Shown here: positions 1 through 64,000 of the stretch, in pieces
Layout: each line of letters begins with the position of its first letter
Numbering within the stretch: the stretch's first letter is position 1
Assembly (NCBI GenBank): GCA_029953675.1
Contig: JAMWBK010000001.1
Location: 2,108,001-2,172,000 of the forward strand
Reading direction: 5' to 3'
Length of the DNA: 64,000 bases
Origin: Rhodosorus marinus CCMP1338
Lineage: Eukaryota; Plantae; Rhodophyta
Translations under genes and position numbers: made by a program
The notes under the pieces: generated by a model
The model's input: the letters and a program-made list of their open reading frames with translations, nothing else
What the model was told of the DNA's origin: nothing
Databases searched by the model: none

Positions 1-107
1 GTGTCGACAACGGCAAACTTGCTTCTTAAAAAAAAAAGGACTGGTCGGTCGCCGGCTCCAGTGCGCGGTCGAACGAACCCGCGACGTGTCGACAACAGCA
101 AACTTGC
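1..107 (+). repeat. 22-bp imperfect direct repeat, 85-bp spacing, at window edge
   Basis: GTGTCGACAACGGCAAACTTGC (1-22) and GTGTCGACAACAGCAAACTTGC (86-107), one mismatch; may continue left of the window. Confidence 0.8.
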
Positions 108-3100
108 CTCTCCATAGTAAAAAGTCGGTAAGCACATGGAGATGCCGAGGAGCAAGTATGTATATCATGAGTATCTAGATACTCACACAACAATCTTCTG
201 TTTCTCCTGACATACAATGCATCACGCGCCGGCAGATGGGACATAAAAAAAAAACGCGGGAGCGAGAGTGAAGTCTGCTTGGCGTCTGTATTCACACGAT
301 CTGGAGACCTGAACAGAATTCTCCTGCCAGACCAGCGGCACCTCTTGACAAGCCCTTTGGCAAGCCCATCGGAAGTGGTGGTTTACCGATATCCGAGGGA
401 TTGCAACGGTGGTTTTACTAACATAGCCGAAAGTGCTACGCAGGGCGTACATCATACAAATTGGGAACGAGGAACAAAAGCATGCAGCCAAGACTGCGGT
501 AGCGAGCCTCTGCTAGTATGTACTAGAGTATCGCCACAAAGCGAGGCTGAACCGGCGTAGGAGGACAAGATACTTTGCTAGTAAACCACCGCCAGATACT
601 TGGCGGGATGGTAAGTGAAACATTCGCGAATCCACTCCAAGTTTGACTTTTCAAGGTGGTGTCACAAAGGCCTTCCACGACGAAAGGCTTGAACCTTTGC
701 GCCCTGCCGTCATCGCAGGGGAGACCGGCCACACGCGCAGCGTCATCGGCGCATCCTCTGTCGGCGAACAATAGAAATTACTGGACCTCGGCGGAGGGCA
801 GCAGATCGAAGATAGGTACTTGACACTGGGCAAGTGACGATCATGTCGACAGAATTCCCCCCCGCCTGGCGGCTGCGTCCGAAACCAGGAGGTTTTCAGG
901 GTGCACAGCGGTGGCCCGCGGGAGCCTAAGCCGATCCGGTAGCTCCGATTCGACTTCAACAGTTTAACCAACTCGGGTCAAACTTTCATTGATGTACTCC
1001 ATGCGCGTGTGGCGCCTCGTTCGGAGGGAATTCAGGAGTGCACACGAGCCCAGAAAGTGTGATAACAACCGTCAATACGATTCTGTAGCCTTGACAAAAG
1101 GTTGGTCGGTTGGATTGCTATAGGGCCTGGGGCAAGCCAGGTAGATTCGGACCGCAGTCCTGAACTGGAAGACGTCCAGATGCTGGCGAGGTGACGAAAG
1201 CAGGGTTGTCAACCACGGATGTGATAAGTGACCTCCTAACCCGCAACCGCGCCAGGGCCGTGGGTGGTGTGCGCGGGGAGTTCAGCAAGATCGCCGTGAT
1301 GGCCCCGGGTGAGACAACGAACGGTCCGCACTCTGCAGCGGGATACGGGCCGAAGGTTTCACACTGCATGCTATCCATCAAATATTTCAAGAAAAAAATT
1401 GCTCTCGAAGCGGATGTTGACAAAATGCGGGCGGAAAGCAAAGGATTGCACGCTTTTCCTAGTTGGGGCGATGGAAAGAGTTGAAGACATAAATTTTCCA
1501 GCATAGCCGAGCTGTTGTTTCTACGTTCCTGTTTAGACAAAACTTGTGTGTGACGGGGTGATGAGGCACCCAGCATGAGATTTCGAGCAGATGCGCCTGC
1601 GTTTTGATTTCGTGACGCACACGCCGTGTAGCAGCAAGATTCTCGACATCAATCACAAGCAGATATCCACTCGCGGATCCTCTCAAGTCTCGAATCGCAA
1701 GAAGGAACACAAGTTCAGGGATATCGCAAACCGGTCCCAAAGGAGTTTGATTGTTGTACCCACTAGGATTGAATGCACATTCCTCCCTTCAATAACGCAT
1801 TCAATCCTGGGTGGCTATCGGATTGGCCTTGTTGTCGATGATCTTGCTGCTAGATTTCGTATGTCCATAGTCCAGTAAACCGCGAAACGTGCTTTGTCCA
1901 TTTTTTCAGTACGGGCGGGAGAGGAGGGCGCGGATAGGATGTGGGGTTGCGCCCGAAAGATACCTCGCAATTTGAGCTTTCCTACTACATAGTCCCATAC
2001 CAGCCGTCATTGTCAAATTAGTGCAGCCCAATGAATAGCTCCCATTGAGCGACCAAGCGTCACTTTCATGCGATGGACAGGTTCTCGATAAAAGCTAATT
2101 ACGATGCCAAACTCCCAGACGAGTTAGTCATGACTTGTATAGTGATCCAGAAGGTTCAGTTTGAATCACGTCGTGCACGATCGCGCTTGCTTGTCTGTGT
2201 TTGGTGTTTTTGCATGTCCGCCCCGCGACACTTACGGAGATCCTCCACTGTGTCACGCTTTTCACGCTTTGCGTGACAGCAAATGTGAAGCACTTACAAG
2301 CACTTTCGAAAAACGACCAACGCCGAACGTCGAATGGGAGAAAACGTTGCCTCTGAACAAATCATAATCAAATTTCCAGCCTTATTTTGCGCTTCCGGGT
2401 CAGACCCTTTTCGGACAGCCTGGCAAACCCTACCTTCTTCTCAATCTTCTCGCTTGTCAACGTTATCATCCACATCAAATACTTTCCTGTCCGTGTCCCT
2501 TCAGCGACTTGCATAGTCTTTCTACCTTTGGTGTTTCCGATTCTGCACGCTCTCGGGACTTCATCGTGTCAGAGACTACGGTCAATTACTATGACTACAA
2601 AAGGTTGGTTTACGTCTGTGGTTTTGTTTGCTTATATTTGTCTCTCTGTTTCCGCCAAATTGTGCGTAGCTCTGGTAGGAACCAAATCGAATCGTAGCAA
2701 ACAAATTTGGAGATATAGCATATTCATTTTGCCAGTGCTAGTCTGTCTCCCATCTCCGCGTTGTTCTCAAATTCTGAACTTGAAAGGTATCAGCTTACAA
2801 ATAGGCAGGTAGATACATCTGCGGTTCCCGACGCGATTCCTCATAACCTTGACAGGGCTTGCGGCAACTCGATTTGTCGTCCATTCCTGAGCGGAACGTT
2901 TGGAAAACAAAGGGGCAACTCAGTCCCACTGTCACGTCCGACCAGCTGCTCCTACATCATCGAAGGCTTAATAGAGTAACAGAATGAAGAGAACTCCATT
3001 CCTCTCAGTCGTCTTCTCCGAATGCTCTCAGCCCCCGTGTCTGGGAAGCACTTTGAAACCGGATCTGTCCACACACAATGACCGCATTGCTAATCGAAGT

Positions 3101-4086
3101 ACGAAGCCGTAAATTCCAACGTATGCTCTAGCCGATGAATTCCAGCTCAGTACAGGCCAAGCCGCCTGCGACGCTTCTCCACAACCCCCGCTCGTAACTT
3201 TGCCATCCACAAACGCCTCCCTAAACTTGATCTGTCAACTAGCATTTTTGTGTGCTTCTAGCAGCGTAGATACCCAGAAGACAGGTGATACTGTCAAGCT
3301 CAGTATGAGCCCAGCTTCGATGCCTTTTTGCAAGCCCTGAAGTCTGTCTTTGTCAAACTCGTCCCCAACCTTGGCCGGGCATAGAACTGCACCACCAACC
3401 CAACCATTGGTGATAGATAGGCTCCAAGAAGATGACAAGCATCGACTTCATTCAACGAAGGAGCTTTCTGGTCCCTTCGTTTTTTTTGCTTTTCCGAAAT
3501 CCAGTTGCGGAAGGATCTGGAATCTTCCTTTCGTTTTGGTGAGAAAAATTTTAATGCCCATCCTTGACGAAGACGATGTACTCAGCTGCTTCGTCGTAAG
3601 GAATCAGCTTTGACCGTTCACTGCTACTATGTCCGTTGGCAAGGGTGTTCTGATGTGTAACCAGAGCGCTTGTCCAATGTCCTAGTTAGAAGTCCTGCAC
3701 GACATCTTTCAGAATTTTCTTGCTCTTCAGGACAGGAAAACAGCGCGAAGTTAATGCAAACCCTCCCACCCACCGTTGTCCATCCTCTACAAAACCATCG
3801 CGCTGGGCTGCTGGTCTGTCTACCGTTTCCAAAAAACAATTTCTGGCCTATAAATTGAGTGCACCGCTCTCAACTTTGTGGTTAAGGTCAACCGCTCATC
3901 CCTATGGTAAGATGCCGTCCAGCAAGCGGCCTGGGCGTTTCCTCCTAGAAGCTTGAACATCTAGCACGAGCGAGATAGTCGTTTCGGAAACAACGGCAAG
4001 GAGTGTTCTGGATGAGGCTGGTCTTCTCTCGATGACTAGTAGAGCCCAGTCTTGCTTGCTTCTGAGTATGCTCCTATTGTGTCCAA

Positions 4087-5044
4087 ATGAATTTTGTGAT
4101 AAGCTCTGGAAGTATCTCTGAACGAGATCGAAGAGGGAGACGAGTCTGTGCTGCAGCGAGAGAGCCCGACCCGCGCTTGAGTCGAGCGTTCGAGAGCGAG
4201 CCGGAGAAGCTACTGTCCATTAGGCAGGGAGTGAAGAAACTGAAGAATAACTTGACCAAAGCGATAAAGCTTGAGAAGTACCTCGACGCCGCCAAGTTTC
4301 GCGATGAAATTCGCGAGCTCTCCCTCCGCGAACCTTTCCTGCTCTATGAGCAGATGGAAACTGAGCTCGCGGAGGCTGAAAAGGAGGAGGATTATCAGAA
4401 GTGTATCGTATTGAGAGACTCTATGACTGAGCTGAGAGCTAGAATGCCACAGTTTCGTCTAAGTGGCTTTTGGGGAGGTAAAGATTTGCAAGGAATCATC
4501 GAACCCTGATGAGCAAGGACGGAGACTTCAGGCATACGTTGACAAAACCGATACATACTCTGTGCTTTTTGTTTCAGGAATATTTCCAGGAATAGGTTTG
4601 CAACGGATCCGTATCGATATTGAAGGGAAAACCCTAACCGCGACACAACTTCAAGGGGATAACCGGAAGCTCATCTCGGTGGTTCTGAGCACAGACAACC
4701 TGCTCGACGAGACGTCCGGGGAGAAGTTCCAAACGCTGAAGGACACGCTTCAGAAAACGTCTTACCATGACTTTATCATGCGTTTTAGGGGGGAGGCAGA
4801 GATTCTTGAAGTCGTCGGACAGCTACCCCCTCAGTTCGGGCCCGGTGGTGGGCAGCCACCGGGATCCTCACAGGATCCGAGTAGCGCCAAGGATCTTAAT
4901 CCTCCTTCAGGAGGTCAGCAGGCTCCAGAACTCCGAAAGAAGCTGATTCCAGCTCAGCTTGTGATCCTAGAGGAGAGAGCCATCGCCCTCTTATGGGAAG
5001 AGCTGAACGTCCTGGTTATCTTTGAGCCATCGCTAGAGCTCTAG
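4087..5044 (+). CDS. EXECUTER-like protein: putative plastid transit peptide, two UVR coiled-coil motifs, DUF3506/cyclin-D1-binding-like domain
   Basis: Model join(4087..4477,4578..5044) via a 100-nt GT..AG intron reconciles two ORFs in different frames. UVR-like AIKLEKYLDAAKFRDEI and AEKEEDYQKCIVLRDSM; the spliced junction gives GFWGGIFPGIGLQRIRIDIEGKTLTATQLQGD; C-terminal IPAQLVILEERAIALLW, as in DUF3506-type domains. N-terminus MNFV. Confidence 0.7.
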
Positions 5045-5766
5045 CTCAAGTCCACCGGTGACTGAAACAAACAAGAAAGTAGAACTCGTGCACAGAAGGA
5101 GAACTTTAAAAGAGCGAAATGGCATTTAGGGCACCGCTGGAGATCTCCCGAGAACCGTCCATGAGCGTCAAACCAACGTCTGTCCGCCTGGCAGCTTCCA
5201 TACGCACTAATCAAAACGAGGGAACGGAACATGGAACCAGTTTGGCTCTCAATCGGCACAACGAAGAGGGTCTTCCTCGCTTTGAAGCAGCGACGGTGAT
5301 GCTTAAACTGTCCACGAAGACCTAGCCGTCACAATTCCCACTCGAAAGCGATGGTCTTCTGCGGAGCCTCCAAAGCGCTCCTAAACGCCTTTCGTAAAGC
5401 TCGTAAGGGTGATATTTTCAATCTGTCTTAGCCGGCTTGTTCGAACCAGGACCCTTGGGGGCTTCCCTCCGGCCAAGCGCTTGTCGAAGTAAACGTCATC
5501 TCCGCCACGACTCTCTTGAATCGTACCCAAAGTGAGCTTACCAAAGCGGACTACGTTGGATGCTCTCTTCCTTGATCTGTTTACTTCGTCAGTGACCATC
5601 TAAGCCAATCCTGAAGGTCTCTCAGAAGCGCATTTCTTCCCCCTACACCGGCGCCCGGTTCGTCTGGTCTACCTACTTGACCTGCGAAATACGAACTGGG
5701 GGGTTGTGATGAGTAGGGAAGGGAGGGGGGCTTAGCGAACCGTATCGATCAAATGGATCTTCTGAT

Positions 5767-7301
5767 ATGATCTGCTTCCTCAACGCTCTGAGCGTATGCT
5801 CTAGATCGATATATGGACTGCGGTCCTGTCCATTACTCGCCAGAAAGCAGATCGCGAGGTTCTCTGTGGTGGATAGCTCGGGCGCGGTCGATGGGGACGC
5901 AGGCGATGAAGAAGGCGTGGAGAGCGACTTCTTCGAAATCTCTGAGCAAGAAGCTGACTTAAGGCTGGACAAGGTTAGGGTCACCAGGGCAAGGCTCGCA
6001 AGAAAGAAAAAAGCTTTTGTTTTCTCACTGATAAACTTTCCTCAGGTCCTGACGAACCGGTACAACGGATTCTCCAGAAACTACTTTGGAGAACTTATTA
6101 CTTCGAAAAAAGTGACCGTTGATGGCGACGTGTTGGTGAAAAAGGCGGCGAAGCTCAAGGAAGGTTCTAAAGTTGAAGTCACCTTCACAGAAACCAACGA
6201 CCCTTCCGTCATTGTACCATCCGATATCCCTATAAACATCATCTATGAGGACGAACACATCCTCGTGCTCAACAAGGACGCCGGAATGGTAGTCCATCCA
6301 GCTCCAGGTAAGCAGATCTCGTTCATTAGCCCCGAGAGCATTGTGGCAATGGGCTCATCGGCCTTTTCCAACTCTCGACTTTTGTCTTAAACAGGCAACT
6401 GGGATGGTACTCTGGTAAACGCTCTGGCTTTTCGTTATAAGGAACACTTCCTGGAGGGTCATGCGAATGAAATGCGCCCTGGTATAGTTCACAGACTGGA
6501 CCAAGGCACGTCTGGCGTAAGCATATAGCAGTGAATCCACCGATCGATCAAGTCCTTGCGTTTGTCAGCGAAATCTAAGATATGGTTGTAACCGCCCGCC
6601 CCGTTATTCTTCCAAGGTTATCATCGTTGCAAGGACTCCTGCGGCTACTCGGAATCTTCAGGACCAATTTCGCTTCAGAACGGTAAAGAAGAACTACCTC
6701 GCGGTGACTTGTAGGAATCCGTTCAGCAGAGGAACCGTCTCGATGAGGGTCAACCAGCCGATCGGAAGACATTCCACCCGTCGCACGGAGATGGCCATCG
6801 TCTCCGAGGAGTAAGAGAATAAATAGCCGGGTTTTCCCCTTTTCGTTGTGTGTGTGAGAGAGAGAGGCGTGGACTGAATTCAGATGTGCGAATCGCTTTC
6901 TTTTCAGGAACGGCGGAAGAACGTCTTCAACTGTATTCTACCACATTGCCTCGGACACAAGCGATATGACTTCCTTGCTTCAGGTCGCGCTTGAGACGGG
7001 CAGAACGCACCAGATCAGAGTCCACCTGAAGCACTTGAGAGCTCCCGTTCTAGGTGACGAGGTCTACGGCTACGAGACTTTCAACACGAGGGTTAGGAAA
7101 CACGTAAAAAGGCCGCTGCTGCACGCTTTTAGGCTTGAGGTTGACCACCCGATTACCGGAGAGCGGCTTCTCTTTCAGGCCAAACCTCCAAGCGATGTTG
7201 TGAGGGTCATTGAAGAGTCCATTCTGCCGGACTTCAGCTCCAACCTCAATGAATACCTGGCCATTGAGTCGACCACGGAGAAAATTATTAAGGACGGGTG
7301 A
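5767..7301 (+). CDS. RluA/RluD-family pseudouridine synthase with S4 domain, probably organelle-targeted
   Basis: join(5767..5973,6046..6307,6395..6516,6617..6810,6908..7301) = 1179 nt in frame. Motifs IIYEDEHILVLNKDAGMVVHP, RPGIVHRLDQGTSG (catalytic Asp), LETGRTHQIRVH, VLGDEVYG, LLHA. Confidence 0.93.
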
Positions 7302-8408
7302 AAGCGGATGCAGAGATGCACGTGTATGGGAAAGAAGGGTTTTCAGACAAACACTATATCCAGAACCCAGGAGATTCCTCTAGCGGGGACTCTATGCCCA
7401 CAGTCGATGCCATCCCTAACCCCCCGACGAGGGGTTTGAGGGAACATTGCTTCAAGGGTGGCCTAAACATATTCCATTCTGGTGTTGACCTCGGTCCACG
7501 GCTACTAGACTTCAACGTGAGGGTTCGGAAAAGAAAATTGTCCCACACCAACAACGAAGCATATTCGTGCATTACCAATGAGACGAACAGCTCAACCGCC
7601 GGACTCCCAGTCGGCTACTGAACCCGCCAATCGCAGGGTATGGAAGAAAGTCGTTTAAGTGTCATAATGAAGTGACTGTAATCTAGTCATTATGATTTAT
7701 CAGTTGTTCCAATTAATTTCTAGAATATCTATATTAGTCAATTTCTTATTAGAAGCTGATTGAACTCATATCGGACACTTAAATAGGTCTTACGGTTGCC
7801 ACACGTTTGTTTCAGATAGATGGGCTGGCACGGGTGGAGTTGCTCTTCCTCCTGACCAGGACTTGGGATTGTAGTCCGACTGAGCCGATCTGCATAGTTG
7901 CGCAGATCTTGTTCTTTCCTCTACGCCAAAGCAGATTTTAGAAAGAGAGGGCGAACCTGTTCAAGACGCAGGAGCCTTGCCATGTGGCAGTGAACGTTTC
8001 CCTGGCACGATCCGACCGACAGATACCAGGGATGCTGGACCAGACAACTAGATTCGATCTCCCGATTCTTCTTCGTACTCTTCGTACTTCAGTGAAGATC
8101 CGATAGATGATTTTGATATCTGTGCTCCTTCCTGACCAGTTTTTTGTCAAACCGGTAGTGCTTCCCATTGAGCAAGTGTTCTCGAGAGCACTCGGTCCTG
8201 GAGCTGGACGAGGAGGGAAGTGGGTTCCAAGAACAGTCTTTCAGCTTTTAACAAGCGATTCATTTTGGAGTGAATCGCTTGTTAAAATCCTCTGATGAGC
8301 AAAAATGTACTTTGGAAGAGCAATAGGTAAGTGTCAAACTGCAAAGCGGCTTCTTGTTCGGTAGTGGAGCCTGGACCTGACGGTTTGTTTTGGTAAGGGA
8401 AAAAAAAA

Positions 8409-9960
8409 GGTCCTTATGAGAGCGAGCTGGTGGCCAACGCACAGCTGCTGAGTAAATCTGGAGGTGGCATCCTGGCATCCGATGAGAGCACAGGGACGAT
8501 TGGAAAACGCCTAGTCTCTGCAGGTAAGGACTGTTCTCGCCCTACGAATCGTGAGAGATTGATCTGATGTCCTGAGTTCGATGCAGGTTTGGAAAACACT
8601 GAGACCACTCGGCGGGATTTTAGGGAGCTCTTGTACACTGGAGAGGAGCTCGGCAAATACCTGAACGGGGTCATTCTCTTCCACGAAACGCTCTACCAGT
8701 CCACTCGACGCGGCGAAAGGTTTGTGGACGTGCTCACCAAGCAGGGGATCCTGGTCGGAATCAAAGTCGACAAAGGACTCAAGCCGCTTCCAAAACATCC
8801 TGAAGAGACCTACACCGAAGGTTCGCTACCAAACCCTTACCGTCCATGTCTCCATGTAGAATTTTCACCTCACTGCTCCTGCCCTGGTGTTCGCTTTAGG
8901 ACTAGATGGTTTGGAGGATCGCTGCAAAGAGTACTACAAACAAGGAGCTCGTTTCGCGAAATGGAGGACAACGCTGAAGGTATACAGTTTTTGCATCTTG
9001 TCCGTCATAAATCAGGTCATTCCCTTTGACCTTTGCAACACCGATTTTTGTGCCAAACAACTCTAGATTGATGTCGGTAAGAGCCTTCCTTCCGAGGCCT
9101 GTATTGCTGTGAATGCCGCCGGACTGGCTGACTACGCAAGCATTGCACAGAAGAGTGGGCTGGTGCCGATCGTTGAACCAGAAATACTGATTGATGGAAC
9201 TCACGGCGTCGATATTTCGGCGGTTGTTGCGGAGCACGTAATCAGCGCAGTCTACGAGCAACTCCGAGTTCGACAGGTGCTCCTTGAGGGCACCCTCCTC
9301 AAGCCAATGATGATCCTTCCTGGCTCGTCTTGGCCTGAGAAAGTAAGTCCAGAGCTCGTGGCTGCAGTCACCATCAAGGCAATGCGCAGGTGCGTCCCAG
9401 CTGCCGTACCTGGAATCATGTTCCTGTCCGGCGGGATGTCAGAGGAGCAAGCTACGGTGAACTTGAACACGATCAATATTCTGGCAAAATCGGACGAGAA
9501 GGAGCTTATCTGCCCGTGGAGTCTTTCGTTTTCGTACGGTAGAGCTCTGCAGAGTTCAGTCCTTGGTACATGGGGGTACGGACTCCGGCCTTCAGAACTA
9601 TGGCATGTGGTTGCAGGCTAAATGTTGCTTGACCTCCTCTTATGATCGTATCGCAGTGGGAAGGAGGAAACTAGAGAAGACGCAAGGACAGTGGCAGTTT
9701 CGCTTGCTCGAGCGAATTCTCTGGCTCAACAGGGACTGTACGAGGTTAGTTTTAGCGGAGAAGTTCTCCTTCCGTCATCATGATCTGCATACTACATGAT
9801 GTGCACGAGAGCCCCTTAGCACAAGGGTGCTCAGCTTGAGAACCTTGAATCGTTTGTGTTTTCCACGTAGGGACCCCACCCGACCACTCTTCAAGTTTCC
9901 AATTTGATCGAGGGCTTCCGTGGCTGGAGAGATCCGGCAGATCCGGACCACAAGATCTGA
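8409..9960 (+). CDS. FBA: Class I fructose-bisphosphate aldolase (multi-exon; 5' end unresolved)
   Basis: Spliced exons give [52 protein letters not shown] (Schiff-base Lys), [19 protein letters not shown]; last exon [29 protein letters not shown] stops at 9960. The reading frame is closed upstream of ~8397, so the true start is not located. Confidence 0.93.
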
Positions 9961-10241
9961 CGATGTTTACTCTGAATTACTCTCGACGCCGATCGGTAGC
10001 TCTTGATTCATGAATCTTGCTCGGCACAAGGGAACATCACATGCTCTGGTTTACAGCCGCACCAAGCCCTTCCGCAGAGAGTTTTTGTATTTGTTACAGT
10101 TTAACTTTACTGCTGATTCAGCTTACATTTAAGTGGACTTTTGAGGTCCATTTTCAAAAAAACCGCCTTCGACAAACAAGCGTTTTGGTCTCGGAAGAAG
10201 CACACGAAAAATTTGCTTTGCTTCCAGTCTAATCCAAATTT

Positions 10242-10661
10242 CTATGAATCCACAAATTTCGTAGAGGAGTCGGTCATACTGATTCCGGAGGATACCTTGT
10301 ACTTACACACTGGACAGGTGTTTTTCCCCGCCAGGAGCCATGTATCAATACACTTCTTATGGAAGAAATGGAGGCACGGCAGAGCTCGTACAGGGGACCC
10401 GGCCTTGTATGCTTCCAAGCACACGTTACAGTTTCTCCTACATTGCTCCTCTGTCGTTGTCCATTCCGGCAGCAACGACAACTGCAAATCAGCTAGCTGC
10501 AGTACAAAATTCAAGACTGACACAGCATCTGTCTCCTCCAGCTCCGTCACCCGCACCTGATCTGTAGTATTCCACATTCTATCTACCGGACCGATGACTA
10601 TGCTATCGTTCTCCCCACTGGCGTCCGAGTCCACCGACTCCGCCAGCGCCCCGCGCCCCAT
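10242..10661 (-). CDS. RING-H2 finger protein (putative E3 ubiquitin ligase)
   Basis: CNVCLEAYKAGSPVRALPCLHFFHKKCIDTWLLAGKNTCPVC is a C3H2C3 RING. First in-frame ATG at 10661; the frame is open to 10823, so the start is uncertain. Confidence 0.85.
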   Translation of the reverse strand: MGRGALAESVDSDASGENDSIVIGPVDRMWNTTDQVRVTELEETDAVSVLNFVLQLADLQLSLLPEWTTTEEQCRRNCNVCLEAYKAGSPVRALPCLHFFHKKCIDTWLLAGKNTCPVCKYKVSSGISMTDSSTKFVDS

Positions 10662-12146
10662 TTCCAGGAAAAACCGGAGGTCGTCATTTCCGTCTTCCTC
10701 CGCAAACTCTATTCTCCGCGAGCGGTGTCCGGGCCCGAACAGGCGACCCCGAAGGCCACGCTTTGGAGGCCCAAATCGACCCCGCCGTCTCCGACGACTC
10801 CCATCAAACCAAGACAACATCACGCGCCCTACCTAGATCCTCCTCAAACAATTTCCCCCCGCTCCAACCCCATTTCAGTTCCAAGCCAGGACCCCAAATA
10901 CGGTCTCGTTCTCCACTTCTCCAACCCTCTCACAACCCCCACTCACCTCCAAGAAAGACTACTGCCTCTCCCGCTCCTTATATACCCAAACCAAGCAGGC
11001 GGCACAAATCAACAACAAACTCAGAAAGAAGAAGTCCGTTTTCTTGAAAAGTACTAAACCAATGTTACCTGGTATTTTTCTTCCAAAACTCTACCATCTC
11101 GGGCCCCCAATAAAAGTCAGTTTTCCAGATACATCCGTCTAGAAAGGAAACGCCAAACAAGCAGGAGTTTACCATCATGACATAACCTTCTCCCTCCTCT
11201 TTCTTCAAAAATTCTATGTTAAAGTCCTACGTCTGTAAGTAGTAGGTGAAAAAATCCCGTTACGAAGATTTTCCAAGTTTCATTTTTTAATTGAAATTAG
11301 AATAATACGGCCACGGAGTGCTCTGGCGTTTCACGTCAACAGGTTATCCCAAAACTCTAAGCCCCTAATTCCTCTACCCCCCTATTCTGGAAGAAGCAAT
11401 CCTGCGAGTTCCTTACTATTTTAAATAATTTCAATCTGTTGTAATCACTAGTGATTTTGTACTACCCGTAAAACTTTATTATGCTTATGGTTGGGAAAAG
11501 CGGAATATGATCCTACCCCTTGCGAATTTTGGCTTGATTCGACGAAATCTTTTTCCTGCTTTTTTTTAGTTTGGATATGAGAAACTTCCGAATCTCAGAA
11601 AGGGCTGGAAATAGTGGGCAAGCGGACCCAAAGTTGTATTTCCGAAATTTGTAGTCGTTGCGAGTATAATATGCGACATTAATTATTTATTGTCGCGAAT
11701 TTAACTATTTATATGAACGGATGTTGTGGTTGGTTCAACTACCGCCAGAGTTCTGGCTGGGCAGAGCTGGTCTTTGGAAGAGAATGCTATAGATAAGCGA
11801 TTTTCTAGTGTTAGGCTCCAGCGTCTGATCGCTCGTTAACCCATTTTTGGCGTTGAGTTTGACTGCGGCAACGGAACAAGAGTGTGGTGCGCCGAGCGAA
11901 AGGGATTACGTGGCGGAAGGAGCCTCCCACACATACCCAAAGACGACGCAATCGACGCGGGAGGGAACGCTTCACACGTGAAACTGACGGTTCTGTGAGA
12001 AACCACCTCTCCCTAGGGACGCAGAGCTGGGACTGATCTGATCAGAGCTGGTAAACTCCTGCACTGCTTTTTAATCATGCCGAGACGTTCCTTCTCTTTG
12101 GAAATAGTTGAATTCTACTGCACTTAACCTTTCGACTGCAGTACTG

Positions 12147-12300
12147 AAATGAACGCTTGCTTCCAGGATCATGCGGCACGAACGCTATTGCTCCGCTTCA
12201 CATACTGAATTCGCAAGTACCACCCATTCTTCAATGACTATTGTCATCAACCTAGCAGGACAACTACGTCTATGAGTTCCGCAGCGGACGTGGAAGCCTA
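12147..12300 (+). repeat. Decayed dispersed repeat, copy A (homologous to 15353-15490)
   Basis: TGCTTCCAGGATCATG...GAATTCGCAAGTACCACCCATTCTTCAATGA...GAGTTCCG aligns by eye at roughly 70% with copy B in the same orientation; stops and frameshifts present. Confidence 0.75.
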
Positions 12301-12438
12301 ATTAGACCCTCAAACCAAAAATTCTGGCACGGCCTTCCATTATCGTCTCCGAGGTGGAATTAGGACACGGGAGTCCGACTTTACATGGGGGTGGTGTCCC
12401 TCTCTCGTCCGCTTGCACTTGACACCAAAGCACGACAA

Positions 12439-13971
<1,533 letters not shown>

Positions 13972-14199
13972 CTCGAAAAAATACCTCACTCCCCCTTCCC
14001 CCCCTCCCCCTCAAAAACAATAAAGATGTTCCTCACTCCCTATCTTCCCGCTTCTACCAGAACTCCTAAACGGCCCTCCCAAATCTCCCCCCACCCCTGT
14101 CTCCTCTGCAGTTTTCCCCAGTCACCTTCCCCATGACCGTGAGACACTACCTGAGCCTCAATTCCAACCTTCCACAATGAAAAAACAGTATTGGGCACT

Positions 14200-14710
14200 A
14201 GTCATAAACTCGTCCGATAATTTGTGTAACAGATATACACCTACCTAATAAATATAGCAATTTATAGTGTATCAATTGAAATTCGTACAAAAAACCTGTC
14301 CGATTGCGAGTCCGATACAATATCCAATATTCAATCAATGTCAACCACAAATCAATCATCTTCGATCATTCTATTGAATTATGACTATGTTTCGCAGGAA
14401 CAAAAAGTGTGATGGCCAAATATTGAATGATGCAAATTTTTGATTTGGACAAGCCATCCTACACAATGTAATGGTTTTTCAGAATTTTGGATGCTCCGCA
14501 AGAAGGAGATTGAAGTTCAATCAAGATTTGCTGGGTCAATTGGTCGTTATCGGACAGTTATCGGACGAATCCTTTTGTTTTAATTTCTAGTTCAGGTCTG
14601 ATTAACAATTATCGGACGCTAGCCAGACGGGAAAAGCTACTAATTATTACGCAAGTCAAGTCATACTAACTTATATCAGACTATTCGATCAATATCAGAC
14701 GCAATCGGAC
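14200..14710. promoter_or_regulatory. AT-rich upstream region with 10 copies of octamer WATCRGAC (candidate cis-element cluster or MITE subterminal repeats)
   Basis: GTCCGATW at 14212, 14298, 14310; GTCTGATT at 14596; TATCGGAC at 14548, 14559, 14610; TATCAGAC at 14674, 14693; AATCGGAC at 14703. Function is inferred only. Confidence 0.55.
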
Positions 14711-15352
14711 GTTTTTGTTTTGTCGGGCGGATATGTGACAAACCTAAAAACAACGACGTCGACCATCGTCGTGAAAATAATATCTCAAATAAAAAAAGAA
14801 GGGGCAGTTGCTCCCTAGTCCGTTTTGGTGCGTTTCGTTCTATAGCTGAGCACACTTTGGTTTGGCTTCGCTGAAACAGCATGGCGGCTTCATGGATAGA
14901 CAACGGCTTGATAACTCTCGGAACCACTGAGAGAGGCTAAAAAATTTGGTCAAGGGCCAGAATAGGCTACGTTCCCTATATTGTCTACGTTTTCCAACTC
15001 CGGTCACTAGCTCTTCAACGAAGAAGAAGTGAGGGGCAAACGGACGGATCGATGACGGACTCTACGATGGAGGTTGAGCTTTTGACACGGGGTTAGAAGC
15101 CGTACATTGCCTAGCCCGCCCATCCGGAGCTTCCCAATTATCCAGTTAACTAAGGTGGGTGCGAGGGGAACAGGAAACCAGCATGACACGACCGCAGAGC
15201 GCGGGTTTCCCAGAGAGAAAGCGGCAGTTGGGGAGACCACCAGCTTCCGGAGGAAGCAGTCAGCCAACCCGTTAGCACTCACATAAATTCATACATGGTA
15301 GCGGTATCGATAACATACGCAGGGGCCCTGTGGGGCACTACTCCAACTAGAG

Positions 15353-15490
15353 GTTGCTTCCGGGATCATGTACCACATACGCTATCGCTCCCCTGCACAT
15401 GACGAATTCGTAAGCACCAATTCTTCAATGATTCTTGCCATCAAGCTCCAGAAAAAGTACAAACAGGAGTTCCGTACTGGACCTACACGT
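15353..15490 (+). repeat. Decayed dispersed repeat, copy B (homologous to 12147-12300)
   Basis: TGCTTCCGGGATCATG...GAATTCGTAAGCACCAATTCTTCAATGA...GAGTTCCG; see copy A. Confidence 0.75.
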
Positions 15491-16902
15491 AGCCGGTTCT
15501 GATTCCGATGGTAAATGCTCGATTCGGGCCTGGAATTCGCAGGTGGTCTCCTGCCGTGCCAAATCTACAGAAAAACGGAAAGCATGTCAAATCAAGTTCA
15601 GTCAATACTAGCTGAAATCAATCAATATTTCGAGGATAATTCTCTTTTTTGCTCGTTTCTTGAGGACATGCTGGTAGCCGTGGTGAAGGTTTGGAGCTAC
15701 TAGCAGGAGACAAATACCACTTTTCTCTGGCTGAAGAATCGAAACGTTATTTTGGAAAGTGCTTTGTCTGGGGTGAAACCTCAGCTTGCGTGAGCCCACG
15801 GTACCTATGACACGGCCTGTATCATGCCTTGCAGTTCAGATCATTGCCCAGTTAGCCATGTGGATGAACCCACCATTTTCCAGCGATACTAACTGAGAGC
15901 TCAGGGTAGGTTGACTCTGATTACATGCATCTGCGGAAGACCGTTCCATGCAGCAGAGAAGCAAGTGGCCTTTCCCTGTTTTAGAGGTTGCTGGCTGACG
16001 CTGTTGGAGTCGGTTTCCACGTTTTACCGAGTCTGCCGCTTTCTATTGTTTCAAAACAGATCGATTGGACAGGTGGACAAGTTATAGCACAGAAATTAAG
16101 TGCCCGAACTACCCCAAACAGCGAGGCCTGCTAAGCCAGAGTGCGACTACTTGGGTACAGCTACTTGTCTCTGGTCTTGCTCATTTCTTGATTTGAGCAG
16201 TCTTTCACGGCTCTTTTTGTTTCCTTCGGCCCGTTCGTGACTCCTTTTGGTCCCTCCAAGGACCTTTATATCACGTTTCTGGTCTAGGAGCTCTCTTGAG
16301 CGCTGGACCCTAGCTTCTTCCACAAGGGGAATATAGCTCTCCGAATTTCATCTTTCGCAACAGATAGATCAGTTCATCAGATGTTAGGGTCCCCGAATGA
16401 GGTACACTAGGAAGGGCGTAAAGAATGCATCTCCAGAACTAGGAACCAAGACCACAACAGCAAACCACTAGTTTGCGGCTGTGTTGTTGCGCTGATGTGA
16501 TGTTCGGAGTTGGAAATGTTCGCTGTTTGCCACCAGCTGATGGCAAATTTTCGTTGTTGATTCTTCTCATCTACAGTTTGATGTGGGTTGAAGGTGCTGT
16601 TCCGGGCTCTGAACGAAGCAACCCGTTCGACGCGGGCATTCTGACTGTCTGAAAAATGGTTAGGTGGTCCTTGCTAGAATGGTTTGGAGGAAAAGAAAGT
16701 AGACTTTTCCAAATGGTTCTACCGCTTTGCGTTTTCTTTTCTTCTGGTTTCATCCTTTATTATGATATAAAGAAACCGTCAAGTTTCTTGCGTGGGTTCG
16801 TAAGGCTGTGTTTTTGCTGAAAGGAGCACGGTTTCCATCCCTCGGGTAACAACACAAAGCATTCTAAAACGGACATCCAGCCAGAAAAACAAACTCTGAC
16901 AT

Positions 16903-16926
16903 ACACACACACACACACACACACAC
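16903..16926 (+). repeat. (AC)12 microsatellite
   Basis: Directly visible. Confidence 0.95.
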
Positions 16927-17144
16927 GAAAGCCTTGCCTTCGCTTAATCTTTCCAACTTCTACAGCTCTGCGATGACTTTTCGGACGTCCGGCCAAAGCT
17001 TGGGGAAGCAACTCACCACAAAAATCGAAGGCTCAAAGGCGCCTCAAGAAGAGCGCATTCTGACTGTGAGCTTTCAGGCATGGAAAAGGACTACGTCAGC
17101 TTCATAGAATAAACGTATCCCGAACTAAAGCAATGGTTGCCAGG

Positions 17145-18114
17145 TCACGACTTGTGGAAGTGGCTGTCCGGTGCAATTGAGCTCGTGAGCCCATGCTTTT
17201 GCAATCCTCTGCAGTAGTCTTCAGCAAGCTCCTAATGGAAACGAGAACAAACCAAACGGGGTGAGATTCACTTCTAAGACATCACAGATTGCGATAACGA
17301 ATTCGAGTGCTCTTCATCCACACCTTCCATGTTACTGTGACAGTTGATACTCCAGAACTGTGCGCCTGCATGGTAATCCGAAAGGCCTTCTTCCTCGAGA
17401 TCGTCTTTACAACTTCGGTAATCGTATGTGTTACATAGTCAAATGTATGGACGTTGTCATTGTGAAGAAGCACTCGCCACTCCTTTTCCTTCTCCGTCTC
17501 ATCCTCCCTGCCGAGTTTTCTCTTCTTTTTTACTTCTGGATCTCTAACCTTCGTAGCCACTCCTCCTCTGCCCTCGTCCTTTTGGAATTCGGGACCTCGA
17601 GGACCTTTAATACTCGGCGATTTCCTGGTCGCAAACGAGCGCGTAAAACGTTTAGCTCAGTAGAACAAACCACTCCGGGCGTCTAATCCCTTCAAAATTT
17701 ACCTCCCAATATCTTGCATCGTAAAGTGCATCATCGCCGCGGTAACATTTGAGACAGAGGCTTTTCGTTGCTCACATGTAGCGCTGCGCGTTCTCGGACC
17801 GGCGCTCATCGACGCGCATCCGACGCTGTTCGCAAATGCGTAATCCTGCAAAGCACGACAACATTTAGAAAACATCCCAATTTGCCCAGTAGCACAAAAA
17901 AACAAGATAATAGCTACAAGAATCCACGGCTACTCCACAGACTTTCCTCACATAACTCGAAATCGAAAATCTTGAATCAGCGGTCATCTTCAAGTAGATT
18001 CCGAACAAAAACCCGTCCCAATCACCAAGCCCAATTTAAACAATAAGAAACAGAAAAACACCCGATATCGACGAGCACCGCTTTATCGATATTCCAGATC
18101 GCAATACATACCAT
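17145..18114 (-). CDS. clpS: ClpS N-degron adaptor, putative plastid-targeted
   Basis: join(18114..18112,17845..17703,17624..17324,17231..17145) = 534 nt in frame. Core WRVLLHNDNVHTFDYV...TMQAHSSG...ELAEDYCRGLQKHGLTSSIAPD. First exon is the ATG only, followed by GTATGT. Confidence 0.9.
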
Positions 18115-20332
18115 GGCTTCCCAACCAGTTCCAAAACAAAAAATAAGAGAAGAGCGCTTCCGATCAAAACAAGCTCGCTCGCCCTACTTCAGGTCCGCCT
18201 CCACACGCGCCTCGACGAGACAGAAACAGAAGCAAAAAGCCCCTGCCCCCGCCCAACCAAAAAAAAACAAAACCAAAAAATACTCCACCAAAACACTCTC
18301 TCCTCTCAATAAATTCGCGTCCTCTTCAATCTCCTATCTTTTCTATTCCTCCCTCAAAAACCCATCCCCAATCCCCGTCCCCCTCCCCCTGCCCTCCCCC
18401 ACCCACCTCCACAATACCTCACCTTTTACCAAACCAGAGATTATCTTAGCAACGTCTTCCTCCAATGGAATTGTTCATCCCCATCTAACAAAGCACCAAA
18501 ACCCCAACCCACCATCCCCCCGACAATCTCCTTCGTCGACGATTTCCCTTTACTGCGCTCTCCAACCCCCCCTTCAGCCATTCCCCTCAATCGAGAATGG
18601 TGAATCACAATCTCTAAACCCCCCCAAAATAGTTGTTGAAAAAAACCACAACTCCTTTTTCGGTTAAAAAAATTGGTTGGCCATGAGCACGAGAAGGTAA
18701 TCTTCCAATACACCCCCTACATTTCATCCCGGTCGGTGCAATTTCAACCACCAAGAAAAATGTACTCAAAAGTTTCTAAAAAGAGCTCAGTGTCATATAA
18801 ACACAAATGGGTTCATGAAAAAAAAAGGTTAATCGTCACCTGTATAAGAGCTTGATATATGGTATTTTGATGTTTTTAGAATATAATTGAAGGTGAACAC
18901 TATAATGTAGTTTTATTGTTTATTGTTTCTGTAAGTGATACTATATGGTTTTCCCGGGACCCTCCAAATTTGAAAACAAATTAAGTCGACGGCGCGGGGG
19001 AGGGGGGGGGGGTTGATGCTGGAGTAATTGATTTGCTGTACTAATAAAATGGATGAAGAATAAAAAATGCTGTTTATTTATTTCATTAATATGATTATTA
19101 TAGTGTATTTTACGGTGAAAATGTGTGAGAAACGTCAATGGTTTGACGTGAGTATGGTTTCAATCCGTTGCAGGATTCTTAGGAGGGGTTATCAAAAGGC
19201 ACTAGGATGGCAAAATGTCTTAAAATGAATACAATATTATCCCTCCCGGTCCCAATGGTCGCTAAATAGCAAGGGCTTGGTAAATACATTCCATATGTCA
19301 CTGGATGACCCGAAAAAGGCGGATAGTACAGAGATCCGGAAAAAAAAACCTCAAGAAACCTCAGAAGGAAGAAAAAAAAACAAAAACTTGCTCGATTCCC
19401 TTTGTGTCAGATACCTTCTCTGTACTAAAAATGAAATAATTTCAGACCTCATTTAGATCTGATTGTTTCTTAATTAGTGCACCCTTGAAAACTCCATTTT
19501 ATTTTAATACAAAAGTGAGCATGTCCTTAAATATAGAACTATTCGGTAAGATTTAGTATGATTAACTGTTTTAGGTGGACCTCTTGTCCCTCGCGTTTGG
19601 ATCCTCTTCAAAATTTCCAAAAAAGGTTGTTTTCTGTAATCGACGTTTTTCAGAGCTGTACTTGATGCACAAGGAGATTGCAGCAGATATTCCCGCCAAA
19701 TTTTGGAAAATTAGGCAATCATTTCATCATTAAATGATTGACTTCAATCTTTTTCTAAGGGATCGACGTCGGGTTTTGAGGGGGACGGGGGGGGTTACGT
19801 CATCCAGATTCTATAACCAGAGGAGGCCTTTTACAAACTTCCAAGGGGGCTGTGGCACATCTGTATGTTCTGCTTGTCCTCGATGTGTTCGGATTCTTGG
19901 AAAAGCTCTGAAGCGGCTTGGCTTCGTGACCTGTTTTCGCGATTGTGATGACCCGCGTTCGTGGCTTTTTCTTTTTCGCTCTTCCGTGAGTTTGGCGTAG
20001 ATCGCGTTGTAGCAAGTCGCCTTTAGTATTGGAGGCGAGCTCCCTCTGCTTAGCACCAGTCCACTCGTCATAATATTCGTCATAGCGTTGTTAGTCGGGT
20101 GGAGTGGTGGTGGTGTTTGAATCAGGGATTCCTTTTCAACCAGTCAGCTATGTCTGTCTTGCAGACTTGCTGGAGCTTGTTTGCACCAAAGCTTGCCCTC
20201 TCACTCTCATTTTCGGTATGTAGATTTGCTTCCAATGTCATCAAAGTTCTATGGAACGAAGCGATAACTCAAGGCCCACATCGTCCGAAAGTGAGCACCT
20301 CGTGTCCTGAGGATTTCGGATGCAAAATATTT

Positions 20333-22121
20333 TTACATGTTCTCCACGCTCCACTGGTAGGACATCTGCTCTTTCTCTATCCTGCTGCCTTCTGCATTAA
20401 TGAGCTTGTTCTCAAACCCATTGCTTCGATCTCTGCCATCCCAGCGAGGTCCAGGGGCAATATTGAACCGATTCGGAGGGGCTGCGAACTTGCTTCGAGA
20501 GCTGCCTGACGAAGCGGTCTTGACCAAGTTCGCCATAGGATCTCCCCATCTCAGTCTCTCCGATTCTGGAACTGTGGCAACACCCCACGTCGGTAGACTG
20601 CCACTACCACTACGCTGGTTCCCTCCGGCAGCAGCCGCTAGTGAGGAATTCTTCGAGGACAGTTCTGACGCAGGAACTATTATGGGGTCAGATTCTTGCA
20701 CCCCTTCCAGCCCTCCTTCGCCCAGAATCCTCTCTTCGCCATCGATAAGGACCCGCCGCCCTATGAATGTATTGATTTCGGGTTTTCAGGATGCAACAAA
20801 TAGTCACGAGCCAACCACAAGATGAGGTTCAGATCATATCCCTGCGCGTTTGATGCAGATCTTACCTTCGTCTCTACTTGGCGCACTCTTCCCTAGCGAA
20901 CCATCTGCCTTGTCAATCTTTTTACCTGGAGTGAGCAATTTACAATAGTCAGTGACGGTATAGGACAGGAGCGTTTGGGATCGATTAGTGAAAAGGCTGA
21001 ATACCAGTGTGATCTCTATATACAGTTTTGGCTCCCCTGCCGATATCATCCGCTAGAGCGGTGGCGAGCATTCTCTCACGTTCCTCCTTTAGAGCTCGCG
21101 ATTGCTTCGTGAGATCTTCACCCTTGACCAATCCTGCGGATAGTCCGGAGGACATCATTTTCGCTTCCGCTCGCTTGCTGGTATCCTTTGGCCCTCGCGG
21201 AGGTGACGCACCATCTTCTGGCCGTCTTCGTCTCGGCGCAGAGGCAGCTTCTTCCCGGCGTCTCCTCCTCGGTGGTGATGCGTCTTCTTCCCGAGGTCTC
21301 CTTCGTCGGGGCGGCGCGTCTTCGTCGGGCCGTCTTCGTCTCGGCGGAGAGGCATCTTCTTCCAGGCGTTTCCTCCTCGGTGGTGACGTGTCTTCTTCCC
21401 GAGGTCTCCTTCGAGGGGGTGACGCGTCCTCGTCTGGACCTCCTCGGGTCGGCGGAGAGACGTCTTCTTGACCATCTTTTTCGCGTCGTCTCCTCCTCGG
21501 TGGTGATGCATCTTCTCCCTGAGGTCCCCTCAGAGGAGGTGACGCGTCTTCGACTGGGCCTCCTCGTCTCGGCGGAGAGATGTTTTCGTCGCCATCTTCT
21601 TCCCGGCGTCTCCTCCTGCGTGGAGATGCGTCTTCCATACGAGGTCCGCTTCGAGGAGGTGATCCGTCTTCGTCTCGCCCCCCTCGTCGCGGCGGAGATG
21701 CATCGTCTTCACGAGGTCTCCTCCTCGGTGGTGAGGCAACTTCTTCTCGAGGTCTCCTCCGCGGAGACGCATCTTCTTCTCGGCGCCTCCTCTGTGCTAA
21801 AACATCCTCCTCAGAAGGTAATCTCTTCGGATGAGAATCGCCTGGGTCCGATTTCACTCGCAATTCATCATTCTGAACCCAAGAACCAGCAAAGGACCTC
21901 TTACTTGCCGCACGCTCTCTTCTCGTCTCCTCAGGAACCTCCACGACCACTGCTGGTAGATCCTCTCCATTGTGATCACCATCTTTCCAGATCCCAACAC
22001 GCACCACATCCTCATCGTCGAGAACCTGTAGGTTACCCTCTCTCTTCTTCTTCCTCTTCTTCTTCTTCTCCCTCCCTTTTGCTGACGCATCGCCATAGTT
22101 CTTCTTCAAATACTCATCCAT
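20333..22121 (-). CDS. BUD13: Pre-mRNA splicing factor BUD13 (RES complex)
   Basis: N-terminus MDEYLKKNYG; GLSAGL and GRGAKTVYRD; C-terminal GDPMA...PPNRFNIAPGPRWDGRDRSNGFE...YQWSVENM*; three exons. Confidence 0.95.
21190..21800 (-). repeat. Coding degenerate tandem repeat (~36-39 nt, ~16 units of E-D-A-S-P-P-R-R-R) inside BUD13
   Basis: Repeated GATGCGTCTCCTCCTCGTCGG-type units; it also explains the long antisense ORF 21188..22213. Confidence 0.9.
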
Positions 22122-22507
22122 CTCTCAAGATCCAAACACGTCATCACCACATTCTTCCCTCGAAAAACCGACCAAGTCCTTGGAACCCCCGAAACGCCTC
22201 CCGCTGTCGATGAAGCGCTGTTGGCAAAACACTCGTCCCTTTAGCTGACGAAGAAGAAACAAAGACGCGTTTCCCCAACGAAAAAAGAAATTCCTGCAAA
22301 AGGCACCCCTCAAAAAAAGCCTTCATAATCGAGTAAAAAACCCAGCTTTTGAGCTGGACAGCAAGAAATGACCGTATGAAATGGGAGTGAAATCGAAGAA
22401 ATAGAAATCGTCTATTTTGAAAGTGGGAAGGAGTTTCTAGGAATTGGGGCGGGAGGAGACAGCTTGGATCTTCTGGTAAAGGACGCGCGTGGGTTTCGTT
22501 TCTTCTC

Positions 22508-25021
22508 ATGATGGAAACTGGAACTGAGGTTGCTCTGAGAAGCGCCGTAAGCTCTTCGTTGCAGTCTTATCTGCCTGAGAATGCCGTACGTGGTTCCGTC
22601 AGCAAACGATCGGGGCTTTTGGGTTTTTCTCTTATGCGATCCTTGTCTGTGTCTTGTGGTACGTTGATAGGTGTTCATGGCAGAGAGGCTCTGCGCCGTT
22701 CGATGTAGTTCAGCGAACAGGCGGCTCCTTGCTGAGAGCTATCTGAGATGTGGGAAGCCAGTACAGGCCAAGTCGACGCTGGAGGATGCGAATGATCCGG
22801 AGAGTAGGTATCTGTACTCTGTCGCATGTGTTGATCTGAACCTCTTACGTGAGGCGGAAGTGGCTCTTCGGCCCCAGAACCTCAAAGACTATGGTTCTTG
22901 CAACGACGTTAGAGGTAAAGAAATGAAGAATTGGCATAAGGAAATAGTCGCCTTGCTTTAATTCCTCTCAAAAAAACCGCTTCATCCCTTATTTGCGCGT
23001 TGATCACGTAGTGGAGGACTTCCCTGGAGGATCGTCGGGCGTGTACCTCCTTGGCAAAGTTCTTCACCGTTCTGGACGGAAAGAAGCCGCCGTTGCCATG
23101 TACAAAAGAGCTCTGAAAGCGAATCCATTCCTATGGGTAAGGCGCATGATCCAAAAAAGCGATTTAGGTGCGTTTGACGGGTGCAGTCAAGGAGTTCTCA
23201 TTTGGACTCTGTCGATGTTTCGCTTCTTTTCAGGTAGCGTACGAAGGTCTGCTCTTCTTCGGAGAAACCTCCGAAGACCTTCTTCCAGAGAACCTAAGCG
23301 ATGAGGACGCGCTAGCGAAACTAGAGCGACAGCGACCACGTTCTGTGATTCCATCCTCAGAAGTGTTCAACAATACTAAACCGCAACCCACGTCATCAAT
23401 GCCCACGGATAGAGCGGATAAGCCGCCTCTGGATGAAGGCTTCATGACACCAACTGGACCATTGCGGAGCTTGTCGCTACCCAGAAGGGTGCCAAGGACG
23501 TCGTTCCCAGGTGAAACTGGTGGCGTTTCGCTCGGCTCAAATCCATCCGCAAAGCTCTCCATGGATTCCCAGAGCATGGAGTTGGACAGCCCCATTCAAC
23601 TTGCCGAGGGTGCCTCGGATTCGTGCATGGGTCTCCTTCGTCATATAGGAAGAGGAAGTGCAGCTTTTGCGGATTTGAAGTAAGGCCCAGATTTATTTTT
23701 TTTCCAGTTGCGCCCTCACGTACTCGAAAGCCTAAGAGGGCTTTGCGACTCTCTCTCTCTCTCTCTCTCTCTTGGTTTGTACGCAGATGTGGAGATGCCG
23801 TCGCTATTCTTTCCAGTCTTCCTCCAGAGCACAAGAACACAGGACTGATCCTCTCCTTGATCGGAAGAGCCTACATGGAGATTGGGGATTACCACAACGC
23901 GGATGAAACCTTCAAGCACGCGAGAAGCGTGGATCCCACTCGTATGGACGGCTTGGTGGAGTACTACTCGACGGTGCTGTGGCACCAGAAGAAGGAGTTT
24001 GAGCTTGCTAACCTGGCGAGGAAGGCCGTCGAGACGGATCGCTTCAGTGCTGCAACGTGGTGCGCGGCTGGAAACTGCTTTTCTCTGCAGAGGGATCCCA
24101 ACAACGCCCTGAAGTTCTTCAAGAGAGCGGTCCAGGTAGACCCTTGGGCTGCGTACTCGCACACGCTAATCGGCCATGAGTACATAGTCAAGGAAGACCT
24201 GGACTCTGCAAAAGCGTCCTACAGAGACGCACTGGCGATCGATTCTAGGCACTACAACGTACGTTGACGTCTTCAGTTTCCGCTGGTCACATATTTGTAT
24301 GCGGAGGAAGACCACGGCAATTTGATGGGCTGTTTTTGGTGTTCTTTGGATTGTCCGCAGGCATGGTACGGAGTCGGGCACGTTTTCCAGAAGCAGGAGA
24401 ACTACGATATGGCTGAGCAATACTACCGAGAAGCCATAAGATTGCACCCCAATCGAGCGACGCTATGGTATCACCTAGGCTGTGTTCTCTTCGCGTCCGG
24501 AAAACATCGAGAAGCTGAAAAAGCCCTTGACAGGTCGATTGAACTCAGCCCAAGCAACCCAGTGGCCAAGTTCGAAAGAGCTAAGGTGACCTACTCTCGT
24601 GGAAGAGCGGCTCGGTAACATTCTCCACAGCGAATACGATTCTAATCGCTTGTCTTTTCCTTCGTCCAGATGTACGCTTCAAGTGGTGAATACGGGACAG
24701 CCGTCGAAGAACTCCAGACTCTATGTGAAACGCTTCCAAGGGTAAGTTCTGACCATGTCCAGACAATCTCCATCATTACGGGACAAGCTTCTGGTGCACT
24801 GCACTCGTATTGACGCCTGTTTCTCCTCCACGTTTGTCACAAAATGGATACTTTAGGAAGCGGCTGTTCACTACGAGCTAGGGAGAATATACAAGAAGAT
24901 GGGCGAGACGGGTAAGGCCCTGCAAAATTTTGCGAAGTCCGTCGACCTGGACCCCAAGGCCCGCGCTTACAAGAAGGCTCTCGAGTCTTTGGATACGATT
25001 AGCGACGACGGTGACGAATGA
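22508..25021 (+). CDS. CDC27: Anaphase-promoting complex subunit CDC27/APC3 (TPR protein)
   Basis: Multi-exon. ENA|VFMAERL, YKRALKANPFLW|VAYEGL, YYSTVLWHQKKEFELANLA, TWCAAGNCFSLQRD, YSHTLIGHEY, RHYN|AWYGVG; last exon ends LDTISDDGDE* at 25021. Head-to-head with BUD13 (386 bp gap). Confidence 0.93.
23749..23772 (+). repeat. (CT)12 microsatellite in a CDC27 intron
   Basis: Directly visible. Confidence 0.95.
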
Positions 25022-25198
25022 CGTCCTCATGGCGCCTAGAGGTGTATTTATAAAAATGTGAAGTTACGCTCAAGTGTGGCGAACCAGCTTCGTAGTTTCC
25101 TCTGTACAAGCGTGCTTGAGCTTTTCTAGGAGTTCGTTCTCCGGTGGCTGGAAAAGATCGGCCACCTATCCAGCCGTGTTGTCCGAGGCCGGGGTTCC

Positions 25199-26157
25199 TT
25201 ACTCCCGGAGAGATGTGTTTCTGTCCAAAAACTTTTCATCCCATTGTCTCAAATCCGTCTTTACGCGATCGGAAAATTCCTCTTCTTCGGACGGCCCCAG
25301 TGCCATCTGCTCCCGTTCATACTCAGTGAGAATATCACGATTCCTTCGGGGGTTTGGGCGATCAGTACTCCCTGCCGGTTGTGTCGAATCGGAGGAAGAA
25401 TCCTGCGTCGGTAGCTCCAAGGAGGCTCCAGGGTCTACTCCGTAGAGCACTCCTAGAGTCACTGCGAACATGACCAGACCAAAGACAAAGTCTCCTAGAG
25501 GTTCAAATGAGCAATCTTTCGTGAGACATTCACGTGCTAACCGTTCCCCCCAATGCAACAAGCGGAAGACTTGCATACCAGACTCCACCTTTGACCCAAC
25601 GGCTGAAGATATGTTTATCCGGAGGAGCTCAATCAGCAGGGAAGTAACGCTCGCAGCCACCGCCGCGAGGAACGCTGGTGCGTCAACAATCGTAGAAAGG
25701 GACAAAAAGAACAGAAACGCGAGCGAAAGCCCGCCGCCTCCACAAAAAGCTGCCAATCCTGCTGCAACCAAGTACCCACTCTTAACAGTACGCCTCTCAA
25801 CGACTAAGCACGAAAAATCGAAAACACAAAAAGCAAAAGCAGAAGCGCATTCAAAAACAACCCTTCTCTTCCACCCAAAAACGGATCCAGGAGGGTGCGA
25901 CAATCGGCGCGCCGTGAAAAAAAAAAAACAAACCAAAACCAAATTGCTTCCTCACCCAACGGAATCTCAACTTCTGAAAGCATCGCCTTCTCTACCCATC
26001 CCCTCAGATTGTTACCTCCCCCGCTACCACCCCTCTGCTGCATCCGAACTCTTCCATGTCCCACTTTGCATGCGGCGCTCGCCCTCCTTAACCTCCCAAA
26101 ATTGCCTGTTCCATTTACAAATGCAGTCACTCCCCTAAACCCGTCCGTAGTAGACAT
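25199..26157 (-). CDS. Hypothetical membrane protein with putative plastid transit peptide
   Basis: Exon 1 MSTTDGFRGVTAFVNG...RVRMQQ...EVEIPL; exon 2 has about three hydrophobic helices and an acidic tail ending DLRQWDEKFLDRN. C-rich plus-strand leader upstream. The 3' end may splice further (to ~25071). No family recognised. Confidence 0.65.
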
Positions 26158-27025
26158 CTTTCCTGTCATCTGAGGAACTTCACTACTACATTCTACTCCT
26201 GCAAGACTACCACTCTCTCTCATCCTCATCACCAGTCTCATCCCATTCACATCCACAGCGTGCCCTAGAAAACGATAAAACACAGTCAAGTGTCATTGTA
26301 CTATTCAATCAATTATTGACTTTTGCACGATTTCTGATCTTAAGAGGACTATTCAATCTCTATAATAGACTGAATATTTGAGACACTTAAGCTATATATC
26401 TATGACTTGAAGGAGTAGGGATAGGACAGTCTGTCCAAAATTCTGCTTACGGTTTGGTGATTCGTAATGACCAATGATAAGTGATAGAGCACAATTTCTG
26501 TCGAATAAAACGAATTAAGAGATGGGCCATATCCAATGATAAGGATTTATTTTCGTAAGGTTTCGAGGGTTTTGATAGCTCGATGTAGAGTCTCTAGTCG
26601 GGAAGCAAGTCTGTCTTCAGGACGCGAGTTGAGCAGACGCGTGTGTTCATGTGCATGATGAATATCACATTCCAGACGCCAAGCCTGAAATCCTCCCCTC
26701 GCCCTGCGCCCTCTGACGTTTTTGTTCTGCGGAAATGTGTTTGTTCAAGTGTTACAAATCCTGAGACTTGTCGAAACGAAGAATTTCCTATCCAGAACGC
26801 ACGCGTCTGCTCGATGCGCTCGTGAGGTTTGCCAGAAGTAGAGAGACGACCATTTCGAAAAGGGAGAATGAAAAAATCGAATAGCTCTCTTTTGCTTCGC
26901 TGGAAGCGTTTTCTGATTTGTAGAATCCGAATCCTGGTGAACGACGCCTCGCCGATGCTTGAAAAGACGCCCTCGAAACAGAGTCCACAACTTTCGAGCT
27001 AACAACAGTTTGCAGGAAATAAAAC

Positions 27026-27085
27026 CTCAATGCAAGAACAGGCGCGCATGTGATGTATCTGATGCGCGCCTGTTCTTGCATTGAG
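27026..27085. repeat. Perfect 24-bp inverted repeat with 12-nt loop
   Basis: CTCAATGCAAGAACAGGCGCGCAT (27026-27049) / GTGATGTATCTG / ATGCGCGCCTGTTCTTGCATTGAG (27062-27085). Confidence 0.97.
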
Positions 27086-29030
27086 ATTACGGGCAACCAT
27101 TGCAACGCCAAGACAGAGCCCATCACCTGGGCTGACTGGAACTGCAAACGGTACACAACGCTTCGCTTGTATATGGTCGCACAAACTACGCCAATCAAAG
27201 GTCAACAATCCCGAATCTCATGTAGAAAGCGATTCCGGAAGAAAATCTAAACCATCGCTTTCAGATATGCGATTTGATCATCTTCACCCCTGCGTCTCCA
27301 AACACATATCAACGACTGGTGCACAGAGAATCCAGCATCACGGCGGTGTGCAAAAATTCAATGCATTTCATAAAACCAACTGCTTGCCAGCTCCGGAGAA
27401 TCTTAAAACGACGAATTGGGCCAATTACAAATCTCAATGCCTCGGAAGCCAGCCCAAGGGCGGACTACTAGTGTAAACCCATCATTCTCACCGGCTGTGG
27501 TTGGGGATATCTTAAACATGGGCATGATTCAGGAAGCCCCTCAACGGTGGATCATCTTGCGATTCTTATGGAAGAGAGATAGGTAGTAGTCACACCATCC
27601 TCAGCTGAGTCTCAAGTCGCCAAGGACAAAGCCATAGCTCAAATCCCATCACCCACCATCATTCCCTTCATCATCCACAGAAAAAAAAGAAGAAACCATC
27701 CCCCATTTCGCCAGAGCATTCAAATCCCCAAGAACATCTCTCTATTTCCTGAAATATCAGTCTGAACACTGACGTCCTCAAAATCTAACTGCTTCCACCT
27801 CCCCCTAAGTCGTGCTCACCACTTACCCTTCTATCAAACAAATCAAAAAAGACAACCACGAACCTCAAACCCCCAAATCAAAATTATTAAAGGCCTCTTT
27901 TTTCATTCTCCTTCTACATAATCTCACCGTTACCCCTTAGGACTACGAGAGTTTACTCTCCTTTGCAATGTATCCATTGCAACACCCCACACCCCCCCTC
28001 TACCTTCTCCTTCCCTTTGGGTTTAGGGTTAATTTTTTTGATGGGGTGGATCTTTCGGGGAAACGCCTAAAAATATGGATTATTCAAACCGGTATCTTAA
28101 AATGGGGTTTTTTGGCATTTAAGGAAATGAATTCTGTCCAGATAATCTCCACGGATTTAACCATCTCGAGTTCCCATTGGTTACTAACGTCAAATTATAT
28201 TCAAAAAAGAAAAAAGGTCGACTCCGATCCAACAGCTATTCCCCGAACACCGTTGTAGACCATACGTTCATCCCCTTCGATCACCGAAAAAAAAGTTTCC
28301 TATCCATAGATCTTGTTAAATTTCACAAATTATCAGAAGGAAATGTGGAACGGCAATGAGAATACAAACTACCCCCCTGTTGGAATACCAATAAATGTTC
28401 AACCCCTCAATTATATTTGATTTTAACCTTTTCCCTTTTTCAGATATCCTTCCGTGAATTTAATTCCAATTTTCAACTAACCCAGATTTCTTTTTCTTTG
28501 TGTGGAAGCCTCGGATTTCTTCCAACTCACCCCCGTGATAAACTTCTACCCGGTTTTTTAGATTAAAAAGGCGTATCTTTTTTCTTTGTAAGGGGGGAAG
28601 AGGAGGGAGATAGGAATGCGAGGCAATCGATGGTTTCGTTCGAGGGGGGAAGGTTGTTGGCGAATGGTACATGGCTGTCATCATGAATTTATGAATTGTG
28701 TTAGTTTTTGATGGGCCAAAACGGAATTTTTTAGGTTTCTGGGCGAGTGTTCAGTTTCCTTTTTTGTTCTTTTTGGGCATGTTGTGAGGATGCGCAGTTT
28801 TTGCGTGCTTCAGTTTTTGCGTGCTTCAGCTCTCCCGAAGAGACAGAGAGTCAGTCAGAGAGACAGACCGAACAGAGTGAAGAGAAAAAGGGAATGTGTG
28901 TGTGTGTGGGAGGGCTGTGGCGGGATCGGATATACGATTGCAATGTGATTTTGTGTTCGGTGTTAGTAATAGAAACCTTGTGGAGGGAGGGACGGCATCT
29001 CGAGAGCAAGGTCGGTTAGGGAGTGGAAGA

Positions 29031-29054
29031 TGTGTGTGTGTGTGTGTGTGTGTG
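29031..29054 (+). repeat. (TG)12 microsatellite in the leader upstream of the PI4K gene
   Basis: Directly visible. Confidence 0.95.
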
Positions 29055-29798
29055 TTTCCAGAGAGAGGAGGCTAGGGAGGAGAGGGGAAAAGCTGCTGGA
29101 GCTTTTTGACATTCACGATTAATAGCTGTTGATCGGGAGAGCCGGGAGTGTAGAGGAGGAGCTGTGCTGGTGATATACACCGTCTTATTGTCAGTGCTCT
29201 TTTCACCCCGTGCCGCTGGCTTTTGTTTTCGGCGAAGGTTGTTGGGGGAGACCTAACGGGAGAGCGAAAGGGCGTTGCTGACACCGGTGCGAATACGCGG
29301 GCATGTAGATGAGGGTTTCGTGAGCGGTGGTCTTCTGTTGGGAGGTTTTGGTCCGAATGGGCAGGTAGAATATTTGGCTTTTGTGTACCTGGCTGCTTTG
29401 TATGTTGTTGGACTCGGCTCAAAGCAGCAGTCGTTCTGAGGTTGTGTATCTGTTGAGGGAAGAAAGGCGTTGGAAGGCTAGAAACGTTACGGAGGGGCCA
29501 TAAGGGCCAGCGGTTCGGACGTGAGTAGTGCTTGCTAAGCATCAGACGTTAGAGGAAGCAGTCGGTCAGTGGAACAGCGCAGTCCCCACCTTGTGGAGAA
29601 AGTGTCCTCCTTTTGGATGACGTTTTGCCTCGGGATCCGCAAGTCGAGATGAGCCTCTGTTGACCGCCGTAGTAGGGAGTCGGTTAGTTTTGCGACACCA
29701 CGTGCGCAGCTTCTCTCGTGTATGAGCTTTGAGAGACTGTGCGCACTTTATTGAAAGGTTGAAAGTCCGTGAGGATATACATGTTGCAGTGAGCAAGC

Positions 29799-31532
29799 AT
29801 GGACATTCGGACATGTGCGGAGATAGCACTTCACGTAGCGGAGGAGGATATCAGGAGAACTTTTCCTATGCGAACGTCACCAGTCTCCGTTGGGCAGGAG
29901 TCTACCAACGGTCCTGTCGACATCCCTGGGGCTGAAGTTTCAGCCTACGACGATGATTTCCTCGAGAAAGACGTTGAGAACGAGTCGGTTGATGAGGAAG
30001 AGCTGTTTAAGGCTACTTCATTGCCATGCGGGGCAAGCCTCGATCAAGGGTATCTTGAAGTTGATCAGCACTCTCTAATTTCCACCTCTTTATCCTCGCG
30101 GATAGAACTGGAGGTTACCTCGAAGACTTTAAAGCAATGGAAGCGCACCCAAACGTCGGAGGAAGCTGCTTATCAGACATGGGATTTTTCTGAGGTGGCT
30201 GATGCTGTGGATAGTACTGCCTCTATGTTGTCCGAAGGAAGGGTATGCACGTCGGAGCACTAGTCCGAAGCTGTTTCGATCCTTGGTTGACACTTTTGCT
30301 TTCTTTGTTTGTGGTTTCGCCCAGATACAAACGGCCATTCCTGAAAGAACAGGAGTATCGGGAACGTACTTCTTCCGAAAGGTAGACTCCTCAGCAAACG
30401 TCTTAGGGGTATTCAAACCAGCGGATGAAGAGGTTCAGCTAGAGACAACGGATCTTGACTCAGCGAAAAGCTCTGCGTCTGTTCTTAAGTACATACGGCA
30501 CTCATTTCACTCCGGTGAGGGATTGTACAAGGAACAAGCCGCGTACCTCCTCGACCACGAACGGTTCGTAGTTCCCAACACCGTGAAACATGCTTCCCTG
30601 CCTACAGTAGCTAATGTTGGGGAAGCGTTCTTGTACGTCTCGCCAGCTTTAGCAAGGTCCCTCAGACAACCATCGCGCGTTGTGACATCACAATGAATGA
30701 TGGTCGAACGAAGAAGACGAAGACAGGGGCTTTTCAGGTTTACGTGGAGAACGTTGGCGACACGGACGACTACGGACCTGGAGTCTTTTGTGTTGAAGAC
30801 GTGCAAAGAATTGCAATAATGGATATCCGAACCTTGAATTGCGATCGGCACGCTGGCAACATACTTGTGTGCAAGAATGGGTACGCCTGACCCAGGCACC
30901 TAACCAGAACCGTTTGAGCTGCTCTTTGTTTTTTCCTGACTTGTTTGCTTTTGCGTCGTACAGTTCCCAAGACACCAAGAAATACGGTTTGGTTCCAATC
31001 GATCATGGATACATTCTGCCAGATCGGATCGTCGCCTGTCCGTGGCCAGCTTGGATGGACTGGCCTCAATCCCGGCAGCCTCTTAGCAACGAGGCCAAGG
31101 AGTACGTTTCAATCTTTTCCGGGGGCAGCAGGAAATTATCTTGAGCTAATTGCAGACTTTGTCTCTAATAATAGTTATGCGTCCAGGCTCGATGGTGAGC
31201 ATGATGCTCACATGCTGAAAGAGCAGCTCAAAGGTGCTATCAATGATGGCTCATTCTGCACGCTCAAGATTGGAACCCTTTTGTTGACTAAAGGAGTTGA
31301 GAAGGGACTATCCCTCTTCGACATTGGGAGTCTCGTCTTTGTAAAGGATCCCAAGGACTCTTCTTTCCTCGAAAAGACCTGGAATGAGGCGTATAGCGTT
31401 GGCTACGCCAGGCAAGCTCGACGCGCATGCAACGGAGCTGGATCAGACTTCGTCGGTGACAACTACTTGTATGCGAACATTGCGGAACACAGCGCTCTCC
31501 TGCCCGAAACTGAGTCCTTTATTATCAAGTAA
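29799..31532 (+). CDS. Type II (gamma-like) phosphatidylinositol 4-kinase
   Basis: Spliced: GVSGTYFF, LGVFKPADEE, GEGLYKEQAAYLLDHE|RFSKVPQT, GAFQVYVEN, IRTLNCDRHAGNILV, LVPIDHGYILP, WMDWPQ, TLKIGTLLL. Start codon not certain. Confidence 0.9.
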
Positions 31533-32156
31533 GCATTACAGCCGGTCACATGCCCTGAGGAGGTCACCGATGACTAAGTATTTCCTTGCTCGAGTAAACA
31601 GGTACACTGCTCGGTTGATTGGTGCGAAGGTGGAATCACTCGCTACTCGGTCTGCCAAGTTGGATCGGGTCCGAAGTACCCCGCTGCTGAGTGCTTTATC
31701 CTAGCACTCTCTCTTTCGTAGCAAGGGTGAATAGCAATGCATCCATCCTTTGGGCTTGAGACCACATGTAATTTTTCTTCATTCGCTGTACTCTTGGGGA
31801 AACGCGCGTGCAAGAGCATTGAGAGCGAAGCGCAACTGCGTCGAACGTAGATAAAGAACGAACGCACGAAATCAGGCTTTCGAAAAGCTTTCGTCTATGG
31901 CGGCCTCTCTGCACAATGGAGAACGGGTTTTATTATAGCGAGGTGCCGTATGTACCGGGAGTTAGATATTTTCTAGTTTCTTGTCGAAGGCTTCGTCACA
32001 AAGGCTCCTCTGCCGTTCCTCCGTTCCAATGCTGCGAATCAAAAAGTCAAGGTTTTCTCTCAAGCGTTCTTCCTATATGCGAGTTGTACCACGATTACGA
32101 CCGGACAAGCACAACTTGAAAGGCTTTTACAGTCCCACGGACAGACCAACCTCTGT

Positions 32157-33277
32157 TCATGCCTCCGCCTCCTCTTCTTCCTCCTCGCTACTGTTGTTGT
32201 TTCCCCCAGCATTGGTGTAGCCTTCGTTTTCTGCCTCTGCCTCTTTCATCAGAGTCTTAAGCAGCTTTTCATCCTTGTCGGAAACAGTTGCAGGCTGAAG
32301 GAATGGAAATTGGGACGACGGACAAAGACTTGAGTATGAGCTGGAGTAGCTGACAGAATTTTCTTCCAAATGAGAGAGCACGACATTCCAACTTACCTCG
32401 CTCTTGAGACTAAATCGTCCTCCACGTTTCTGAATTTCCTCATCCACCACTTTGAGCGCATCGTTGAGCAGCTGGATACCCTCGGCTTTCTGGAAGGATG
32501 TCGCGTTGATAACGTACTGGGGCGCAGCAACTATTCTAACCTTAACCTGCGCCTCCTCCGGAGCTGAAGCTTCTGCCTTCCGAAGTGACTCTTTAATCGC
32601 GTGGATTCCGTCGAAGGCGTGGCATTCAACCTATTCCCGAGTGTAGCGACACACACGCAAGCAAACGAGTCAGGATCAGGCTTGCTACGCACCTGGATAA
32701 GCCATCTTACCTCAAAGTCTGCACGGAACTTGATCGCATGCGCAGTGAGTTTCTTGCTGACGTTCTTCAGGAGCTCCTCACGCTCGTAGTCGGGGATATC
32801 TATCCCTTCGAGCGCATCATCTGCATCAGATGCTGCTAATCTAAAGCCGTCAAAGGCGTGCCCGTACTTGCGATACATTGGCCAACCCCACTGAACGTAC
32901 AGGTCCTCCAAATCTCTCCCAACTGTTTCTGCAATGTGGCGCATGATCGAATGCACCGTCCTACCCTTATTCCATTTGTCTTCCATATACGCAATATCGG
33001 TAGGAGCTACTCGACGTTTTGAAAGATCGATGTATCCCATCTCCTTATCCACCCTCACCACAGCCAAAACTACGTTCCTTCCCACCCTCAGCTCCTTGTG
33101 AATGGATCGAATACGCTTCCGAGAGAGCTCCGAAAGCATGATCATTCCCTCACACTTATTATACTCCAACAATTGAACGTAGATACCCATTTCCTTGATA
33201 TCCGTCACCAAAGCCATCACGATCTCATCCGGCTCAGGATATTTATTCTCATACATCCGACATTCTAAAACCACCAT
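32157..33277 (-). CDS. EIF2S1: Translation initiation factor eIF2 alpha (divergent at several conserved sites)
   Basis: CRMYENKYPE, EMGIYVQLLEY, EGMIMLSELSRKRIRSI (Ser51 equivalent), VDKEMGYIDLSKRRV, TVHSIMRH, YGHAFDGF; three exons, acidic tail. Confidence 0.95.
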
Positions 33278-35802
33278 TTTCGACCAGTTTCCCTTCTCAA
33301 AACTTAGCAATACAAATAATCCACTCTCCCAAACTTGCAAAGCACAGATACACACCTCCTCTTCCTCCCCTCACCCACACCTAAAATGTCACCCACCTTC
33401 CCTTGGATCCCCTTCTCCTTTCCTTAGTCCACAAAAGCCTAATCAAACGATAACCCCAATCCAACCCGTCAACCTCCTTTTACGACCCTAACCTGCTCCC
33501 CCAACCCTTTCTCTGCCCCAAATCCCTTCCTCCTCCTTCCTCCTCCCACCTCAAGCGGCATTCCCAAAGAGGCTCCTCAAACCGCCGTCGACTATCTCAA
33601 AAAATATTCTAAAAACCAAAACAAACGAATAAGTTTACTAAGTCGATTGGAAAGGCTTCTAACGTCCCCCAACCTATAGTAGTACACAATATTTGTTAAT
33701 AGTACATGAAGGTAACCCTGAGGCAAAGGATTTCTTTTCTATTAGTAGTTTGTTAGTATATAGTACTATTTGAGAGTGACAATTGTTTTGTGAATTTTTG
33801 GATTCGCTGGAAAGAGCACGAAAAGAGGTAAAAACGATTGGGGTGAAAATGGTTGTTAGCACCATTGAAATTTCGGAGTAAACAAAGAGGAACCACTATT
33901 GCAGAGTGGAAGAGAGAGCTTAGAACACAATCTAGTGTTCAGATACCGGACGCTCCAGCCTTCAATGCGACATTCGCGATGTTCCTTAGTGATATCAGCT
34001 CGTCCCGCTCTTCCTGAAAGCAAAATCCCTGGTTTCTTTGTATAGAGTGGGGAGATCGTTTTGCCAGTCTGTGGAGTCGCAACGGAGCGTTCTGCGTGTT
34101 TTTTTTCTGGGCGTTGGTGGTCGACGTCGTTGAGATAAAGAATCGGCGTCCACTGAGGTGCTCACAAACGCAGAGGCTTTTTGCAGTCGCCCCTCGCTCA
34201 TCGGTTTGTCCACCAAGATTTAGAGGTCCTTGGATCCTATGATAGGGCTGGGGTTGGTGCATGAGTAGTACCGCCGCCGCTCTAATGCTCTTTCGTAGCA
34301 GACCTCTTCACGCGGTTGCCGTGTGCCCTCTAGTCTCTCTCTTTACTTCAGCTCCTGAGTGTTCCGCTTAGGATACACAACGAAAAGAAAAATAACACAA
34401 ATCAATCTAGGCTACGGAGCCTCCACATATCCCGTGCAGCACTACTTTCGCAGAAGCAGTGCCTGCTTTACCGGATGTTTTGACCATCGGATGTCCTATC
34501 GCTGCTACTTAGTTGGACGCGCGTCATCAGCGTCCGCCTCTCCCTTCTCATTTTACTGTATAGGTACTTCGCGGAGTAGCTACGCCACGAATTAAGAGAC
34601 CAACTGCGGAGTTCAGGAGCTACCTCTTTCTCCGAATCGTCCTCTTTTTCCCACTTTTTTTGGTAAGTTTCGTAAAAGGCAGACGGAAACAAAGGTCAGA
34701 TTCCATCTCCAAATTAAGACAAGCGTCCTTCATTGGCCAACGACATGAAACGCCGACTAATTACTGGACAAAACCATATCCTAAATCCCAATTTATTGGT
34801 TATCGATGCGCATAATCTAATATATAGTTTTTAATCTATGCAAAAGCAAAATATATTCTATTTTTTCAAATATATAACAATGTATTTAAATTTAATATTT
34901 TCTGGGGGGGTCAGATCCTGAACGGTTCAAATTAAATATATTTTCAATGAAACATGCTTCTTCTTTTCTTCTAGTTTTAGGAGAGTGTACGTTTTTGCAG
35001 GGTTGTCAAATTTCGTCCGATTAAAAAAGGTTAGTCTGAATATTAGTACGTGTACTATAATATAAACGAAGTAAATTAGACTATTGCGGATGAAACGTTT
35101 TGAAAATATATGTCTAATAAATGTATTCCAATCAGACATGTTTTGGAAATATTTTCGTTGTAAAACAGATACTTATCTTCATTTATGCAATATTATAAGG
35201 TATTTCTGTCTTATCAGACACTTTTATGACATTTCTTCTTTTTTTTGAGTGAAAAAACGTCTAGCGGAATTGTAGTGTTCGTGAAATAATTTTTTATGTG
35301 TCGATTTTCTTCTTCAAAAATGTTTGTTTCTGGTGCTGGAAAGCTCTGCGAGTTTTCTCTTTGCTGTTTTTTTGTTCGTTTTTTTTTAAAATAGCGTTGC
35401 CTTCTGTGACTGAAGCGTTGTGGTCATACGTCATGATGGATTCCTCATTGTTGATGGGGCACGTCTCTTTTCAAAGTGGATGCGGGTACCAGTGGACAAA
35501 GGTGGTGAGTAGATTTTGGGCCTGGGAAAGAAGAGAAAAGTGAAGGGAGAGAGAGGGGGAGGTGAGGGGAGGGGGATTGAAAGATGACGTAGGAGACAAT
35601 ATGTGAATACTTTGAAATTTGAACGGAAATGGAAGGAAGGCAAATTGTTTACTCGATTTAGAAGGGGGTGGTGTTTGAGGAGGGTTTTTCTTTGTGGGGG
35701 GAGGGTTTTCGTTCTGTGATCTCGGAAGTGCCTTCTGAATGAGATTATCTATCTATATATAAAGATATATAGATATATAGATTTATATAACGGATCTAGA
35801 TT

Positions 35803-37647
35803 ATGTTGAAGTCTAGACGATGGAGTGGGAGAGAAGGAAACTCGACTGGGTTCAGGAGGACGCCGGATGAGCAGTCCTCCACTGAATTAAGCACGAATTC
35901 GACCAGTATTGAAAAGAACCCGTCCTCCCAGATTGGAAATAGTATGCAGTCGAGCAATACCTTTGTGACGTCGTTATTTAGGTCGGCGGATAGTACGCCG
36001 TCGAGTAAGTCCAAGATGAGGAGTGGTACTGGCAACTCGAAGGAGAGGAATTCGAGAAACCGGAGGAAGGATATCGCTTGGGCAAAGGTGAGAGGGGTAC
36101 TGTCATTTCTTGTGCTTTTTCTTTTCGCCTGCGCCCCCGTCGTTCCCGATATAGGCTGTTCCCTCGATCGTTTCTAGTTTCTTTTTGGTCTGAGTGTTCG
36201 GCCTTTGCGAGGGGACATGATCGTATCTGAACATCTTTATCACTCCTGCTTTTCGTTTCAGTCTGTGAATCATGGAAAGCCCCCTGGCACTCGAACGTTC
36301 AAGAACGTCTATTTCAGGCAGAAGTTCCGGGGTCTTGGCGGGTCCATCTGGACTATGAAATTCAACAAATCTGGAACATACTTCGCCGTCGGTGGAGAGT
36401 CTCCAGTTGTCAAGGTCTTCAAAGTCATGGATAGCATTATACGCTCCGAACAGAGGAGCAGTGTCGACGACGCAGATGAGGCAAAACCCTTTTTTGAGCC
36501 AAACCCTGTGCGGGTCTTTGAAGGTCATACGAAGCCAGTAGTTGATCTGGACTGGTCCCAGGCGGTAAGCGTCCACCCCTTTCCCAGATCTATCAAAAAC
36601 TTTGTACATTCTCAACAACCCTGTTTGCGTTTTCGGGTTTTCCCCCGCTGAAGAACTTCCTGCTTACAGCCTCGATGGATACGACAGTCCGCCTATGGCA
36701 CTCCGCAAGAGGCGAGTGTTTGCGCATCTTCAAGCACGGTGACGTGGTCTCCTCGGTCGTGTTTCATCCTTGTGATAACATAACCTTCCTCACAGGATGC
36801 TTTAACGGTAAGCTGCAGATGTGGTCCATGGTACAGAGCTCGAGCGTATGCGCAGCAAATGCCGAGGACTATATCAGCAGCGCAGCGATCAGTAACGACG
36901 GTCAGAGCGCAATTGTTGGTACGGTAAACGGCCGTGTCAAGTTCTACTCTATGCGGAATGAAGTGACAAGGGAGTGGAAACTGAACGACACGACGCAGAT
37001 TGACGTACGACCCGAACGTGCCTTTGAGGTCAGAATAGGATCAGAGGATGGAGTGAAGAGGGACCTTTCCAAGAAAGTTTGCGCAATCGTTCCTTCCCCA
37101 TCAGATAAGGAGGTAATTCAGTACCGTATAAATTACCTGAAAAAAACGAGATAGTGTCTACCCGTACCTCTTTTCTAAGCTTTGCTTCACCCTGTTGCTG
37201 CAGATCTTGATCACAACAAACGATGCGCACGTGAGAACCTACATGAAGAACGACAAGTCCCTCACACGGCTCTATAAGGGACACGTAGCTGTGAACAACT
37301 CCCTTAGAGGAACCTACAGCAACGACGAGCGGTTTCTGATGAGCCCCCTGGGGAAAGTGTTGTCGATATGGGACAAGAACGAGGCCGGGGTCATCCTGAC
37401 AAAGGGAAGGAACCGTGTTGAGGTCGTACATGCATACGAAGCTATTACCCTTGAGGATGAAAGGGCAAACAGCAAGGAGAAGCTCACTGGAGCATTGTTT
37501 GCACCGAGCTCGGACCACACCGATACTGGAAATTATACGATTGTCACAGCGTCGTCGGGAGGGACAATAACTGTGCTACAGAGGGCGAATCTGGATAATG
37601 AAGTTCATAGACCAAACCCGGAGGAAGGCGGGCTCCAGCGGCGATGA
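35803..37647 (+). CDS. WD40-repeat protein, WDR44 (Rab11-binding protein)-like
   Basis: SIWTMKFNKSGTYFAVGG, VFEGHTKPVVDLDWS, LLTASMDTTVRLWH, CLRIFKHGDVVSSVVFHP, FLTGCFNGKLQMW, ILITTNDAHVR; four exons. Confidence 0.82.
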
Positions 37648-37843
37648 AAGTGTTTTTTTCTTTTGTATAGATCCCATCTCACCATCTAGGACTACCAAAA
37701 GTGTTCGAAACATCTAGGGTCGGTGGCAGGGTATAGTACATTGTTGAGCATACTGCTAGTGTACAGATCATTCTTATGTCGAGTTGTTAGAAAAAAAGAG
37801 TTTTGAAGTGCAGTCGAGCAACCGGATGTTTAGTGCCGCAGTC

Positions 37844-39967
<2,124 letters not shown>

Positions 39968-41495
39968 TCATACTGGACGACGACCAGAGTCAACACCCTC
40001 AAACATGAAAACTAATAACTTTTTCAAAGATTTCGGTAAGATCGGCCATGTTAAGCGGACCAGAAGAATATATCTGAAATTCAAGGTCTGGAATTGGATG
40101 GAGATATCTTGTTTCGTTGAAGATTCCCGAGCTCCAAAGCGTTTCAGGTCGGGGACAGCTGTCCAAGGTTCCCTGGTTGGGTGGGGGGGTGGGGGGAGGG
40201 GGAATTGGTGGCGCGCATGGTGGGTGACCGATCTCACTGATTGTCGAAGTGAGTATATCGGACGTTTCTACTCCGTGGCCCCTGGGCGACCAGGTGCCTT
40301 CCTGCGTCCTCTCGGCGTCGCGGTGCTGCAGCTCAGTCAATGCGGGCTTTCTGTGAGGGCGCTGATCGCTGTCTGTTTTTATGTTTTTTTTGTATTTGTT
40401 TTCCCGATCGCACTCTCTCGCGTTTCCTCTCTTCGTTGAGCTTCGCGATGTCGCGTTTTAATGCTGCCTTGGCCCTAGAGGCTCTCTCTCTTGGTTTATC
40501 TTAGCCTGCTTCCTCTCAGGGTTGTGGTCTGAATAAACGACTCCACTCTTTACGTCCCACGACACGGGAGTGCTTTGATTTAGGGGACATTGTAGGTTTT
40601 CGTTGGCTTTCGTGGCCTCTTTGGTAGCGAATCGGTTCGTCTTGACAGCCTTTTCTCGGAGGGGTCTTTGACTCTCTGGCGTTCGTACGCTGCTTCATTG
40701 TTTGACGCGTGTGATCTGCATCTTGTTTCCCGCTTCTCACCCAAAGATGACGACGAGGGCAAGTTACTATTTATGGCGAAGCAGTTTGGAGGTCTTGAAG
40801 GATCTGAGCAGTAGAATGAGGAGAGTCTGATAACTGCTTATGATCTGGAAAGCTAGATCACTGTTGCCGGTTCGATAGCATGCTCCCAGACGACCCAGCG
40901 GCCCCCATTACCGATTTTGTTTTGCAAACAATCTCTGGAATTTCGCTTACACAAGTTGCTCCAGGATCATTTGGGTCGTCGGGAGGACTCTCGATCGTCG
41001 ATGGATAGCGCCGAGTGATAGAAAACGTTTAAGATATGTGTTCTATGCTCGTTCTCGAGCATCACCCAGGCTCTCTTTCAGAAGCCCGGCGTTTTGTAGG
41101 TGCATTTCTTATGGTGCGTAACGAGACCCCGGGTAAGCGTTCTCCCTGCAAGGACGATGTCTCCGCGAAGTTAAAAAAAAGAGCCATACAGGCACGCATC
41201 GACAGAAAGCTTCTTCGGGTTTACTCTGCCAGTATGGCACTGCGATTTATAAAATGTCGTACAATTTCCTACGGCAAAAAAAGAGGAGGTCGAAATACTC
41301 TGTTCCTCATGCAGTACAAGCGTTCGAGGGAACAAGCAAGTAAATTCCGTTGACCGCGGTCAGGACGGTGTCGGTACACGGCCCGTACTCAGCTAGAGAG
41401 CGACTCCAGTAGGCTTTGCCGGGTCGAATGGCTTTCGTGCAAAACTATAAACTCAAAAAGCCCGAAAGGCAGCAAGGTATTACAAGGTAAACATT

Positions 41496-42486
<991 letters not shown>

Positions 42487-42980
42487 CGCTCGAGAAAAAC
42501 AAACAAACGCTAAAAAAAACAATCAAACAACTGTTCAAACAACTGCCTAACCCAACCTCCCACCGCCCACCGCCCCCCCCCCCCCCGGGCCCACCGCCCC
42601 CCACAAAAACACAAGCCCACTCAACAACTCCAACCCAGCCACTTCACAATCTGTTCCATCTCCTGTTCTTCTGCCTCTCCAACCCCAAAACGTTACCTAT
42701 ATACCCTTTCGAAAACGAATACGCCTTCTCCATCCATACCGACAAAATAGATCCCCTCCCACCAAGTTCGCCCAGCCCCTCTCCCCCATTCCCTCCCTTT
42801 CCCCCCCAACAACAAGACCACCCAAAAATTACACAAAAATGCTATCATTTTTCGTTACCCATTCCCAAACCCCCCCGTTCCACTCTCTTCTTCTTTCCAC
42901 TATCTGGGCTACCTTTCCCGAATTCATTCATTTACACACAGCCCTCGTTCTCACTCCCCCCCTCCACCCCCCCTCAAAAA

Positions 42981-43225
42981 TAATGACTAAATCAATCAAT
43001 ATATATTAATATTTAGTCCACAGAGGCATATTCAGTCATTATTAATCTCTAGGCGTCTTTTTTTGAAGAGGCCCGTTGAAAATTATTATTTCGGGGGTGT
43101 TCCAGTCATTATTGAAAGCCGGGGGGGTTGTTTGCATGGTTTTCTGGGGGGGTGCTGGTGATATCAATCTTTTTCGTGTTTTTGGGTTTGAAAAAGTTTA
43201 GATTTTTTTCTGTAGTCAGTCATTA
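42981..43225. promoter_or_regulatory. Four copies of AGTCATTA/TAATGACT in the AT-rich spacer upstream of Rab11
   Basis: TAATGACT at 42981; AGTCATTA at 43034, 43104, 43218. Function is inferred only. Confidence 0.45.
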
Positions 43226-46200
43226 CTGGAATATCTGGCATGCTTTGTACTAGGCGGAAAAGGTAAATTTGGTTTGGATTGGTCAAACAGAGCGGTTGTT
43301 GGTTTAGGGGAGGGGAACTAAGTGCTGTGCTGGATCGTCGCATACAGTGACACTACAGAAGAAACTCTCGAGGATAGCCTCTTGATGCTTTTAGAAAGCA
43401 TCTTCACGACAGACTTTTGCAGTGTATCCAAAGCTGTGTGCTTTACTGGTGGGGCCAGGAGGTGCTACAACGTAGAGCAGACGAGCACGAGACCTCCAAG
43501 ATGAAAGGCCGAAATTGTTGAGCCCTGCTCTCAGCGCATTTAAGGCTGGGCATATGATTCGTGAACAGGTGTTCCTTTCATCGGCCTAGTATGGTGGCTG
43601 GGGCTCGCACCGCGTTGTCGGATTGCAGACAGAGGTCGATGATTCTCATCCACAGTGCATCTCCATGGTTGCTTTGCTTTACCAGCCAGGCAGTGTTGCT
43701 GATCTACGAGACGCTGAACAGCTCTCGAACGGGGTTGTACCCCTGTCACTAAATGCCTCAAATATACTCTTAGAGTGCGTATATTGCTCATGACTGTGGT
43801 GAGCTCCTCTTGGAGAACTGCTTCGAGCTCTGCCTGGGATAGTCCTCCCATGTTGGATTGCAAAAGCGTATGACTTCGTCCGTGAGACGCTGAAACGAAC
43901 ACTGAGGGTGCGGTCTTCATGCCAAGCGCGCCGTGTGGAATTCAGTCACTGACATTGAATCGTGTGTATTTCTGAGAGTGACCGGCTGTTATTCTGATTA
44001 TTCTATATGCATGTTTGCTGAATGCTTGCTTTACTAGCGGCACTTTCAGCGTGTAAACAGGGCGAATGCGTGCTGACCATAAAGAAACCCTTTTTTGTGC
44101 TGGTATGGCTGTTGAGTTGATCTTCGTTCCCGCTCAAATCCTTCCGATCCGTTATGAGCGGACATCAGTACTGCTGCGTGACCACAACCCCCATCTGTGG
44201 AATCCATTCAGCATATTTTTCATCCTCATGCGTTTTTTTTTCGTTTTCGCGGAGCCTAACTGTCCTGAGGAGCGGAAAGTGAAAAGCTCAGGAACCGCGT
44301 CCAACAACGAAGAGGCGTTAGAGCCTCATGAGGAACTGCCACACCGAGCACCAGATATTCAGGCGGAGCACCCTCGGACGCACAGGCGCTGTTCTTCGAT
44401 ATCAGAGTGACGAGACGATTCCAGACCCAGCACCTGCGACGTACAGCTAGCCGTACTGGGAATGCGGCCAGCACCGCCGCACTGAGCAGAGTCAAGCAAT
44501 ACCGCGCCACTGTTGTAGAGCCAGAGAACTTTATCCGGGTGGCCTTCGAAACAAACAGACGACTTGCGGCACGCACAATGGCAGACTTTCGCCGCTTCAC
44601 CAGCATCTAGGTTCGGACCGACCCCCTTGAACAAGGCTCGGTTGTTGCAATGAACCGCACGCTGTGGAGAGGCAACTCTTGGGTTGCACTTCGTAGTTAT
44701 GGGCGCGCCAGTAGTTTTAGTAGACAGTGTTTACTGATGATTTAGCAGTCATACACTTGTGACTCCCCTCTCCCTGTCGTCTGACACCCACCCGTGGTTG
44801 TTAGTTTTCGAGTAAACCAGAGCGTCAAAGACAGCTCCGCGAGGAGACTGTTAGACGTTCCCGGCTCATTGCGATAGACTCGAAGAAGCAGCTCGAGGCA
44901 AACTCTCTCTAAAGACCAAAGTACTCCATAATGAGCCCGTAACCCAAGACAAACCGACCAGGCACCGCAGAGTCCGGAACCACAGGGTGAGTCATCGCCT
45001 CGGCGTATTGAGGCTCGTTCAGTAGATGAATACTGCTCGTGTAGGTAGTCTGGTCCAGATAGATCGTCCTCTTCTATCTCTTGAATGAAAAGCTGGACGA
45101 AGAAGTGTTCGAGCAACCACAGGGTGAGGGGGAGGGGGATGTGCTGCGGGGTCAGGAATAGATGGCGTGAACGTCATAGACGAGTAAACCAATGTGTCAT
45201 ATAGTATGTTGACGACGTACGGGGATACGCTCACCACCGAGAGCCCAACATGAGTTGGATGCCGTGTGAGAGCGCTTAAAAACTCTGACGAGTTCCATGG
45301 TAAAGAGGGCAAACCTCAAGCAGCGGGGTGAATTGGAAAAGGACGACGACAAGGCCCGGCGTTGGGAGATATATTTGTCGAATGGCAAGATGCCTTTGCC
45401 TGGGCAGTGGGCATAGCCAAATCTACAAGCAGTTCACCAACGGGAGATGCCCGTAGTCCTGCACGATTACGATAGGATCAAACATGCTCCTACTGTTCCC
45501 AACGTGAGCTGAGGTGACGTGCATTGGTTGTGGCAAGAATGGCGAGTTGACAAGTTGCCTGCGAAAGGTGTAAACGGAGCTTCTTGCGCCGATGAGAGTG
45601 GAAGAGGGCATTCAAGACCGAGCATTAGAAATAGCCAGGTGAAGGCTCTTCGTATCCAATACCAATGTCAACGTTCCATTTTGGGGGCGAAAATGGACTA
45701 TCTGCATATCCTGTCTAATTACTTCAGCAGAGCAATCCGACTCTTGCGAAAACGCAACCGCACAGTGAGCTTGATTGGAGGATCAAGAACAGGATTGAAT
45801 GGCAGCGGGGAGATACGCAATCTAAATACTACCTAAAATAGACCTCCACGTTCCTACGTCTATTTTACTACATAAATTTCAATACCAATCTTGTCCAATA
45901 CCGGATATAATTGGTCCACGTTCTGAGTCCCAGGGACGATCAAAACACACGGACCCCGGACGCAACCTCGACCACGAGACCCCACCTCCAAGATCCAAAA
46001 AAACCAGTCTGGACCAAATTCTTTCATTATTTAAGCAGATTTCGCCATGGCTATCAAATTTCTAGGGGGGTATTTGTGTACATGGAAATAGATCAGAAAA
46101 CCTCGGGCCACCGTTGAAGAATCAGTTCGCTCCAGCAAACGAGAAAATTTATCAGATTTCCTCTCCCAATGCATCCTTAATTTCTTCCGTTTTCCAAAAA

Positions 46201-47101
46201 CGAAAGATCACGTCCGTTGAGGAACAGACGTTAAAAATTAAACAATTAAAAATAATCGCACCCCCCCTAGCTGAAGAAAACCCCCAAAAACCGAGTTCGC
46301 TGCTGTTCGGGCAGAAAGCTCAAAAGAACTTTCAAAAAAACAAATTCGAGGAGGTCTCACTTATAGCATTGCTAAGAGGCAGATCCTCAGCTCGCCCCCC
46401 ACGTGATTTCGTAAAAATAAAGCTTTCCCAGGTTTCTCCCGATCCTTTTTCTTCTTATCACTTTCCAAAAGGGCAGATCAATCTCCAAGTACAATATGCC
46501 ACGTGTTCTTAAACCCAAATTCAACCAATAGAACAACATGATTAAAAATTGAGTCATTATATGAGCATCAATCATTTTGAATCTCATCCATGCCTGTCGA
46601 AACCTGTTGGGTTAGTGCTTATTAGTACAGCAGAAAATCATCTAAATACCATTCTAAAACATAAAAAAGAGGAATAAACTTGTACGAATACAGACTACTA
46701 TCAAGTATCAGCAGCCGATTATTATGAATTGACGAAGAATATTAATCCGTGAATCTCGTGGTCTGGAGAAGCTTGACAAAACGCGAAGGAAGTTGTGAGG
46801 GGGGGGGGAAAGAGGAGGATCAACAAATCCTTCTTTTTTTTGATAGTATACAAAAAATATGGATTGAATTAAGAATGAAATCAATGGAATATATAATTAA
46901 AAAATAAATACACCAATCAACGCTGATCACGATAAGTATGGATTCGGCCATTGCAACCAACCAAAACATTACATCATTAGAGTGGTCCAAACATTTCATT
47001 CATACGTTTGAATTTTCAATCTCTTTCAATTATTTTAAATACAAAAAATTAATGTTATCAGTTTTCTTCCTAGCTCCTTTCCACCCCCCCCCCCCCTTCC
47101 C

Positions 47102-47104
<3 letters not shown>

Positions 47105-47173
<69 letters not shown>

Positions 47174-47190
47174 GCTCTCTCGCTCTCTCT
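47105..47190 (+). repeat. (CT)29 microsatellite with degenerate tail
   Basis: Directly visible; preceded by a poly-C tract. Confidence 0.97.
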
Positions 47191-47538
47191 TCCTCGCCCT
47201 TCTTAAACAACAGTATTTGGCAACGGAAAGTGAGAAACATATTTTAAACGACGAGTAAAAATTACTACGCACACCGTCGATTCTAATCTGGAATTGATGG
47301 AAGCGAGTTTATTTCCTTTTTATTTAAGTTTTGCATGGAAACAATACTTTTTCTTTGTGTTTTTTCTGTTTTTCTTCCATTTCGTCGATTGAGGATCACC
47401 ACGAGGTAAAAAAAAATGATGCTGAATTTTCTAAGTTTTTGGATATGCTTTGATCAGGTTGAGCTAACTTTCGGGTTTTTTTGGGGGGGGGGGGGAGGAG
47501 GTGATCAATGAGGAGCGGGAAGGAAAAGAAGGGCAACG

Positions 47539-47576
47539 GAGAGGGAGAGAGAGAGAGAGAGAGGGAGAAGAGAGAG
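47539..47576 (+). repeat. Interrupted (GA)n microsatellite
   Basis: Directly visible. Confidence 0.9.
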
Positions 47577-47874
47577 TTGGTCGTGTTTATGAAAGTGGGA
47601 GAAGGTGGAGGTGGATTGATTGGAGAGAGAGAGGACTGGTGTGAGAGTAAAGAAGAGAAGTCCAGTTTTTGAGAAGTTGAAAGGTGGGGTGGTTTTGCTT
47701 GTTGTCCGTGTGGGGGGGTTGGTTGTGGCGGGGAGGGAGGTGAGAAGTTGAAAGGTTGGATTTGTTCTGGGGTTTGGTTAGGGTTGGTCGGGAGAGGCGG
47801 GAGTTTGGTGAAAGGGAAGGTTAACGTATGCTATAGTTTAGAGGTGGTTTTTGGTCTGGTGGGGCGGGGTGGTG

Positions 47875-49066
47875 ATGGCTAGGCCTGGATTCATTGGGAA
47901 TTTGGGTAAAGGATTTGGTATAGGTGGAGGTGGTGGTGGTGGAGGTGTGAGGTGTGGGAGGAATAATAACAATCGATGGGGAGAGTTTGAGGGGTTTTCG
48001 AAGGCGCTTATACCGAGCGTCGTTGCATCGGGGAGACCCAGCTTTGATGGTTATGTGGGAGAGGATGTGGTTGGGGAAAGGACTGCGTTTGTAACTCAGT
48101 ACAATAGTCCGGCTTTTGTTAATAATAGTGGGCGGCCGGTACGTCTTGGAATGGACTTTCCTGCGGCCGATAGGCGGTTTCTTTCGATGCGCAAGTCACT
48201 GACTTCTGGAGTTCTCTTTTGTCTGTTCTTGTTTTGGGCTCGCACAGGTTGTGGTTATACTTTCTTGGATGGGCGCAAACCGGAAGAACATTGAGAAGTA
48301 CACAGAGTTTTATAGAGAACGAGGATGCGACGTATACTTCTTCTTGAACAATGTTGGGCACGCTATCATACCCATCGAGTCACGGAGACAGGCTCATCGC
48401 GTGATGGAGACGCTTTCATCGATACCGCAAAACCGTCCTGTCTTTGTACATGCGTTCAGTATTGGGACTGGCGTCTACGGCTATGTCGTCGATATGATGC
48501 GCAACAAGGAAGAACAATTTAAGCATGTTGCTGGCGTGATATATGACTCCGGCCCGGCCATGATTTTTCCTTCAGACGTTGCGAAAGGACTTCACCTCGT
48601 CTGCCCCACCATCTCGAAGAAGGTGTGGTCAGTTTTTGCAAAGGCTTTCTTCACTGTCACGCAAGCCCGGAAGAACTTTCGAGTTGCTGAGGACGCCCTT
48701 GCCGAATCTCAACTAGCCCACGCGCCACAGCTCTACGTCTATTCCAAGGACGACACGGTAAGGCAACCAACTCACTTAATTACCCCTTCGGTGATCCAGC
48801 ATGGCTAACGCGCAGTCGACGGCACCCCACCAACGCAGATCATAGACGAGGTCCACACCTCCATTGGTCACTTCATTGATCAGAACCGCCGCCGAGGCAT
48901 TGAATGCTTCAGCAAGGTGTTTGAAAAGTCCAAGCACGTTATGCATCTACGCTACCACCCGGATGAGTACATGGAAAATCTTGGAGGGTTCTTGCAAAGA
49001 TGTTTGGAGAGACACGATCGAAGCTTTATCGCAGGCGAGCAATCGGCTCCTGCGGCAGCCCATTGA
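47875..49066 (+). CDS. TMEM53/DUF829-family alpha/beta-hydrolase-fold protein
   Basis: Spliced SGRP|VVVILSWMGANRKNIEKY, VFVHAFSIG, GVIYDSGPA, PQLYVYSKDD, FEKSKHVMHLRYHPDEY; three exons; Gly-rich transit-like N-terminus. Confidence 0.85.
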
Positions 49067-50127
49067 AGACTTCGGGCAAGACCGTTGCAATCGTAACTAA
49101 CTTTGAGAAGTGTTTGACAAGAAAGGACAACCTTACCTGTGGCGCACCGCTTTCGTGTGAGAGGAAAGAAGACCGACGAACGCAACCTGCAAAAACAGCA
49201 GAGCAGTTGGTTTCGAAGCCGGTTTTCCTTCCTGTTCCATTCTACGTCTTTTTTTTTGCTTGACGAGAATCTTTTATTCTAACTCGCTGAACGAGGCTCA
49301 GAGAAACCAAAAACATATTGCTGTCGGATCAGCAAACCCACCAGTAAACGTGAAAATGAAGAGGCTACGAGAATCTCTCTCTCTCTCTCTCTCTGTCTGT
49401 GCGGCTAGTGAAAGGCCGGGTTGTCCCCAACGACGGTCCTTGTTCGAAATTCTATGGGTTTCTAGATCATCGTCGCACAACCATGGTCGGAGGAGCTCTT
49501 CCATCGCCTTCCTGGGAAACGCGCAGACCTCGTCACCTCGTTTCATCTTCTGGACACGTCCACATGCATGAGCTAACTATGCTGGAAACCTGAACGATTT
49601 TACTATGCGAACAACCCGTCCACCAGACTTGCGGCTTCCACAGCCCAGATATGTCGGCCGTCTGCTCGCAGCTATGAACATACTACTGGAAGCCCCTGGC
49701 TGTTTTCAACTCCGCAAAATTGGCAACTTTAGTAGCTTTTACTTTTGGTTTTCCTCGTGCCCGAGCCATCTACATCCTCTTGAACGAGTAGGGTTCTATC
49801 TCTTTCTTCCCCTCATCAATGAGCTGAACCCAGACCACAAGCCATCCATTCTCACCACTGGATGAGACACTGAAGACCCGCCACACGGGAAGGTAGATGG
49901 TGATGCGTCTCCTGCCTCGACTCGGCGGTGGTGGACAAGAGGACCTCATTTCCACCTCTACATGTCCGGAAACCCACACCTTGTTCATACAAAGTCTCAG
50001 CAGCTGCTCATGTTTTAACGCGTTCCATTTACTTCTGCTTTGGCGCCTGGCGAAGTTCGGCCAGCGCTGAGGAGGAAGAGGCGGGGGGGGGTGAATTGCA
50101 GTCGACCGGGGCTGCCGAAGATGCACT

Positions 50128-51167
50128 CTATTCAGATTCCAGAGATGGTTCGAAGAACGTGTACACGGCAAAGACCTCGAAAAGAACGCCGGCGATGATC
50201 GCAACCGTTCGCTCGGAGATTCTCGTTGACACGAACGCTGCTCCGAGGACCGCGACGATGCTGCAGATTACGTTCGCAGCGGAGGCGCCCATGAACACAA
50301 CCGCGGTGTTTCCTGAGTACAAGAAAATAAGCAGAACAATAGATCGGGTTAGCGGGCCATCCAGATTCTTTCAAAAGGCCAGCGCTATAGCTCACCAGAC
50401 GCTGCGAGAGCCATAGTAGCAATCATGCTTCTGTCCAACCATTCCGCTACGAAGATGAGCGAAGAAGTCTTTGCCATGATCGGACCGGATCCCTCCGCAG
50501 TGACTCCGGACACAAGATCCTTGGCGTCTTCAACCTCGCCACCTATTCCAGGCTTGTCAGGTAGTTCACGGGACTGAACCAGCATCTGGATGCCGAAGAA
50601 CGCAAACAGGATAATAGACGCGACCCAGGTTACTTTCGGGTCGAGAAACTGTCCAATTTGACCCAGAAAGCAGGCGATTACAGTCATCGTAGTTAGTGCT
50701 ACCAGTGCCCCGATGAACACCAGCAGCGGGTTGTATCTCATCGCCATTAAAGCAGTCGCGAACATGCTCTTGTCACCGAACTGGGACAAGAAAACCACTC
50801 CAAACGCGCCCGTGAAGGACCGCCAAGGTCCAGCGGCCACCGTCAAGGCCGCAGGTGAACTCGCCATCGCTAAAAGGGCGGGCATCGCGATGCTCATTTT
50901 GGCGAGTTTAAACATCGCCCCATGCCTCGTCCTGAAGGACGCCGATCTCTTCGCGATCCTCGACAGCACCTCCACCAACTTTCTCAGTGTTTCCCGCACC
51001 TTAGGTCCCCGCGGCTGCACCACCTCCGGAGCGGTCGTGCTCTCCTCGCGTCTAGTCAGGGCCATTCGGATCGGCGCCGCCGCCCTCCGAGTACATCGTG
51101 CCTCCCTCGCACGTCCATGAACCGACTTCAATCCTCCGAGAGCGGACACAAACCCAGGTTCAGCCAT
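50128..51167 (-). CDS. GDT1/TMEM165/PAM71 (UPF0016) cation transporter, putative plastid-targeted, with altered signature motifs
   Basis: join(51167..~50394,~50317..50128). Two UPF0016 repeats: FGVVFLSQFGDKSMFATALMA and LIFVAEWLDRSMIATMALA; N-terminus MAEPGFV. Confidence 0.88.
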
Positions 51168-53187
51168 CCTTCCGCCCCTAGGCCCCCGCCCGCGCCCCCC
51201 CCTCCCCCCCTCTTCCTGGCCGCCCTAACAAACACAACAGATTCGAATCTCACAACAACAGCAAAGAGATCCAATACATACACCCTCCTCCAGTAGCGCC
51301 AAAGGCAATTGGTTTCACTTCCACAACTCTCCAACTTCCTCACCTCCCTCAGGGATCATACCAAGTCAACCCTTTTCAAGCCTTCGGAACTTCAGTCAAT
51401 CTCATATCTGTTTTCGCAAGAATCGATCGTCATCAATGCATTCAGATTGCTATCCTAACCACCCCCTTCGTCCCACCCCCCCCCTTAGAATACGAACAGA
51501 AAAGTTTTTTTGCAATATTCTCTTGGAGGTAGATTAAGATCTATGGATTGGAAAATGTGCAATATTTTATGTGACTTTAAGGACGATTACTGGATTATGT
51601 ATATTGTGCTAAGGGGCAAATTTTTAGCAACTGAATTCGGATGACCTTGTTTTTTACCCACCTTAAAAGGAAGGTTAGATTCATGCAAAGGAGGAGTGTA
51701 GCCTGGTCGGATCTGATGTGGTTGATCCCTGGCTGGATGTGTTGGACTGAGTGCCGACGTGCTCTGGTCATCAGTTTGAACAAAGAGCGCGTAATCCCAG
51801 CTCCATGCGTTTGTATTTCTCGAACCGCACCCGTAGTTGTGATGGGGAGAGCGGGTCTTGGTTCGCAGCACGTGTGCGTCAGCTACGATCGCATGCGGTT
51901 TGAACGCTGACCGTGCTCTCGACGTTGGAGCCTTTCGAATGCCTCACCTAATGTACTTACTCTAGCAGAGACCCTTGGTGTCGTTTCGTCTTATATGAAA
52001 ACCTCGAGGCAGGCAGGATTGCCTGGACCCGAATGCCTTTACGCGTCGCACGCGCTCTTCCAAAAGCAGCCACTGTACAAGCGACCACTGCCTGTTTGCA
52101 GATCTCATGATACCAGGGATAACCGGGCAAACAGGATTGAGTTTAGCGCTGAAGGAGTCGAAACCGGAGCTGAAGTCGGCTAGGCAAAAGTGTCCACTGC
52201 ACCACATGTCCTACCGAACGCGTCCCTTAACCACTCCATTTCAATTCCAACGCATCCACGGTCGATAATGACTGAATACAATCAAATTAGACTCTAAAGG
52301 ACGGACATTGGAAGAACGAAACACGTGTCACAACTTCAATAGCCAATGTGAGAATCATCAAACGGGGGATGGAAAACTTGAGATACGTCCATCTCACTTT
52401 TATGTGTTCTTGTTAAATTTAAAAAGATTGTTTTCCATTGCGCAACATCTAACTTGTACAATAAACAGGATAAATGTACTAAATTGGATTTTTATGAATG
52501 ACGGGAAACAGACAAGATAACAGCCTAAGGAAATATTTTTATGGTTATACTAAAATATGCTTTTTCATGTTCTGGACTGAGATTCTATTAGGAGTACGAA
52601 TCGGTTTTGCTAATGTGAGGGTTCAGGCCACAACAAGGTTCGCTTTTTGAGAGTGCCACTATTCTATGGGCACATTACGTGTGACCCAATTATCCAACCC
52701 TAATAGAGTATACGCCCTACCGGGCGTCGTTCATGAAACCCCCGAGGACGAGAGAACGTCTCCTGCTTTCTTCGCAGATCAAAAATCGGTTCGCTCTGAG
52801 ACGAGTGAGACGACTCCATCCTGTATGTACAAAAGTTAGAATCCTGTTAGTATGCTGGCATTGTTGTCCGATCGCCAAAGGAGGGTACTGGAGAAACAAA
52901 TGAACGCCATTGCAACTTTCTTCCCAAAGTCTTGCTATGCGGTGTCCCGCTGATGTGTCCCGTCCGTGTCCCGCCGTTCTCCAGTCCGGGCTGGTGATCA
53001 ATTAGACTGAAGCGATGCAGATGGAACTTTAGCAACTTTGCTGAGCGCTTCAATGAACACTTCATGGGCGTTTTCGTGTTGGCTTGAATCAATACAGGAG
53101 ACGGATTGAGTCTCTTGAAGCTCGGTTTGAGAACGATTGTCGGTAGTTCGTTCGGGTTGTGTTTCCCCTTTTTTCTTAGTGGGGACG

Positions 53188-55443
53188 ATGTCGAAGTTAG
53201 CCTTCGAAGGGATTCTATCTGGCCCCGTTGCTGGCTATGTCGCTGCATGTAAAGATCTGGGAGGTCTCTTGGAGAAGCAGGCCGGATTTGTCGAGCAAGC
53301 GTTCAAGGAGGAGATGGCTTTTTTGAACAAGGCTTCTGCAATGGCTAAACCCAGCGACGATGAGTTTCAGGCGATGCTCGCTGTGATTGGTGGTGAGATG
53401 GGGAAAGTTGCCTCTGTAACGTCGGAAGCAGCTCCTAGAAGTCCTCTGGAGAACCATTTGACGGCGGTGTCCGAGTCGATCGGAGCTCTGGGCTGGGTAG
53501 CCGTTGACCCGAAACCTGTTCCGTACATAGGAGATATGGAACAGGCTGGTGAGTTCTACCTTTCCAAGATCTTGATGCAGTACAAGAAGACGGAAGAATT
53601 TGGCAAGCATGAACGGTTTGCCAAGTCGCTTCGGCAGCTTTGCGCGGCATTGAAAGCGTACGTGAAGGAGTACCACACAACGAGCCTACAATGGAACGCG
53701 GTGTCACGGAAGACGGTGAGGGGACCGGCATCCACGGTTGTTGAGGAGCAACCTTCGGGAGTTGACGAACTATCGTCTTTTGAGGAGATCATATCCGGAC
53801 CTCTTGCCAGCTATGTCGCTGCGTGTAAAGATCTGGGAGATCTAGTGGAGAAACAGGCCGGATTTGTGTCGGATGTGTTCAAGGAGGAGTTGACTTTTCT
53901 GACCAAGGTCTCTGCAATGGCTAAACCTAGCGACGATGAGTTTCAGGCGATGCTCGCTGTGATTGGTGGTGAGATGGGGAAAGTTGCCTCTGTAACGTCG
54001 GAAGCAGCTCCTAGAAGTCCTCTGGAGAACCATTTGACGGCGGTGTCCGAGTCGATCGGAGCTCTGGGCTGGGTAGCCGTTGACTCGAAACCTGTTCCGT
54101 ACATAGGAGATATGGAACAGGCTGGTGAGTTCTACCTTTCCAAGATCTTGATGCAGTACAAGAAGACGGAAGAATTTGGCAAGCATGAACGGTTTGTCAA
54201 GTCGCTTCGGGAGCTTTGTGCTGCATTGAAAGCCTACGTGAAGGAGTACCACACGACCAGCTTGCAATGGAATACTGCGTCACGGAAGACGGTGAGGGGA
54301 CCGGCATCCACGGTTGTTGAGGAGCAACCTTCGGGAGTTGACGAACTATCGTCTTTTGAGGAGATCATATCCGGACCTCTTGCCAGCTATGTCGCTGCGT
54401 GTAAAGATCTGGGAGATCTAGTGGAGAAACAGGCCGGATTTGTGTCGGATGTGTTCAAGGAGGAGTTGACTTTTCTGACCAAGGTCTCTGCAATGGCTAA
54501 ACCTAGCGACGATGAGTTTCAGGCGATGCTCGCTGTGATTGGTGGTGAGATGGGGACAGTTGCCTCTGTAACGTCGGAAGCAGCTCCTAGAAGTCCTCTG
54601 GAGAACCATTTGACGGCGGTGTCCGAGTCGATCGGAGCTCTGGGCTGGGTAGGCGTTGACTCGAAACCTGTTCCGTACATAGGAGATATGGAACAGGCTG
54701 GTGAGTTCTACCTTTCCAAGATCTTGATGCAGTACAAGAAGACGGAAGAATTTGGCAAGCATGAACGGTTTGTCAAGTCGCTTCGGGAGCTTTGTGCTGC
54801 ATTGAAAGCCTACGTGAAGGAGTACCACACGACCAGCTTGCAATGGAATACTGCGTCACGGAAGACGGTGAAGGGATCAGCATCCGCTGTGGTTGAGGAG
54901 GAATCGTCCGGGACAGATCCACTTTCGTCTTTTGAAGCGGTCTTATCCGGTTCGGTCGAAGAATATAGCAAAGCGGCCAAGGAACTAGGGGGCCTTGTCG
55001 AAGAACAGTCTACCTTCTTCGTCGCCGCACTGAAAGAGGAGTTCAAGCTGTTGCAAAATGCGTCGAAGATGGCCAAGCCCGGTGCGGACGCGTTTCAGGC
55101 AATGTTAACCCCAATTGCGGAAAACATGGGGAAGGTCGGCGAGATCGCTTCTCAGGCTCCACCGCGGGACCCGTTCCAGAATCACCTCAACGCCCTGTCA
55201 GAGTCAGTAGGGGCTCTGGGTTGGGTTGCGGTGGATTCTACGCCGGTCCCCTTCATCGCGGATATGGCAGCTGCTGGTGAGTTCTACATATCCAAACTGC
55301 TGATGGAGTACAAGAAGAAGGATGACTTCGCAAAACATGAGGCGTTTAGCAAGAATTTGAAGGCTGTGTATGCAGATCTGAAGAAGTATGTGAAGAAGTA
55401 TCACACAACACAGCTTTCCTGGAACTATGCTAGTTCCTCCTAA
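53188..55443 (+). CDS. Protein of four tandem CAP N-terminal helical-folded domains (CAP_N x4), 751 aa, intronless
   Basis: Each repeat carries CAP/Srv2 HFD motifs: GP(V/L)AxY..., NHLxAxSESxGALGWV, P(V)P(Y/F)I, EFY, YVKxYHTTxLxWN. No RLE oligomerisation helix, poly-Pro, WH2 or C-terminal CARP segment. Confidence 0.93.
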   Translation: MSKLAFEGILSGPVAGYVAACKDLGGLLEKQAGFVEQAFKEEMAFLNKASAMAKPSDDEFQAMLAVIGGEMGKVASVTSEAAPRSPLENHLTAVSESIGALGWVAVDPKPVPYIGDMEQAGEFYLSKILMQYKKTEEFGKHERFAKSLRQLCAALKAYVKEYHTTSLQWNAVSRKTVRGPASTVVEEQPSGVDELSSFEEIISGPLASYVAACKDLGDLVEKQAGFVSDVFKEELTFLTKVSAMAKPSDDEFQAMLAVIGGEMGKVASVTSEAAPRSPLENHLTAVSESIGALGWVAVDSKPVPYIGDMEQAGEFYLSKILMQYKKTEEFGKHERFVKSLRELCAALKAYVKEYHTTSLQWNTASRKTVRGPASTVVEEQPSGVDELSSFEEIISGPLASYVAACKDLGDLVEKQAGFVSDVFKEELTFLTKVSAMAKPSDDEFQAMLAVIGGEMGTVASVTSEAAPRSPLENHLTAVSESIGALGWVGVDSKPVPYIGDMEQAGEFYLSKILMQYKKTEEFGKHERFVKSLRELCAALKAYVKEYHTTSLQWNTASRKTVKGSASAVVEEESSGTDPLSSFEAVLSGSVEEYSKAAKELGGLVEEQSTFFVAALKEEFKLLQNASKMAKPGADAFQAMLTPIAENMGKVGEIASQAPPRDPFQNHLNALSESVGALGWVAVDSTPVPFIADMAAAGEFYISKLLMEYKKKDDFAKHEAFSKNLKAVYADLKKYVKKYHTTQLSWNYASSS
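53197..55440 (+). repeat. 576-bp coding tandem repeat, about 4 copies
   Basis: Equivalent codons at 53197, 53773, 54349, 54925. Copies 2 and 3 are nearly identical, copy 1 is slightly more diverged, copy 4 is clearly diverged. Confidence 0.97.
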
Positions 55444-56148
55444 GCCCAGTCGGAACAACCCGCTGGCTGAGCGCGCAAGTCGTGCACATAGATTGACTTG
55501 GAGCTACCCTGTCCGTGCTTTGTCAAACTCTGCCGCAAAGCAACGGCCCAGGTTGTTGTTTTTGTTTTGTAAATACGCCAGCTGCGAATTTGCGCTGCGA
55601 GGGTTCTACGGTCAGTTGCCAAACGCTCGAGTTTGGAAACTGCAAGGAGCGACGTCCAATACCCCTTTGATTGAGAATTGAACAACTGGAATGGCTGCTC
55701 AATTTCCCAATCCCAGCCCTTCAACACGGTTGGCTTAGTAACAAATTGGGATGGGGAGCCTGGAAGAGGAAGATCCCGAAGCATGCTAGTCGCTCGTCGA
55801 GTCTGTCATGCAGCATCGCCAAGTGTGAGCCACATCCTTTGGGGGTGCCACCTCCAGCCCAGGAGCGTCGTTACTTCCTGTTCGGCATCAAGAAGTTCTC
55901 CTCTACAATGTCCTTTAGTATAATTTTTGCGAACGAACTCGCTTGCTGCGAAACTGCCCTGAGCGAGCCTGTTCTGAATTTGAGGCGGGACTGGACTGCT
56001 ACAAGGAGACCACTTATTCTCTGAGATGGACTGCTTTCTTTTCTAGCAAGCGCGATGTTCAAGGCTTCTCCTTCTGGGTATGCTCAGATGTGCTTAGGTT
56101 TCCGGTGCTCGTTTCCTAACTGCTGGACTGCCATTTTGGTAGAAACTA

Positions 56149-58393
56149 CTAGGCATCGTAAACCGGCCCGGGAATCGGTTTGATCATCGACGCCTGGGTT
56201 TCAAACTCTTTCACTATCCTTTCCACAGTATCGAGTGACTTATTCCAGAAGGCATCCTCTCCGATATCCTCGTTGAGATGTGCGAGGACGAGCTCCTCTG
56301 TGTCGAGCTTTCCCGTATCTCTTAGCAATGCTTTGTAAGCGTCAAAGAACTTGTCGCCGAGCCTCTCCCTCTGATTGTACACTCCAAGCGCAAGGAGCCA
56401 GCCAAACGTATACGGGAAGTTGTAAAAGCAAACCCCAGTGATGTAGAAATGGAGTTTAGACTGCCAGAAGAAAGGCTGAACTGTCGCGAGTGAATCCTTG
56501 TACTGATCAGTCCACGCCTGCTCCATCAAGCTGCTTAGCTCAGATGGTGTCAGCGACTGCTTCTCCCTCTGTATGTGCAGCTGCTCCTCGAACCTGAACC
56601 GTGCCGGAATATTGAGCAAAAACGCGCTCGCGTTCTCACATGCTGCCCAGAGGATGCGCAGTCTCTCCAGTTCATTGGTCGTCCTGTTCAGAAGCGCGCC
56701 GCTCACGACAGTCTCAAAGAAAATCGATGCCGTCTCGGCAACGTTCATCCCGAGATAAGTCTCTGGTACTGCAAGTTCTCTCATGGTCCAAGAATGGAAG
56801 GCGTGGCCCTACAAAGTAATCGTTGTGTGGAGACGAAAGAACCCGCATTGACAACCGAGTTGTTAGCAGAATCCAGACCGCGTGCATAGTCCTGACATCC
56901 ATGCAAATGCAAGCTAATCCTCTATTTCAAGGGTCTGTTGAATTAGGGTACTGCGTATGGGCAACTTACGAGTTCGTGGGCAAGGGTCAGGACGTGAGCA
57001 GCTCCACCATTGTAGTCACTCAAATACACCTGGGGTACCAGTTGCAAGCAGAACGTTGTGTGAGCTCCAGCTATTAGAGTGCTGGCGCAGCTGGGCATGC
57101 CGGCTAGCGGGAGTCAAACGCTTGCATGGAGAAGCTTACCCTTGGAGTTCTTGACTTTGAAAACTCGGTCTGATATGCACCGGGAACTTTCTGGCTCGCC
57201 TTTCTGGCCTCAATCCACCCATTGTCAGCCATAAGCTGAACGAAATCGCCCATTTCTTGGTCAATGCTGCCGACCGACTCTTTGATAAGTTGCACTGCCT
57301 CCTCGAACGTGTACCGCCCTTCTATTTCTTGGTTTTCGGCAATTTCAGCCGGCAGGGGAGCGAATAGATCCCACGCGTCCAGCTTCTGCTTACCCAACAA
57401 TTTTGCCTTTGTTCGGAGCACTCTCCTGGCCAGTTCAGATCTGTCCTCGACCACTCTAAGCATCGTGTCGAGTGTCTTCTTGGTCATTCTATTCTGATGC
57501 AGCGGCGTATCAAGGAAGTGTAGACCACGTCGTTTGTACATGTCCAGTCTCCATCCGACCATAGAGTTTAGAGCAGCAGCGCACGACTCTTCGTGGACGG
57601 CCCATGAGTCACGAATCCCTTCGAAAGCAGACCTTCGGACGGCCTCAGAGGGATTGTCAAGATACCCTGCAGCAGTTGCCAAACCAACTTTTTCCTTCGA
57701 TCCGTCGGCTAAAGTGATATCACACTTGATCGTGCCAGAAATTGTGGAATACATTGTTCCCCAGGAGGAGTGGCCGTTGACGCTCAAAGTTGTATACAGT
57801 TTCTCCTCCTGAAGGCTGAGCCTGGAATCCCGTAGTTTTCTCTGACGCCGGATGTGGGCGGCCTCCGCTTTGGTTTCATTGTTCGCCGACAGAAACTCAG
57901 AGACCACGTCATCGGCACAACGCATGAGGAACAAATCCTTACTGAGAGTGACTTCACCAAGCCTTGCCGCCACCTCCTGAACCTCCAGGCTCTTCTTCCT
58001 CGCATCGATATTTGACCCATCCACGCTCTTCTCACAGCTCGAGTAAACGCCAACGTTCCTCAGAAGGACCTCTGCCTCGCTCTTAAGCTTTGAGCTTAAC
58101 GTCAGAGCATCCAAGACGCCATTAACCTGACACTCATTTACGCTCAACCCCTCGCAGTTATCCAAATATCCACTTATGGCATTCTCCACGCCCCCGATCT
58201 CCTTCACGAGGTCCCGCACCCTATCCAGATCAGACTTCAGCTCAACACTCTCAAGCGATGGATACTCAGAGCTCAAAACCCATGATGGTCCGCCTTCCAC
58301 TACCCTCTCCGCAAGAACAGAACGACAAGTACCAGCAGCACATCGAGAGTTCCCAGATACACCCCGAACCGTGCTCAAAATAAACCCAATCAT
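56149..58393 (-). CDS. pepF: Oligoendopeptidase F (peptidase M3B), putative organelle-targeted
   Basis: PSWVLSSEYPS, LSVNGHSSWGTMY, NGWIEA...KVPGAYQT...RTPR|VYLSDY...TLAHEL|GHAFH (HEXXH), AETASIFFE, KLHFY...FYNFPYTFG; three exons. Start at 58393 (MIGF) or 58450. Confidence 0.92.
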
Positions 58394-59283
58394 GACAACA
58401 CTTCCACTATAGCTCCTTTTCGCCCTTCCAAAGTGGCTACTTGTGAACATACTTTGCCGACGAAAAAAAGAAAACAACAGCCTTTTCAACCTCAACCTCA
58501 ATGAGACCTACTCAAAGCCAAAATCATAACTCCCTCCCTCCCCTCTCGTTGTCAAGAGGTTTACATGCTCCGCTTTCCTATAGTGAAGATGAGAAGGGAA
58601 GCACAACAGTTTCCAATCCTTCTCTTTGGGACTCCAAATCCTCATTCGACGAAGAAGGAAAACTGAATTGAAGAGACCATGAAGACCAGTGCTCTGTTGT
58701 TTTGCCGTTGTGGTGATGCCTCCTACTCGTGAAAGGTGGACAGAGAAAGATTAGAGATTTTGTCCGGACGGTATCGGCAGTACGGCCGAATGCTAATGAT
58801 TCGCATCAGAAATTGATCCATTCGCAAAGTCGGATTGAGCACCGGCTTCAATGCTGGTCGCAAGCTAGCCAGTTTTATTATGAGTTATACGATTCCACTA
58901 TCCTATGCCAGTCGTGAACTGCATGGTATGCACAGGACAGCCTTTCGTCCTAGCCCTTGATTCTCTCCGTCGCCCGTTGTAGCTTATGCCTGCTGGGACG
59001 GCACGGTAGATCGCGCTCATTGTTTTTTTCTACAACCCACGCCATCAGGGATCATCTGTTGCCAGCTTGCGTCCCAGTCACTCCACTGCCTCATCATCGT
59101 TTTGTCCAGACCATGAGGATGTCATCGTTGAGGGCAGTCGGGTAAGGGATTTTCTTGTGCTTACTAGACAGCAAGCCGTCCTGGGAGCCGGAGCGCGTAT
59201 CTCGTTCGTTGCAACAAAACCAGGCGAAAAAAATGCGCCAGAAATCCGTCCGAGCAGCAAACTCCGAGCCATTAGAGAACGGT

Positions 59284-59630
59284 CGATGTTCCTTTCGGCC
59301 ACTGTAGATAGCCAATGTTCCTTCAGGTCAATGTAGGATATTCAATGTTGCTTTGGGCCAATTGTAGGATGGCCAATGTTGCTTTGGGCCAATTGTAGGA
59401 TAGCCAATGTTCCTTCAGGTCATTGTAGGATATTCAATGTTCCTTTGGGCCAATTGTAGGACGGCCAATCTTCCTTTGGGCCAATTGTAGGAAGGCCAAT
59501 GTTCCTTTGGGTCAATTGTAGGATGGCCAATGTTCCTTAGGCCAATTGTAGGACGACCAATGTTCCTTCGGGCCAATTTTAGTATGGCCACTGTTCCTTC
59601 GGGCCGTTGTAGGATGTCCGGTGTTTCCAT
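59284..59630. repeat. Minisatellite, about 11 units of 29-31 bp, consensus CAATGTTCCTTTGGGCCAATTGTAGGATGGC
   Basis: Units are contiguous with no spacers; an internal ~60-bp higher-order duplication (59311-59371 vs 59403-59463). Confidence 0.95.
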
Positions 59631-59853
59631 AGCCCATTGAAGACTGGTCAATGTTGATCTGAGGGACAGTATGTGATAGAGCAGCGGTTGGGACGATCAC
59701 TGGTTCACCCAGTCCGTTGCTTGTTGTTGAAACCAACTCAAGGTATCCCAGCGCCGCCTGTTGAGCTTACTTTCACCCCTTGACCATCGATTCATCAAAA
59801 ACCATCCGAGCAGCAGCTTGAAAAAATCCCGGGCTCCTGTTGCGCCTGCTCAT

Positions 59854-60699
59854 TCAATCCTCTTCCAAAGCCGTCACCAACTCATCCAGGAGCTTCGAGG
59901 AATCTTCGTCATACAAATCGGTCTGACCACTATCCTCTGCACCAATCTGGTTATCAAGTGAATCCACAAACCTCTCAAATTGTAGAGGACCGAGTTCGAC
60001 TGATCCAATTCTGGCGATAAGCACGTACTGGGAAGAATAGGCGAAAACAGTTTATACCTGTTCAGAATAGGGGTTAGGCCCTTCGGAAGGCAGAGCAAGC
60101 CATTGGTGTTCCCAACAAGCGCAATACCTGATCTCCGAAGTAGTAGCTCAAGAACACGTCAAACTGGCCTCTGATATGCACAACGCTACCTTTTTCCTGC
60201 CTGAACGAGAAGGCTGTGAAAGTGACAACAAACTGGTCAGTGCTGAAACGAGTCGTGTATCTAGCTCAACGGAAGAAGAGAGCAATGGCATTGATATCCG
60301 ACGTACTCACTCTCTCGGACGCCTGTTGAGCCGCGAGAATTTTCTGAATAAAGACTTTCGTGTTTACATCTGTGAGCTTCTCATCCCTAGTCCACAGGAA
60401 GAACAGACCCCCCGTTAGCATCCAACAGGTCCTCACCCCCATCCCCCAACACTGAAAAACAAGTTGGCTTTCAGGCCCTACTGAATAGACTGCATGGAGT
60501 CATACGCTGTCATTAAGTAAACATCCACTGTAGTAGGTTCACCACAATCCTCTTTTCGAATCTCCTCGAGAACCAGCGTTCGAAATTTCATCAACAGCCA
60601 CTCAATTTGCTTCTCCTGACTGTTCCTGAAATTGATGCACATAATCGTTCGGGGTCCAGATTGTCCACCGGAACGAGATGAGATCAAACCCATCCTCAA
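59854..60699 (-). CDS. Hypothetical spliced protein (no family recognised; 5' end unresolved)
   Basis: Consecutive short frames joinable by GT-AG introns: ...LEEIRKEDC|VLGDGGEDLLDANGGLFFLW...QQASER|EKGSVVHIRGQFDVFLSYYFGDQ|YVLIARIG...LVTALEED*. Confidence 0.45.
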
Positions 60700-61167
60700 A
60701 CAAAAGAGAGAATGAGAATCACTTTACTTCAGTTCCATTCGCTTGTCAAACCCCAAACAAAACCAGGCCTCTCTCTCTCTCGCTTTGTGAGGACCAAGCT
60801 TTCCCCTTCTTAAGGACAGTCATCGAGATCCTTTTGTGAACATGTGGGGCTCGGGCTCGTCGATAAGTCAGAGGACTTGAGAAGGGGACAAAGCTATAGA
60901 CGGCATTTGCTCTCGTGAAATTCAAGTTGAAGCATCGCATAAAGCCCGGCCATCCCCATAAGGACTCGATGGAGTGTCTTTGGGAGAAAGGAGCCTGAGC
61001 CACAACAGGTATTGAGGGGATTGAGTGGGTTCGGTTTGCTGTTGCTGGGATACAAAGGAGAGAAGATGAAGCCGAAGCGGAATTATGGGCGCAAGGACAA
61101 ATATGAACATCATTCTTGGGTTCCGGTGAGGTAGATCAATGCTGCGAACGAAGGAAATTGGAGTGCG

Positions 61168-62090
61168 TTGCGTGAGGGTTCTGTGAGAGCTTCGGGCGGG
61201 AGGAAGAGGAAGAGGAAGAGGAAGGTGACAGGCAGCGGCAGGAGAAGAAGAGGAAAAATTTCCAGTAGTGGAAGATTGACTTTTGTACGGACCTCGTCCA
61301 GAGACGTATCAGGGATCAGCACCTTTGGCAAACTGGATGAGTACAAAGCCGTGCAACCGATGAGATACGAAGACACGCAGACGCTCAAGACGTCTTTGGT
61401 TCAGTTTCCCCTCGGAATCTCATTTGCCATTACTGGTCATCGTTCACGTTCCTACGCTGCCCCTCCGGTGGACTCAGACGTCGAACCAGGGTCCACCAGA
61501 TGCGACGCTTGTTCGGACTACTTCGGCATCAAGGATGTTGTGAAAGTGCGGCTCTTCGATGAGTCGGAGGTCTGGCAGGTCTGGCCAGGAGACAAAGCTA
61601 TAGAGCTTTTCTCCCCCCGAAGGATGGGTCTTCAGATGCGATCGCGGGTTATACAACCCAAATCGAAGATGAAAGCCAGTTCGCGTCCGACAGAGTTGCT
61701 TGCAACAGGACTGAGCTTTCGCCAGATTGCTAGCGCCGCGATAGAGGGGAGATTTTCGCGTGGGGACGTATATAACACCGCGCAGAGTTATGTGCGCGAT
61801 TGTCCTCCAGATGCTGTCGGAACTGCTGGAGTCAAGCTAGGCTTTTTGTTGTGGCTTCAGATGTGTCCCGTGCTGGTTCGAGAGACATGAATTTGAGCGT
61901 CCAGATCCAGTTGGCGCCAGGCGAATCTGGGTGAGACCCTGCATGGCTTTCACGCGCTCTCTATTCCGCTCTTCGAGGGACAGAGCACTGGAGAGTCCCT
62001 GGCAACCGTCGCCGTGGCTGTGGTCGATGCACTAAGCAGCTCATGGCGACTGAAATTCATAGGATCAATGACGGACGGAGCTGCCAACGC
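61168..62090 (+). mobile_element. Decayed hAT-like DDE transposase (frameshifted, truncated)
   Basis: ELLATGLSFRQ; after a frameshift LFVVASDVS...LSVQIQL; after another, LHGFHALSIPLFEGQSTGESL...DALSSSWRLKFIGSMTDGAAN. These resemble algal/oomycete hAT transposase cores (recognised by eye). Confidence 0.72.
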
Positions 62091-62269
62091 TTCTAAGTCA
62101 CTTCAGAGTCTACACTTGTGTTCCTCGATTCAACAGGTTAGTTTCCCTTCTAGGGCCTGCACGTTCATTGTCTCCGTCAACGCGTTTCAGGGCCATGTGT
62201 TGGGATGGCAACTGCATCAGCAACTCTGACACAGTCTTCATGGTGGTAGGAGTCGCTTCGATTGTGCAC

Positions 62270-62495
62270 GTTTGCTGACACCACTCCTCGAAGTGACGCC
62301 CGTTGTTTTGGATTCTCGGCTGGGCTCGGTGTCTGTTGAACTTAGTCGTCTCTAGCGCCTTGGTGAGTATATCCGCAACTTGCTCCTGGGTCGGGATGAA
62401 TAGGTACTAGTAGCTTCCCAGGTCGTGTTGTTGTCGCGCATATTGGTACTTCAGGTCGATGTGCTTCGGTAGTGGTTTTTCCGGGTCTCTATGGT
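62270..62495 (-). mobile_element. Ty1/copia RNase H 3' end with polypurine tract and probable 3' LTR start
   Basis: PKHIDLKYQYAR...FIPTQEQVADILTKAL with an internal stop; followed by GAGGAGTGG|TGTCAG (PPT 62289-62281, TG at 62280). Confidence 0.85.
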
Positions 62496-62945
62496 TCAGA
62501 ACAATCATGGAAAATATTGCACGAGAAGCTGAGGAAATCTACAACACCATGGTTAAAAGCAACAGCTGCAGACCCGTGTGTGTTCGTTAGAGGAACACGT
62601 CTACCTACTCGTATACGTCGACGACTTCTTAATCATCGGAAGACAGCGGGTGGCAGAATCCAAGGAGCAGCTACATACTATGCATCAAGCGGGGCAGAGT
62701 ACATCGCGCTGACACACGGACTTCAGAAAGTACAGTGGGTGAAGAACCTACTAGCAGCGATTGTCGTACCGGCATTACCTACCAAGGCCTTCTCAGACAA
62801 CACTGCCTGTCTCACTTGGTATAGACCCGGAAAAAAACTACCGAAACATATCGACTGCATTATCAATACGCGCGACAATACAACGACCTGGAAATCTACG
62901 ATTTCCTATTCATCCCAACCAGAATTGATGCCAGAGCTGACCTAG
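62480..62945 (+). mobile_element. Ty1/copia RT-RNase H remnant (internally deleted, frameshifted)
   Basis: LYGSEQSW...ADPCVF; frameshifted VYLLVYVDDFLIIG (YVDD at 62614-62625); then AEYIAL...SDNTAC...PKHID and YQYARQ..LFIPT. Confidence 0.88.
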
Positions 62946-64000
62946 TTTCGCCCAATACACAGTTTATCGGGCCCAAGCGAAATTTGGAACTGGATGAGTT
63001 AATAGTTCGCGATACCATCTATTAAACCAGCCTGTTGATAGTACTGCTAACCTATCCGTCAATGTTTCATATACGCGGTACCTTTTATTAAACGAGCCCG
63101 CTGATCTGGTTACTAACTTATCCACTCCTCAGTAGAGAGTCAAAGATTATCTCTCGAAAAAGTCCCCAAGTGTAATACCCCAAACTTCCGATCAGTGTCA
63201 GCTACATCATTTAGCGGGAGTGAGAAGGGGGGGGGAGAAGACCCTCCAAACTCCACGACTGAGACAAGAACAAAGGCAGAACTTTGCTAGACAAAAGTGT
63301 TCTTCAAGCCTCAAAATTTGTCGATCAGAGGGATTATATATCAATGCCATGGTTGAAGGAAGAAGGTACCTAGTAGAACAGTTCAAACCCGAGTTCACCG
63401 GCTAGATGTTTTCTGCTGGAGAGATGTTTTAAGGATTTGCAAGGGGGGAGAAGAGGAGCAATCTCTGCGATCGATGCGATCAATACGACCCTGGTAGCTT
63501 TAGGGAGCTTCGAGAGGGGAGCGGGAAGGGGCTTTTTCAGACTTCGCTGAGGAGATCGATTCTTTCAAACAATCCGCAGATCAGTGCTCAAAAAACTTAT
63601 CGGAGAGAACGAAAAAGCAAACTTTACTAAACCCAACTTTCGTCGTCCTGGAGACCTTCTTCGTCCGCAGGAGACAAGATTTTGTGCTCTGACTAGGAGG
63701 AAGTTTCAGTAGGCACTAGGCTATTCTTTCACCAGCGATCTCCTTCGCTCTTTCGTCATCCCAATCTGAGGTCTCTTCTTCTCCTTCATCTTAGTAGTTC
63801 GCTTTCATCTCGATCGATCAGTTAGTGCTTGGCGAAGGGTGATAAGACGATCTGCGAGCTCTCCCCTTGGCTATCGGTAATAGACTCTTGCAGAAGCAGA
63901 CGAGGAAGAGGTGTGGCGTGAGCTGGCGTTAAGTCATCGGATCATCGAAGAGGAATAAGTGAAAGCCTACAGGGCTCTTCAAGGTAGACAGGGGACAAGT

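Follow-up and report, generated by a model that had tools for sequence, protein, structure and literature searches.

What could a CAP/Srv2-like protein do that consists of nothing but four N-terminal helical-folded domains (HFDs) joined head to tail in one chain? The question is raised by a gene of the red alga Rhodosorus marinus, found within the 64-kb stretch of DNA analysed here (the window), and it concerns a lineage already known for its pared-down actin toolkit, whose members, to our knowledge, need neither Arp2/3 nor myosin II for crawling and for organising their actin. In published descriptions, CAP counts among the few regulators of actin that occur in all eukaryotes and has a fixed two-half design, while its assembly as a tetramer or a hexamer and the need for oligomerisation are still debated (PMC7543520, PMC13048244).

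The gene is an intronless ORF of 751 aa on the forward strand (53188-55443), running from an ATG at 53188 to a TAA at 55441-55443, with an in-frame stop 22 codons upstream of the ATG, and the public annotation of GCA_029953675.1 holds the identical single-exon, 751-aa gene call. Repeat copies of two families (D1 and D2) are spaced by exactly 576 nt, i.e., 192 aa, as revealed by an exact-repeat search; this was used in place of Tandem Repeats Finder, which left the array blank because its period is limited to a maximum of 500. Units 1-3 share 84–96% protein identity with each other, units 2 and 3 being 97% identical in nucleotides, and about 56% with unit 4. A chance pattern cannot account for the ORF, the period and the domain content. 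Antisense ORFs of 141–153 aa within the array are by-products of the repeat and were rejected as genes. The features of the locus are the following:

53188-55443, forward strand: poly-HFD CAP-like protein, complete intronless ORF (751 aa plus TAA)
53188-53703, forward strand: HFD unit 1 (aa 1-172), six-helix bundle according to Pfam CAP_N and AlphaFold (HMM envelope 1-176; AlphaFold helices H2-162, pLDDT about 90 or higher)
53704-53760, forward strand: linker 1 (aa 173-191), predicted to be disordered (pLDDT <50), sequence SRKTVRGPASTVVEEQPSG
53761-54285, forward strand: HFD unit 2 (aa 192-366), according to Pfam CAP_N, HMM envelope and AlphaFold
54286-54336, forward strand: linker 2 (aa 367-383), pLDDT <50
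54337-54861, forward strand: HFD unit 3 (aa 384-558), according to Pfam CAP_N, HMM envelope and AlphaFold
54862-54912, forward strand: linker 3 (aa 559-575), pLDDT <50
54913-55440, forward strand: HFD unit 4 (aa 576-751), divergent terminal unit (strongest Pfam stretch 582-743; match to 6rsw_C with E=5.9e-29)
53554-53559, 54130-54135, 54706-54711 and 55282-55287, forward strand: Phe-Tyr actin-contact pairs of units 1-4, assigned by alignment to F162/Y163 of mouse CAP1
53452-53499, 54028-54075, 54604-54651 and 55180-55227, forward strand: NHLxAxSESxGALGWV helix motif of units 1-4, within the actin-facing helices
53338-53607, forward strand: gene-conversion tract in unit 1 (counterparts 53914-54183 and 54490-54759)

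In a sliding-window comparison, the nucleotide identity of unit 1 with units 2 and 3 is 97–100% within the gene-conversion tract and 58–92% in the flanks of the unit. With a dN/dS of 0.28–0.30 for unit 1 against units 2 and 3, the HFD units are under purifying selection.

Compared with canonical CAP/Srv2 (human and mouse CAP1, yeast Srv2), the window protein has the HFD fold of the N-CAP half in common, at about 34–40% identity, as well as the Phe-Tyr pair and the NHL...ALGWV helix. Pfam CAP_N (PF21938) matches it with E=1.9e-173 in four stretches, each spanning nearly the whole 159-position model, and every unit contains a GEFY motif (aa 121-124, 313-316, 505-508 and 697-700), which aligns with the MFY of human and mouse CAP1. 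Its four HFDs also equal the number per particle in the human CAP tetramer. However, the canonical multimer is built by a coiled coil, whereas here covalent repeats with linkers of about 19 aa take its place, and the oligomerisation domain, the Pro-rich region, WH2 and CARP, i.e., also the nucleotide-exchange half, are all missing. In fact, Pfam gave no match to CAP_C (PF08603) in the 751-aa protein, and a six-frame search of the 64-kb window found none either (best E=2.6). Neither a PPP run nor a WH2-like motif (L[KR][KRH][VAT], e.g., LKHV or LKKV) occurs in the protein; both are present in the canonical controls P0035 and P0061, and the WH2-like motif in P0195. An RLE coiled coil is absent and has no space, since residue 2 is already the start of the first HFD, while the canonical controls have 37–100 residues with RLE motifs ahead of the HFD. 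Further weak Pfam matches (Dioxygenase_N, NAGLU_N, Phasin_2, Alpha_kinase and others), mostly without an individually significant stretch, are noise that recurs because the sequence itself is repeated.

Splicing to a downstream CAP_C exon, named beforehand as an outcome speaking against the original prediction for this locus, is contradicted by the spliced cDNA of a Rhodosorus sister strain. This cDNA follows the gene co-linearly past the stop and through the 3'UTR, which leaves no splice to a CAP_C exon, and it shows that the mRNA is expressed and unspliced in that strain. The sister-strain cDNA and proteins start with MSKLA and end with ASSS and the stop, as in the window gene, and the last unit of the protein is the ortholog of window unit 4.

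The predicted structure gives further hints on how the units are arranged. AlphaFold models four confident six-helix bundles (mean pLDDT 86.9, pTM 0.36), separated by three low-confidence segments of 17–19 residues, all with pLDDT <50. In view of this pTM and the low linker scores despite the high mean, the domains would behave as independent beads on a string. The predicted HFD superimposes on the actin-bound mouse HFD 6rsw_C with a TM score of 0.94 and an rmsd of 1.6 Å, and it also matches the HFDs at filament pointed ends in 9q7o and 9y9j. Throughout red-algal arrays, the linkers have a median length of 19 aa (IQR 18–23, n=115), and their length is under tight constraint. Thus far, the original prediction was borne out in its description of the protein: the intronless ORF and the exact period by the ORF and exact-repeat analyses, the four complete HFDs with one Phe-Tyr pair each by Pfam and the GEFY motif in all four units, the linkers of about 20 aa by the AlphaFold segments, and the absence of RLE coiled coil, poly-Pro, WH2 and CARP by Pfam, motif scans and the position of the first HFD. 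The supposed algal host proved to be a red alga that encodes a CAP relative of tandem HFDs only.

Mutation of F162/Y163 in mouse CAP1 abolishes binding to actin and cofilin-actin (PMC6876575). This pair is FY in all four window units, FY or FF is present in 119 out of the 133 units from red algae, and H130, E136, L141, G142, W143 and V144 (human numbering) are likewise common to canonical and red-algal HFDs. Moreover, the actin-facing segment, human P107-Y172 as defined in PMC13048244, varies least within the units of red algae (entropy 1.63 against 1.96, p=0.009); when red-algal HFDs are compared with canonical ones, identity is no higher in this segment than elsewhere (p=0.41). Other canonical residues are replaced. 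Arg118 and Glu119, which in the mouse complex are salt-bridged to E57/K50 of actin and are conserved in 78% (R) and 72% (E) of canonical HFDs, correspond to T-S in units 1-3 and A-S in unit 4, in a loop whose alignment is less certain than that of the helices. Near-invariant canonical residues in the actin-facing helices are altered in the red-algal clade as well (R123 to P, N166 to D or S, K170 to M), and so is the near-invariant G204. Because actin-facing canonical residues differ in this clade, the binding mode or the partner could have shifted.

The architecture is not confined to Rhodosorus. HFD-only arrays occur in named matches of five red-algal classes, complete proteins having 4–7 units; counting partial proteins, members of the red-algal clade have 3–7 units, and PF08603 is found in none of them. 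In two trees, the red-algal HFD units are monophyletic with the window units inside (support 100/99 and 100/100). Judging from these sequences, HFD-only arrays are the norm across these five classes. Some homologues carry extras, i.e., a C-terminal PPxxxxF tail or, in florideophytes, an HFD-like unit at the N-terminus that is degenerate. Tandem HFD arrays were also found in amoebozoans, a nucleariid, a breviate and a diplonemid, with four HFDs in Nolandella, three each in Rhizamoeba and Lithocolla and two in Pygsuia, while tandem HFDs followed by CAP_C occur in P0195 of Namystynia (four HFDs), in P0334 (three HFDs) and in metagenomic proteins (two to three HFDs). Since the units of each lineage cluster together and outside the red-algal clade (100/100), these arrays have independent origins. 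Like those of red algae, these uncharacterised arrays are head-to-tail HFDs lacking the coiled coil when complete and of at least three units, but their origins are separate and some keep the CARP half. Across complete arrays of at least three HFDs, the first HFD begins at median residue 4 and an oligomerisation domain is present in none (n=37), compared with median residue 50 for the HFD of single-HFD CAPs, and the coiled coil is missing even from the CARP-retaining P0195 and P0334. Most 2-HFD proteins keep an RLE-type coiled coil, usually duplicated along with the HFD.

On one point the original prediction, which saw the gene as notable in an alga with a reduced actin toolkit, has to be corrected, as the design is no peculiarity of one alga; it is the norm of the red-algal classes with named matches and recurs outside red algae. 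Its concern that this might be the described norm of the lineage was justified with regard to the norm; a published description of an HFD-only tandem CAP architecture was not found in the literature searched. The HFD-only tandem CAP is thus a conserved and, apparently, undescribed red-algal design.

What such a chain may do is suggested by studies on isolated HFDs. The HFD is the smallest unit capable of depolymerisation, but as a monomer it is needed at a >20-fold higher concentration, which is rescued by GST dimerisation (PMC6876575), and depolymerising activity increases in the order monomer, dimer, trimer, tetramer (PMC13048244). In engineered HFD/N-CAP multimers, multimerisation by itself raises depolymerising activity (PMC6876575, PMC7543520, PMC13048244). 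These constructs, the GST-dimerised HFD of Kotila et al. (2019) and the N-CAP chimeras of Purde et al. (2019; cited in PMC13048244 and PMC7543520), which carry dimer, trimer or tetramer domains, are likewise based on non-native tethering of HFDs, but they are laboratory proteins joined at one end, whereas the window protein is a natural head-to-tail chain; the literature covered cites no natural counterpart. Furthermore, two HFDs engage the two terminal filament subunits, and of the four arms of human CAP, a tetramer, two are engaged, another is recycling and the last is poised (PMC13048244).

On balance, we lean slightly towards the poly-HFD CAP being a covalent equivalent of the tetrameric N-CAP half that depolymerises pointed ends. 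By analogy with canonical CAP, we infer that it binds actin and cofilin-actin and acts processively at the pointed end. A neighbouring pair of HFDs would dock onto the last two subunits of a filament decorated with cofilin, where the second HFD would clash with the terminal subunit, so that this subunit would be pushed off together with its cofilin and HFD. Docking of this kind presumes that a 19-residue linker, roughly 60–65 Å long at full extension, can bridge HFDs on adjacent subunits. The remaining tethered HFDs could hold the protein at the end and offer the next binding module, providing avidity and processivity, while the released ADP-actin would not be recharged by the poly-HFD protein. 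As the C-terminal half is absent, the released monomer would not be stripped of HFD and cofilin in cis, and sequestration could win over turnover. Taken together, the published effect of HFD multimerisation and the loss of the coiled coil in arrays support the original proposal that tandem fusion replaces oligomerisation, which gained comparative backing from arrays of at least three HFDs without a coiled coil, two of them with CARP. The covalent chain probably replaces CAP self-assembly in red algae.

The natural four-HFD chain, its 4–7-unit relatives and the independent arrays amount to an evolutionary experiment on CAP oligomerisation, implying that several tethered HFDs matter and the coiled coil itself does not, and they represent ready-made constructs with defined valency. 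They also suggest that red-algal actin turnover is run by an N-CAP-only factor, which makes the question of ADP-actin recharging in red algae concrete and testable. Rather tentatively, red algae could have permanently swapped the bipartite CAP for a covalent HFD chain, losing the nucleotide-exchange half, with HFD concatenation being convergent across eukaryotes. If true, the natural copy numbers of 4–7 would tell how many arms are required to depolymerise pointed ends processively.

An option that we consider possible, albeit doubtful, is a CAP split over two genes, in which the poly-HFD protein provides the N-CAP activity and a separately encoded WH2/CARP protein recharges ADP-actin in trans. 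Such a partner would be in line with the view that dissociated subunits need C-CAP to be freed from HFD and cofilin (PMC13048244). According to the account of apicomplexan CAP in PMC6785269 (citing Hliscs et al., 2010), a lineage-wide natural cut to one CAP half is likewise viable there, as the mirror image: apicomplexans keep the CARP half only, whereas red algae keep and multiply the HFD only. However, CARP-coding capacity is absent from the 64-kb window, and none of the red-algal poly-HFD matches contains PF08603. A CARP-profile search among short proteins gave 1,068 matches, and the best 120 of these 1,068 are animal, fungal or without organism name; the named CARP-only complete ORFs examined are opisthokont or, in one case, from a non-red-algal protist (Lentomonas). 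The two-gene arrangement refines the covalent N-CAP explanation and does not exclude it, its alternative being the outright loss of the red-algal CARP half.

The actin-binding surface of the HFDs could also serve a multivalent buffer, which would mainly sequester monomers of ADP-actin or cofilin-ADP-actin, as many as four, by their pointed faces and work as G-actin reservoir or pointed-end-blocking factor instead of depolymerase; we regard this as unlikely. Cofilin/ADP-G-actin is bound by the HFD with good affinity (PMC6876575), C-CAP for monomer release is absent in cis, and red algae, which possess actin and cofilin (C. merolae table, PMC7503314), have few other G-actin buffers because thymosin and capping protein are missing (C. 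merolae list, PMC7503314). Depolymerisation, however, uses the very same surface and is specifically boosted by multimerisation (PMC6876575, PMC13048244), and both the linker constraint and the link between arrays and coiled-coil loss fit cooperating neighbours better than independent traps.

Improbable, in our view, is a co-opted scaffold, in which the HFD fold would provide a helical spacer or a platform where a non-actin partner interacts, as could be read from the changes at R123, N166, K170, G204 and the R/E salt-bridge pair or from the homologue extras of unknown role (the degenerate N-terminal unit and the PPxxxxF tail). The F/Y residues essential for actin binding and the H130/E136/L141-V144 helix are nevertheless kept, the best-conserved segment comprises the actin-facing helices, and the same tandem arrays were built independently in CARP-retaining lineages, P0195 and P0334 being clearly still CAPs because CARP is retained.

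An assembly or annotation artefact, i.e., a wrong repeat number or a gene model cut short, is highly improbable: units 2 and 3 are indeed 97% identical in nucleotides, and such arrays collapse easily, as seen from an N-gap within the array in the short-read sister-strain scaffold and from a transcriptome-derived UniProt entry with two units only, but the R. marinus assembly is chromosome-level and based on ONT and PacBio HiFi reads (PMC10250338), the length of which far exceeds the 2.3-kb array, the four units are mutually distinguishable, three or more units are present in the sister strain, the spliced cDNA of which confirms start, stop and 3'UTR, and transcriptome relatives are complete ORFs of 4–6 units. 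A loss of the C-terminal PPxxxxF tail by frameshift, considered in view of LVPPKPS in the +1 frame past the stop, was set aside because both Rhodosorus strains end at the same ASSS and stop, and the downstream similarity reflects ordinary 3'UTR conservation.

The fold and the family of the window protein are ordinary; its architecture, four helical folded domains (HFDs) strung together in a single reading frame, is unusual and informative.

Genes and reading frames in the window
53188-55443, plus strand: poly-HFD CAP-like ORF, uninterrupted, 751 codons plus TAA
53215-54843, minus strand: repeated antisense ORFs of 141-153 aa inside the array, e.g., 53842-54267 and 54418-54843
56149-58501, minus strand: M3-family oligopeptidase gene, 676 aa in the public annotation, convergent, with a GT-AG intron of 106 nt at ~57031-57136
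47875-49066, plus strand: DUF829 protein gene, upstream neighbour
50128-51167, minus strand: GDT1-family (putative cation transporter) gene, upstream neighbour

An in-frame stop lies 22 codons 5' of the ATG, and direct-repeat analysis revealed repeat copies at an exact spacing of 576 nt, which Tandem Repeats Finder missed because its period limit was 500. This spacing and the single-exon gene call confirm the intronless 751-aa ORF with a 192-aa period of the original prediction. Units 1-3 are 84-96% identical in protein (units 2 and 3 share 97% nucleotide identity), and unit 4 is ~56% identical to the others. The proposed HMM scan for CAP_N versus CAP_C gave four full-length stretches of CAP_N (PF21938, helical folded domain; E=1.9e-173) and no CAP_C match in the protein (Pfam); each unit carries GEFY, aligned to MFY of mammalian CAP1, in line with the predicted four complete HFDs with a Phe-Tyr pair. 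The RLE coiled coil, poly-Pro, WH2 and CARP parts are likewise missing, as anticipated: neither a poly-Pro run nor a WH2-like motif was found in the protein, while canonical controls carry both, and the first HFD starts at residue 2, leaving no space for a coiled coil. Across the 64-kb window, a six-frame HMM scan turned up nothing able to code for a CARP-like domain (best E=2.6), nor any HFD beyond this gene. The antisense ORFs mirror the repeat units and were rejected as genes in their own right, and the DUF829 and GDT1 neighbours are without evident actin connection.

The exact protein is on record once, as a single-exon 751-aa gene on JAMWBK010000001.1 (3.8 Mb), located downstream of the minus-strand GDT1-family gene, at higher coordinates, and convergent with the minus-strand peptidase gene. 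The underlying GCA_029953675.1 is an ONT and PacBio HiFi chromosome-level assembly of Rhodosorus marinus CCMP1338, class Stylonematophyceae (PMC10250338), and reads of this type far exceed the 2.3-kb array in length. In a second Rhodosorus strain (87% nucleotide identity), the UniProt entry A0A7S3EAM7 (P0193) and a JGI contig (P0333, locus L002) start with MSKLA... and end with ...ASSS*, as in the window protein. L002 is without a 106-nt segment of the adjoining peptidase gene, bounded by GTAAGC...CAG on the peptidase coding strand, which marks a spliced-out intron (~57031-57136 in the window) and hence L002 as cDNA. Here, the CAP-like message and the genome are co-linear over the 5'UTR, the reading frame and, past the stop codon, ~170 nt of 3'UTR; thus, the transcript is not spliced to a downstream CAP_C exon, a possibility considered at the outset. 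The second strain has at least three units, and the run of Ns breaking the array in L002 as well as the mere two units of the UniProt entry illustrate short-read collapse of the repeat. The peptidase and CAP-like genes have 3' ends so close to each other that a single transcriptome contig came to contain both mRNAs.

A word-indexed search yielded about 30 multi-domain HFD-only proteins (489-1308 aa, 36-47% identity), several of them complete transcriptome ORFs, from Porphyridiophyceae (Porphyridium purpureum, P. aerugineum, Timspurckia, Erythrolobus), Compsopogonophyceae (Compsopogon), Bangiophyceae (Pyropia vietnamensis) and Florideophyceae (Gracilaria, Gracilariopsis, Agarophyton, Eucheuma). 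With Rhodosorus, five of the seven red-algal classes are covered. The suggested survey of repeat number gave 3-7 CAP_N units (4-7 in complete proteins), never with CAP_C in the array proteins found. The architecture is therefore not the peculiarity of one alga, as first supposed, but more general, occurring in five red-algal classes and in other eukaryotes. Public records auto-annotate the relatives as 'adenylyl cyclase-associated protein'. Full-text literature on red algae/Rhodophyta and the named genera, combined with cyclase-associated protein, Srv2 or HFD, gave no description of an HFD-only tandem architecture, an earlier mention being possible; the architecture is thus widely shared in the lineage, but we found no account of it as the norm. 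CAP is reported from all eukaryotes examined (PMC7543520), with the apicomplexan CARP-only CAP noted as an exception (PMC6785269); in contrast to the latter, the window protein is HFD-only.

All red-algal units form one clade apart from canonical HFDs (support 100/99 and 100/100 in two trees), with the four Rhodosorus units grouped as a clade of their own (99/95). In Porphyridiophyceae, orthology across genera is seen for the first, fourth and fifth units. Internal units of red-algal arrays have undergone expansion or homogenisation within lineages. In the window gene, unit 1 shares 97-100% nucleotide identity with units 2/3 at unit positions 151-420 and 58-92% in the flanks, a pattern that reads as a gene-conversion signature, and dN/dS between them is 0.28-0.30, indicating purifying selection. 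Red-algal arrays keep their linkers within a narrow length range (median 19 aa, IQR 18-23, n=115). Florideophyte homologues (P0002, P0008-P0014, P0019-P0027) carry an extra N-terminal segment of roughly 150 residues with a weak HFD-model match (12-19 bits), which is probably a degenerate additional HFD since it keeps an 'HHIxAxxxAxxAxxCV'-like remnant of the NHL...ALGWV helix. Seven proteins (P0015 of Compsopogon, P0016, P0017, P0018, P0025, P0030, P0031) end in a short conserved tail after the last HFD, WNxx(V/L)xPPxxxxF, which is absent from Rhodosorus, Porphyridiophyceae and florideophytes. In the window, MLVPPKPS is encoded in the +1 frame right past the stop (from 55427), a likeness that we judged coincidental rather than the trace of a lost tail, both Rhodosorus strains ending in ...ASSS*. 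The Pyropia vietnamensis record P0028 (773 aa) has the same protein sequence in units 2 and 3 and an internal truncation of its last unit at the junction '...AYITENKAAQQ...', suggestive of a very recent duplication or of a fault in the assembly or annotation of this record.

The AlphaFold2 model of the window protein, built on an alignment of 22 red-algal homologues, comprises four six-helix bundles (pLDDT ~90 or above; mean 86.9) separated by segments with pLDDT <50 (aa 173-191, 367-383 and 559-575). Together with a pTM of only 0.36, this means that the predicted domains are well defined while their mutual arrangement is not fixed. Foldseek matched them to the actin-bound mouse HFD 6rsw_C (TM 0.94, rmsd 1.6 A) and to the HFDs seen in structures of filament pointed ends (9q7o, 9y9j). 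The HFD, the minimal depolymerising unit, binds actin at its pointed face, between subdomains 2 and 4, and F162/Y163 mutation abolishes this binding; monomeric HFD requires a >20-fold higher concentration, rescued by GST dimerisation (PMC6876575). In cryo-EM, the first and second subunits of the pointed end carry one or two HFDs, bound via helices P107-Y172, the second HFD shifting the terminal cofilin-bound subunit by ~7.6 A; activity climbs from monomer to tetramer, the state of human CAP, and in the cycle put forward there, two arms are engaged while a third recycles and a fourth is poised (PMC13048244).

Given this mechanism, we favour with moderate confidence, as the best-supported reading, that the window protein could be a covalent N-CAP-like factor driving pointed-end depolymerisation together with cofilin. 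Consistently, the aromatic pair is kept (FY in 85, FF in 34 and MY in 11 of 133 red-algal units; FY in all four window units), as are H130, E136 and L141-V144, and the P107-Y172 segment is the least variable part of the red-algal units (entropy 1.63 vs 1.96, p=0.009). However, the R118/E119 salt-bridge pair is not conserved, the red-algal clade has other residues in place of the canonically near-invariant R123, N166, K170 and G204, and red-algal HFDs match canonical ones no better in the actin-facing segment than outside it (p=0.41). Furthermore, without C-CAP, recycling of the released HFD-cofilin-actin complex is not built into the protein. The protein might conceivably act as an actin monomer buffer instead, or as an HFD array with a changed binding partner. 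As to a separate red-algal CARP protein, a CARP-profile search showed none among the best 120 of 1,068 matches.

Outside the red algae, exhaustive searching of 1.84 billion representative proteins with unit 4 (phmmer) gave 808 matches, and every multi-stretch match examined further was a tandem-HFD protein. Some consist of HFDs only (four in Nolandella, three in Rhizamoeba and Lithocolla, two in Pygsuia), others add CAP_C (four HFDs in Namystynia karyoxenos, 2-3 in metagenomic proteins), and they group by lineage in the unit tree and hence have independent origins. Among proteins with an intact N-terminus, the start of the first HFD shifts with copy number: its median is residue 50 in single-HFD CAPs (n=130), 29 in 2-HFD proteins (n=33), most of which retain an RLE-type coiled coil, sometimes ahead of each HFD, and 4 in arrays of at least three HFDs (n=37), none with a coiled-coil motif. 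The few high values in the last group are florideophytes whose degenerate first unit is below threshold. As the CARP-bearing arrays of Namystynia (P0195) and P0334 (three HFDs and CAP_C) also begin directly with an HFD, oligomerisation domain and large tandem arrays are mutually exclusive in several independent lineages in the data examined. In the CARP-less 2-HFD proteins P0032 (Pygsuia), P0033/P0057 (Macrostomum), P0207 and P0211, an RLE-type segment precedes each HFD; coiled coil plus HFD as a duplicated module is a different way to higher valency than arrays of three or more HFDs. P0059, from the fish Thalassophryne amazonica ('KIAA0319-like', 1071 aa), is a gene model in which CAP_N is fused to PKD/fibronectin-type domains, most likely through a gene-prediction merger of adjoining genes.
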